Positions 1 through 64,000 of a DNA stretch of 64,000 nt are shown one piece after another. Made by a program: the position numbers and the translations under genes. The notes below the pieces were generated by a model, which worked only from the letters and a program-made list of their open reading frames with translations, was not told the origin of the DNA and searched no databases. Within the stretch, counting starts at the first letter, position 1. Each line of letters opens with the position of its first letter. Source of the stretch: Perkinsela sp. CCAP 1560/9 (Eukaryota; Protista; Euglenozoa: Kinetoplastea); contig CBFFSA010000009.1 in assembly GCA_965644495.1 (NCBI GenBank), forward strand, positions 682,001 through 746,000. The letters run 5' to 3'.

Positions 1-458
1 CGGTTGGCACTTCACTTCGAGTGATCATTGAGGATTGGCTTCTCGTAGTCGTAAATTTAATGATTATTGTAAGCAAATATTGCTGATCATCACACAGTAC
101 CACTGCTGTCTGTGTTGCTTTCCAGGGTACTGGAAGTAATGAAAAAAAATGGATAGAAAGAAAAAAAAATGGATTTGCCAGTGTGACGCACCTTATACGA
201 CTTGCGCAGTCGGGTCAGTTTTGCACTGCGTTCATTATTCCACGGATTTCGAATGCAATGCCTTTACGGCTACGCATCTGTGTGAAGTATCTAATAAAAG
301 ATGCTCAACAGATTCCACGCCCCTTAGAGTTTTGTCTCACGTTTGAAAACCTAGAATGATGACAAGAAGGGGAGGAGGGAGCTGATCTGCGGTGCCAATG
401 GGTATTCCTGTCACTGGGCTTGGTCCCGGTATCAAGGTGCTTATGAAGCCTGTGATAA

Positions 459-578
459 TGAGGGTGTTGCCAATCCCTGGTCAGTAATCGGCCCAGGGAC
501 ATAGCAACTCCCCATTATCTCGGGCGTAGTAAACACGCCTTGGCTTGCCTGGCACTGAGATCAGCCATTGGAAAAAAA
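459..578. repeat. Left arm of ~120 bp perfect inverted repeat
   Basis: Exact reverse complement of 11031-11150 (TGAGGGTGTTGCCAATCCCTGG...GATCAGCCATTGGAAAAAAA). Confidence 0.95.
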
Positions 579-875
579 CAAAGACGAAAGAATAGAAAGC
601 AGAAAAAAAAAATACAGAAGGCGTATGTATAGATGAATACATTAGTTTCGCCGATTGCTTGAAGTAGTAAGGAAAAAGAGCGAGAGAGAAAACAGAGAGA
701 AACAGGAATATGCTGACATAAAGCAGTCAGCAAGTATCCATATTCTGGCGAGCGTGAGGGTGGAAATACAGAAAGGGTGAATATAGAATGAGAGAGCAAA
801 GATGACCAGGATAAGTCACAACCGTATCTAATCTATTAAAACATGCATAGGAACTTGCTCTAAATTTTATTTCTT

Positions 876-1814
876 ATGCCGAAGAAACGACCCTCCGTAG
901 CTACCTCACTCCAAGCTTCACAAAGCCGCTCAGTTCCTATAGTCGGCCACACTCACCACTTTGACGCAAACGTCGATAGCGTAGTCGACCAGGCATGCTC
1001 GACGAAAACGAGCATAAAAATTTCTCTACGTTTTGAGCGCGCAGTCGATGTGAATCTCCTTGTCAAATTTATGGCGGAAATCAGCGAAGACGAATGCGCA
1101 AGTGCAATCATGGATTTCGTTGAAAAGGTATTAGGGGGAGAAACCCTCAGTGAAAAAGCAAGTTTTACAGCCAAACTTTTGGGTGTCCGCCGAACACAGG
1201 ACGTCTCCGAATTCGAGAATTTGATTGGAAACGAAGAACATCGAGGAATTTTGGTTTCCCTCATGCTGGACCCCCCGAAGGAGCCAAAGAAAATGAAAGC
1301 ACGGGAAGGAGAAAAGGAGGACGGGCAACTTACTGTATGGACAGGCACGGAGAATCGTCCTCACCTTGGAGGGCAACTGTGGGAAGCAGTGCACAACCCG
1401 AAGTTTCAAAAATGGGCCGAAAGCTTTCTTCTAACCCGCTACGCTATTTTCTTCAAGGAGATGCTTACGCAAGCAGGAAAAGGTGTATCCCCCAAGGCGG
1501 CACAAGAAAACAAGGCGGTATCAATAGCAGCTAACCATTTCCTTCTAGAACTCGCTGCTCATTTTCTTGTGTTCCGCGCCGATTTTGACGACGTAAAGAA
1601 AGAGGAATCTCTTCTTCTTTGCCGCAAGAACGTCGGATTGCTCCCAGAGACCGACTCCGTAACTATACCGGAGACTCTTTTGAAGGCGAAATCCTTCCAA
1701 AATAGTACTTCAGGCTATGGACGGGGAGGCATGGTCCAAAACAACAGAAGAACATTTGGGCCGGATGTGCGTTATTTCAACCGCCCGCGACCAGTAAATT
1801 TGTATGCCCCTTGA
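876..1814 (+). CDS. Putative gag-like ORF1 of the YR retroelement (312 aa)
   Basis: Intact ATG-started ORF between the inverted repeat and YR. No recognisable motif; assigned by position. Confidence 0.5.
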   Translation: MPKKRPSVATSLQASQSRSVPIVGHTHHFDANVDSVVDQACSTKTSIKISLRFERAVDVNLLVKFMAEISEDECASAIMDFVEKVLGGETLSEKASFTAKLLGVRRTQDVSEFENLIGNEEHRGILVSLMLDPPKEPKKMKAREGEKEDGQLTVWTGTENRPHLGGQLWEAVHNPKFQKWAESFLLTRYAIFFKEMLTQAGKGVSPKAAQENKAVSIAANHFLLELAAHFLVFRADFDDVKKEESLLLCRKNVGLLPETDSVTIPETLLKAKSFQNSTSGYGRGGMVQNNRRTFGPDVRYFNRPRPVNLYAP

Positions 1815-2514
1815 TCTTATCGTTCTAATCGAGAAGGGTTCGTCAAAGGCCTAGAACGGCCAGAAAAGTTTTCTCGGGAAATGAACGATCGAAAGAATAA
1901 ACATGAAAAGGGGCCGTGATTGCCGATCTTGGGGGCAATAGATGTATGTTTTAGTTTTTCTTAATCAGATTCATGTTTGGGCTGAACATAGAGCACGAAT
2001 ATTATTATTTGCTTGTGCAGATCATTAGGATTGTGTGTATTTGTCATACAACGAGTGACACTCACACACAACAGACGCCTTTATACAGCATAGACATTGT
2101 GGAAAGAAAATGGGCTTTGCACATTACTTAGACGTTAAGTAATACATGTATAGTGAGGGAAAGTGTGATAATTATTCCCATCAGATTAACATACAGTGTA
2201 TCTAGTACGTAGGTGCCTAATCATTAAGCACAATTTGTTGGAATACCAAAAAGGGGCAAATGGGTGGCATCCAGATTAAAAGTAAGTCATAATATGGTGC
2301 AGTTTCTCCTTGAAAATCGGGGAAACCATAAGACAAAATGAACTGAATGAATAAGTGTGTCTACAACAAAACAGTCTGTTATTTCATCCGCTATTTTACA
2401 CATGGAAAGTTAAATATATTAAACTGGCCATTCCGTTGAAGATATGAGATTGCATACGGTATATGTAAATAAACCATGTAATCACACACATTTAGTATTT
2501 TTGCATACTTTTAG

Positions 2515-3391
2515 ATGCAGAAAGATTCTTGCGAAGGGTATCTGGCAGCTCTGGCATTAAAGTCGATTGCACCCGGAACGCGAAGGATGTACGAGGCCCG
2601 ATTTGCTGCTTTACGAAAGTTTTGCAAGAACCGAGGATTCGAAAAAATAACGAAAGAAGCGTTCGGATGTTTTTTGTGGCATCACGCATCGGTTGGATGC
2701 GCCAAATCGACTTTTCAAGGTTACCGCAGTGCCCTGCTCTTCTATCAGGAATGTCAAAACTTTGACCTCGAAGCAGGTGAACGCCCCTGGGCAGGCGACC
2801 GCCTCATACTTCGGGCAGTGGACGGGGCTGCCATTGAGGCAGAGCAGCATAGACAAGAAAAATGTCCCAGAGGCTATGTATCAGAAAATATGTTACACGA
2901 ACTTGTACGGTGGGTCACACCCCGTGCTAACGGGCCGCAGCTCGCAAGAGCTTTTCGCGTGCAATACTACGCTGCTCTTCGACCCTGTGAAGAAGATACG
3001 TGGCGGGGATTTGCGTGTAGAAGGCTCTTGTTCTCATCTTCTCATCCGCCACGATAAAACAAAGAGTTACTCAACTGATAAGCAAAAGTGCAAACCTCTT
3101 ACTCATGTTGCAACCGAAGAAGTGCGAAATGCCCTGCGTGACGTAACACATGGAGACCTTGCGTTTCCGGCGTACAAGAAAGGGTCCACGAGTAAACTTG
3201 TAAAAAGAGCATCCACCGAATTGGGATGGCCATCTGGAGTGACTTTTGATGGAACTCACACTCTGAGACATGGTGGTACTGGGGCCATAGTAGAAAACGT
3301 CGCTGACATGATGTCCAGTGCACTGTCGGGCATGTCGAGACAGGTGAGACAGAAGCACTACTTAGCACCGCGTTCTCAAGTGCATGATTAG
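2515..3391 (+). pseudogene. Tyrosine recombinase, frameshifted near 2990
   Basis: SAM-like N-terminus (IAPGTRRMYEARF), YYAALRPCE (catalytic R), then HTLRHGG and KHY in the second frame (2693-3391). Confidence 0.85.
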
Positions 3392-3533
3392 AGAACGGAA
3401 AGAAACAAAAAGCCACTCGCGTGATTTTCTCCTATCATATTATCATACAGTTAATCTGCAGAGATTTGGTAAAGTGAATATCGGAAAATAATTCCGTTAT
3501 CCGCGCACACAACGCGTTTAATTCACTTTTAGT

Positions 3534-6500
3534 TCAAGCAACGTTTGAATTTGGGTCATAGATCCAGTTTACGTCATCGCGGTGCTGAAAAATTTGAAAA
3601 CTTCCTCGCAGTGCGCTCTGGGTCATACTTTGTCGGCATGCTTCGATGAGGCTATCGTTTCCAAGAAAAAGAGAGTTCAGAGCTCGAGCTGAGCTGTGGA
3701 GCTTCCCTCTTGCGCCTACTTCGAACACCAGAAGAAAGGTGGCTGGGTGCTCAAGCCTCCTGGAATGATAAATATTTGTATACTTGTTCATTTTCCGTTC
3801 ATGTGCGTAAGCAAAGTTCTCCTCCCAGGGGCAAGTGAGCTCTATGATATATTCTTCCCCGTTCGCCAGTTTCACCCAGCCGTCCGGTCGGAGCTCAGTG
3901 TCCAAGTTTGTGAGCCACGACGGAGTGGAGCGGAACTGAGGAAGATCAAAGTGCGCGAGTCTTGTTGCAGGAGAATTGGCCACAGTATGCTAGGGTTTGG
4001 AGGACTAGATCATGCCGCAGGGTGTATCAGCCCTGTTCGAGTGATTTTGCACACCCGGAGAGGATATGGCGTGTGGTCTGCGTTTCGGTTCTGCATATCG
4101 GGCACTTGTCGCTGGTGTGGGTTGAAACGCCCCATTTGCGGAGTGATGCCCTCGTAGGAAGGGGGGTCTGAGTAATAACTGATGCCGTAAATCTTGAGAG
4201 GCTCTCGCTTTTCAGATTACATAGTGCAGCGGCAAAATCCCTCGCTAGATCCGCCTCAGTGGCCATCCTGAACCATTGCCCAGCTACGGTCGTACGTCGT
4301 TGAACAGCTTGGGAAAGGTGACGCTCATATTCAGTTGCAAGTACTCTTCGGACATTACCGCCGTGGAGGCTTTGAATGTCAATTGAGGGTCGAATGTGCC
4401 CGGATTGTCTCTTCGCTTGTTCTCGACGAATACGTTCGCGCAATGAATACTTGACAGCAGGATCCTTTGATTTCTCCATTTGCTGAGTAGTTTGTGCTGT
4501 GCATAAGAGCCACAGTTTAGACAAGCTCAGGAGGTTCCACCCGTGTTCGGAGTAGAGAAGTTCACTCGTGGCTGTTTTGGCGAGGTTGAGCCATTTACGG
4601 ATCGCTTGTGTAGCGTACCTCTGAAGACGAAGCACGTGGTTGAACGAGAGGCAGGTATTCACAACAAGGGAATAACGAAGACGCGAGATGACACCCTGGT
4701 TGTATATCCAGAGTCGTGCGGGCAGGTCATGGGCACTATTCGTAATATTTTGTAGCCACATGCGCAGACGAGCTCGCAGTTTCTGGAAGAGAATCTTGCT
4801 TTGTTGTGCACCTGGAGCAAGCGTCATCCCTAAGAAGGTGCTTCCTTTGTCGCATATCTGGGGAATCGGAGCTCCATTGATTGTGAGCTGAGGACGCCGA
4901 GTCATATAACCCGAGTCTTGCGTCATTGACATGTGCTGAATTCGGCACTTTTTAACGTTGAGGTTCATCCCAATGTCGGAAAGGCCTTTTACAAGGACAT
5001 TGGTGGTATTTTGCATTTCCCTGGGGGTATTCGTAATGATGGTAAGGTCGTCGGCGAAGGCTTTGAGAAAGGTCTCTTTGTCATCCCATGTGATCCCATA
5101 TTGTGGGCAGCTTGATCGAACGAAACGCAGAACCAACTCCATTGCAAGATTGAATAGTATGGGGGAGACAGTATCGCCCTGCAATACACCTCGATCTATC
5201 GGGATGGGTTTTGTAAGACCTTCAGCGCACTTGATTTGAATGGATGCTTTCTCGTAGAGTTGTTCTATGTATTGAACGATAATTGGAGATACGCGCGCCC
5301 ATTTTAGAGCCTGTAACAGCACAGTATGGGGTACGGACCCGAAAGCATTTTTGATGTCGAACTGTGCTAGACAGTATTGTCGTTTGTGGCATCTTTGGTA
5401 TTCGAGGAGTTCACATACAACTTGAGTGCGCTCTACAGTACCATTCATGTGGGGGAGAAAACCTTTTTGTATCGACGTGTCTATGGCGTGAGAATCGAGG
5501 GCGTGGTGGAGGATGCGATGACTTATGATTGAGTGAAAAAGTTTCCCGAGACAGCTGGTAAGGCTAATTGGGCGCCAGTTTTCCATGAGTTTGGTGTCGC
5601 CTCCTTTGTGGATCAGTCGGGTGACGGCCGTTTTCCATGTCGGCGGGCATACGCCGAATTTGAGTATGTCGTTGAATACCTGCGCGACGACCGAGTAGAT
5701 GGAAGGGCAACGCTTTAACAAGATGTTGGTTATGGTATCTGACCCCGGGGCGGCCCCCGAACGTTTTGATGATATGGCTGCGGCAATGGTGGGTCCATCT
5801 ATCTCGACCCATTCCATGTGTCCACGTGGTCTAGGTTCGGTAAACTCATCTGGTGGGATGCTGAATGTCCCGTCCGGTTTGGTCAAGGATGTCTCGAAGA
5901 AGCGTTTGACCTCCTGGATGGGCACTGTGGGATATAATGAGTCTTTCCCGTCGCGATCTGCATCGTGGTGGTCTAAGCACTCCCCTGCAGCTGTCCACGG
6001 GTTGCGTTGAAATCGAGTTTGAGCCCACCGTCGTTCGATTTCCATTTTTTGTAGGCGTGCTTCTTCCTCGTATAGTTTTAGCGCTTTGTGTGCTTCTTTT
6101 ATCCTCCCTCTTTGGGCATTTCGCTCTGGGCCGTGCATAAAGGTCAGTGACCGTTTTAGTTGACGAACGTGTAGATTTAATGACTTGAGAGTACGGTCGA
6201 TGGCAAGGGGGCGTGAGCTACGTTTGGACCTGCCTGTTCGGGTTCGAAATAGAAACCCGCGTGTGGGGTTAATCTCTTTCGCAGTTTCGTAGACGGATAC
6301 AGCCAAGATGGCAAAAATGACTTCAGCTTGGAACAGCGCGTCTTCTTTACTTCGCGCAGGGTGCATGAATGCATTGCAACGTCCTTCAATTCTTGAGATG
6401 GTGAGATCCCATTGGCTAGTGTCAAAGTGCACCAGGGCACGTCCACCTTGAATGGTGCGGAATGTTTCAAGCATGCTCTCGAGCTCCGAGCGTGGACAGG

Positions 6501-8353
6501 GTGGTGTGGCATGCGATGCGTTTGTTCGTGGGGTTCGTTGGAGTATAGTGTGGGCACCGTTGTGGTATGAGCGGTCTGAGATCGGATCTGGGCGTCGTTC
6601 AGTAGACATTGCGGCGTTTGCAGGATGCGGGGGAGAATCTGCGACGGGGGTTGTTGGAAAGCGGTCGGCGAGGGGCTCAGGTTGTGAGGATGGTTGAACT
6701 TCCTGGGGGGCAGGCAGTGCGGTCGGTTGGGTCGGTCTATCGAGTATAAGGAGGTTTCGTACAGTCCAGGATATTGCAGAGCAGGCGATTTCTCCAGCTC
6801 TCACGAGCGTGCCTTTTTGGCAGCAGGCGTGTTGGCATTGCGATTTATCTTTGCACTTATGCTTGCAGGGACGACGTGGTCTTGTGTCTCGTGATACGTC
6901 ATTTTCGTTACTGGGGGACGGTTCGTTGGGGGCGGTGCCGGGAGGCTGGGTGTTGGGAAGTGGAATTTCTCCCATGGTCCCTTCCGTGGTCTCCGTTCGC
7001 GTGGTTGGCGTCTCTGCTGTGGGAATTTCGGTTACATCCGTGGAAGCCGATGTCCACGGAATTAGATTTCGCAATGACCATGAGTGGTTTCTATTCGCCG
7101 TTGGACTGATGCGGACTCCCTCCTTGCAACATTTGTGCTTACATAGAGTCTTATTGCCACACTGATGCTTGCATGGACGGTAGTTGTCCCGGTTGGCCGT
7201 CTCTGTTGCGTTAGGATCGCTGTTGCTCCCTTGTGGCGGTGGTTGTGTGTGGGGCATAAGTCGTGTTGGTCTTGCGAGACTCCTTTCCGAGCTGTTAGTT
7301 TCTATTACATGTGCGTGTATGCGATTTTCCGTGTTCGTGCATGTGATAGTCGTCATATCGGGGTGGGCATCGATCGAGTGGGCAGGGGTAAAGTTCGTAT
7401 GTGTAACCGGTTGATCCATTGGAGGCTGTGCGGAATGCAAGTTCCATCAGTTCGTCTTTGGATACGAGCACACCAATTTTGCAACAACTGTGTAGACATT
7501 TTGTTTTGTCGCGACGGGTGTGCTTGCAAGGTCTTCGCGTCTCCGTATTCGTATGGTGACGGATGGAGTTCGTTGTTGTGACAAGTGGTGCCTCCCTTTC
7601 CGTACTATTCGGTCCCACGGCGGTAGCTTCTGCGGGCGGATTAACCACGGCGGTGACTTTACAGCACGCATGCAGGCATGAGTTTTTGTCGCGACATTTG
7701 TGGCTGCATGGTTGACGTGGCTTTGTAGGTTGTGATGAGGTTTCCGGTCCTGTTGGCTGTTCCCGAATCCTGTATGCAGCATCGTAGGTGATTTGATGTT
7801 GTAGCCAAGTCCCGCTTGTGGACTCAGTGCTTCGCGCTATATGTTTTATTTCATACTGGGACAGTCCAGGGACATTGTCGCCGTTTAGTTTTTTCATCAC
7901 TGCCTTGCTTAAGTTTTGGGGAGACGAATAATGCGAGTCGAGACACATCTCCGAGTCGTGAAAAGCGGACGTCCAGCTGGCGTGGCGGAAAGTGCGGTGA
8001 GGTGGTTTCTTCTCTTTATATTCCAGGTATTCGCATGCACCATGGTCCATAACATTCTGTACTGTGCATTTACCGACGACTAGCCCGTCACTTCTTTTGT
8101 TCTCTGTTTTTAGAGTCTTGTTTAGGGAAGCTTCGGCAGTGTGTACACTCGAGAAGAACTTCTTATCGGTAAAAAAGACAGCCGCGGCGTGTGCATCCGG
8201 AAAATATGACCACTGAACGCTTGAAGCGAGTCGAAGTTTCACTGGTACCGCGCGACTCTGGATGAAGTGGAAATTCTGTTGCTTCGCGCTGACAGGTCCT
8301 CGAGGAAGGCCGTCGTGCGCGTCGGGAGCAGATGTGATAACATTGGAGGACAT
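3534..8353 (-). pseudogene. Polyprotein with 4 CxHxC-x5-CxHxCC fingers, RT, CCHC knuckle and PD-(D/E)xK endonuclease; two frameshifts
   Basis: ORFs 7295-8398, 4027-7440 and 3534-3983. RT motifs WRPISL, QKGFLP, FDIKNAFGSVPH, GVLQGDTVSP, FADD. CPIC..RHILSGC. RPDG..IIELTCPWEEN..HERKMNKY..FEVGARG, a HERO-like RLE signature. Confidence 0.88.
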
Positions 8354-8392
8354 GCTCCGAGAGATAAGTTTAGTACAAAATTGAAAATAATT

Positions 8393-8417
8393 CAACAAGG
8401 TACAGAAACTGTATCTT
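8393..8417 (-). ncRNA. Spliced-leader exon fragment at the element 5' end
   Basis: AAGATACAGTTTCTGTACCTTGTTG followed by AATTATTT. The core CAGTTTCTGTAC...TTG is the conserved kinetoplastid/diplonemid SL 3' half. Confidence 0.8.
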
Positions 8418-8713
8418 CTTCTGCGTAATTAGTTCATAATATAGTTAGTTCCATGTAAACTAGTTCCTTGGAGACTTGTTTCACTAAATTAAAGATACTA
8501 AAAGTTTGGTTTTCAAGTCGAAACGTTAAGTGAAAGAAGTTGGAAGCTATAAAAAAGAGAGTCGTTACAAATCGAGTGTTACAACTATGAGACCTTCCTC
8601 CAATAATGTCCTAAATCTCTACGTGAAATCATACGTGTCTTGTACAAGTTTGTCTTGTACAACGATTATTTCTTATGTGGCGCACAGCTATGCATTCCGC
8701 CATTTGATTACTA

Positions 8714-10471
8714 ATGAATAAACGTAGGTTTATTCGTCTTTTGACATTGGGATATAATATAGTATTAATGAACGAACCCGCGAACAACCTAGAATATGGA
8801 ACGGCATATGGTGCAGTCCTCCAAAAGTCCTGTACACTAAAGCAACGGGCCCTTGATCCCATTTCGGTTGCAGGTCGTCTTCATATCGATACTCTATGCG
8901 CTATTGCATCTCGAAGCACGTACACGTGGGGAAAAAAGTGCCTTACCATACTCACTAATGAACACTCATTTCGTCTTTTCACGGAATTCGAAGGCTTTCG
9001 TGGGAAACTTGGGGTACATTCTGAAGCAAAATGGTGTGATCACTTAGCTGAGCTTTGTTCGTATGAAGTACTGCGCAGAGTTCAGGATTTTCGTAATGAT
9101 TTTCGCCTTTATTTACGATACTTTGAAGTGCCAAAAGATGAAATTTCATCTCGGAGCATCGTAGATTGCACCCCTATAAACGATAGATGCGCTACTCCCC
9201 CTAGGCTAAACTTTCCAGCTCTCGCAGAAGTCACACACATCTTATCATGCTTTCCAGGTGGAAAATTCTTGATTGCGGACATTCGTCATTTCTTTCATCA
9301 AATACGAATCCCATCAGGCTTGGGTCGCATATTCTCAATAAAATGCGAGGACAAGACTTTCGAGTTGCGAGTTCTCCCAATGGGGTTCTCTTGGGCTCCT
9401 TATCTTGCCCAATGTCTGGCATGGATAATTGTTTTAGCGGCTTGTACTACAGGTTATGAGATGTTACCTGTCCGAGACACATCTGAATCACCTCCGGCAT
9501 TCGCGTGGGCGATAAATAAGAAGACAAAAGCAAAACAAGGTGCAGTATTTGTTTGGATTGACAATGTGTTGGTCATATCTAGCAACGAAGGTTTTTTAAG
9601 TCAGTTAAGATCGCAACTCATGAAAAGCATGAAGAGACCGCCAACGGGTTGCAACGTCGAATGGAAATATATCGACGGCCCATGTGATCAAGCCCTATTT
9701 TTAGGAATAGAGTTCTCTTGGGAAATAGGCAATTTATTTTGGAAACACGCTGAATCTAACATTGCTCGTTGGAGAGTACTAGAAACGGTGTCACCTACGA
9801 CCGTGCGAGACATAAAGAGGGTGATAGGTGTGATCATGTGGGATACAATGGTCACCCAATCCTCCTTTGCTTCAGTTTATGATGTTCGAATGATCGCGAA
9901 AGAGATATCGCACCTATCCGAAGAAAGCTTTTACAAATTGAAGAGCGAAGACTTAAAGCTCTTGAGCATGCATGTAGTGCGTATATTGAGTGACAAGAGA
10001 AGTTGCGCATTACCGCCAATTCCAATTTCCCATCTCGTTCTTGCTTTTTCGGACGCATCTTCGACCCACACTGGTTTATGCGTACTCCGTCAATCGGGAG
10101 AAATTTTGCTGCAAGAAAGTATTCCAATACTTGTATCGGGAGATATATACGATGCGGAGTTCTCTGCGGCAAAAGCCGCCTTAATCAAAGGGTGGGAACT
10201 TGCTCCCCATGTGATTCTAGGATGCGATAATATGGACGTTCTGCGGGCACTCCAAAAGCGCACATCAGTTCGACATTCAATTTGTCAGCATCTCCTAGAC
10301 ATCGAAGAAAGGAGAAAGAGTGGGCTATCGTTTCGCATCTTTTATCTCAAATCTAAGGAGAATCCAGCAGACGGCCTAACGCGGGAAGAGTTCGGATTCC
10401 GAGTCAAAGACGGTCTTTTGCCCGGAGGAGTCGAAATCGCTCTCTCACATATGGACCCAATCATAATCTGA
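8714..10471 (+). CDS. DIRS/VIPER-type reverse transcriptase-RNase H (585 aa)
   Basis: FEVPK..SRSIVDC, ADIRHFFHQI, LPMGFSWAP, WIDN. RNase H motifs AFSDAS, AEF, GCDN, ENPADGLTR. Confidence 0.88.
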   Translation: MNKRRFIRLLTLGYNIVLMNEPANNLEYGTAYGAVLQKSCTLKQRALDPISVAGRLHIDTLCAIASRSTYTWGKKCLTILTNEHSFRLFTEFEGFRGKLGVHSEAKWCDHLAELCSYEVLRRVQDFRNDFRLYLRYFEVPKDEISSRSIVDCTPINDRCATPPRLNFPALAEVTHILSCFPGGKFLIADIRHFFHQIRIPSGLGRIFSIKCEDKTFELRVLPMGFSWAPYLAQCLAWIIVLAACTTGYEMLPVRDTSESPPAFAWAINKKTKAKQGAVFVWIDNVLVISSNEGFLSQLRSQLMKSMKRPPTGCNVEWKYIDGPCDQALFLGIEFSWEIGNLFWKHAESNIARWRVLETVSPTTVRDIKRVIGVIMWDTMVTQSSFASVYDVRMIAKEISHLSEESFYKLKSEDLKLLSMHVVRILSDKRSCALPPIPISHLVLAFSDASSTHTGLCVLRQSGEILLQESIPILVSGDIYDAEFSAAKAALIKGWELAPHVILGCDNMDVLRALQKRTSVRHSICQHLLDIEERRKSGLSFRIFYLKSKENPADGLTREEFGFRVKDGLLPGGVEIALSHMDPIII

Positions 10472-11030
10472 GATTGACAAGTAAACGAAGCTGCGAAGGC
10501 GAATGGACTACCCTAAAAAAAAATGAACCAGTATATTCATCTCTATTGCTCCAGTTACGGAAAATCCGTAGCCAACTCGTCTAAGGTCCACGCATAGAGT
10601 GAGAGTAGAAACCCCGTCAGCATTCGAGTCGAATGATTAGACATAATAAGAAAATGCAGAATCTAAAATTTACAGGTAATTTGCTTTTACTGGATTTTTG
10701 TTTATGACCATGTAAATATTTTGAAATACAAAATCTTTTAAGACCGCATAATAAGCTATGCGCGTGTTATTTTTCCTTTTTTATGTTTTCAGTACATGCA
10801 ATTTATAATTTAGTTTTAGTATGAACTAATTTAATCCTACTATCATTTCATGTCGAATTAGGCTCACAAGTTGCTGCACTTGTTCTAGAGCTCCCTGGTC
10901 CCATAGCCCAGCCTTCTTGACGCACGAATGAAATCGTGTTGCCGGGGAGATCACTTGGTTGTGGGAACGGGCCCCTTAAGTGGGAAGCCCCTGGGCTGAG
11001 AAAGGAGGCCTCTAACGAAAAAAAAAGGGT

Positions 11031-11150
11031 TTTTTTTCCAATGGCTGATCTCAGTGCCAGGCAAGCCAAGGCGTGTTTACTACGCCCGAGATAATGGGGA
11101 GTTGCTATGTCCCTGGGCCGATTACTGACCAGGGATTGGCAACACCCTCA
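11031..11150. repeat. Right arm of inverted repeat, cut off by the SL-headed CRE array
   Basis: Reverse complement of 459-578. It runs directly into CAGTTTCTGTAC through a CA overlap. Confidence 0.95.
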
Positions 11151-12855
11151 GTTTCTGTACCTTGTTGAATTATTTCTCTTTTCTTTCCTATTGACTTTAC
11201 ATACGCCAATGAATGACCCTCGATCAGGGGGGAAGCTCTGGTGTTGTCACTGGCACACGTTTTGTCCCACATAACCCCGCCCACCGATTTTGCGCGAAAT
11301 GCTCGCCCAAATTCTCACAGCCCCCATTACATCCCACCATTCGCTCGTACCCTTCCGTCCAGCCACGCGCGGCGACGAACCCTCCAAGCCCACCCAGCAC
11401 TCAAAATCATGTGCTGCTTGCTCCGCCCCGTTCTTTCCCGCTAGGCCTTACTTCCGGTGGTGTGAGTCCTGCGCACTGTCTTGTTCAAACACTTCTCAGG
11501 GTCTCACTAAACCCTGCGAAGTGTGTTCGTCCCCTTTCAGCCCTAAACGCCCCTATTTCAATCGCTGTGATGCGTGCGACTTCGAATCCCCTCATGCCCC
11601 ACGAGATCACACCGGAACTCCGTCCTCGAAGCTTCCCCGATTTATGGGAACGTCAAAGCTCCCCTCACGCCCTCCTGCCAGAACTGCAACTTCCTTCGCT
11701 TCACACACCGAACGGCCGAAGAAAACATTCGTCCAAGCACTAAAGGGGGTAACGCGCAGTAACTACCCCTTCTCCTCTAGCGAAAGCGAAACCCCTACGG
11801 GAAAGACGAAACACATTCTTTCATTGGAGGAACGTTTTTCCCTGTTTGAGAAGCTAAATAAAGAATCACATTCCACTCTAAAGAGAAACCGGGTCCCTGA
11901 AAACGGTTTCATAGCGGACATAGAGCACGAGATCCGTTCAACCGAAAAAGAACTCTCCTTCGTTCAATTAGTCGCCCAGGAGCTCGTCTCCAGACACAAT
12001 CTCCTTCTCCAAAACCTTAACTCAAGACGCGAGTGGCATCTCGCTCTTGCCCGAAAGCTCTCCATTATAGAGAAAAAGGGACACGTTTGCAACACCTGTT
12101 CAAAGCAACTGATGGTTGCCGACCAACTGATTGAGCACAAGAAAGTACACCTTGAACACGACATCAAGGTTGCGTTTCGCAAAGCTATGGACGCCAAAAG
12201 AAGTATCCTGTTAGAGGAAAGCTCCGAGATTGTAGAGAAAGTAGAGACCTTCCACCGGGAACTTCAAGCCCTCACAAGAACGCCGTCTGCTAACTCGCCT
12301 TTTATGCAAAAGGCCGAGAGAAACATGAAGGAAACTGAATTGGAGGACTGGATCGGCCCGGGCTGGGATGACGATCTAGATGACGACAGCACCGTCGACG
12401 TTACAATTCGTCTCCTTCTTTGCCCATCGCCTGGGGAAAAGCTCACCTTCCCAGGTGTTCCGTCTCACACCCATCTGGATTCAGTTAGAGACAAGATCGC
12501 GCTCTGTTTGGGGCTCCGCAGTGAGCTCGTGACACTCGTTGATTCAGCAACCGGAGCCACTATGGATTTAACCGAGAAGCTCAGCAACATATCACCCCTA
12601 GTCACTTTAGGCACTGCTCTTCGGATACCTTACAACGCCGCAAAGTCGTCAGGAAACAGAGTCCTCATTTACGGATACCCGACAGGTGAGACGTCCATCA
12701 CTGTCCCCTCCAGCGTGCCTAATAACAAATTATCGGTTGCTATATGTTCACATTTAGGTATCGACCCAGAATTCGCCCCCGCGTGGTGCGAAGTGCCCTC
12801 CCCCTCAGGACCGCACTGGTGTTTCACGCCCAGCGAGAAGCTTATCGCGAACTCA

Positions 12856-13041
12856 GGGTGGAGCAAGACCCAGGTAGATATCGGTCTTTTACGAGGGGGA
12901 GTGGAGTGGAACCCAGGCCCTCCCCGCGTATTGCAAAACCTCACCTCGCCTGCCCTAGAGCTAGAGACCAGCACCGGGTGGACCCAAGCGAGCGTAAAAA
13001 ACGAACTCGTGCGAGGCGGAGTGGAACAGAATCCGGGACCC
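12856..13041 (+). other. Tandem 2A-like (StopGo) peptides
   Basis: GWSKTQVDIGLLRGGVEWNPGP and GWTQASVKNELVRGGVEQNPGP, in frame in ORF 11290-13371. Confidence 0.7.
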
Positions 13042-13964
13042 GATACCCCGTACTCTGCACGACGATCGCTTCTTCTCCATTCCAATAATCTCTCCGCAAC
13101 CACACTTCCCCTCTTCATGCCCACAGAATCTCGTGTTTGTCCCGCGGACGGATGCACTTGGAGGGCACAAGGGTCAACTTTGGGCGTCGGCTCTTTCCGA
13201 GGCGATGGCTGCCGCGGCGAAGGAAAACACTACTTGCGCTTTGACCCTCTTAGCGATGCTCCCGAAGTGCGTCCTCCCTACCCCTTATCGTGGGGGGCGC
13301 AAAGGACATACTTCGTACGCCAACCACGTTCTCAAGTGCCTAGAGCGTTGGCAAGCGCGCGAATACGCTGACCTATGGTATGATGCAATTTCCTCCTTCA
13401 ATAACAAGCAACATAGTTCTCCGAAAACCCTTCACAACGACGAGAAGCGAGCAGCCATTCGCGCAGAGCTCCCCGCACGACAAGGCGAATTTTCCCGGGG
13501 TATGGCAGCCCTTACGGCCTCTCCGATGGCGCCAGACAGCCCAGAAACCCTCTCAAAGCTTCGAAATAAACACCCTTGTCGCCTGCCCTGCCCCGTCTTT
13601 TTGACAGAATTCCTCGCCACCGAACCACCCCCAACGCGCTCTCACCCGTTGGTGGCTGGGAGCTGACGTCTACGTGGAATCTCGGCCCTGTCCTATGACC
13701 AAGTGTGCGCAGCCTCTCGGGCGCGAGGGGAACCATGCCCTGGTGTGTAAAAGTGGCTATGGCCTTATCTCCCGGCACAACGCGCTAGTGGAGCACTTCA
13801 TTACGGTGTGCAGTAAAACACATCTCGCTCCGCAACTTTAAAAGAGTCTTGGGAACCGCGGCCCTGGTGGCGGCCTCACGAGGCCAGGAGATGTCTTCCT
13901 TCCGAGCTCTGGCCTGGCGGCCGTTCTGGTGCTAGACTTCTGTGTTACCCACGTTCAGCAAACC

Positions 13965-14529
13965 ATAAAGATACAGTTTCTGTACCTTGTTGGTACATTT
14001 TGCTAGCCCTTCCTTTCTTTTTCCGGAAACGGGCATACATTTTCCTTTTAATGCCCGTTTCCGGCTGACGGCTAGCGGGAACTGTCCCTCTTTGTCGTGG
14101 AAGTAGGGGACGTACTTCCGACTTTTCACCCCTCCCCGGCTCACTCCTTGAGTGAGTTTTCTTCCCTCCCCGGCTTTCTTCTTCTCGCGCCTGTCTCTTC
14201 CCGGGAGCTATGCGCCATGGTGGCCTCCCTTGAGGACCACTGGGCGTGACTCTGCCTCGCATTATCGCGAGGCAGCGGTCGGTCGCAGTGCGCCCATCCG
14301 GCTGCGTAAAGAGGTGATGAGTTGCGTGGACCACCTCTACCGACTGGGACCGAGTCGGTTGCAGTACGCCCCTCCGGCTGCGTAAAGAGAGGCGAGTTGC
14401 CTGGACCTCTCTACCGACAGAGTCCGCGTCGAACCCCCTTTGGCGACATCCGTTGTGGGCGGATTATGTGCCGATGATATCGGCCGTCGCATTAAGGGGA
14501 TTATCTCTGCGCCAAAGAGCGCATGATAA
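13965..14529 (+). mobile_element. SL-headed non-coding SINE-like element inserted in the RLE domain
   Basis: Splits THVQQT|KYTD. Starts with SL 13965-13992 followed by GTAC, is rich in hairpins, and has a 3' end homologous to the HERO-like LINE. Confidence 0.8.
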
Positions 14530-14898
14530 ACAAGTACACGGACTTAGTCCGAGTTGCTAACGAGGGTAAGGAAGGATGCTTCGCCGAGTGGCACGCCACG
14601 GACCACAAAGTTTCGGAGCGCCTGGAAGCGGAAGCCGCCGGATGCAAGTTCACCGCCATGGCGGTAGAATCCTTCGGCTCCTGGTCGGACAGCGCGATGG
14701 GTAATCTCCGGAGGGTCGCGGAACACCGCTCAGCAACGTCCCAGGGGACGCAATCACCCAAGAAAGCGCTTCGTCTCCTGCTAACGGAGATGAATATTAC
14801 ACTGATGCGCTCCCAAGCGCGTATGCTGGTCACACGCATGCCCGCTGAAGACCTCTGCCCGTCGTTGTAGTAAGAAAAAGGGGATACGGGTAAGGTTT

Positions 14899-14990
14899 GT
14901 TGAAGTAAGTTGAAGTTGAAGTAAGTTGAAGTTGAAGTAAGTTGAAGTTGAAGTTGAAGTAAGTTGAAGTTGAAGTAAGTTGAAGTTGAA
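14899..14990 (+). repeat. (AAGTTG)/(AAGT) compound microsatellite in the 3' tail
   Basis: Visible tandem AAGTTG units with AAGT interruptions. Confidence 0.9.
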
Positions 14991-17805
14991 AAAACATATC
15001 TTTAACGATAAAGATACAGTTTCTGTACCTTGTTGAATTATTTTCTTTTCTTTATCTCACTCTTACGTCCCATGGTTGTCTTAACTCGATCTAAGGCTAA
15101 GCAGGTCTCGAACTTCGAACGCGAGGTGAACGCACACACACTCGGCTGCTGGGATCAATTCGACGCAAACAAAGACCTCGTTAAAGGCACGAGTACGTAC
15201 AATGAAGACCTATACACTACACCCCTCCCACCTAATCCTTCAGCTGAATCTTTACGGCGAGCCGACGCGATGGTACTCAGCATCGCGAACTCTAGGGAAG
15301 GTGAGACCCCAGATACAGGGCGCCAGAAGACAAACACGGAAGAGGAACTTTTCTCCAGTGTCCGTCCGACTGAGGACTTCAAATTCCAATTTGCGGGGGC
15401 AGAATCTTCTTCACTCAGCCTATCAAAAACCAAAAATAAGGCTGTGAAGGGGAAGTGCGAACGCCATATCCGGAGGTCACACGACAACGAATACGATTAT
15501 GAAAAAAGGATATTGCTCTTCCCCGATCTCACTCCTGAAGACCTCACCGTCTCTGTGAACGGATGCAGAAAAGGACGGAAAAAGAAGAAGCGCCCCAAGG
15601 GTATCGCTCTATCTCAGCTGAGCAATGAGTCCGGGGCCGACAGCGAAGACCGTGACAACACAGAGCCCAGTACGAATTCACCCGGACCACGCACTCCTGC
15701 ACTCGAATGTGTTAACAGTCTGGCTGAAGAATTGCTTCACAAGGAACAGAACCCGCACTCATCCATGGGTAAACGTAAGCGCCCCCAGCAGGTGTCGAAA
15801 CCTGGGTCATGCGACTCCATGAAAGACGAGAAACTTACGCAAACCCCAAAGACGACACGTGGAAATACACTTATCGACAATGAAAAGACACGGGAATGTC
15901 CTTTCAAGGGATGTACATGGAAAGCAGTGTCTCACGGGGGCCAATGGCAAGCTTTTTATAACCACGTGGCCCACAGACATAGGGACGAGGTTCCTGATAC
16001 CTAGTGGAACGAGGAGGGGCGTTTCCGATGCACCGATTGTAACAAACATTACCACTTAAGCCAGCAGGGGTTTCATGCCGAAAATTGCCCTTTCCGCCGC
16101 TCTTCTCCCTCATCCTTCGCCGCACCTCCCCAGGTAGTGTGCAACTCGGGAAGCCACAATAAAGTGCAAACCGTCGACGGACCCCTGCCGCCCCTGGCAT
16201 CCATATGCTCTTTGCCGATCAACACATCTAAAGATATTCCCAATAGATGTCGGCAGGAGTGGGCGAAAGTCTTCTGCGAGTGTCTCTCTTCCGCCGTACG
16301 AGAAAATACCATCGAAGCCTGGACTCTTCTTGCCATGCTACCGAAGTGCGTGTTACCGGCACCTCATCGTGGGGGGAACAGAGCAAAATTGTCGTATGCC
16401 TCACATGTTCGGAAATGTCTCGCCCGGTGGACGCGGAACGAATTTCTATCTCTTTGGAACGAAGCAAAATCGAGCCTCCAAAGTAAAAAACGCACAGCAC
16501 AAGCACAGAGCCCCGAAGACGAAGAGAAAAAAGCAGCCCTACGAGCTGAGAGACTTGTCCGCGATCGCGAACTTTCCCGGGCCATGACCGCACTAACTTC
16601 TGCGCCACTGGCCCCGGATGACGATGACACATACGCCAAGCTCCAAGCGAAGCATCCGGCCCGATTAGCCGCATCGTCCACAACACTCAATTCCACACCG
16701 GAAGTAGACGTAAAACCTCTCAAAGCAACGGAGGAAGAAGTAGCGGCGGCTCTTAAAACCTTTCACCGGGGATCATCAGGTGGTGCCTTTGGCCTGCGTC
16801 CTGAGCACTTGCAAGCATCTCTTGAGTACCACAATGACGCTTATACGGACCCATTGGGCACTGACAAAATTCACGAACCACATGCTTGCGGGACACATGC
16901 CACTCGAAGTCCAGTGCTACTTTGCCGGAGGCCGCCTATGCGCTTTGAAGAAAGGGGACCGCGACGGGCGCCCAATAGCCGCAGGAGAGACGCTTCGCCG
17001 CCTGGTGAGCAAAGTCGCTTGTTTCTCCGCCAAAACAAGAGCACGTAAACTTTTCAAAGGACACCAATACGGTGTAGCAACGCCAGCCGGATCTGAGCGT
17101 GTTATTCATCTCTGCAGACAGACCTTTGCCTAGCACGTCGACGACGCCGACTTCGTTTTATGCAAAATAGATCTTAAAAACGCATTTAACCGCGTCTCAC
17201 GCGACTGGATCACCGCCTTGACCCGCGAACATTTTCCCGCCCTTAGCTACTACGTAGATTGGTGCTACTCTTCAGAGAGTTCACTTCCTTTCGGCACACG
17301 CACCATTTCGCCATCTGAAGGAGTTCAACAAGGCAACCCCTTAGGTCCTCTACTCTTCTCCCTGGTCTTACGAGAAGTCGCGGCTGAAATTCACACGGTA
17401 GCTCCCAAGCTGGATTTAAATCTTTGGTACCTGGACGACGGCGCTCCGGCTGGCTCATCGTGTGATGTGCGACATGCTTTCGATGTATTAGAAATGAAGG
17501 GCCCGCAATGGGGTTTACACCTCAACGCAGCAAAATGTCAATTAGCCGCTCATCCCTCATCCTCTCATCGTTCTTCTGTTTTCCCCGACCTCCCCGATCA
17601 GAATAAGAATATGGAGGGTAATTTCGATATTTTAGGTAGTCCATTGGGGTCTGCTGAATTCTGCCACAAATTCCTCCTTGACAACGCCCTCGAAATAGCA
17701 AAAGAATCGCTCTTAGCCATTACTCAAATCGAGGACCATCAGGTAGCTCTTTGTCTCATCCGGCACTGCACCGGGTTTTGCCAAATGGTTTACGCACTCC
17801 GTTCG

Positions 17806-20800
17806 CGTTAGCGTTGGAACCTTAAATGTAACTACTCTGAAGCTGAAGGGTGAGGATGAGTTTAGTGTACGAAAGTGTGGGCACCTTTATGAAGTAATTA
17901 ATTTTATGGATACGAAGGGAATACATATCTTAGGCTTACAGGAAACGGGGTACAGATTTTCTCCTTCCGAAAAATTGGATGTACTCTACCGCAAAGTGCG
18001 CTACCGGAATACGGATTATCACTTAAACCTCGTTACAGCACGGGCAAGGGATGCATACAATGGTATGGGTTTCGTCAGCACTCTTCCTTTGACTAAGGTT
18101 TCTAAGATCAGTGAAAGGATAATGTCTGGGGAATTTGAGATGGAGGATGGAGTCGATACAGTTGTCAACGTTTATTCTCCTACAAGGGACGCGTCAGACG
18201 TCGAGATAAAAAAGTTTTATGGTGAATTAGAGCGTTGTTGTCTGGTAGTGCGAGAAAACAATTCACGTCGTCCTCTCATAGTCATAGGAGACTTCAACGC
18301 ACCGCTAACGCACATAACTAATAAGGAACAGGATCCACTTGCAGCCGCACGACTCAAAGGTCTATCATGTTCCATAGATTGCAAATCTGCACATAGCCTT
18401 TGCCCAAGCAGCCGGAAGTGGACGTGTGAATTACCGAACAAAGCTCTGAGGCAATTAGATCACATTTTCATTTGTAGCAGATTCGCATCGGCAATTCAAA
18501 GACACAAAGTGATTAAAGCACCTATTCCTACCACTCATTGTTGTGGCATTGCGAGTATCAGGATAAAGTGGCGAGTTACTGCCCATAAATCGAATAATAG
18601 TCAGCTTTCGTGGTTTCTTCTTCGAAACAGTGATATTAGAACGGAATTCGTCAAAAACGTTCACTGTCAGCGCTTAGCGAATGCTGAGTCAGGAGCGACA
18701 TGGGGAGAACTTGCAAAATGTATGGTGAGTGCTGTGAAAACTTTTAAAAAACCTTCGAAACGAACCGCGAATAAGGAATCGGTAAAGGACTTTAAGATAC
18801 ACGACTTGCGCGGTTTATATCAAAAAAGCAGAAATAAAACCACATTCAATGCGCTATTAAAAGAGCATAAGGAAGAAATTGAAGAAACTATTTCAAACGA
18901 ATGCGTCGAGATTGAAAATCAACTTCGTAAAAATCATGCGAATCCGTGGAGAACTATTCGACAAATTTGTGGGCGGTATAGAGACACATTTAACACAAGC
19001 GGGGGCTCACGAAACAAGAAGCTGCAAGAAATTCGAAATCACTTCATGCGGTTCAGTGGTTATGACTCGGGAAATACGGATATTAGCTTCGAGATGCTTC
19101 CGCCACCGCTCGTTCCAATTTCAGACGAACCATTTTCGGGCGAGGAATTGGTCACTTCTTTGTCTCATTTCAAGAAAGGAAAAACTCCAGGAAGTGACGG
19201 GATACCAATGGAAGCCATACAGGCAATATCAGGGCACCCAGATCTCAGATTACAACTCCTAGAAATCATAAAACAAGTCCATGCAACGGGGGTTACTGAG
19301 GAAGCTTGGCGAATCACGCTACAGATTTTCCCATTCCAAAAAAGGGAGATTTAACAAAGATCGAAAATTGGAGGCCCATATGCGTGGTAAACAGTATAGT
19401 GAAACTTATGAACCATATTATGATACTTTCCCGCATTAGGCCTAGCATAGAAAAATCTCTTCGGGATAACCAATATGGTTTTCGACCCAACCGAGCTACT
19501 GTAGGCGCCCAGATCATCATGAACGAAGTCAAAACTAAAGCATTCAGAGGAGAAGGCCTTTCGGTAGCCTTCATAGATTTCGCGAAAGCTTTTCCCTCGG
19601 TTTCCTTCGCAGCGATAAAAGCTAGCTTAGATGCATTCCGTGTGGGACCTTGTCTATCCAGAACTATCATGTCAATATACAGTAATTTGAAAGGCACCGT
19701 TCGAACTCAGCTTGGCACTACCAAACCTTTCCCTATTGCAACGGGCATACTTCAAGGCGACGTCTTAGCGCCTTATCTTTTTGTAATGGTATTGGATCGT
19801 ATTTTGAACAAAGCACTAGACGACAATTCCGACGGTGTTCTTTTAAGTTCGAGAGGTACTAGGAAAAGGGGTCTTTATGAAAAACGCCTCACTGATATTG
19901 ACTATGCAGACGATATAGCATTGTTTAGCGACACAAAAAGCGGATTAAGCAATATGATAGACAGTGTAGCCACAGAAGCCAGCAAAGCAAATCTACAGTT
20001 AGCCGTTGGTGTAACGAAGACAGCCTGGCTAACGTTCGGAAAATCAACAAAGAACAGTGACAACATTCAAAGCAATGTTGTCGGGAGCATTCCGAAAGTT
20101 CAAACATACAAACACTTAGGGCATCACCGGGAAAACGACTTTACATCAACAATGAAGGAACGTTTAAAGTTAGCTTGGGGTTCTCTTTTTCGTTTGAACG
20201 GGATTTGGTCGTCGCCTTTGAGTGCAGGGACAAAGCTCAGACTATACGATTCCCTTGTTTATCCGGTGTTAAATTTCGGAACGGGGGCCCTCTCAATATC
20301 GCAAACAATGCTCCGACGAATTGACGTTGAGGTAAATAATATGAGGAGAATTGCATGTCAATGCGACAAATTGGATGAATTTGGGATGTGTTACCCGAAT
20401 GCATCTTTATGTCTTGGCACGGAGAAATTTTCAACAATTCACAGGGTACAAAGAGAAAAGCTTGTTGGACACATGCTTCGTCACTCATCTGATTTCCAAG
20501 AGCTCGTCAAGTGGAAACAGCGGACCAACGCACGACAACCTTCCCCAAGCGAGGCTTGCTTGAAGGATTTGGGCATCACCCTTGAACAAGCCTTGGTGTA
20601 TGCAACTGACCGCGAACATTGGTATCAACTAACCGAAAAGTTGCGAAGAGAGCTCGAGCCTATTATTCAATATGAAAAGTGCGGGTCCGTTAGATGGAAA
20701 AATGCCCTGGCAAGGGCGAAAAAACACAAAAGTCCTTCCGAGTTACAATTCGTTGAGGAGTCAGACATCCCTTTTCCAGCATATAAAACTGTGCAAATTT

Positions 20801-21416
20801 ATACAGACGGTTCAGTATTGCCGATGCGGGGCACGGATGAAATTCGAAGCGGTATCGGAGTTGTAGTATTAAAACCTAGATTAAAACCTCTACGAATATC
20901 TGTGACTCTGGAATCTGAAACAATTGAACGAGTCGAAGTAATCAGCTCCCGGAAAAACCTTGCGCATGTCTTTTTCATACAGATTCGTACTATCTTTGGG
21001 AATTTTTTCACATTCTTCGTCATCAGAGGCGCATTGTTGGATACAAGGGGATCACAAACGGAGATTTATTTTATGAACTTGACAGAAAACTCCGTGAACT
21101 AAAACATGAATCATTTTCAATTTTTATATGCAAGGTAAAGAGTCATTGTGGGAACAAATGGAATGAGGAGGCGGATGGGTTGGCACTCATGGCAGCACGA
21201 AAAATATCTCGACCTCCTGTACAGAAAAGGAGAAAGACAACTGAAGACACCGAGGAGTCTCAGACAGACAAATCTTTGCAAAAACTGATTAAAAATAGAG
21301 CCTTAGAAAAGGGAAAGGCGAAAACTTTGCCAGCACCCAAGCGCGGGGCTGAGGCAAAAGGGAGACCCCGAGGGAAAGTAGCGAGAACTGGTGGCAAGAG
21401 GAAGCCCTCTGAGTAG
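17806..21416 (+). pseudogene. APE endonuclease-RT-RNase H polyprotein, frameshifted
   Basis: GLQET, NVYSPT, GDFNA, LDHIF. GKTPGSDGIP, WRPI, NQYGFRPNR, FIDFAKAF, LQGDVLAPYLF, YADD. IYTDGS, plus a KVKSH..NKWNEEAD segment near 21135-21180. Confidence 0.88.
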
Positions 21417-21521
21417 GTGTGATAAGACGGAAGTGTTCTCCGCTGGTAGGCCTGGGGTACCCTGAGGAATATTTGTAAGATTAACGAAAGGTAATGCGTG
21501 TTTTCAGGAGTAGTACACATA

Positions 21522-22263
21522 CAGGGGGGTAAATTGGATGCTGCGGGGGCTCTAAAAATTGCAAAACCTTTCCAATTTTGGAAAATGATAGCGCATTTGA
21601 GAGCTCTCGCAGAGTTCTATGTTTTAGAAAAGGCAGTTTCCCGGGGTATAGGGGGATGTTCAACTGACAAGAAGCCCAAAAACGTCAAAATGCAAAAATT
21701 GTGAGAAGTGTTTTAGATGACTAATAATTACAACTTTCTCCTTTTTTTTCTACTACCATGTCGAAACGCCGCGGCATGCTGTTTAAAGTGTTAATGAGCA
21801 TTTCATGACCATCTGTTTTAATGTAATCAACCGCTCTTTCAATAGAAAACAAAAGTTCAGTCCTATTTTCTGGATTTGTACCTTTTTTAATAAAGGCATC
21901 CATAATTTCCCAATTGTTTTCAATGGGGTTAAGATCTGGGGATTTTGGGGGAAAGTCCAAAACAACGAGATCTATCGGAGAGAGATCCTTTGTTCTGCAT
22001 AGAACGGGATCGCTTTCGCGGCATAAAACTGAGACGAAATGGAGAAAAAACGAAAAAATGAGCAAATTTGGGAAAAACTGCAAATTTTAGAGGGGAAAAA
22101 AAACTTTAAAAGAAATGCCATAAACACAAATGCTTTCTTTTGGGGGTGAAAATAGCGCAAAAACATAGAACTCTGCGAGAGCTCTCGAATGCGCTATCAT
22201 TTTCCAAAATTAGAAGGGTTTTGCAATTTTTTGACCCCCCGCAGGATCTGATTTACCCCCCTG
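21522..22263 (-). mobile_element. Internally deleted Tc1/IS630-like DNA transposon with ~105 bp TIRs
   Basis: CAGGGGGGTAAAT... at the left end and ...ATTTACCCCCCTG at the right. Transposase C-terminus PPKSPDLNPIENNW (21721-22083, minus). TA on the left flank. Confidence 0.85.
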
Positions 22264-22267
22264 TGTT

Positions 22268-22740
22268 TTATCATGCACTTATAGTGCAGAGATTTGCTCA
22301 CCATGTCCTTATCCCGCATACGACGGGTGGATCATGTGAGGTTTCGTCCTCGCCGGAGGTGTGCGGGTGCGGAGAGCTGGCGTCCCAGGTGCAGAGAGCT
22401 CGGTTGTCATGTGCAGGTGCAGAGAGCCGGATGCGTAATCCCCATATTACAGTTTCGGGGGCAATCCGGGTGCAGAGAGCTGCGACAGAGCCGAGGTGCG
22501 GAGAGCTGGACGACCGCCAGGTGCAGAGAGCCGAGTCTCGTCGGCGGAGGACACGTCTAGTGGTCCTCAAGGGAGGCCACCGTGACGCATGGCCCTCTCG
22601 GAGAGGAAAAAGACAAGTCGAAAAAAAGCCGAGAGGGGGAAGCACACTCACTCCAGGGGAGTGAGTCGGGGAGGGGTGAAGTGGTGAAAGCGCGTCCCCT
22701 CTGAATTTGGAGGTGGAAGAGTATAAGTTTGAGGGAACAA
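22268..22740 (-). mobile_element. Second member of the non-coding SINE-like family
   Basis: Shares the head (TTCACCCCTCCCCG.CTCACTCC..GAGTGAGT, GGTGGCCTCCCTTGAGGACCACT) and the 3' ATCTCTGC..hairpin..TGATAA with 13965-14529. No SL seen at its 5' end. Confidence 0.75.
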
Positions 22741-24424
22741 TGTTATATATTCTAACCGACTTATGTCGGTCTATTGGATTGGATTGGATTGGATTACGCA
22801 CTCCGAACCACACCTACATCGGAGCTACGGGATCTATGTCAGCGCCTAGACGACACTGTTCAGACCAGCATAGAAACTTTTTTCCTTCCACTGAGTGATA
22901 CGGCGCGGCGACAAACGCAACGAGACAAACGGTTTAGTGGGTTGGGGCTTCGTTCGGCGGAAGAGCATGCCACATCAGCATATGTGGCTTCAGTCGCCTT
23001 CGCATCAGAAAGAGACGGTTGGGACCCCACTGAAGCAAAAGGTTTTGAAGGGGCTGTGCGGGATGTTAACAGACGCGTTGGACAGAGCATAGTGGACAGC
23101 GAAACCGGTAGAATACCCAAAAGTTGGGTCTCATCAGAACGTCCCTCATTTCGCACGATTGGAACTGACGAGTCGGTTGACGACCTAGTAGTGCCCCGAC
23201 AGCGAGACCTCAGTCACGCCATCTCTTCACATGAGTTTAGGAATGCGCTTGCACACACTGACCCACGGACCAGGGCCAGGTGGATCTCTGAAACTGGGGA
23301 AGGCGCTTCGGAATGGGCATTTGTGCTGCTGTCAAAGAAAGATGGCTTCGCATACACGCCCACGGAGTTCCGGACGCTGGTGCGTTGGTGGCTCGGGGAA
23401 AATATATACCCAGGTCCCCGACCCTGCCCCATGGAGAAATGTACGCAGCCTCTCGGTCCAGAAGGAGACCATACGCTGTCGTGCAAAAGTGGCCACGGCA
23501 TCACCTCTCGCCACAACGCGCTTGCTTCTCAATTTTCGGATGAATGTAAGAAAGCGGGGCTTGCGCCGAAGCGAGAGGTGAACCTAGGGAACAAGGGCCC
23601 GGGGGGAACCCTCACTAGGCCCGGAGATGTCTTCTTTACGAATAGTGGTTTAGGTCATCCTCTCGTACTCGACTTCGCCGTCACCCATGTCCAGCAACAA
23701 AAATATACGGACACAGTCCGTGACGCTAACTGGGTGACGGCGGGGTCGTTTGCGGAGCAGTACGCTACCACTAACAAGGTGAAGCAGCGTGAAGGGGCCG
23801 AGGTAGCGAAAATGAAATTTGCCGCGATGGTCGTGGAGTCCTACGGCTCGTGGAGTCCCAGCGCCATGGCAGTCCTTCGGAAGGTAGCCGCAGATAGGGC
23901 GGCCTACGGAGGAAACACCCTGCTAAAAGGAGAGGTATTGCATCACCTTCTCATCTCCTTGAACGTGACATTGATGCGGTCACAAGCTCGTATGCTCGTC
24001 CTGCGACTCCCTGCAGAGAGCCCCAATGCAGCTCTCTTGGGGTATGGCAAAGAGGATTAGCCGAAAATCGGGACCCCTCGGTTTCTCAGGCAGGCAGGGG
24101 GGGAGGTACCAAGTCCACTAACCGGCGTGCCGTTACGGGTCTTAGTTTTGGTCCGTGGGTGATTTGGTTAGGGATGGATTTCGGGGGGGATTGCTTGCTA
24201 GTTTTGAAATTATTATTTCTGGATGGTAAGATCGATTGCTAGCTTTGAGCGGAAATAATAATAATAATATACAATTGCTAGTTTTGGGCTGATAATTTAC
24301 GGGAGGAAATTTAGACGAGAACAAATACGAATTTGAAAAGACTTCAAAAAAAAGATACATACAAATATAATATAGTTCAGTATTTCTACCACCAAAAAAA
24401 AAAGCCTACCTGGAAACTTGTCTA

Positions 24425-26668
24425 GTGGCAGGGCGTGCTTTCATTGCCCTTACTCGCGAACACTTTCCCGCTCTCAGTCACTACGTAGATTGGTGTTACT
24501 CTTCGGACAGCCTACTTACTTTCGGAACACGCACCATTCCGTCTTCTGAAGGAGTGCAACAAGGCGACCCCTTAGGTCCTCTCCTTTTCTCCCTGGTCCT
24601 GAGAGAAGTAACGGCGGAAATTCACGCGGTAACCCCAATGCTCGACTTGAATCTGTGGTATCTGGACGACGGGGTGCTGGCTGGATCATCTGCTGATGTG
24701 CGGCACGCATTCGACGTGCTGGAAATCAAAGGACCACAACGGGGACTCCATATCAACGCCGCTAAATGGGAACTCGCCTTACACCCCTCATCATCCCCTC
24801 GCGCCTCCGTTTTCCCTGACATCCCTGGTCCGAATAAAAGTTTAGAGGGTAATTTTAACATTTTAGGTAGCCCAGTCGGATCCACTGAATACTGTCATAA
24901 ATTCCATTTGGACAATGTCTTCGAACTGGCCCAAGATTCTCTAACCGCCATAACTTTGCTCGAGGATCCCCAGATCGCTCTCCCTCATCCGGCATTGCGC
25001 AGGCTTCTGCAAGATGGTCTACTCTCTCCGTACCACCCCGACATCTGCATTGCAAGATATTTGTCGACGCCTGGATGACGCTGTTCAGTCCACTGTCGAA
25101 AACTTTTTCCACCCACTTGGCGATGACGCCCGGCGACAGACACAACGAGACAAGCGCTTCGGAGGGCTAGGGCTCCGTTCAGCAGAGGAACATTCCTCTT
25201 CTGCTTACGTGGCCTCCGTGGCATTCGCATCAAGGAAGGATGGCTGGGCCCCCACCGAAGCAAAAGGTTTCGAAGAAGCAGTGAGCGATGTCAACAATCG
25301 CGCTGGACTAAATCTGGTAGACGGTGAAAATGGCACAATACCCAAGAGCATGGTTGTGTCAGATCGTTCCCTCTTTAGTACTATCGAAGCGAGCGAATCT
25401 AGCAATGAAGCGGTAGTTCCCAGACAACGGGATCTCAGTCACTCGATCTCTTCCCAGGAATACAACAGCGCGCTTAATACCGCTGACCCGCGGACGAGGG
25501 CCCGATGGATCTCTGAAACGGGGGAAGGGGCGTCGGAGTGGGCATTTGTTTTGCCTTCCAAGAAGAACGGTCACGCATATACCCCGACAGAGTTCCGAAT
25601 GCTGGTACGCTGGTGGCTTGGGGAGAACACATACCCCGGCACCCGACCTTGCCCCATGGACAAATGCACGCAGCCGCTTGGTCCAGAGGGGGATCACGCG
25701 ATGTCGTGCAAAAGCGGGCATGGTATCATTTCCCGACACAATGCTCTGGCAACACAGTTTGCGGCGGAGTGTTCCAAGGCCGGGCTCGCCCCCAAACGAG
25801 AGGTCAGCCTGGGAAACAAGGATCCGGGGGGCACCCTCACTAGGCCTGCAGATGTCTTTATAGACAGCCACCTCGGTCGGTCCCTTGTACTCGACTTCGC
25901 TGTCACCCATGTCCAGCAACAAAAGTATACGGACACAGTCCGTGACGCCAACTGGGTGACGGCGGGGTCGTTCGCGGAACAATATGCCACCGTGAACAAG
26001 AGCACGCAACGCGAAGAGGCGACTGCAGCACACTTTAAGTTCGGAGCCATGGTCGTAGAATCCTACGGCTCGTGGTGTCCCAGCGCAATGTCTGTTCTCC
26101 GAGAGGTCGCGGTAGCTAGGACGGCCAAATCGGGCAGTGACATAGCGAAGGGGGCGGCCTTACATCAGATTCTCACAGCTCTGAATGTAACACTGATGAG
26201 GTCGCAGGCCCGAATGTTAGTCTTGCGATTACCCGCAACGGGCCCCGACCTGGCTCTCCTGGGGTACGGGAAGGAAGAGTAGCAAGCGGCCAAGAGGTGG
26301 AAAACCTCGTGGGCAAGGGTGGGGCGGTAAGTGGCGTGGTTGCTTTGTTTGGTTCCTGGTTCTGCAGGGAGGTTGTGGCCAGCTTCTGGCGGTCCTGCGG
26401 ACAATAAGGTCCGGGGTAGTGAGAGAGGTGGCAGGTTGAGGTTTTGCTCGTTTCGGGTTTGCTCGATTTGGGTTTGCTCGGTTTGGTTGGGCTTTACATA
26501 CATTTGCTAGTTTTGGGCTCACCAATTGCTAGTTTTTTAAAAAAAATGCGGGAAAAATGGGCATGAATTGCTTGTTTTAATTTTTACTGTTTCTTGTTTG
26601 TAGTATATACTTAGGGGAGATTAAATTGCTAGTTTTGAGCTGAGAAAAAAAAAGGTACAAAAAAAAAG
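24425..26668 (+). mobile_element. 5'-truncated CRE family B copy (RT C-terminal part and RLE)
   Basis: ORFs 24425-25078 (QGDPLGP, WYLDD) and 25014-26282 (RLE). The A-rich tail abuts the next SL. Confidence 0.88.
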
Positions 26669-26670
26669 AT

Positions 26671-29600
26671 TAGCGATAAAGATACAGTTTCTGTACCTTG
26701 TTGAATTATTTTCTTTTTCTTTGTCTACTCTCTTTTTGATGGTAATGAACGAGACACACTCAGCCAACCATCCTGAGGATACACCTTTCGACCCTGGAAT
26801 CATGGATTCTAATCAGAATTTTGTCCACGAAGAAAAATCCCATGAATTGGGTAGTTGGGACCAGTTTAAGGGCAACGAACATCTTATCCGAAGCGCAAGC
26901 ACCTATGACGAGAGTTTATACACTACTGCCATCCCGCAAAATATCCCGCACGATTGGATGCGCCGTGCGCACGCTTTAGAAAAGGATATTGAAACGCCCG
27001 ACATGGGTCACGTACATGACCGAACTGAAGAGGAGATCCATTGTAGTGTCCAGCGTGATATCGATAAGTCTAATAATGTTGATTTCGAAGGAGCCGATTC
27101 GATTTCACACAACCAACTAAGCACATTTAGCAAGGCTGCGAAGATGACCGATGAGTGCTCTAATGTCAATTCTGACGGAACCGATTCGACTTCACTCAGC
27201 CAATTAAGCACATCTAGCAAGGCTGTGAAGACCACTGATGAGGGTCCTAATGTCAACTTCGAGGGAACTGATGCGACTTCACCCAGCCAATTGAGAAAAT
27301 CTAATAAAGCTGTGAAGGCGAGATTTTTACGACACCTTCGAAACTCAGAACACTCTAAGAACTGTTACGAATCCGAAAGCAGTACGGCCACGTTCCCAGA
27401 CCTCACTCCGACGGACCTCATTTCTCATTTCTCCGTTTCTAGCAGTCCAAAGAGGCGCAAGAACAAGAAGTGCTCTAAAAGAAGTACCACCTCACAGACA
27501 TCTTTCAACCAATCAGGCTCCGAAAGCACGGTAGCGACAGAGTCTTCGTTGAACCGGCACCATCACAAGACAGCTGCGTCACATCGGAAGTAAAGCTTAA
27601 GCGGAACCGAGCCACTTTCAAATCCGAGCCTGTTAAATCACCCAACCTCACGCGGACGACAAAAACATCATATAACGCTAGAAAGTGCCCAGTGGAATCA
27701 TGTTTGTGGCAAACCGGTCCTCATGGAAATCAATGGCAGGCGTATTATAATCACATCTCAAACAGGCACGGGGCGGAAGTATCGGACACGTGGTGGGCAG
27801 AGGAAGGCAGATTTCGATGTGCATACTGCAAAAAACATTCCCACTTAGGCAAAAAGGAGTCCCATACGCGACATTGCAAATTTCGCACACTCGCATCCGA
27901 TAACCCTCAGGATCCTTCCCGTGAGTTGAACGACTCCTCCAACCCTACCACAAACGCCGCTGTGATGCCTGAACGCCCCCCGGGTACGAACCCTAATGAT
28001 CAGCCCGATCAGGTGGAGGATGTAGACAACTTGCTGCCGACCTTATCTTCTGTGTGCGCACTGCCGGTGATTACGAGCAAGGATATCCCTTATTGCTGCA
28101 GGGCTGAATGGGCACGAGTACTCACTTCCTGCTTGATGACAGCCACGCTAGATAACACACTCGAGGCGTGGACTCTCCTTGCGATGCTTCCGAAATGTGT
28201 CCTTCCGGCCCCCCGCCGTGGAGGCAGTAAGAAAAAAACCTCTTATGCGTCCTACGTCCGAAAATGTCTTTCCAGATGGAACCAAAAGGAGTACATACCC
28301 CTCTGGAGTGAAGCAATCGCCAGTCTACAGCGCAAACGCAAATCCCCGGCGCAAGCAACCAGCGTAGAAGAAAATGACGACAAGGCAGCTCTACGAGCGG
28401 CTAGGCTTGCCCGAGATGGAGAGCTATCGCGTGCCATGACAGCACTGACCTCGGTGTCACTCGCTCCCCATGACGATGCCACCTACAATAAACTCATAAA
28501 CAAGCACCCTCCACGACTCTCTGGCGAAGACCCAGGCGAACAACTTCCTTCATCGTCCGTAACCCCTCTCAAGATCACACAGGAAAATGTAACCGAGGCA
28601 CTCTCAAGTTTCCACAGAGGATCCTCCGGAGGGGCGTTCGGCCTTCGGCCAGAACATGTGCAGATAGCCATGGCATATCACAACGATGAGCGCATAGATC
28701 CATTGGGAAAGCTCACCAAGTTCGTTAACCATCTTCTTTCCGGAGGCGCGCTGGACGAGGTCCAGCCGCGCTTCGCAGGCGGACGCTTATGTGCACATCA
28801 TAAGGGAGCACACGATGTTCGGCCCATCGCCGCAGGAGAAACCCTCCGGCGCTTCGCAAGCAAGGTTGCGTGTTTTTCTGTCAAATCAAAGGCCTGTCGG
28901 CTCTTCAGGGGACACCAGTACGGGGTTGCAATACCCGCTGGAGCCGAGAGGGTAATACATTTATGCAGATTGACCATGGAGGAACACGTTGATGACGAGG
29001 ACTTCGTCTTATGTAAAGTTGATCTCCGAAACGCGTTCAACCACGTATCACGCAACAGCATTATTTCGCTCACCCGTCAATATTTTCCTGAGCTTAGTCC
29101 CTATGTCGAATGGTGAAAGCTTTGAATTCGCAGTACGGGACGTCAATAGGCGCGCGGGCTATAACTTCGTTTCAAATACCGGGAAAATTCCAAAGCTCTC
29201 GTCTTCCCCACCTGAACAGTTGAACCCAGAGACAGCAAACTCCGACGATATCATGCACAAATGCCGGGCTTACAACGAAGCGCGAAGTAAGCCTGCATAA
29301 CACGGGCCCTGGCGGCGGTCTGACGCGACCGGCGGACGTATTAATCTCAAGTTTTCGAGCGGGCCAGGGCCTTGTAATGGATTTCGCTGTCACACACGTC
29401 CAGCAAACGAAATATACGGATCTAGTCCGTGATGCTAGCGTGGTAACAGCTGGATCCTTTGCGGAAAGATACGCAACGGAACACAAGCAGAAACAACGAG
29501 AAGAAGCCGCCGCAGCCAAACTCCGATTTGCGGCCATGGCCGTAGAATCATACGGCTCATGGTGCCCCAGCGCTATGGCGGTGATCCGTGACATGACAAT

Positions 29601-30260
29601 TGAGCACTCAATGCACTCCGGTAACCTATCCAAAAAAGAAGCCTTACACCGACTTCTTGCTGGCTTGAACGTCACTTTAATGCGGTCGCAGGCACGTATG
29701 ATGGTGCTACGATCCCTACCGACACCTGACCCATCCCTGATAGGCTATGGCAATATGGAAGTGGTGTAGTGACATCCTCTCTTGCATCCTCTGGTCCGGA
29801 TGTTCGTCGTGTCGACAGAGTGTATACTCACGCCTAGCTCGAAAGGGCTAGGTACCCCAAGTGAGATAGTACACGGGTAGTGAATCTCCTCCCCGTCGGC
29901 TAGCATCCTGTTTCGCGACCGTGTCGCTGTCGACACAGGCCCGCGCCTGCGCCCTCCCATATAACAAGGGAAGGGTTCACAAGTCAGGCCGTGGAGAGGT
30001 CGAAAGACCCGGTCCGGAACGCGCGAATGGATTGGGTCTGGATTGCTTGTTTTTATTGTTATTATTGTTATTATTGTTCTTATACTTACGGGAGATCGAA
30101 TTGCTAGTTTTGGGCTCCAAAATATGAAATTGCTAGTTTGATTGCTTGTCTTAAAATCGTATACCCCCCCGATGGACCTACAGGGTTCAAGTATTGGGTA
30201 AAAATATAGAGGCAATGCCGCGGTTCATACTTCTCTCCCCTTATTCATCGCAAAAAAAGA
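26671..30260 (+). mobile_element. CRE family B copy, internally deleted
   Basis: SL 26671-26703, LsmAD-like ORF 26721-27593, ZnF and RT N-half 27692-29116, RLE end 29377-29769, structured 3' RNA, A tail. Confidence 0.88.
29798..30027 (+). ncRNA. Conserved ~230-nt structured 3' element, copy 1 (variant GAAA)
   Basis: Near-identical to 34723-34952, 44040-44269 and 45888-46117. Several helices, GNRA-capped hairpins. Confidence 0.7.
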
Positions 30261-30329
30261 AAAACATATCTTTAACGATAAAAAAAACAATATCTTTAAA
30301 AAACAATATCTTTAGAAAAAACATACCTT

Positions 30330-30475
30330 TAACGATAAAGATACAGTTTCTGTACCTTGTTGAATTATTTCTCTTTTCCTTCCTATTGACTTTACATACA
30401 CCAATGAATGACCCTCGATCAGGGGGGAAGCTCTGGTGTTGTCACTGTGGCACACGTTTTGTCCCACAGAGCCTT
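30330..30475 (+). mobile_element. SL plus the first ~110 bp of a family A element
   Basis: SL 30330-30362, then sequence matching the start of the 36081 copy (MNDPRSGGKLWCCHC). It is cut off by the next SL-headed element. Confidence 0.85.
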
Positions 30476-30552
30476 ACCTTATCTTTAACGACAAAGATAC
30501 AGTTTCTGTACCTTGTTGAATTATTTTTTTCTTTCTTACATTCAACCATTAC

Positions 30553-33500
30553 ATGGGCGTGTCAACGCGTTCTAAAACACGAACGGACTGTAACTTTGGG
30601 AAGGAAGCTGCCTCTCACAAGGTAGGGTCGTATGATCAATTTAAGGCCAACGAACACCTAACGAACGGGAAGAGTACTTACGACGAACTACTTTACACCA
30701 CAGAAATACCGCAGGACCTTTCCTCTGAAAAGATACAGCAAGCGGAAGGCATTGCCATTAGCATAACAAACGCGCCTGCCGGCCCAACACCTGACACAGG
30801 TCACGTTGACGGAATGACTGAGGCAGATATTCATTCCAATGTCCTTCAGGAGGAAAATGTAGGCGCTCGCTTTGGGGGGAAAAATTGCGCTCAGGAGGAA
30901 AATGAGGGTTTTCGATTCGAATACATAGGCTCTGACTCTTCTTTGCTCAGCCAATCCAAGTTATCAAATAAGGCTGTAAAGGAGAAACGCGAACGCGTCC
31001 TCCGGAAAACAAATCCGAACGACTCTCAACAAAACGAGAATGACATAGTATTTCCAGACCTTACTCCAAATGACTTCGATTTTTCGATCAGCACACGGCC
31101 AGGAAGACGAAAAAAGAAGAAGAGCCCTAAGACCACCCAGTATTCTCAAGTGAGTAGTGTTCCCACAAGTGATAGCAGTGACGGGGATGTCACAGACTCT
31201 CCTCCGAAAGACCAAACCCCCGTCCCCCCCGAAGGAAAGCGCAAGCGCCACGATCAAACCCTTAAAAAAGCTTACACCCAACCGAATACACCCAGAAATG
31301 TGGTTGCCACACCCAGAAAGGCACTTTCACAAAGTGACACGTTCCGGAAATGTCCTATTGAGGGGTGTACCTGGAAGACGGGGCCGCACGGTGGTCAATG
31401 GCAATCATACTATAACCACGTAGCCCACAGACATGGAGACGAAGCTCCGGACAGCTGGTGGACAGGGGAAGGAAGATTTCGATGCCGAAAATGTGAAAAA
31501 CATTATGATCTAAGCAAAGAGGACGCTCACATTAAGAATTGCAAGTTCCGCGCTTCCTCGACGCACACTCAACGGAACCCCACACCGAGTGACGACACTT
31601 CTGTCTCGAGTGCTGACGTGCCGCTAGAGAAAAACGAAATTTCCGACGCACAGGCAGACCAGATCACTACCGACGAAACCTATATAATGAACAGTGACAC
31701 ACCTCTTCCAAGCCTCTTTTCCATATGCGCCTTGCCCATTATCACTTGCAAAGATATACCCAACAGCTGCCGACCAGAGTGGGAAAAGGCGCTTTGCGGG
31801 TGTCTAGATTCGGCAATCCGAGAGAATACCATTGAAGCGTGGACTCTCCTCGCTATGCTGCCCAAATGCGTTATACCTGCCCCCCATCGAGGAGGTAGCC
31901 GGGAGAAAACATCGTATGCTTCCCACGTACGGAAATGCCTTTCTCGCTGGTCCAAGAAAGACTTCCTGGCCCTCTGGGATGAAGCTGTCAAGAGCGTCAC
32001 GGGCAAGAAGAGAAGCGTGGAGAAAGCGCAGAGTCTCGAAGAAGAAGAAAAAAAATCCGCACTACGAGCCGAAAGACTCGTACGTGACGGGGAGCTCTCA
32101 CGCGCCATGACCGCACTGACATCTGCGCCACTCGCTCCGGACAATGATGAGACTTACGCAAAGCTTCAGGCAAAGCATCCCCCCCGACTCTCCGCATCAG
32201 ATACACCCAGCCCATCAGTGGACGTGGAACCTCTTAAAGTGACGGAGGATGAAGTATCGGCGGCACTCTCAACTTTTTATCGGGGTTCCTCCGGGGGTGC
32301 CTTTGGTCTGCGGCCGGAACACGTGCAAGTTGCTATACATGGTCATCACGATGGTCAGACCGGTCCTTTGGAAATACTCACAAAGTTCACCAATCACATG
32401 CTAGCCGGAAAAGCACCATTAGAAGTCAAAAGCCACTACGCTGGAGGTCGATTGTGTGCCATGAAGAAGGGGGAACACGACGTACGCCCGATCGCCGCTG
32501 GTGAAACCCTTCGCCGCTTGGCGAGCAAAGTTGCATGCTTCTCTGCCAAAACCAGAGCCCGCAAACTTTTTAAGGGACACCAATACGGGGTCGCTACACC
32601 GGCCGGGGCGGAACGTGTTATCCATCTTTGCCGACAGACATTCGCGGCCCGCGTAGACGATGATAACTTCCTTCTATGCAAAATAGACCTCCGGAATGCC
32701 TTCAACCAGGTGTCCCGTGACAGGTTCACTGATTTAACGCGCATACACTTTCCCGAACTCAGTCATTTTGTAGAGTGGTGTTATTATACAGAAAGTTTAC
32801 TCACGTTCGGTACGCGTACGGTAAAGTCTTTTGAAGGGGTACAACAAGGCGACCCCCTTGGCCCCCTCCTCTTCTCACTGGTTATGAGGGAGCTTGCTTC
32901 GGAAATCCACGCGGCAACACCGAAACTAGACCTGAATCTATGGTATCTAGATGACGGAATACTGGCGGGCGCATCATGCGATGTACGACACGCATTTGAT
33001 GTGCTAGAACTAAACGGCCCGCGATGGGGTTTACATCTGAACGCTGCGAAATGTGAACTCGCTGCGCACCCCGCATCGTCTCATCGTTCTTATGTCTTCC
33101 CCGACCTACCTGGACCGAATAAAAGCACTGAGGGTAATTTCCATATGTTAGATAGCCCTTTAGGGTCAACCGAGTTCCGCCGTCAATTTCTCCTTGACAA
33201 CGCCATTGAACACGCAGAGGACTCGCTGGAAGCCATTACCAAACTCGAGGACCCCCAGGTGGCCCTTTCACTTATTCGGCATTGCACGGGCTTCTGTCAG
33301 ATGGTCTACTCACTCCGTACTACCCCAACGTCGGAGCTCCAGGATCTCTGTCGACGTCTCGACGACGCAGTGCAAGACGCTACCTCACACTTTTTCGGGC
33401 CACTCAGCGACGCAGCAAGGCGACAAGCACAGAGAGGCAAACGGTTTGGTGGCTTGGGACTCCGTTCAGCTGAGGAGCATTCTGCCTCCGCTTATGTGGC

Positions 33501-34578
33501 CTCAGTCGCCTTCGCAGCGGAGAAAGACTTTTGGGATCCAACGGACGCAAAAGATTTCAATGAGGCAGTGATCGACGTGAACAAACGCGCAGGGAAGAAT
33601 ATCGTTGACAATGAAACGGGCAAAATTCTACAAAGCTCGGCCGTTTCAGAGCACCAACCCTTTCAAACCAATCCGATCCAAGAAATAGACAATAAATTGG
33701 TCATACCTCGACAAAGGGACCTGAGCCATGCTATTTCGTCCCACGCGTTCGAACACGCACTCGCCCACGCTGACCCAAGCACGAGGGCTCGGTGGAGCTC
33801 GGAAACGGGGGAAGGGGCGTCGGAGTGGGCTTTCGTGTTGCCGCCCAAAAAGAACGGCTTTGCGTACGCCCCCACGGAGTTTCGCATGTTAATCCGTTGG
33901 TGGCTGGGGGAAACCATCTACCCGGGCCTCCGTCCCTGCCCCATGGAAAAGTGCAAACAGCCCCTAGGCCCAGGGGGTGAACACGCACTGGCATACAAAT
34001 GCGGGCACGGGATCACTGCTCGGCACAGTGCCTTGGTATCCCAATTCTCTGCAGAATGCTCAAAGGCCGGGCTTGCCCCTCAAGGAGAAGTGAGTTTGGG
34101 GAACATAGGTCCGGGTGGCGCACTCACCAGACCTGGGGACGTATTCATTCGAAGTTTCGGTCGCGGTCAGGCCCTCGTACTCGACTTCGCTGTCACTCAT
34201 GTCCAGCAAAAAAAATATACGGACACAGTCCGTGACGCTAACTGGGTGACGGCGGGGTCGTTTGCGGAGCAATACGCGACCGCCAACAAGGCTAAACAAC
34301 GAGAAGAGGCTGAAGCGGCGCGAATGAATTTTACCGCCATGGTGGTAGAATCGTTTGGCTCGTGGAGCCCTAGCGCAATGTCGATCCTTAGGGTGGTTGC
34401 TGCAGGTAGGGCATCCAATGCCAATTCCGGGGATATTTTACCGAAAGGGGATGCTCTACACCGGTTGCCTACATCCCTAAATGTAACCCTCATGAGATCC
34501 CAAGCCCGCATGCTCGTCCTACGACGGCCTGCTGTGGGTCCTGATTCAGCGCTCCTAGGCTATGGGAAAGAGGAGTAG
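30553..34578 (+). CDS. LsmAD-like domain, basic NLS, CCHH/CCHC fingers, reverse transcriptase, RLE endonuclease (1341 aa)
   Basis: YDQFKANE..STYDELLYTT; CPIEGC..HVAHRH; VRPIAAGE, IDLRNAFN, QGDPLGP, WYLDD; RPGDVF..LDFAVTH..VVESFGSW. Uninterrupted, but some conserved residues are substituted (HALAY versus H.LSC). Confidence 0.92.
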   Translation: MGVSTRSKTRTDCNFGKEAASHKVGSYDQFKANEHLTNGKSTYDELLYTTEIPQDLSSEKIQQAEGIAISITNAPAGPTPDTGHVDGMTEADIHSNVLQEENVGARFGGKNCAQEENEGFRFEYIGSDSSLLSQSKLSNKAVKEKRERVLRKTNPNDSQQNENDIVFPDLTPNDFDFSISTRPGRRKKKKSPKTTQYSQVSSVPTSDSSDGDVTDSPPKDQTPVPPEGKRKRHDQTLKKAYTQPNTPRNVVATPRKALSQSDTFRKCPIEGCTWKTGPHGGQWQSYYNHVAHRHGDEAPDSWWTGEGRFRCRKCEKHYDLSKEDAHIKNCKFRASSTHTQRNPTPSDDTSVSSADVPLEKNEISDAQADQITTDETYIMNSDTPLPSLFSICALPIITCKDIPNSCRPEWEKALCGCLDSAIRENTIEAWTLLAMLPKCVIPAPHRGGSREKTSYASHVRKCLSRWSKKDFLALWDEAVKSVTGKKRSVEKAQSLEEEEKKSALRAERLVRDGELSRAMTALTSAPLAPDNDETYAKLQAKHPPRLSASDTPSPSVDVEPLKVTEDEVSAALSTFYRGSSGGAFGLRPEHVQVAIHGHHDGQTGPLEILTKFTNHMLAGKAPLEVKSHYAGGRLCAMKKGEHDVRPIAAGETLRRLASKVACFSAKTRARKLFKGHQYGVATPAGAERVIHLCRQTFAARVDDDNFLLCKIDLRNAFNQVSRDRFTDLTRIHFPELSHFVEWCYYTESLLTFGTRTVKSFEGVQQGDPLGPLLFSLVMRELASEIHAATPKLDLNLWYLDDGILAGASCDVRHAFDVLELNGPRWGLHLNAAKCELAAHPASSHRSYVFPDLPGPNKSTEGNFHMLDSPLGSTEFRRQFLLDNAIEHAEDSLEAITKLEDPQVALSLIRHCTGFCQMVYSLRTTPTSELQDLCRRLDDAVQDATSHFFGPLSDAARRQAQRGKRFGGLGLRSAEEHSASAYVASVAFAAEKDFWDPTDAKDFNEAVIDVNKRAGKNIVDNETGKILQSSAVSEHQPFQTNPIQEIDNKLVIPRQRDLSHAISSHAFEHALAHADPSTRARWSSETGEGASEWAFVLPPKKNGFAYAPTEFRMLIRWWLGETIYPGLRPCPMEKCKQPLGPGGEHALAYKCGHGITARHSALVSQFSAECSKAGLAPQGEVSLGNIGPGGALTRPGDVFIRSFGRGQALVLDFAVTHVQQKKYTDTVRDANWVTAGSFAEQYATANKAKQREEAEAARMNFTAMVVESFGSWSPSAMSILRVVAAGRASNANSGDILPKGDALHRLPTSLNVTLMRSQARMLVLRRPAVGPDSALLGYGKEE

Positions 34579-34722
34579 TGGATCACTCGCCACACCCGAC
34601 GACTTCCTCGCCTGCGAAATCTGGCCGCTATACAATGTTTTCCCGCGGCAAACGCCGACCCGGCTCTCGTTGGGTATGGCCAGGGGTATGGCCAGGTGAC
34701 TTTCATGGGAAACTCCCGGTAC

Positions 34723-34952
34723 GGATGCTGGTAGCGTCGACAGAGTCTATACTCACGCCTAGTCCGTCAGGGCTAGGTACCCCAAGTGAGGTAGTACACG
34801 GGTAGTGAATCTCCTCCCCGTCGGCCAGCATCCTGTTTCGCGACCGTGTCGCTGTCGACACAGGCCCGCGCCTGCGCCCTCCTGTATAACAAGGGAAGGG
34901 TTCACAAGTCAGGCCGTGGAGAGGTCGAAAGACCCGGTCCGGAACTCGCGAA
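34723..34952 (+). ncRNA. Structured 3' element, copy 2 (variant GTCA)
   Basis: As copy 1, with hairpin CCTAGTCC-GTCA-GGGCTAGG. Confidence 0.7.
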
Positions 34953-35285
34953 TGGTTGAGGAACCGCCTGCAGGCCGGGTGAGGCGAAGCTGAGGGAGAC
35001 CTTACCCTCCCTGAAAAGTTGAAAAGTCGGGTGGGGGAAAGTAGGAAAGTGGGGAGAAAGGTGGGAAAAGTAGGGAGAAAGGTGGGAAAAGTATGTCAAG
35101 AGGTGAGAAAGTGAGAGAGAAAGAGGAGAAAGAGAGAGAAAAACAATCTTATAGTCATAAGTTCGAAACGTCGATATAAACATTAGAATCAATACTACTC
35201 CCCCCAATTATTCGCAAAAAAAAACATATCTTTAACGATAAAAAAAACAATATCTTTAAAAAACAATATCTTTAAAAAAAACATA

Positions 35286-36074
35286 CAGTGGTTTCAGTTG
35301 ATCTTGCCCCCCCTCGGAATTTTGATTTTTTTTATCCATTTTTGCTCATCTTTTCAGCATTGGAGAGATCTCGTTCCCCTAGCGAAGAGCTTTGCCGCCT
35401 TTTTTTCATAGAGACCCCCTGGTGCCCCCTGGGTCCGAAAAACACTGTTTTTTTTGGACGTTTTCTGTGTACACAACCATTTTTTGTCACATTTTCTCGA
35501 TTTTTTGTACATTTTGAACATGTAAGTACGAGTAATAGTGTTCTAAATTGATAATTTGAAAGCTCTATGTCTATTACCATCCCTATCGCCTAATTTAATA
35601 TAGTCAACACCTCTACATTATGCAGACCAGACCCTCTAACCCCAAACAGGGGGAGTACGTACAAGGATGGAATGACAAAAGAGAAGACAATCCCCCAATA
35701 GCTTTTCGGATTCTAAAACGTCCTCAAGAAAAAAGTAAAGTGTGCAACACAATTGATTCAGTCCCTAATAGACTTCAAAAAATGTTGCAAAACAATGGAG
35801 GCCATTCCGGATACTAGTTCTTTTCCTTCAGAGTTAACTTTTGGACATAAAATCCGTTTTTCGTTCCATTTTTGATACGGTAAAAAAATGCCATTTTTTT
35901 TTATTTTGGTCAACTTTCGGGTCACCCAGGGGGTGCCAGGGGGTCTCTATGAAAAAAAGGCGGCAAAGCTCTTCGCTAGGGGAACGAGATCTCTCCAATG
36001 CTGCAAAGATGAGCAAAAATGGATAAAAAAAATCAAAATTCCGAGGGGGGGGGCAAGATCAACTGAAACCACTG
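35286..36074. mobile_element. MITE (Tc1/mariner-type) with ~150 bp TIRs and TA TSD
   Basis: TA|CAGTGGTTTCAGTTGATC ... GATCAACTGAAACCACTG|TA. No transposase. Inserted in ACATA^TCTTTAACG just upstream of an SL. Confidence 0.92.
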
Positions 36075-36080
36075 TATCTT

Positions 36081-38999
36081 TAACGAGAAAGATGCAGTTT
36101 CTGTACCTTGTTGAATTATTTCTCTTTTCCTTCCTATTGACTTTACATACACCAATGAATGACCCTCGATCAGGGGGGAAGCTCTGGTGTTGTCACTGTG
36201 GCACACGTTTTGTCCCACAGAGCCCCTCCCATCGCTTTTGCGCGAATTGCTCATCCAAATGCGTGTCCCCTCCCACACAACCTACTATCAGGTCGTACCC
36301 TCCGCACAAGGCTTTCGCACCGAAATCACTTTCCTCCCCTCCCGACGCCCGCAAGAAATCCTGTGTGGGCTGCTCCGCCCCTTTTTACCCAGCGAGACCG
36401 TACTTCCGGTGGTGCGAGTCTTGCTCGGTATCACAATCGAACGCTTCGTCAGAATCCAAAACATGCGAAGTCTGCTCCTCCTCCTTTACCCCCGCGCGCC
36501 ATTACTTTAGACGCTGCGACGAGTGTGACTTGCTACTCCCGCAGAAACGCACCATTGCTTCATCGTCGAAGCCCCGTCGTATCACCGCCTCCGCGAATCA
36601 CATCCGTAGTGTGACCTCAAAACTTTCGCCGCAGTCCACCGCCCCCTCCAAGGGAACTTATCGGTGCACATATGCTCAAGCACTCGAGTCACATTTTGGC
36701 GAACGTCCGAAGCCCTCTTTCGCTCCAATGGGCCCAAATACAAGCGCGCCCAAAGTGGAGCGACACCGCGCACTTACTCTCGATGAGCGCTTCTCATTAA
36801 TTGAAAAGGCTCAGAAGGAGTCTCGGCCCCAGGTTATGAAAAGAACTCGGACGCCTAATGATGGATTCCTGGCCTATATAGAAGCATGCTCGGAAGCACA
36901 CGAGTTCTCCTCAGCCGTGGCACAGCTGCTTGCCCAGGAGGAATTGTCCCGACACAAGATTTACGTCGCTAATTTACAGGTCATAAAACAGTACCACATC
37001 GCCTTGACCCGTAAACTATCCATCACGAAGCTGGGGCACGTATGCTCCACATGCAGCAAACAATTCATGGACGCTTCACTCCTCCACGAACACCAGAAAA
37101 CCCATCTTGAACATGACATTAAAAAGGCCTTCCGATTAGCTTTGGAAGAGAGAGAGAAGACCCTCTTAGAAGAAAGTAAAGCCTTTGAGACCGTCCTGTT
37201 GCCCATGGCCCGGTACTCGGGCGAATCTGCCTCACGACAGCCCCGATCGAGAAATTTCCGATATCCCCATAGAGGAGTGGATGGACGACGACGACGACGA
37301 CAACGAGCGGGAACCGGGAGACACTAGTATAGATGTACCCCTGTGCTTTTCCCCGGACTCCGCTGCAAGTATACAGATAAAACAAATATCTCCCAGCCAT
37401 TCCCTACAATTCGTCCGCGACAGGGTCGCTTTGAACACCGGTCTGCGCAACGAACTCGTGACCCTCTACGAAACTCACTCCGGAAACAGCTTTGACCTAG
37501 ACTGTGCCATTGGACAACTTCCCGCCGGTACCTCTGTGAGCGCAGCACTTCAATGCGCTTCCCAACCTAGCATGATCCCTGGCCACAGGACCGCAGTCTT
37601 TAGCCATCCCACGGGACGCACTCTTATCGTCATCCCCAAGACCACACCCCCCGACCGGTATCCCTTCGCCCTTTGCAACCAAATCGGGATCGACACGGAA
37701 TTTGCCTCTGCCTGGAGAGAGGTTCCCTCCCCGGACGGCCCGCTTTGGTGTTACGCCCCAGCCGAAGGCCTGATTGCCAAATCTGGATGGAGTAAAACGC
37801 AGATAGACATCGGTCTTATGCGAGGGGGGGTGGAGTGGAACCTGGGCCCTCGAAACCCTTGTCCACACTTGTTCAGATTTAAATTTTCTCCGAAAACACA
37901 GAACACGTTGCTCCCCCAAGCGCTACGCAACCCAATTTCCTTTTTTCCCTCCTCGTCGCTCTCCTCCGAAACGGGATGGAGCCGAATGTGCATGAAAACC
38001 GAAGTTTTTCGGGGCGGGGTGGAACAAAACCCAGGACCAGCACTGGATCGCTGGTGGTTGGGGGCCGATGTGTACCACGAATCCCGGCCATGCCCCATGG
38101 ACAAATGTCCTCAGCCCCTGGGAACGGATGGGAGTCACGCACTTGTCTGCAAGAGCGGTTACGGGTTAATTTCCCGTCACAACGCGCTTGCGGAACATTT
38201 CTGCGACGTGTGCAACAAGGCACACCTCGCCCCACAGCGAGAAAAAAGCCTGGGGAACTACAGCCCGGTTGGCGGCCTTACCAGGCCCGCGGACATTTTC
38301 CTGCCGAACTTTGGCTTGGCGACCTCTCTGGTGTTAGACTTCTGTGTGACACACGTTCAGCAGACCAATTATACGGACATGGTCCGAGGTGCTAACGTGG
38401 GAAAAGCAGGATGTTTCGCCGAGAGGTACGCCTCCGAGCACAAAAGTTCGGAGCGTCTGGAGGCGGAGTCCGCGGGGCACAAATTCACCGCAATGGCGGT
38501 GGAGTCTAACTAGTATACTATAGTATAGTATACTATAGAGTCTAACTAGTATACTATAGTATAGTATACTATAGTATACTAGTTAGACTCCACCGCCATT
38601 GCGGTGAATTTGTGCCCCGCGGACTCCGCCTCCGAAGGATCCGAAGGACCTTCGGATCCTGGTCCGACAGTGCCATGGGCATCTTGCGCCAGGTGGCCGA
38701 ACGTCGCTCTGCAGCATCCCAGGGAATCCTCTCTTGCTCTAAAGCTTCCTTTCGGCTCCTGACCGAAATGAACGTCACGTTGATGAGGGCCCAGGCGCGC
38801 ATGCTAGTTAATCGCATGCCCGCGGAAGATTTGTATCCGCCATTACGCACGTAATGGCGAGGAAAATAGGGAAAGTTCGAAGTTGAACGTTGTAATACTC
38901 TAGGATAAAAAAAACAAGGAGGGGGGTTAAGGTTAAAAAATATAGAGGCAATGCCGCGATTCATACTTCTCCCCCCTTATCAATTGCAAAAAAAAAAAA
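36081..38999 (+). mobile_element. CRE family A copy 2 (ZnF, UBL-like, 2A-2A, RLE; no RT)
   Basis: SL 36081-36113, ATG 36155, three CxxC-x13-CxxC units and one C2H2, frameshift ~37200. GGVEWNLGP and GGVEQNPGP, RLE to 38854, poly(A). Confidence 0.88.
38459..38660. repeat. Fold-back inverted duplication with (TAGTATAC)-type palindromic filler
   Basis: 38459-38525 is mirrored at ~38567-38633. A second palindrome, GGATCCGAAGG-A-CCTTCGGATCC, follows. Confidence 0.9.
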
Positions 39000-39574
39000 C
39001 AGCTGCAGGTTTTTGTGGGCTAACATCTTGACCCGAACTCTAACATGCGCTGTACGCGAAAACACGATACAGGCGTGGACACTCCTAGCAATGCTTCCAA
39101 AGTGCGCTCTACCGGCGCCTTACCGAGGCGGACGTAAAGGACACATATCATACGCCTCACATGTAGAGAAATGCATGGAGCTCTGGATCGATGGAGATTA
39201 CCTTGTTTTTTGGGAACAGGCTCTGAAGGACCAAGCGAAAAAACGCTCTAGGACTAGTGGCCTGCCGGAGAAAAAGAAGGATGGCTCATGAAGACGAAAA
39301 GAGTCAGAAAAAAAAATAAAAGGCATATTTGTGCTTTTTGGAAAGAGCTCTTGCTTGGAAAACTATAGAGAACAATAACACATATAATAAAACACACTTA
39401 ATAAAACGTCATTTTTTCCAAAAACATGAATGTTCTATGTGATTTCACTACTCATGAAAACTATTTACTAGGCCGGTATATGTGGATTCTATCCGAAAGT
39501 AACGTTCAGAAAGGATAACCTATAGTAGATATGCCCATCTTATATAAATTCGTGCTCTGTGTAGTGCGAAAAAG

Positions 39575-41285
39575 TCACCCGGAATGGAGCGCATAACTAG
39601 TATGGAATTTTTTCCCCAATCTGTTGATGCAACAATGCAGTCTTTTCTTGAAAGATGCATGCACAGTTTTCGCGAAGTCTTTAGCCTCACCTGAGTCCAA
39701 GTATTCTTCTACAGCACGCTTAATTTCAACTGCTGTTTGCGGAATTCTTTTATTTTTCGCCTTTTTCGCTTCGCTCCACAAATTCTCAATTGGATTGAGA
39801 TCGGGTGAATCGGCTGGCCCCTTTGGAAGTGTTTCTCCGTTCTGCATTTTTCTATGACGAAGATCGGCGCAAACTAAATCACGCTCGGCGTGCGACAGCC
39901 ACCATTTTCGTGTCTTCTTGCTTGTGTGGCCGGGCGCGCCGTCATCCATGTACACTGCATCTTTGTGAAGAGAAGCGTACGGGATCCACTTTGTATCAAG
40001 AATTTGTTTTCGGTAGTACAGGCTTCCCAGTTTTAATTGGTCTGGGGGAGTCTCGCGCTTCTCACCCAGTTCCAATAATCGAGTTGCTTCTCGAGCGTAA
40101 AACTCGGTAAAATTGTCACACCAATGATAGAGGATATTGCCTTCCTTATCAATGGCACCCCACAGCATAACCTTTTTGTTTTTATTGGGTAATGCGTTCG
40201 ACTCATTGGAACGCGATCTGTGGGGCTCTGCCAACTTTTTCGTGACGTGTCACCCTCTTGGAAATAAGTCTCGTCGGAGAAAACAATATTTGAGAATAGA
40301 ATTTCATCCGAGGCTACACTTTCTTCCAGTAGTAGTTTGCCAAAGTGAACTCGTGCCTCCCGCTTCTGGTCGTTAGTTGAAGGGTATTTTCCTTTGTAGA
40401 GTAGGAATAATTGAAGTAATACAAAATGTCGCGAACTCGGTTGTTGGAAAAAGAAATACGCCCTTCAGTATGCTTCTCGAGAGCTCGACGAATTACTGTT
40501 ACTGAACGATAAGGAAGACTTGCAATAACTGTGGGAACAATTTCTTTCACATGGTCGAAGTGCTCCCATGTGAAAAGCGATGTCCTCACTGTTTTCATCT
40601 GAGTCAAGCGTTGGTCTACATGCGATTCACAGTTAAGTAAACGTGAGCATGTCCCACTTGAGATAGAAAACATATAACAAAGATCAGCCTGAGAGAAAAT
40701 TCCTGTTTCGTAAACACCTTTTAGTAGGTATAAATCTGATTCTGAGAGAGCGCCTTTTTGACGCTTGAACCGTTTCAAAAGTTTTCTTCTTTGATTGCGC
40801 ACTGTTTTAGGCCGACCTCCCCTTTTCCCGTCGCTTGTAGTTTGCTGTGTGCTCTGATCTAAAAGGGACCGCAACTCATGTAAAATTTTTATGTTTTCCT
40901 TCTGTTCCTTAGTAAGAGCTTCGCAGCTGTGACGCAAGTGTCTACATTCAGTTTTCGTTTCCACGTATGCCTTTTCTATGAGTGCAGATCTTATTTCAGC
41001 CTCTCGAGAAGCCGCTCGCAATTCTTCCCGCTCTTTGACGAAGGAAATATCAGCAGACTCAAGTCTTCTCAGTTTCTGTTTGCACGAACGAAGATCAGTC
41101 CGTGCACGTTTTAAGGCCCGGTGCTGAGCGGTCACTTTCCTTTTTAGTGAACGCAGTTCGAGAACGTTAGGATCTGATCTATATGTAGGGCGTTGGAATT
41201 TCGGAATCTGTAGGGCCAAGTGCGTGAGAGATAATCGGAGTGGCAATTTCAACAGGAAGAACCGCGTCCCGGAGCTCTTCCACAT
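39575..41285 (-). pseudogene. Tc1/IS630-family transposase, split
   Basis: VMLWGAID, MDDGAPGHTSK, SPDLNPIENLW in 39575-40234. Upstream coiled-coil/HTH-like ORF 40314-41285. No TIRs found. Confidence 0.8.
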
Positions 41286-41494
41286 TGTCCAATACTTGAG
41301 CGTCGTAACTTACAGACGCTTCCGGCTCTACAGTAGCAGAATCAAACGACGCTGTTGAATCGAAAGACTGGATTGATAAGGGTGAAGAGCAAGGAGACGC
41401 TTCTGGCTCAAGAACAGATTTATTTATCCCCTCCAGCCTGTAAGCAGCAATTAGAGCCGAACTCCTGACTCGTCAGGGCGAATATTCCAGGGGA

Positions 41495-43990
41495 ATGGCC
41501 GCCCTAGCTGCAGCACCAATGGCCCCGGACAATGAGGAGACCCTTGCGAAACTCGTAGAAAAACATACAGAACCACACGAAAACCCCACTACGCAGGAAA
41601 TACCACTGATCGAGGATCCCCCTTTACGCCTGGAGGAAGCAGAGGTAAGGAAAGCGATCGACAGCTTTCACAGAGGGTCATCAGCCGGAACAATGGGCCT
41701 GCGACCGGAACACATTCAAGCAGCTATTCGGGAACACGCCGATAAGGATCTGACTCCTCTCTCAGCACTCACTCGCCTGGCAAATCATTTATTGGAAGGA
41801 AATGCGCCCCTCGAAGCACAAATGTTCTACGCTGGAGCCCGGCTTTGTGCTCTGGAGAAAGGGGAAAATGAGGTGCGACCGATAGCGGCAGGTGAAACCC
41901 TACGACGGATGGTTAGCAAGGCAGCTTGCTTCGCAGTCAAGGAAAAGGTCGGAGAGCTATTTCGAGGGCACCAATATGGCGTCGCTTTTTCAGCGGGAGC
42001 CGAAAGAGTTATTCACCTATGTAGAAAAAACATGCTAAACAACCTAGGGAGTGATAACCTCGCGTTCTGTAAGATGGACCTGCGAAACGCATTTAACAAC
42101 GTAAGTCGACCTGTTTTCATTCTGCTCACGCGCATATACTTTCCAGAGTTATCGCCATGGGTAGAATGGTGCTACTCACACCCGAGCGTTCTCACCTACG
42201 GAAATCACTTCATATCATCTGCGGAAGGTGTACAACAGGGCAACCCCCTAGGTCCACTCTTATTCTCCCTAGTCCTCTCGAACGTCACCGAAGAAATACC
42301 ATCACGGGCTAACCTCGACTCGCAGCTCTGGTATTTGGATGGCGGGATCCTTATGGGGGAGGCGGGTGAAGTCAGAAAGGCATTGGACGTGTTTTCTGAG
42401 TTTGGCCCTAAATGTGGTTTGTTCTTAAATCCAAAAAAGTGTGAAATCATAACACCGCCACCCTCAGCCCATGTCACTGAACAATTCCCTGAAATCCCAG
42501 CGGAGAAAATCCATGTTGACGGAAACTTTGATATCCTCGGAAGTCCGATTGGATCTGCAGAGCATTGCGCGGAATTCCTTCTCTTAAACGCAATAGAACC
42601 AGCACTTGAGACCCTTGCCGCTGTCGGATTAATAAGAGACCCTCAAGTCGCTATGGCCTTAATTCGCCAGTGCACGGGCTTTTGCCAAATGGTCTGTGCC
42701 CTTCGAACTACGCCTCCGCAAGCCCTCTCCCACCTGTGCGGTCTTCTCGACGAGAGCGTCCTCACTGCTGTAGAGCTCGCACTCTTTCCTTTGGACCCGC
42801 AAGCACGTGACCAAATTCAACGTCGGAAACGCCACGGGGGCTTTGGTCCCAGATCTGCCTCTCTCCACGCAACATCGGCTTATGTTGCTTCTGTAGCACA
42901 CGCTGCCGACGAGGATAACTGGGACCCTACAGACGCCGAAGGTTTCGCCGCCTCGGCGCAGGACGTCAACAACAAAATAGGAGTGACCCTTGTGGACCCC
43001 AGCACAGGTCGCATACCCAAACAAAACCCGCGACCGGACTCCGGCTCACAACGCATCTCATCCCCAAACAGGAAACGTCGAAGACAAATGCTACGCAGCA
43101 TGGCGGTAGACGGCTCCACGGAACCGGAACTGGTGATTCCCAAGCAACAGCAATTGAGTCAGGCAATTGCCGAACAGGAAATGCTCACAGAATACGAAAA
43201 GGCGGACCCTCGTACACGGGCAAGGTGGGTGTCTCAGTCGGGAAAAGGGGCCGGGAACTGGGTCTTCGTAACTCCCTCGAGAAGCAGAGGTTTTGCTTTC
43301 TCACCCACCGAGTTCCGAACGTTATCACGCTGGTGGTTGGGAATGGGTATTTACCCAGAGGTTAGTCCTTGTCCGGCAAAAGGATGCACGTTACCCCTTC
43401 AGAGAAACGGAGAACACGCGCTTTGTTGTAAAAGCGGTCATGGCCTGATCACCAGACACAACGCCTTTTGCGATCAGTTTTCTTCTTTCTGCAGCAAGGC
43501 AGACATGGCTCCCCAGAGGGAAAAAAGCTTGGGAAACCGAGGCCCAGGAGGTGCCCTCACCAGACCCGGTGACGTCTTTATTCCCAACTACGCCCTCGGA
43601 AATGGTATGGTGTTGGGCTTTGCAGTCACCCATGCCCAGCAAATAAAGTATTTGGACTCCGTCCGTACTGCTAGCTGGGTGGCTGCAGGATCCTTCGCTG
43701 ACCATTTTTCCGAATCTAAGAAGAAACAACGCCAGGAAGCGGAGGAGGCCCGGTTACTTTTCACTGCCATGATCGTTGAGTCCTTTGGTTCGTGGAGCAG
43801 TAGCGCAATGTCGGTCCTGTGGAAGGTCGGAGCGCAGCGCGCAAAAGCGTCGAAAGGTCTGCTCACTGAAACAAAAGCTCGGAATGACTTGCTCAACGAG
43901 CTCAATATCACACTCATGCGATCCCAGGCGAGGATGATGGTCTCTCACATGACGGTAAGCGATCCCAACACGCCCCTAGAAGGGCAGTAA
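41495..43990 (+). pseudogene. CRE RT-RLE ORF remnant (831 aa)
   Basis: VRPIAAGE, MDLRNAFN, WYLDG (catalytic D lost), RHNAF, RPGDVF, VESFGSW. Confidence 0.85.
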
Positions 43991-44039
43991 GGCCATCCGG
44001 GCTCAGAACTCCTGAGCGAGACGCCATGGTATCCAGGAC

Positions 44040-44269
44040 GGGTGCTGGTCGGGCCGACAGAGTCTATGCTCACGCCTAGTCCGTCAGGGCTAGGTACCCC
44101 AAGTGAGGTAGTACACGGGTAGTGAATCTCCTCCCCGTCGGCCAGCATCCTGTTTCGCGACCGTGTCGCTGTCGACACAGGCCCGCGCCTGCGCCCTCCT
44201 GTATAACAAGGGAAGGGTTCACAAGTCAGGCCGTGGAGAGGTCGAAAGACCCGGTCCGGAACGCGCGAA
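44040..44269 (+). ncRNA. Structured 3' element, copy 3 (variant GTCA)
   Basis: Same hairpin variant and downstream tail as copy 2. Confidence 0.7.
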
Positions 44270-44519
44270 TGGTTGAGGAGCCACCTGCAGGCCGGGTGAA
44301 ACGAAGCTGAGGGAGACCTTACCCTCCCTGAAAAGTTGAAAAGTTGGGTAGGGGAAAGTAGGAAAGTAAGTAGAAAGGTGGTAAAAGTATGTCAAGAGGT
44401 GAGAAAGTGAGAGAGAAAGAGGAGAAAGAGAGAAAAAAAATATTCTTTATTTGCATAAAAACAAAGTAAATTTGCTAATTTGAGCGGGGGGTGAAAATAT
44501 AAAAAAAAAAGACCTACAA

Positions 44520-46360
44520 GTCGCCATCGCCCTAATTCGCCAATGCACAGGTTTTTGTCAAATGGTGTACGCACTCCGCACCACACCCCCTCAGGCTCTT
44601 TCCCAGCTTTGTAGTATACTTGATGAAAACGTTTTAACAGCCGTGGAGTGGGCACTTTTTCCCCTGGAACCCCACGCACGAGACCAAATCCAACGCAGGA
44701 AGCGTCATGGAGGTTTCGGCCTAAGGTCTTCGACACTTCATGCATTGGCCGCTTACGTTTCTTCCGATGCGCACGCCGCCGATATGGATGACTGGGACCC
44801 TACAGAGGCTGACGGATTTACTGCCTCGGTAAAAGATGTAAACAGTAAGGCAGGAGTAGCTCTAGTGGACCCTAGTACGGGGCGCACACCCAAGCAGAAC
44901 AAGTCACACCATGACTCAGTCCAACGTCACAATTTCCTCTCGAAAACGCCCACGGTGTACGCTCAACAAAATGGAGGCAGACAGGGCGACAGAGCCGGAG
45001 ATGGTCATCCCCCGGCAGCAACAGCTCAGCCAGGCTATCTCCCAACAGGAATTCACCACAGCCTACGGGCAGGCCGACCCCCGCACGCGCGCACGATGGG
45101 TCTCGCAGTCGGGGAAGGGAGCTGACAGCTGGGCTTTTGTCGCGCCCTCTAGGAACAAGGGATACGCTTTCACACCCACCGAGTTCCGCACGCTATCACG
45201 CTGGTGGCTAGGCTCCGATATTTACCAACAAGATCGACCTTGTCCCGCAAAAGGATGCGCATTACCCCTGCAGAGAGATGGGGAACATGCCTTGCTATGC
45301 AAGAACGGGCACGGCCTCATCACCAGGCATAACGCGGTGTGCGAACAATTCGCCTCATTTTGCAGGAAAGCCGACATGGCACCACAAAGGGAAAAAAGCT
45401 TGGGCAATCGGGGACCTGGAAGGGGTCTCACCAGGCCCTCCGACGTGTTCATACCCAACTTCACCCTGGGAAATGGTATGGTGTTAGACTTCGCCCACGC
45501 ACAGCAACTAAAGTATTTGGACTCCGTCCGAAATGCTAGCTGGGTGGCTGCGGGGTCTTTCGCTGAACATTACTCAACAACAAAGAATACTCAACTTCAG
45601 GAAGCGGAAAAGGAAAAATTACTCTTCACCGTCATGGTGGTTGAGTCCTTTGGATCGTGGAGCAAAAGTGCTCTAGCAGTCTTGTGGAAGGTGGGGGCGC
45701 TACGCGCCAGTGCGTCTAATGGTCTTCTTACTGACACACAGGCTCGAAATGAACTCTTAAAAGAGTTGAACGTGACGCTCATGCGCTCACAGGCCCGAAT
45801 GATGGTCTCCAGGATGGTCGTAAGTGACCCCAACGCCCCCTTGGAAGGGGCCTCGCTCTCATGAGCGAGGTTCTCCAATGTGATCCCGGATGCTGGTCGA
45901 GTCGACAGAGTCTATGCTCACGCCTAGCTCGAAAGGGCTAGGTACCCCAAGTTAGATAGTACACGGGTAGTGAATCTCCTCCCCGTCGGCCAGCATCCCG
46001 TTTCGCGACCGTGTCGCTGTCGACACAGGCCCGCGTCTGCACCCTCCCATTTAGCAAGGGAAGGGTTCACAAGTCAGGCCGTGGAGAGGTCGAAAGACCC
46101 GGTCCGGAACGCGCGAATGGATTGGGTCTGGATTGCTTGTTTTTATTGTTATTATTGTTATTATTGTTCTTATACTTACGGGAGATCGAATTGCTAGTTT
46201 TGGGCAAAACTCCAAAATATGAAATTGCTAATTTGATTGCTTGTTTTAAAATCGTATACCCCCACCAATGGACCTACTTGGTTCGTCTACTGTGTAAAAA
46301 TATAGAGGCAATGCCGCGTTTTATACTTCTCCCCCCCTATTTATTGCAAAAAAAAAGAAA
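44520..46360 (+). mobile_element. 5'-truncated CRE family C copy (RLE end)
   Basis: ORFs 44562-45125 and 44911-45864 are closely similar to the end of 41495-43990. A tail follows. Confidence 0.85.
45888..46117 (+). ncRNA. Structured 3' element, copy 4 (variant GAAA)
   Basis: Same hairpin variant and downstream tail as copy 1. Confidence 0.7.
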
Positions 46361-46958
46361 GAGGAGAAAGAGAGAAAAAAAAATTCTTTATTTTCATAAA
46401 AACAAAGTAAAATTGCTAATTTGATTTGATAAAATTTGCTAATTTGAGCGGGGGGTGAAAATATAATAATTAAAAAAAAAACTTAACGATAACACTTAAA
46501 AAAAAAGAAAAAAAAACAAGGAGGGGGGGTAAGGTTATAAAAATGGTGTTTGGGCAGTGTACATAATGAACCAGCGAAAGGGACAGTTCAGTGACTTGCG
46601 AAAGGGTGGTCCCCGCGTGGACACCCGTTCGCGTTAGGAAGAGAGATCTCTTGGTGAAGGTGAATATTTGAATTTGTGTTTTACAAGGATTGATGTTATC
46701 AGGATATACGGAAGCAAGGCATATAATTCGGGAGTGTGATTCATTACGGAAGATCAAAGTATATTTATTTATCTCTTGGGTTTATATTGTTTACGAGAGT
46801 CTGATATTTTATGTTCCTCGAAGTGCAATTCAACATGGAATTTATCTCCAGAACAATTTAAGAAGATAAATCACTTCTATATAAAAATTATTCTCTCAAC
46901 GCTTCTACAGGGCCAGACCTTGTTATCTACTGGGCTTCCGGAGAAAAATTCTATGACC

Positions 46959-49330
46959 TAATTGACATTCGGGGGCACAGGCTCGCGCGTGATCCATGAA
47001 ATGAAAGATATATAGTATATAGATGACTTGCTCGAATTCAATTTCACATGACTTCCCGCTTCAGCTTTAAACGTCTAAATTTATAACTTTTTTCTCAATT
47101 TTGCTTTGGTCTCCGAATAACTAATTACTAACTAACGAAAGGGCCGTCCGCACGTGGACGTGGGGAGGTGGGTGGGAAACTTTATCTGGATATGAACAGT
47201 ACAAAATGGATACTAGACAATTTATAGAAAATACGGTCGTATCCCTATTATCTTATTTTACCCACCCGTTTATCAATTACTTACGCAAGCTTTTATAATT
47301 GACATTCGGGGGCACAGGCTCGCGCGTGATCCATGAAATGAAAGATATATAGTATATAGATGACTTGCTCGAATTCAATTTCACATGACTTCCCGCTTCA
47401 GCTTTTAATGTCTAAATTTATAACTTTCTTCTCAATTTTGCTTTGGTCTCCGAATAACTAATTACTAACTAACGAAAGGGCCGTCCGCACCCGCCGCGTT
47501 CGCTAGTTCCATTCCATCCTGTCGCCAAGTCAAATACCGATTTCGGCTCCAGGGATCGGCGTAGTTCTGCTTCGTCGACACATAGCGCGGTATTACTTTG
47601 AGGTTGTGGTTTGACATGTAATCACAAAGTCGGACTAAGACGCGTGCGATACTCTCTGAATCCGCCCACTGTTTCTGTAGGGCGAATCCTACGCTCGTGT
47701 TATCGACGTACAGATTTATTGTTGTAATAGTCTTCCAATGTCGTTGAAAGGACAGAAGGGCATTTTCTACGGCCAGGGCTTCGCCTTCATTTATTTCAGT
47801 TTTGTGGATCCATGGCGCCCCTGTACCGTACACTGTTCCGCCCGGAAGAAAGAGGACTGCACCCCATCCATCGAGGGATGCGTCTGTGTAAAGTGTTGCG
47901 GCTTGCGAAGAGTATCCAACGTACGTTTGCCACGTAGTACGCTTAACCTTTTGCGCCCAGTCGTGTAACTGGTTCATATTTCCCGGAGGCGGCTGTAATA
48001 ATGTAGTATCTGATATCATCCCTTTTTTTAACTTCGAAACCTGACGCCGTACGTACTTTATGATCCAATAGTACCTTGGCAATGGAATTTGGAGTATGCC
48101 AGACGCATACACTAGACGCGCACAAAGCGTCTCATAGAAGTAATAAGGGGCCTCTAGCGGCAATGTTCCGGGGATTTTCTCGATGAATGATTCGTTCATA
48201 CGATAGCACTGACTCTCGTGGTGATACCTCACCCCCAACCAGTCGTATTCCACCTCTGGGTCAAAGGAGTAATCTTTAAGTGTTACGCCGGAAAACAAAG
48301 CGCGATCAAACACTCATCCTGCATAATCTCTGCAGACATCTCTTTTCCCGCACAGACGAAAACCGTCAACCTACACATCGAGATGTGACGCATCCTCCAG
48401 GATAGGGTCTGTCGTATATGAAGTGTGTCCGGCAATCACGGATGTAATAATTTGCATGACTTCCAGAGCCATGCTATGCCCCATAGGCATGCGTGTCATC
48501 TGGTATGTGGCTCCAGAGTGGATAAAGCGGTAAAATGGCCGACTAGGTGCAGGTAATTCCAGCTGGAAGAATGCAGAGGACAAGTCACGCTGCACGGCGC
48601 ACTCCTCTCGGACTTGGGAGACATACTTGACCGGCTGTTCCAACGGCATCTCTGCCTTGTATGTCGTTGCAATTGCCTCATTATGTTGCTTGGTCCAGGT
48701 TATGAATCTGCGCCGGAATTGACCGTTCCTACTCTCTAGATTTGTAAATGGGATCACCCACGCCCGAATGGAGTTGCTGTACGTATGTTCCACGAGTTCG
48801 ATTATGTCAGCCTGCATTAAAGATTTGATATGTGAGTGCGTCAAATCTTTTGTTGTGACAGGGGAGGGTTTTAGTTGGCGTAGTAATCCTGTTGGATTCG
48901 TTATCTTCCCCCATATCTGATCAAAGCGTGTACGTACGTAATAATAATAATGTACCACTTTGTTCTTAGTGGTGAGGAGTCGATCAATCATGACTTTAAA
49001 CATTAAACACTAAACGCGACTTCTTAGCCTGTTGGAAAATGTCTCTTGCAGCATTTATGGAGGCACACTCGCTTGTCTTTGCATTGTAAAGACGTGTGGT
49101 GTACGTACGTGTGGCAACATCAAATCTCTAATTCGGTGCAGTCGTAGCGGCTTTACCCGACGTGCATGTATCGGCAATGTTTGCATCATTTCCTGGGTCG
49201 GACGTTCAGTTTTCCGGTGTATACGCGACCATACCCTCTTTGGGCTCCAAGCCGCGTCATTCAAGCCTTTTTCGTACACGCATGCCATTCTTTCTCTGTC
49301 TTGGGGCTTTCCGATGTATGGAGATGTTAT
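46959..49330 (-). mobile_element. TATE/VIPER-like retroelement 3' part (RT/RNase H and terminal direct repeats)
   Basis: ORFs 48371-49003 (WVIPFT, RDLSSAFFQ, MPMGH) and 47465-48313 (LYTDAS..GWGAV, YVDN, NYADPWSR). ~195 bp direct repeat at 46959-47152 / 47297-47490. Confidence 0.8.
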
Positions 49331-49426
49331 TCCTGTATGATTCGGGGAATCGCGTGACTTTGTGTTTGATCCTACAAATGGCTCTCCTGGAAACTGCTAC
49401 TTACGAGCGGCCGCCTACTGGGCTGC

Positions 49427-50500
49427 GTGAATTACCTCCTCCCCAACAAGAACAACTCGATTTCTCTATTTTGCGCAGACGACCTGTTCCTGTCCCGCTT
49501 TTACCTGTGTTTCTCATTGGCGGAGTATTACAGATATTCCACAAGGACTGATGCAACAAGGACTGGTGCAGAACACTGGATGCGGAATCATGATTTGTTT
49601 TTCCCACCTATTTGTCCTTCGCACGGGATGCACTTTATGTCCGACGTTCCAGGGAAACCAAATCTAAGTATGTGTGGGCATCGAGAACCCGGCAAGGTGA
49701 ACCGTTGCCGATTGAAAGTTTGTAAGTGGTCACCATTTATTTCTCCCCGTACGCAACTTACTCCAGGGCAAGTCTTGCTCGTATGGGCAGACATTGCGAA
49801 CAACATGTGCACGGGTCAAATAACGCGTAATCGTGGACTTGATCGCAAGGTGGTTCAGGATCTCCTGCACACTCTTGCTGATGCAGCGCTCCGTAACGAA
49901 ACCATGTCTCATTATGAATTCAGTCGAGTGCAGGTCGATGAGACCTTCATCGGCAAACGGAAGTATAATCGGGACCGTAGACAGCGGAAAAGGGGATGGT
50001 GGTTCGCAACTGTCACGGAGTCTCGTGGCACTGGTAAAACGGGGCGGACCCATTGGAAATTGGTAAAGCGTCGTGATACGCCTACCCTTCATGGCTTCAT
50101 CATTCCCCATCTTGCCAGTGCGCGATCCGTGGTAGTGAGCGATTGTTGGGGGGCTTACAATGGTTTGGACAAAGTTTGTCGTCACTACTCCGTGAATCAT
50201 AGTAAGGAGTTTGTGAACAAGAACGGATATCATACTAATGGTGCTGGGAGTGTCCACAACACCATTAAGTATTGGGTAAGACTCCAACACTATAATTTTG
50301 GGGCAACAACGTTGGAGTTGAAGCGAAACGTCGCGCTCCAGTGTGTAAAGTATGGGGAGACCCATAATGGCCGCGAGCAGTCTTGGCAGAGTCGCTTTGT
50401 TAATATAATGAAGTGTATTAAAGACAACTACGGTTTTCCCGTTCACGAAGAATTTGAGGAACTCAGTTCCGATAGTTGCGCATCAGACTACGAGGGATGA
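49427..50500 (+). CDS. Merlin (IS1595/IS1016-like) DDE transposase, probably inactive
   Basis: VQVDETFIGKRKYNR, VVSDCWGAY, HYSVNHSKEFV..HTNGAGS (expected E replaced by G), N-terminal Cys cluster. Confidence 0.85.
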   Translation: MNYLLPNKNNSISLFCADDLFLSRFYLCFSLAEYYRYSTRTDATRTGAEHWMRNHDLFFPPICPSHGMHFMSDVPGKPNLSMCGHREPGKVNRCRLKVCKWSPFISPRTQLTPGQVLLVWADIANNMCTGQITRNRGLDRKVVQDLLHTLADAALRNETMSHYEFSRVQVDETFIGKRKYNRDRRQRKRGWWFATVTESRGTGKTGRTHWKLVKRRDTPTLHGFIIPHLASARSVVVSDCWGAYNGLDKVCRHYSVNHSKEFVNKNGYHTNGAGSVHNTIKYWVRLQHYNFGATTLELKRNVALQCVKYGETHNGREQSWQSRFVNIMKCIKDNYGFPVHEEFEELSSDSCASDYEG

Positions 50501-50804
50501 CGCTTTTTATAATATTTGTTCATACGCAGTCTTTTTTTTGTGTATTACTTATTTTGCTGGGACTCAGGGCTCAACCTGACTGGATAAAAAAAACAAGAAA
50601 AAATAAAAAAAATTGTTTTGGGCGCAAGAATACCATGAAAGCAAGGTTTAATCCTTCAAGACATAAAGATGCTGTTTCTGTACGTGTCCTCACGATCCCT
50701 ATTAGTGCGCGCAAGGACTATAACGGTAATTCAGTCTCGCTTACAATAAAAAACCAAGCTCCGTTCGTCGAGCATTTTTTTACAAAAAAAATTGCGTTTT
50801 CATT

Positions 50805-50915
50805 TATCGAACAGGATGTCCTGTTCGATGAATGATTCATCGAACGGATCGTACTGCAATACATTCATCGAACAGGACATCCTGTTCGAAAAAATATTCA
50901 TCGAACGGAGTTCGA
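50805..50915. repeat. Palindromic subterminal repeats, probably the Merlin right end
   Basis: TCGAACAGGAYRTCCTGTTCGA twice, plus repeated TTCATCGAAC. Confidence 0.7.
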
Positions 50916-51018
50916 TCTTAGCCCTGAGTTTATTCCCGCAGTAGTGGCACTCTATCGTGACATAATACACGCGTACGGATACAGTGACTACCCTGAACGT
51001 AATCGCATATGAAATAAA

Positions 51019-51857
51019 GTGCTATCGGCCACCAAGCTCTCCTTAGCCAACATACGAACGCTCAGCAACAGACAAAGGAAACGACGCCCGCCATCTGATT
51101 CGAACCACAATAATGAAGAAGGACGTTCGTTGGAAGCGATTCACGATAAAGAAAGCGAAACTGATCAAGAAAAAGACAGCGATGATCGAGCAATAAAAAA
51201 GTCGACACGATTGGTTCTGGAAGGATGCAACACTAAGGCAGCGAAAGTTCTTGATCAAACATTCCAGAAAAATGAATTATCGGATCAAGAAACTATCGAG
51301 AAGCTGGGAGAACTTCACCCCCAACGACCCTCCGAGTTACGGGTACCGAGCGATGCCCCATAATTGCCGGAATATCACCAGAGGAGTTGCGGGCAGCTTG
51401 CCGACGACTGGCCAAAGGTGCCAGCCCAGGGCCATCAGGGACTACGGATACCACCCTGAGACTTCTAGTCGACGATGAGCCAGCGGTTATCAATTTATGT
51501 CATATGATTGCGGATTTGCTGAATGGCTTCCTTTCAAAGCAAGTAATACAACGATTGAACCGTGCTAGACTCGTTGCGATTCCTAAGCCAGACGGGGGGC
51601 TTCGACCAATAGCTATGGGGGAGGTCATAGGAAAGCTCGCAGGGATTGTACTACTACAAAGATACGAGCACACGCTTGAGCCCCTTTTCGCCCCGATGTA
51701 ACAAGGAAACCTGTCCAGAGCGGGACGTGAACGCATTGTACACACTTTGCGCGATCGATATCTTAAAGGCCAGGCCATTCTCTCCATTGATCTTAAAAAT
51801 GCCTTTAACTCACCATCCAGAAACGACATTGCGAAACACGTCTTTGGTCTCAGCACA
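51019..51857 (+). pseudogene. Divergent CRE/SLACS-like RT fragment
   Basis: GASPGPSG, ARLVAIPKPDGGLRPIAMGE, IDLKNAFN. Ends at the satellite. Confidence 0.8.
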
Positions 51858-52827
51858 TTCCTATTAAAGTTGATTTCTTCCTATTAAAGTTGATTTCTTC
51901 CTATAAAGTTGATTTCTTTCTATTAAAGTTGATTTCTTCCTATTAAAGTTGATTTCTTCCTATTAAAGTTGATTTCTTCCTATTAAAGTTGATTTCTTCC
52001 TATTAAGTTGATTTCTTCCTATTAAAGTTGATTTCTTCCTATTAAGTTGATTTCTTCCTATTAAAGTTGATTTCTTTCTATTAAAGTTGATTTCTTCCTA
52101 TTAAGTTGACTTCTTCCTATTAAAGTTGATTTCTTCCTATTAGGTTGATTTCTTCCTATTAAGTTGATTTCTTCCCATAAGTTGATTTCTTCCTATTAAG
52201 TTGATTTCTTCCTATTAAGTTGATTTCTTCCTATAAGTTGATTTCTTCCTATTAAAGTTGATTTCTTTCTATTAAAGTTGATTTCTTCCTATTAAGTTGA
52301 CTTCTTCCTATTAAAGTTGATTTCTTCCTATTAGGTTGATTTCTTCCTATTAAGTTGATTTCTTCCCATAAGTTGATTTCTTCCTATTAAGTTGATTTCT
52401 TCCTATTAAGTTGATTTCTTCCTATTATGTTGATTTCTTCCTATTAAGTTGATTTCTTCCTATTAAGTTGATTTCTTCCTATTCAGTTGATTTCTTCCTA
52501 TTCAGTTGATTTCTTCCTATTAAGTTGATTTCTTCCTATTAAGTTGATTTCTTCCTATTCAGTTGATTTCTTCCTATTCAGTTGATTTCTTCCTATTAGG
52601 TTGATTTCTTCCTATTAAGTTGATTTCTTCCTATTAAGTTGATTTCTTCCTATTAAGTTGATTTCTTCCTATTAAGTTGATTTCTTCCTATTAAGTTGAT
52701 TTCTTCCTATTAAGTTGATTTCTTCCTATTAAGTTGATTTCTTCCTATTAAGTTGATTTCTTCCTATTAAGTTGATTTCTTCCTATTAAGTTGATTTCTT
52801 CCTATTAAGTTGATTTCTTCCTATTAA
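51858..52827. repeat. Minisatellite, ~50 x 19-20 bp (CTATTAAGTTGATTTCTTC)
   Basis: Contiguous tandem units with no spacers. Confidence 0.97.
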
Positions 52828-53279
52828 TGAATATTTCTAGGGAGAAGGCGGAGGCGTCCGGACCTTTTGCCAGCTTGCTCTCGGTCAAAGAGAAGTTACG
52901 GAAGGCCACGTGTCAACGGGGAAACCTCTTTCTGCCTACTCAGCGGAGAGAGGGAGTAGCGATACTCCGGCAGCGGGCCCTGTGTCGAATGCAGTCACTT
53001 ATGGTTCCGGGGAAGAGGTTCGTCATAACCTGGTGCAAGTCATATGACTATAGTACGAGGATGTGGGAAGGTTCTGTTGTGTCGGTTGAACCGGACGGTT
53101 TCCGCTAGGTAAAATTTGATGCAGTAGTTGACCGATTTTTTCATTTTCCTCCGAAGGATCCTCGAATACTTGTGTCAGGGGGGCGAGTTGCTTCTCTGGA
53201 TACTAAAAGGATTCGCAAGAGATATAGGAAGCGCAAATGCTGTTCTCGGCGTGGCGTCCGGGAGCAGAGACCCAACATT

Positions 53280-53883
53280 TATGCTATGAACGAGGACTTT
53301 GTACTTGGCAGCTTGAACGTGGACACGTTGAAAATTAAGAGTACGGAAGTGAACGCACTGCGTAGGTCCCTTAGGTTACATCAAGTGGTTAACTGCATGA
53401 AGAGCTACGGCATATCCATCTTTGCACTACAAGAGACGAGACTAAGCTTTGCAAATAATGACTCCATCGTGCATCAAAAATTATACATTGGGAGAGGATG
53501 GATTCATGTATCTTATGAGCGCTACGGCCGGTTATAATGGTATGGCATTCTTAAGTACGAAACCGCTTACAGTCGAACAAATATCACACCGAATTATGGA
53601 GGCAGAGGTTAGAATTGGGAATAGTAAAGTCAATATTTTTAACGTGTACTCCCCGATTGTAACGGCCAAGAAGGAGAAGCAAGATGATTTCGACAAATCC
53701 CTTTTCGATGCCTGGCACGAATCGAGTGCTGCAATGAAGGTTATTTGTGGGGACATGAATGCACCATTGCAAACAGCAGGAGGTAGAAAGTGCTATTCTA
53801 AAAGGGCCAAAGATTTACGAAAATTTCTTCAGAGTTTGGGGGCGAAATCTTCACACGAAACGTGCACTTCGAAACGCAAGTGA
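53280..53883 (+). pseudogene. APE endonuclease fragment related to the 17806 LINE
   Basis: GSLNVDTLK, ALQET, YNGMAF, NVYSP, GDMNA. Confidence 0.82.
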
Positions 53884-53979
53884 CGTTGAAGAAATGCAAT
53901 TGACGTTGAAGATGTACACCGTAAAATCAGCAAGGATGAACGTTCTAATGACAAATTTTACCAGCACGTAGCAGACCAA

Positions 53980-54261
53980 TTGACTGAACGGGATAAAGCC
54001 AAGAAGAAGTATTACGCTGCGAACTTTTCTGCGCCCTATTACCCACCACCGTTCCAAGGTTTCCCACCACCACCACCACCACCGGGACCGTCGATGCAAG
54101 CCAACATATTTCCCGGTGGACTACCTTGCCGTAATCGTTTATTGTGTTTCAATTGTCGTTCCCCCGATCATATCCTACGCCAGTGTCCGTATCTACGCCA
54201 GCAGCCGGATTTTCGGTCGCGGGTGTCTGGCACCGCTCATCAGAGCGGAAAGTCGTTATAG
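53980..54261 (+). pseudogene. gag-like C-terminus with CCHC knuckle
   Basis: CFNCRSPDHILRQC. Ends ..FRSRVSG, similar to ..FRSGVTSG in 63111-63371. Confidence 0.65.
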
Positions 54262-54429
54262 GACGACCACCCGAAAATTGCCAGTGTCCCGGCCCCCCGG
54301 AAACGGGGGCGCTTTGGGGCGGAAACCTCGCTAGTAACCAAACGTTTCAAGAACTGTTCAGGGGAATATGTGACAAGCTCAGTAAACTTGAAAGGAAGGT
54401 TGGTGAACTCGACGCAAGTGTACGGAGGA

Positions 54430-55489
54430 GTTTTGAGTTTGCAACAATCAAACCAAGCGAGAAGGAAATTGACACAGCATCTCATGGGAGTGACTTTGGT
54501 AACGCACGAAGTACGGATAGCGCTGGACGCCATGGCGTCGATGTGGGCATTTTGGCCGCGTCATTTCTATAACGTGCGTAGGGTTATACAAAGGCATGAA
54601 GGATTTAAACGAAATTGGCTCACGTGGTCGCCATAATATACTGAATGATCAGGAGTCATCTCTTCTCCTGCGAGTATTCGACCAATTACGTGAACAAAGT
54701 ATCCCTATTTACGCATCACTTATAGCAAGCGTCGCCCGAGGAATCAAAGAGGGTTGTTCACCTAGATCCACGACTTTGAATGGGGGTTGTCTAAAGTTTT
54801 CTTCCTCTTGGGCAAAGGATTGGATGAAAAGAAATAACATACGCGTGCGTCATGCCACAAGCGACCGTACCGTGACTCCAGGCGAAGTAATCGAATCATC
54901 TAAGAAATTTTTCTTCCAACTTGAGGTCTTCAAAGGTATATGCGATAAAGAGTTTGTATTCAATTCTGACGAATTTTTTGCGTGTTTGGGATTAGGCAGA
55001 TCGAACGCTACTTGGACATGGGAGCGCATTGATCGCGGAGAATAGCGTACAATATCTGTTCGTAAAGAAAAACAGGGATTCACTTGCAATGTTTTGTCAT
55101 CTGCGGCAGGAAGTGTTAAGATGTTGCAATTCATTTACCAAGGAACAAGTCGTGCATTTGTAAACACAGGCAATGACCCACGCGTTCTTCAATGTGCCAG
55201 AAAAGAATCTCATTTCCAGGATTCTTCAACTTGATCGACCTTTTTAGCGCGTTTTAAAGAAATACTTTCTTTGGAGCGTGAAGCGCAAAAGAAACCGGAA
55301 GCTCGGGCTCTTCTGATCATTGATGAAGCGACCCAGCATGGTAGTACAGATTCTATACTTCAGGATGCGTCTTGTGGAGTAGTTTGCGTCCCGAAAAAAA
55401 TGACTCACGTGTTTCAGCCAGCGGATCAGTTCATTATTTCTGGGTTAAAAGAGCGTGCTGTGCAACTTTATAACAGTGATATATGCTAA
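54430..55489 (+). pseudogene. pogo/Tigger-like (CENP-B HTH + DDE) transposase, N-terminal part
   Basis: FSSSWAKDWMKRNNI, FNSDE, IIDEATQH..PKKMTHVFQPADQ. In-frame stops. Confidence 0.78.
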
Positions 55490-55637
55490 GATCGGCTGCT
55501 CGGCCGACGGACCGTCCGCATTTTTGTCAAAAACATTATTTGCTCGAGCTACCGAGATGGGGAGAAGACCACAAGGACGAGCGAACTGAACGATCCATCC
55601 GGGACGGAACCAGAGAACATCGTTCCAAAAGCGCATA

Positions 55638-57213
55638 TTATGATTTTTTTGTAGACGAGTCTTGTGAAAAAGAAGTGCTTCTCCCTATTAGAGAATTGGA
55701 CATGTCCGGAGATACCTCCTTCAGCTTTTCGAGGCATCCGATTAGAGTAGATCGTAGTTGTTGACGGCAGAAAACTGGGGCATCCTCCCCAAGGCCATGG
55801 TACGATTGACGGAAGGTTTCTTCCGCCTTCATAACTCCCTGATCGAAGCGAGCCAGAGCGAGATCCAGAGCAACTCCCTTGTATTTCCCTTTTGATGCAC
55901 TCGCTCGTCCTCCTGAATAAAAGGACTGACTGAACGCTTTTTTGAAAAGAAAGCACGGCGACTCTTCGTAGGGCTTCAAGGTCGTTTGGCAAATGTTATT
56001 CAGCATATGACCTATGCAAGACAGGAGTATTATCGAAGGGACACGAGAAGATATGCCTTGCTGAAGTGCTGCAGTTTCACTCTCCCCAATCGGGGAAATT
56101 TGGTCATATATGCGTTTGAGAGCTCCTTCGCAATTGTTACGTGCCACGTGATTCACAGAACTTCCGTCCGCGATCATGAATTTTAGCTTTAAAAGTCGGT
56201 GCTCACCAAGATTCGCCTGAAGAGTAAACACTAGTTGTTCGGCTACTGTTTTTCCATCAAAAGCACGATGACTAGGAGAATAAATGGGAGGTAAGACGTA
56301 TTCTTCAGGGCCTACATATAAGACGGACAATAAAATGTGCTCAGACTTTGCTCGGTCGATTCCTGCATCAACGGCAATTCCGTACACCATGTGTAAGTCA
56401 ATGGCAGCGCAAAGCTTCTCCCAGACTTCGTGGGCTAAAATTTCACAGTGTTGATGCCACTGCTTCAAATTTGTTTCCGGAATAGCCTTTTTGATAACAT
56501 TCGGTGGAAGGTCGGGGCGGAGATCCTCATACTTGCGAATCAGCCAAACGAATTTACTCGACGGAAGGTTTGTTAGGGTCTGTAGACATGGGAGCACCTT
56601 CCCAGCGAATCTTTGAACGGCCGCTCTTTGAATAAACGAAACCTGCGCAGTCGCCAAGCGAGCTCGCTCCACGCCCTCACGACACTCGCGTACATGCTTA
56701 TGATAGACGTTTTTAAATCGGCAATGAGATTGAAACGTGCAACCCTCTGTCGTGCACACAAAGTGTACTTTTTGGTTAAGGGGGTCTGTGAGAACATCCG
56801 CGTGTTCATGCGGACAGTTTGGCGGGCAACGAGCCAAATTAAAGTGCCCAGACAAAGACTTCACCGTCATCTTGTGCCGCTCGTTTCGCTTTGATCGCTT
56901 TGGGTCCGGGGTCACCATCTCATCCTCAGAGCTTGATTCAGATGAAGCGATCGGTTCGGGCGTACTGACTGTCGATGATCTTCGTTTGGGCATGTAATAA
57001 ATAGAAGATAAAAGTGCAACGCTATCAGCAAAGTGAATGATATTATGATTGAAGGAAAAAGAATCTGAGATTTTTCCGATAGAGATACAAAAATAAAACA
57101 TTCAAAATCATTTAAGGTACAACTTTTCAGTTCCTGTCATCGAGCGGGTAAACGTGGGTAAAGCGGGTAAATGGGTAATTTACCCGGGTAATTACCCATT
57201 TACCCGGCAGGGG
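55638..57213 (-). mobile_element. hAT-like transposase relic with GGGTAA/TTACCC subterminal repeats
   Basis: ORF 55638-57101: C2H2-like CTTEGC..H..H, GIAVDAG, MIADGSSVN, SCIGHMLN (CxxH). Clustered GGGTAA motifs at 57145-57207. Confidence 0.7.
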
Positions 57214-57266
57214 TATGTATAGCCCGTATTTTTTCGGGCTCTGAGAACAGCACGGCAGTATCTAAT

Positions 57267-57752
57267 ATGGTAAGCACATCCCGCACTCTCTGTCGCGAAA
57301 AAAAGGTTTCCTATATCATCCAAGCAATGAATGAAATTTCTCCTGCGCAAATTCTTGCCTCTTGGGAAGTTACAGAAATACCCAAGGTTTTGTTTGGTGA
57401 AGTAAAAACGCGCTCTTCTCGCCTTGATGCGTATAAAAACTTACAAACTCACTTAGGATCATCAGGGGACAACATATTCGTTGACGCGGATGATCAAGAG
57501 CAAACTCCATTGCCTATACCAAACGACGAGATAGCTACCTCCAATTTACCTAGTGAAAGAAGAAAACGCGGACGCCCTCGGAAAATACTATCGAGTGGGG
57601 ACCTCGAAATGCAGCGACGCGAAGCCGAAGATATTGCCAATCTGCGCCACCGCCTACGCGGAATGACACGTAAGCGTAGAGAGCAATATAAGTCCGCCAA
57701 AGAATTGCACATTGCCCCATTGACATCCTATGGAATAGGGCCGCGCAATTGA
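57267..57752 (+). pseudogene. Probable C-terminal continuation of the pogo-like transposase
   Basis: IIQAMNEISPAQILASW resembles the post-DDE segment. AT-hook RKRGRPRK. Same strand, just after the hAT insertion. Confidence 0.55.
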
Positions 57753-58029
57753 TCAAACTGGATTCGCTCAATATAGTCATGAAAAAAATGATGAGTAATG
57801 ATTACTTCTTTATTGGTAAACTTTTGAATTTCCAGAGAGCTTTCATTAGTTATTTTGGGGTTTTTTACGCCGTGTTATGGACATACTGTAATGCTTTTTC
57901 TCCTCTCGAAATTTTTCTAGCTCTCTGGCATTTTTTGTTTCGCCATACAAATATTAGTGGGACAAAAATTAATGTTTTTTTAATTAATATTTGCATGGGT
58001 CCAACACTAATTAAAAAAACATTAAATTT

Positions 58030-61000
58030 TGGCGGCAGTGTAACGTACGGCAGAAATCTCATGACCTTATTCAACCTAGCGGGGGCCAACATAAATTCAC
58101 TCAAGTTCTTTGTTCGAGCCCTGCAAGCAGAGGGAGCGGGAGAGCCGATGCACCAAATGACGCCGCTGACACCACACCTTCTTTGTCGTCTAAGATCAAA
58201 CCTGGAGGCGAACGAAAGTGTCACAATGCTAATATGTTGGAAGAGTGCATCGAGATGGAGCGAAACGGCTGCCCTGCGAAAGGAAAATTTTGTGGAAGTA
58301 AACTCCAACCGGATCATAATATGGTGGGGTCGAGGCACAAAGACCTCAAGATGCAACCCGTGGAAAAAATCAATGTATACAGTCATATCGGGACAGGGAA
58401 CTCTCGAAATAGCGGATCACCTACGTATTCTGAAGTCTTACGAAGTCCTGTGTCGAACAACAGTGCGAAAGATGGACAGCAAGATTCGCGACATTCTAGG
58501 TGCGGGGTTCGGGACTCATTCAGCCAAGAGGGGGGCAATTACAATGCTATTTCGAGAGGTAGCACAGGGAAAGTTAACATTGGAAGATTTGAAAAATTTG
58601 GCGAAGCATCAAGAGATCGAATCACTCCTCCGATACAACAGCGACCCAGTGACAACAGCTTTGGCGTTGGGAACCGCAAACGCGACCTCCCTCCTGAAAA
58701 CGCTATAGAATCAGGGTCTTTATTTCGCGAGTTCCTGCGGGACATGCCGCAGGAGAAAATCAAGCACACTATCGTGCGAACCAAAAGAACTACCAAGCTA
58801 GCGACGAAAGAGAATTTTCATTTACCGCTACATGTGAAATTTGACATTGCACAAATTAATTTCAAACGAGTCATGAGTTTAATGAATGAGGAAACGCGTC
58901 AGCGCTGCGAGTACCTACCACGTGAAATGTTTGCTCTGTTACCAGAACCAGAAAAAGAATCTCCTCAATTTTTCTTTGTCCCATTAAGCGATGTACAGTT
59001 ATTAATTGACGCAGGCTTTGTATCGAAAGTGTCCCACGAACAAGAGACAAAACGCCCGACAAATCAATGGGTCATTCCATTCACTGTAGTGGAGCCTGAC
59101 GGCGACGATGGTATCTGTGAAAGAAGAAGATTCATTGCATAGACGAGAGCAGACAACGCTCGAATTCGGGAATCGTACGTGCCTTCCATTCCTTTACGAC
59201 ATGCTGCCTACTATTTACACCAGGTGAAGCAAGATTACGGAATTAAAAGGGATCTCGCATGCAGTTTTTATCAAGTAGGAATTCCAATTGACTCGAGAGC
59301 AAAATTTCGTTTCCGATCAGTTGACTGTCGGAAATTTCGTTTCCGATCAGTCATGACTAACAGTTATGCCCATGGGACATCGATGTGCTCCAGAGTGGAT
59401 GCATTCGATTACCGCAGTTTTGGCTGGCGACCCGCAATCCTGTTCAAAAGAAGATAGATTTCCGGTAAAAGGCGCCGATGTTTACATTGATGGAATTCGT
59501 TTTGCCGGGGATTTCCAGACGGCGAGTAAGTTCCGTGAATTCGTAGATCGCAGGTCATCATTCATAAATGCAAGATTTAAAGACCACGGGACTCCTCCCC
59601 AGCAAAATTATATTTTCAATGGAGTGTCATATTTACATCGCGAGAAGAAAGTAGCGCTTGTGCCGAAAATTGTAGCACGGTTGAGAAAACATAGTTTCCG
59701 TACGATAACATACGACGATTTAGAATCAGCTGTAGGTAGAATGATATATGCATCCGGAATTTTGGGAGAACCGTTACCGGAGTATCACATGATATTAAAA
59801 ATTGTTCGACGACGCATAAATGCATTAAATCGGAATCCAGATTTGGGAATTAAACGCGCAATGTTGCCTGCTTATGTCGGAATCTCATTGACCAGATGGA
59901 ACAAAAAGTTGAGTAATATTCCTGTAACCCCTTTGCCGCACCCAGATGCCGTTCCGCACAATCACACGTTATTTACAGATGCCTCGTCCAAGGGATGGGG
60001 CGCCGTTCTATACTTAGATTATGGGCAAATGCTGTGTGCTGGAGATAAATGGCCCGAGGAATACGAGTACGAAGTCAACAAAGCGGAGGCGAGGGCCGTT
60101 CGTCTTGCTTTGGAGCACTTCGTTCATCGCTTTAATCGCGACACGTGTATCGACTTGTATATAGACAATACCTCCTGCTTAGCTGCGATGAAACGACAGG
60201 TCTCAAAATCAGATGGTATTACAACAGAATTAAAAGCAGTATTGAAAACGCTTCGACGACATGGCTTCGCAATATCCCCGCGTTATGTATCATCTGAAAA
60301 TAATCCTGCAGACCCAGTAAGCCGAGGACATTATTGATAGTAAATAGATGCACGCAATACATAATACAGCACACATAAATAAAAAACCTAACCCCGGAAA
60401 AAAGAAAAAAAAAAGAGAGAACATTTAAATCAACGACGGCGGCAAACTGGACGTGCGAAAGGGTGAATGGAACGTACGAGGGACTAGCGATTGGGTGGTC
60501 CCCGCGTGGGGCGGACTACCCGTTTGCAAGTGACAAAGAAGATGAATATGTTGAGGTATGAAAACGAGATATGAATGTGTAATATGAATCTGAATGTGAA
60601 TCACAGGAGTAAGATATCTGATAATGTACATCATGATATGAATGGGTTGAAAGTAAAGTGATGAGGTTGAACATGCTATAGGAGATTTGTTTCTGTTTGA
60701 ATTTATTTGTACTATGATGCGAGGCGCAATTCTAAGAGTTTACGATAAGAATTGTCCAGCGCATCATTTTGATTTTAATATTGATTTTGAATTTACATGA
60801 TTGAGCTTATTTTGCCGAATAGCCGGCGGGCATTGTACGCATGTTTTTGAAATTCAACTTGTGAGATAATATTAATGTACATGTGAATATGTATTAGCAT
60901 GAAGATTGATATAAGAATATTTTTTCATATTTCCGCGACGAAAAGTTTGCCCCGCCCACCATCCCCCATCCACTCCCCACGTGGGGCGGACTACCCGTTC

Positions 61001-61225
61001 GCAAGTGACAAAGAAGGTGAATATGACAAAGAAGGTGAAATATGTTGAGGTATGAAAACGAGATATGAATGTGTAATATGAATCTGAATGTGAATCACAG
61101 GAGTAAGATATCTGATAATGTACATCATGATATGAATGGGTTGAAAGTAAAGTGATGAGGTTGAACATGCTATAGGAGATTTGTTTCTGTTTGAATTTAT
61201 TTGTAGTATGATGCGAGGCACAATT
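58030..61225 (+). mobile_element. TATE/VIPER-like element: YR overlapping RT/RNase H, with terminal direct repeats
   Basis: YR WKSASRWSE..HSAKRG..H..LRY (to 58708). RT WVIPFT, RDLACSFYQ, MPMGH, YIDG. RH LFTDASSKGWGAV..NPADPVSR (to 60337). Direct repeat ~60505-60727 / ~60980-61222. Confidence 0.85.
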
Positions 61226-61230
61226 CTTCT

Positions 61231-62128
61231 TTGAAAGTTACCTTGTTGGGAGAAGTTCCGCTTGTAAAAACGTACCGGTACTTGGGGAGCTCCATAAATC
61301 CTGAGGACGCGCACTTTGCTCCCCGAGACCGTATTCGACTAGGATGGTACGCAATGCAAAGACTTAATCCGATATGGAAATCTTCACTTTCAACGCAATG
61401 TCGCTTAAGATTGTTTAAGATACTAGTTTTGTCTATTGTGTCCTATGGATGTAGTGCATGGAATGCATCTCAACTTGAGCTACACGATCTTGACATTGAA
61501 ATCTCAAAAATGCGTCGCATAGTGTGTGGAGTCAAGAACTCATGGGACAAAGAGAATGAGACTAGAATCTTTATATTGTGGGGATAAAAAGTTAAGCACC
61601 ATTGCGCGATGTCAGAGAGCAAAACTAATGGAACATCTTATACGACATTCTTCCATATTTTGTCAGGCTATGGGTTGGAGAGAAGAAGTAAATACCAAAT
61701 CAAAATCAATTCTAGAGGCGTGTGCACGCGACATTGGCATGAATGCGGCAGAACTTCTTTACTTCTCCATCAGTCGCGCATCTCTGAACTCTAAGATACA
61801 ACAACTAGAGGACCGGTTGGAGCCTCGCCCAAAATACGTCAAATGGAAAACAGGGCCGTGGGCAGGTAAACATCAAAGGGTTACTTCCTCCAAGGAGGCA
61901 CAATTCGTAGAAGAGGGCGATGTGCCGTTCAAAATTCGTGCAAATGAAATGCATTTATATACTGACGGGGCATTGTCTACAAAGAAAAATCAAATAGCAA
62001 CGGGATGTGCGTATGTATCGTTACGAGTTGGGAATCAAAAACTTATGGTAGGGATGCGCCCACCGGAAGATGTACCGTTTACCATTATGGCAGTTGAGGC
62101 GTATGGGGCATTTGCAGCATTGTTATGA
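61231..62128 (+). pseudogene. LINE fragment (RT thumb to RNase H start), related to the 17806 family
   Basis: YRYLG, RIRLGW..LNPIWKS, QFVEEGDVPF, LYTDG align with ORF 19306-21102. Confidence 0.8.
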
Positions 62129-62332
62129 GTTTACGAGATGAAATTTAGGAGACTATATATTAGGAGCATGATTATATATTGGCTGCCCCAAAAGGGGTCT
62201 AAACTATTTTTCTAATCCAGCCCCGAAATGGGTCTAAACTATTTGATTGTTTCAACGTGTTGTTATTATGAGATTTCATTATGTGAATAATGTATTAGTA
62301 ACATTCCTCCCTAAAACAACAAAAACGTTTCC

Positions 62333-64000
62333 ATGGCCGGTATCTTAAATACCGTACGACGCACATTGTTTATGGCGCGACAGGACAGCCCAAACCCTCA
62401 AGATCCCAATGAACCTGTCACACCTACTCTCAGACAAGGAAGAGAGCAACGACATACACTCAACCCGGAGCAAGTGGCGGCTTTGCTTCGTGGGGGAGAC
62501 GGCGCGGAGGCCATGACCGAGGAGGGTAAGATGGAGTTCGCCGCTAAGGTTAAGTCCTTAGTGGCGCGGGGTTACCAGGTGTCGGTCGAAGCGGTATGGG
62601 GCCATGTCGGGGATACGCATCGTCAGACAGTAGTTGGAAATATGTCGATCAAAGACGATGGGTCTGGAGCATTGGAGGCCAAGTGGTCGGACGAGCCTGG
62701 TTTGGCATATGATTTCCCCTACCCGGATATTAACTATTATTCTTTGGAAATCTCCAGCGCGCGTGCTGTGATGCCAGGGGGGCGGAAAACCGAGGACGGG
62801 CAACTGACACCGCAAATCGTAACGGACCCGGCAAAGTTTACAACTTACGCACCTTTAACATGGGGGCCGTGGCTTGAGTCAGAAGACGAGCTTCGCGTCC
62901 GGGACCTCATACGTGACCTCAGGTGTGCCCCAGAGTTTGGACTGTTGTTGCACCCTCCGCCCATTCGAGAGCGACTCTTTAAGATTGTCCAAGACTAGAT
63001 TTATGCGGCCCGTATGTACCCTATGTGGCGTGAAGAGCATTTTTTGGGCATAGTCCAAACGGCCATAGAGGAGTTGCGCAACCATTACTGGGGCACTCAG
63101 GGAATTCCGATTGAAAAATCTCCAGTTGAAACCCCACAAGGAAGACGAGACTAAGGATGCCTATACGAAGGCCGTGGCTGACGAGAAACTGCGACAACTC
63201 CGTACCGCAAAAGCGCCGGCGAAACCTGGTTTGCTCTGCTATAAATGCCACAGGCCAGGTCACATCCGCGCCTATTGCCCTACCCTAACTCAGGCACCAC
63301 AACGCACCTTTCAAACGGGTTTTCGCTCGGGGGTGACGAGCGGCACCGTTGGTGCAAAGAGGGGCCAATAGGGAAGGCCCCCCACCCCTTATTTCGCTCG
63401 TGCCCTGCAGGAGGGCGACTCAACCAGGAAATTTCGCACGTGCCCAGCTGCCGAAGAGGCGGCGGGTGAACTAATCCAGCGGCTATTCGTTTTTATCCGC
63501 GACATACATGCGGAGCGTTCCCTTGCCTGTGCGCCATGTCAGCCAAACCGCAACCTTCCGAACCAAAGAACCCCATTCCATCACCTCGGCGGCAAACGAC
63601 GCATCGACGCGAGCGACGGCAACCGACGCATCGATCACGAAGAGTTCGGTCTGCAAGCAAAGAGAAGGCTAACATGCACGATGTTGCGATTACATCCCCG
63701 GAGCACGGTGGTAGAACCATTGTGTCGCGCGATTGCACCTATGTGGACAAACAACACATGGACGTCCAGAAGTCGTCTCTGGGACCGACTTACCCGCTTC
63801 TGCAACGACGCAAACGTAGACATACGTAGAACCCGTCCAAGCAGTTGTATTTCTCGACCAGCTGAATCCGGCGCCCTCCACGGTTCTGTCGTATACCAGA
63901 AGCCTCCAATCCGTATTCAACCTCGCCAAAATCCCCACAGGCCCACTTCAGCTATACACGAAGGCTTTGCAGGCGAAAGGAGCGCTAGAACCCATAAGGC
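62333..64000 (+). mobile_element. 5' part of another TATE/VIPER-like element (gag with CCHC, YR start)
   Basis: ORF 62333-62998 and 63111-63371 (CYKCHRPGHIRAYC). The last ~150 bp encode STVLSYTRSL..KALQAKGALEP, similar to the 58030 YR N-terminus (RALQAEGAGEP). Confidence 0.72.

Follow-up and report, generated by a model that had tools for sequence, protein, structure and literature searches.

Ataxin-2, which is mutated in SCA2 and modifies ALS, has LsmAD as its signature domain, and the hallmark of the CRE clade of retrotransposons is fixed-site insertion in spliced-leader (SL) RNA genes. The published CRE architecture, based on 57 trypanosomatid genomes, consists of a reverse transcriptase (RT), a restriction-like endonuclease (RLE), and one or two zinc fingers, with no LsmAD (PMC12278014). 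Practically all LsmAD sequences are ataxin-2 orthologues according to a 2026 survey of the family, in which a fusion with RT is not listed (PMC12898128). The literature searched contains no report of an LsmAD-retrotransposon fusion, in agreement with the initial annotation, where it was given as undescribed.

The window (the whole 64,000-nucleotide stretch of Perkinsela sp. CCAP 1560/9 DNA that was analysed) contains three element copies with such a domain, one of them intact. The features are:

30484-30526 (ends approximate), + strand: SL head of the element, with the kinetoplastid-type core CAGTTTCTGTAC
30553-34578, + strand: intact CRE-like RLE-type non-LTR retrotransposon (copy 1), one ORF of 1341 aa plus stop
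30592-30849, + strand: LsmAD domain, aa 14-99 (Pfam PF06741, alignments, dN/dS)
30592-30681, + strand: N-terminal LsmAD segment, aa 14-43, F..E...H..G-[WY]-D-Q-F-x-x-N-x-x-L....S-T-Y, the predicted DHH1/DDX6 RecA2 contact, termed FDF-like
30850-31338, + strand: fast-evolving low-complexity linker with a basic K/R run, aa 100-262 (conservation 0.26-0.49, gap-rich)
31339-31557, + strand: two zinc-finger motifs, aa 263-335, C-x4-C...H-x3-H then C-x2-C...H-x4-C, read from the translation
32464-33066, + strand: RT core, aa 638-838 (Pfam RVT_1, E 1.2e-15)
33937-34212, + strand: CCHC and RLE of the PD-(D/E)xK type, aa ~1129-1220, R-P-G-D ... D-F-A-V-T ... K, read from the translation
15111-15365, + strand: LsmAD of copy 2, a degenerate element (Pfam LsmAD match at E 2.9e-5, covering profile positions 4-71 of 72)
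26817-27059, + strand: LsmAD of copy 3 (Pfam LsmAD E 9.7e-7, 29.6 bits, over the cut-off)

The order in the ORF of copy 1 is LsmAD, linker, two zinc fingers, RT, and CCHC with RLE. The three LsmAD blocks lie where the initial annotation had placed them, all in frame, and in the full copy the block belongs, as had been proposed, to the same 1341-codon ORF as the zinc fingers, RVT_1, and the CCHC/PD-(D/E)xK endonuclease. The zinc-finger region has a column conservation of 0.63-0.76 and dN/dS of 0.08-0.11, and the CCHC/endonuclease motifs are kept across element families in the alignment. A sister copy on contig C22 is 96% identical to this ORF. By tblastn mapping, copy 2 spans 15072-17805 and resumes at 22795-24057, disrupted by an in-frame stop, a frame shift, and a nested insertion, and copy 3 spans 26739-29113 plus 29254-29760 with an internal deletion.

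Like CRE1/2, SLACS, and CZAR, the element has a single large ORF with zinc fingers, RT, and CCHC plus RLE, ends in a poly(A) tail, and resides in a euglenozoan host with SL trans-splicing. Over 99% of its length, the ORF body has 31% identity to its nearest named database relative, a Diplonema protein with the NCBI name 'Retrotransposable element SLACS 132 kDa protein'. Unlike members of the CRE clade, the present copies begin with a complete spliced leader, are arranged head to tail, and have no fixed SL RNA gene site. The SL head of copy 1 precedes the ATG by ~27 nt (another SL copy is found further upstream, at ~30322-30365), and the SL core is placed 45-60 nt upstream of nearly all LsmAD ORFs fetched. 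An SL block precedes every aligned copy, and in the stacked copies the full SL directly follows the preceding element (its poly(A) tail or other sequence); as judged at the upstream side of the copies, no fixed insertion position within SL RNA genes was seen. The CRE label given initially agrees with the RLE architecture and not with the insertion pattern, and is acceptable in the form 'CRE-like RLE element'; the evidence for grouping the RT with CRE/SLACS/CZAR is the SLACS-named relative at 31% identity. In respect to expression, no run recorded as RNA holds the element, and these runs are contigs, uninformative on silence. The only run guessed to be RNA (X5) covers the SL alone, with 30480-30534 at contig ends continuing into unrelated sequence.

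The LsmAD domain and selection on it

Profile searches in both directions and the shared motifs show that the retrotransposon protein opens with a genuine LsmAD domain, which covers its first ~100 residues. The Pfam LsmAD matches of copies 1, 2, and 3 have E values of 4.4e-5, 2.9e-5, and 9.7e-7 (24.3, 24.9, and 29.6 bits, with the family cut-off at 25 bits), and copy 1 reaches 26.0 bits when scored as an isolated domain. LsmAD is the sole non-RT Pfam family matched in the window copies. Among diverse element N-termini, 20/20 match LsmAD (PF06741) and no other family, the best with E 1.9e-8. A reciprocal search with a profile built from the element LsmADs is concordant: it recovers 1328 proteins at E<=1e-3, and the matches checked below the element copies are of the ataxin-2 type, with LsmAD recognised by Pfam or the motif located ~150-250 residues into the protein. 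The domain identity proposed in the initial annotation is upheld by the profile check suggested there.

The residues invariant in all three window copies are G, D-Q-F, N, L, S-T-Y, E, L-Y-T-T, and P, then the helix A and I, followed by T-P-D-G and T-E...V. The consensus first given for these copies departs from copy 3 in two details: the helix there has 'DI' for 'SI', and the 'S' of TE.[ED][IL].S.V is C. The true start of the domain is at ~30592, ~33 bases upstream of the start first assigned, and consists of F..E...H..G, common to host PBP1. Within W-D-Q-F..N ... E..Y-T-T, the residues W, Q, F, N, E, and Y show no variation among 61 ataxin-2 family sequences, and little or none among 20 element sequences (in window copy 1 the W of W-D-Q-F is replaced by Y). 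The second half of the element domain comprises a helix, T-P-D-T-G, and an acidic EE..HS.V. The same motif set extends over the whole 72-position PF06741 profile in ataxin-2, Pbp1, and kinetoplastid PBP1: W-D-Q-F-x-x-N, S-T-Y-x-E-x-L-Y-T-T, the amphipathic helix, and the acidic EE..[YHF]-S-x-V end. In contrast to those proteins, the element LsmAD heads an RT protein, without SM-ATX, PAM2, or a long disordered tail, and its region from the helix to the acidic end is shorter and contains the element-specific T-P-D-T-G. No SM-ATX match is found upstream of the domain, which begins as early as residue ~14, and PAM2 gives no Pfam match in the ORF at E<=10. Two weak SM-ATX matches elsewhere in the genome are small Sm/Lsm proteins. 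The AF2 model of the element LsmAD consists mostly of isolated helices (pLDDT 71.5, pTM 0.30); a Foldseek search of this model against the PDB returned no match, and none of the solved structures contains a sequence-recognisable LsmAD. Word-indexed protein searches with ORF residues 10-100 and with host PBP1 residues 140-400 returned no match, blanks that carry no information given the word and length filters applied.

The block is well conserved within a poorly conserved surrounding, as the initial annotation had described (mean column conservation 0.73-0.79 vs 0.26-0.49 in the flanking linker). The NG86 dN/dS values of the block, restricted to copy pairs with unsaturated dS, are 0.083, 0.093, 0.155, and 0.184, compared with a linker range of 0.36-0.70 and an RT range of 0.07-0.09, and the block persists in families with saturated synonymous sites. 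Substitution patterns thus show purifying selection on the LsmAD as strong as on the RT during diversification of the element families.

Origin and spread of the module

The host PBP1 gene is present on contig C3 and encodes SM-ATX (31.4 bits) and LsmAD (49 bits), the latter 59% identical to the element LsmAD over 54 aa. With the element profile, the per-domain score is 87.3 for an environmental PBP1-like fragment and 79.5 for host PBP1, with other ataxin-2 proteins at <=62.6 and diplonemid LsmADs at ~54. The tree unites all element LsmADs in a single clade (SH-aLRT 97) adjoining host PBP1 (80); this sister placement is moderately supported (80-81) in an alignment of ~100 columns. As host PBP1 is the nearest non-element relative, these comparisons support derivation of the element LsmAD from the host ataxin-2/PBP1 lineage, in line with the capture originally proposed. 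A multi-LsmAD source of the diplonemid type, suggested by high summed scores and a similar C-terminal half, was rejected on the basis of the per-domain scores (~54 vs 79.5), a separate clade (support 100), and the absence of any multi-LsmAD gene of this type from the genome.

The genome contains >150 element copies, >60 of them with open frames of >=1100 codons. LsmAD is also present at the N-terminus of one clade in a second RLE superfamily, where its bearers form a single clade (83/99) among relatives without it. Between the two superfamilies the RT is 22% identical and the LsmAD 43%, and this difference points to passage of the module from element to element into a second, very distant superfamily. 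An apparent LsmAD in an APE-RT-RNase H LINE (L036, 1627 aa) was rejected as a native architecture, being a single nested insertion that by chance keeps the frame: the first 256 aa of L036 match a CRE-like copy at 98% identity, and the junction is found once only in the genome.

None of the closest foreign relatives of the element has an LsmAD, and two of them carry a PABP MLLE domain at the C-terminus. No RT lies near any of the 80 metagenome loci that gave LsmAD-like matches. Foreign relatives with MLLE, Prim-Pol, ubiquitin, or a 2A-like peptide have the same RT-RLE chassis (36-42% identity) and resemble the present element in that modules of host or viral origin have been gained at the ORF ends, differing from it in the domains and their positions.

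Candidate partners of the element LsmAD

Host DHH1 was identified on contig C2 (E 5e-173 to yeast Dhh1, RecA2 lobe at aa 233-408), and its complex with the element LsmAD is predicted with a score of 0.79 (0.78-0.80 between runs), the best of three controls reaching 0.00. At least 74% of the contacts are common to the runs, and the pLDDT of the partner is 53-56. The mark used for such predictions is reached by 51/78 solved complexes and 2/108 mismatched pairs, a calibration outside which peptide-like or disordered partners fall. The predicted interface, on the RecA2 lobe of DHH1/DDX6, is formed by LsmAD residues 1-30 (numbered as in row 1 of alignment A2), and the contacts with the lowest error (Y14, Q16, F17, A19, N20, and L23) coincide with residues invariant in the 61 ataxin-2 family LsmADs. 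DDX6 had been named initially only among pull-down candidates, and yet it is the partner favoured by the complex prediction.

The segment presumably resembles FDF motifs in being a short helical aromatic-D-x-aromatic...N stretch predicted on the RecA2 lobe. It differs from them in its spacing (W-D-Q-F vs F-D-F), in that its binding is a prediction, and in having no Pfam FDF match. The known FDF-type motifs for DDX6/Dhh1 are those of EDC3, LSM14/Scd6, PAT1, and 4E-T (e.g. PDB 2wax, 6f9s, 4bru, and 5anr); the Pfam FDF family gave no match at E<=10 in the four proteins scanned. Solved DDX6-FDF complexes are numerous, and the prediction may be an echo of those known to the model; docking on DHH1 accounts for the first 30 residues only, the remainder of the domain being conserved too. 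The LSm/LSmAD region of ATXN2 binds DDX6 (PMC12898128), and yeast Pbp1 binds Dhh1 (PMC2848848). LSmAD by itself does not bind RNA and folds poorly (PMC11898529), which fits a docking motif.

The preferred explanation starts at the 5' end. Because every copy begins with a spliced leader, the element transcripts are probably trans-spliced and would then be translated as host mRNAs are, with the LsmAD as the earliest part of the protein to emerge from the ribosome. The invariant helical W-D-Q-F-x-x-N-x-x-L segment would dock in an FDF-like manner on the RecA2 lobe of DHH1/DDX6 and tie the nascent RT-endonuclease, together with its own mRNA, to a DHH1-containing mRNP of the P-body or stress-granule type. 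The RNA might in this way be switched from translation to RNP assembly, or be protected, comparable to yeast Ty3 with P-body factors, and the element may also rival PBP1 and Scd6 for DHH1. Yeast Ty3 and Ty1 rely on Dhh1, Lsm1, and Pat1, and L1 ORF1p is found in stress granules. These elements share the proposed logic of RNP assembly in host mRNP granules containing Dhh1/DDX6; they use their own Gag or ORF1p, whereas here a host-derived docking domain would act from inside the RT protein. The requirement of Ty3 for Dhh1 and P-body factors is documented (PMC4589538). Taken as a whole, the explanation (a selected PBP1-derived LsmAD, SL-headed transcripts, and FDF-like docking on DHH1 leading to an mRNP), whose DHH1 step leans on one modelled complex, is tentative and given a little less than an even chance.

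The main competitor, close to what the initial annotation had proposed, is that the element LsmAD imitates PBP1 and recruits or decoys MKT1, LSM12, XAC1, and PABP, with a gain in translation and stability of the element mRNA. The trypanosome PBP1 complex raises the translation and stability of bound mRNAs. The descent of the domain from the PBP1 lineage is in keeping with such mimicry, LSM12 is a structured-domain partner of fly Atx2 (PMC7946432), and the MLLE of the closest foreign relatives binds PAM2 proteins such as PBP1, so that the same network would have been targeted twice. However, the Mkt1-binding region of yeast Pbp1 is mapped to aa 491-549, outside the LsmAD (PMC12345631), and MKT1 was set aside as an LsmAD partner on this ground; the element lacks the PAM2 needed for PABP binding; and the LSM12 AD domain (PF09793) has no match in the genome, a weak negative, as the control genomes are silent too. 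Recruitment of MKT1, LSM12, and PABP through the LsmAD finds no support here, and we regard PBP1 mimicry in this form as unlikely.

Quite improbable is an association in trans, in which the element LsmAD would dock on an Lsm domain, that of host PBP1 or of some other Lsm protein, and so join or disturb PBP1 mRNPs. The LSmAD of human Atx2 helps the LSm before it to fold and to bind RNA (PMC11898529), and the two always co-occur across the ataxin-2 family (PMC12898128), but the AF2 model of host PBP1 Lsm-LsmAD, with a confident Lsm barrel and LsmAD helices, shows no confident packing between them (pTM 0.40, disordered inter-domain linker). An equally small chance is left to a role in placement at the translation machinery or membranes (polysomes, ER/Golgi signals) with no single defined partner; LSm/LSmAD suffices for polysome assembly of fly ATX2 (PMC5485521) and human LSmAD contains putative trans-Golgi and ER-exit signals (PMC12898128), data that concern LSm and LsmAD jointly or short motifs of unproven conservation here. 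A functionless host gene fragment that supplies a start codon or 5' context, or a chance motif, is scarcely credible and already contradicted: single-copy Pfam scores are close to the cut-off (24-30 bits) and chance in-frame chimeras such as L036 occur in this genome, yet the block evolves at dN/dS of 0.08-0.18 against 0.36-0.70 in the adjoining linker, neutral evolution not being seen in this check across copies, it is retained despite saturated synonymous sites between families, and LsmAD is recovered in all 20 N-termini and in the reciprocal profile search.

Beyond DHH1 docking by the present element, W-D-Q-F-x-x-N might be an FDF-like dock for DDX6/DHH1 in every LsmAD, captured and exchanged by the elements of this protist to connect their nascent protein and RNA with DHH1 mRNPs, the MLLE-bearing sister elements of other organisms having reached the same poly(A)-mRNP network; a mobile element would then have isolated the minimal functional unit of ataxin-2's domain. 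This generalisation is doubtful.

Implications for ataxin-2 and for mobile elements

LsmAD is a new addition to the accessory domains of RLE-type non-LTR elements and would represent mimicry of a host mRNP factor by the RT protein itself. The parallel case of MLLE in the foreign relatives suggests that the PABP-PBP1-DHH1 network has been targeted repeatedly. Here the LsmAD was excised, placed ahead of the RT, strongly selected in >150 copies, and transferred to an unrelated element lineage; its retention alone at the front of the RT indicates that the domain works on its own. The partner of LsmAD can now be searched for with a small, well-defined bait. If DHH1/DDX6 proves to be this partner, the assignment would extend to ataxin-2.

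LsmAD domain at the head of the element protein

Retrotransposon copies are piled up in the window, with one intact ORF, two further 5'-complete copies headed by LsmAD (copies 2 and 3, located by mapping the intact-ORF protein back onto the window), and several 5'-truncated copies.

Element copies in the window and domains of the intact ORF
30553-34578, + strand: intact ORF (copy 1), 1341 aa (translation)
near the N-terminus of the intact ORF, + strand: LsmAD (Pfam)
aa 263-335 of the intact ORF, + strand: two zinc-finger motifs (read in the translation)
aa 638-838 of the intact ORF, + strand: RVT_1 (Pfam, E 1.2e-15)
near the C-terminus of the intact ORF, + strand: CCHC motif, then a PD-(D/E)xK-type RLE (read in the translation)
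15072-17805, resuming at 22795-24057: copy 2, with an in-frame stop, a frame shift and a nested insertion (protein mapping)
26739-29113 and 29254-29760: copy 3, with an internal deletion (protein mapping)

The initial annotation described a conserved block in these three copies, likened it to LsmAD, and placed it in frame with the zinc fingers, RT and RLE of the full copy. All three N-termini carry the block in frame and at the coordinates first given (15144-15365, 26850-27057 and 30625-30850), and in copy 1 everything lies within the single ORF. The proposed residue pattern is correct overall, except for two details in copy 3 (DI for SI, and C for S), and the true start of the domain lies ~33 bases upstream of the one first given. 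The three copies match PF06741 in Pfam with E-values of 4.4e-5, 2.9e-5 and 9.7e-7 (the match in copy 2 covers profile positions 4-71 of 72). An alignment of the N-termini of 20 diverged genome copies, 37-63% identical to the window copy, matches LsmAD and no other family in all 20 members (best E 1.9e-8). Its profile retrieves 1328 proteins at E<=1e-3 from 1.84 billion representative proteins; below the element copies, the matches comprise proteins of the ataxin-2 type, in which the domain lies 150-250 residues into the chain, and some multi-LsmAD proteins. By these profile comparisons, the N-terminal block is a genuine LsmAD. The domain is absent from the solved structures searched, and its AF2 model consists of helices, has a low pTM and finds no match in the PDB; such a model agrees with the reported poor folding and lack of RNA binding of human LSmAD by itself (PMC11898529).

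Column conservation over 17 full-length copies is 0.73-0.79 for the LsmAD block, on a par with RT, while the gap-rich linker behind it reaches 0.26-0.49, in line with the poorly conserved low-complexity surroundings noted at the outset. The dN/dS values (Nei-Gojobori, pairs with unsaturated synonymous sites only) are 0.083, 0.093, 0.155 and 0.184 for LsmAD and 0.07-0.09 for RT, versus 0.36-0.70 for the linker, so that the block does not evolve neutrally relative to the linker, and selection on the element LsmAD holds on these substitution patterns. The 21 Mb genome contains >150 matches to the element, including >60 that lie in open frames with a length of 1100 codons or more.

Every aligned copy is headed by a shared ~40-nt block with the kinetoplastid spliced-leader (SL) core CAGTTTCTGTAC. 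The block follows on from the preceding element, either from its poly(A) tail or from other sequence in it, and the ATG lies ~27 nt downstream. Nearly all of the retrieved LsmAD ORFs are preceded by the core at a distance of 45-60 nt. Two SL copies ~160 nt apart lie upstream of the intact ORF (30322-30365 and 30484-30526), preceded by short A-rich, SL-like fragments. In a putative RNA run, the SL stretch occurs at contig ends and is joined there to unrelated sequences, as expected of a spliced leader; no contig of this run covers ORF 30553-34578. From the SL at copy starts and contig ends we infer that trans-spliced mRNAs are the templates for copying of the elements. The LsmAD would be the first-made part of the element protein.

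Origin and transfer of the domain

A single true PBP1/ataxin-2 gene is present in the genome (contig C3, SM-ATX and LsmAD); its LsmAD is 59% identical to that of the window copy over 54 residues and has in common with it an upstream E..SH..G extension. Scored with the element profile (per-domain bits), an environmental PBP1-like fragment reaches 87.3 bits and the host PBP1 79.5, any other ataxin-2 at most 62.6. In a tree of 92 domains, the element LsmADs form a single clade (SH-aLRT 97) adjoining the host PBP1 and the environmental fragment (support 80; ~100 columns). The capture proposed in the initial annotation is supported by both scores and tree, and the best reading is a single capture from the PBP1 lineage, preceding the radiation of the element families, with a moderately supported sister position based on ~100 columns. 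The diplonemid multi-LsmAD proteins were rejected as the source, given ~54 bits for each domain, a separate clade (support 100), and no gene of this type in this genome.

A second, large superfamily is represented by the L048 copy type (1201 aa; RT, CCHC and RLE, without N-terminal zinc fingers). Between L048 and the window protein, identity is only 22% in the body, yet 43% in the LsmAD. The domain heads three subfamilies of this superfamily (L048, L066 and L053); the remaining ones (L061-L065 and L067) have a different basic N-terminus in its place. In L061, L062, L063 and L065, a conserved K-P-K-K-T-P-R-I-R-[IV]-[IV]-[GS]... W-A-D-H is found where the sister clade has LsmAD. In the body tree, very long branches divide the two superfamilies, and within the second the subfamilies with LsmAD group together as a single clade (83/99), surrounded by clades lacking it; the domain tree nests the LsmADs of these subfamilies within the element clade. 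Vertical descent from a common ancestor of both superfamilies cannot yield 43% LsmAD identity, since in the first superfamily the domain evolves no more slowly than RT. These rates point to transfer of the LsmAD module between elements of the two superfamilies.

An uninterrupted 1627-codon ORF at locus L036 (L036:302-5182; G000:C41:55401-60281) joins LsmAD, a zinc finger, APE endonuclease, RT and RNase H. It is an APE-RT-RNase H LINE inserted in a CRE-like copy with the frame kept; the junction is found once in the genome, and L036 is therefore an accident, a single nested insertion, rather than an element family. It may illustrate a route by which a 5' module could pass to another element. 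Part of the insertion splitting copy 2 (17805-22795) is an APE-type LINE with 71% identity to the LINE part of L036; the match lies at C9:699804 (window ~17804).

Candidate partner of the domain

The W-D-Q-F-x-x-N-x-x-L stretch of the domain is similar to the FDF motifs by which EDC3 and LSM14 bind the RecA2 lobe of DDX6. The LSm/LSmAD region of ATXN2 has been reported as a DDX6 binder (PMC12898128), and Dhh1 is bound by Pbp1 (PMC2848848). The host DHH1 was identified (E 5e-173 to yeast Dhh1), with a RecA2 lobe ~80% identical to that of human DDX6, as judged by eye from the alignment. Complex prediction of this lobe with the window LsmAD scored 0.79 (runs 0.78-0.80; best of three controls 0.00), passing a mark that 51 of 78 solved complexes attain, as do 2 of 108 mismatched pairs. 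Between runs, at least 74% of the contacts are the same, and the partner pLDDT is 53-56. Only LsmAD residues 1-30 form the predicted interface, with the lowest-error contacts at Y14 (W elsewhere), Q16, F17, A19, N20 and L23; the W, Q, F and N among them are invariant in 61 ataxin-2 family sequences. On DHH1, the interface adjoins residues aligned with human Q320 and H323, which presumably belong to the FDF-binding patch. Because a pass may derive from solved look-alike complexes that the predictor has learned, the prediction shows a resemblance to FDF-type ligands rather than binding.

The element LsmAD would dock on the RecA2 lobe of host DHH1, a mechanism that we tentatively place first, ahead of PBP1 mimicry, at somewhat under an even chance. 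There is precedent in the retroelement Ty3, which requires Dhh1 and P-body factors (PMC4589538). A host Scd6/LSM14 homologue (L056:3291-4223, G000:C5; Pfam LSM14 E 8.8e-24) carries an E-D-F-D-F motif, and is proposed as the natural competitor for this surface.

Next comes the mimicry of PBP1 favored by the initial annotation, by which the LsmAD would recruit MKT1, LSM12 and PABP. It fares poorly: the Mkt1-binding region of yeast Pbp1 (aa 491-549) is outside LsmAD (PMC12345631), PABP binding needs a PAM2, which the element does not have, and LSM12 was not found in this genome, a weak negative. An AF2 model of the host PBP1 Lsm-LsmAD, in respect to packing of LsmAD on the Lsm fold, reached a pTM of only 0.40.

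Distribution and accessory domains of related elements

Of the 118 best relatives that the RT-RLE body has in a collection of 5.8 billion proteins, LsmAD occurs only in proteins of one ENA assembly, which is of the same species (its protein P0008 and one copy in this genome share 99% identity). The closest foreign relatives, from metagenomes (36-42% identity), have no LsmAD, and none of 80 metagenome loci with LsmAD-like matches has an RT nearby. In a survey of 57 trypanosomatid genomes, curated and dating from 2025, CRE elements are drawn as RT, RLE and zinc fingers (PMC12278014), whereas the element here is also headed by LsmAD. The fusion was initially considered undescribed, and the literature search found no paper on LsmAD joined to a retrotransposon; a 2026 survey of ataxin-2 chimeras, which regards practically all LsmAD sequences as ataxin-2 orthologues, mentions no RT or transposon (PMC12898128). 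Against that statement, diplonemid proteins (Diplonema papillatum DIPPA_14428 (P0015), P0021, P0023, P0025 and P0030) show another architecture outside ataxin-2, with two or three LsmAD, RRM-like and PDZ domains and without Lsm.

The two closest foreign body relatives, P0182 and P0184 of JGI metagenome 3300050212 (loci L073:1308-4991 and L074:529-5661), are 39-41% identical to the body over 99% of its length, and carry a C-terminal MLLE (Pfam, 49.3 and 46.8 bits, cut-off 27). In PABP, MLLE is the module to which PAM2 proteins bind, PBP1 among them; the literature search turned up no paper describing MLLE in a retrotransposon. Between P0182 and P0184, synonymous sites are saturated in RT and RLE (pS >0.7), whereas MLLE and tail show a pS of 0.05-0.10, with a dN/dS near 1 that, from two sequences, cannot show selection. 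Judged by these sites, this 3' module is one recently shared or swapped between the two elements. Further domains and motifs in relatives with this chassis are a 2A-like GDVEKNPGP (at the P0184 N-terminus), Prim-Pol (P0187 and P0197) or three ubiquitin repeats ahead of RT (P0192). The RT-RLE chassis readily acquires foreign domains, and has done so twice from the PABP-PBP1 network, with LsmAD at the N-terminus of the element here and MLLE at the C-terminus of its relatives.
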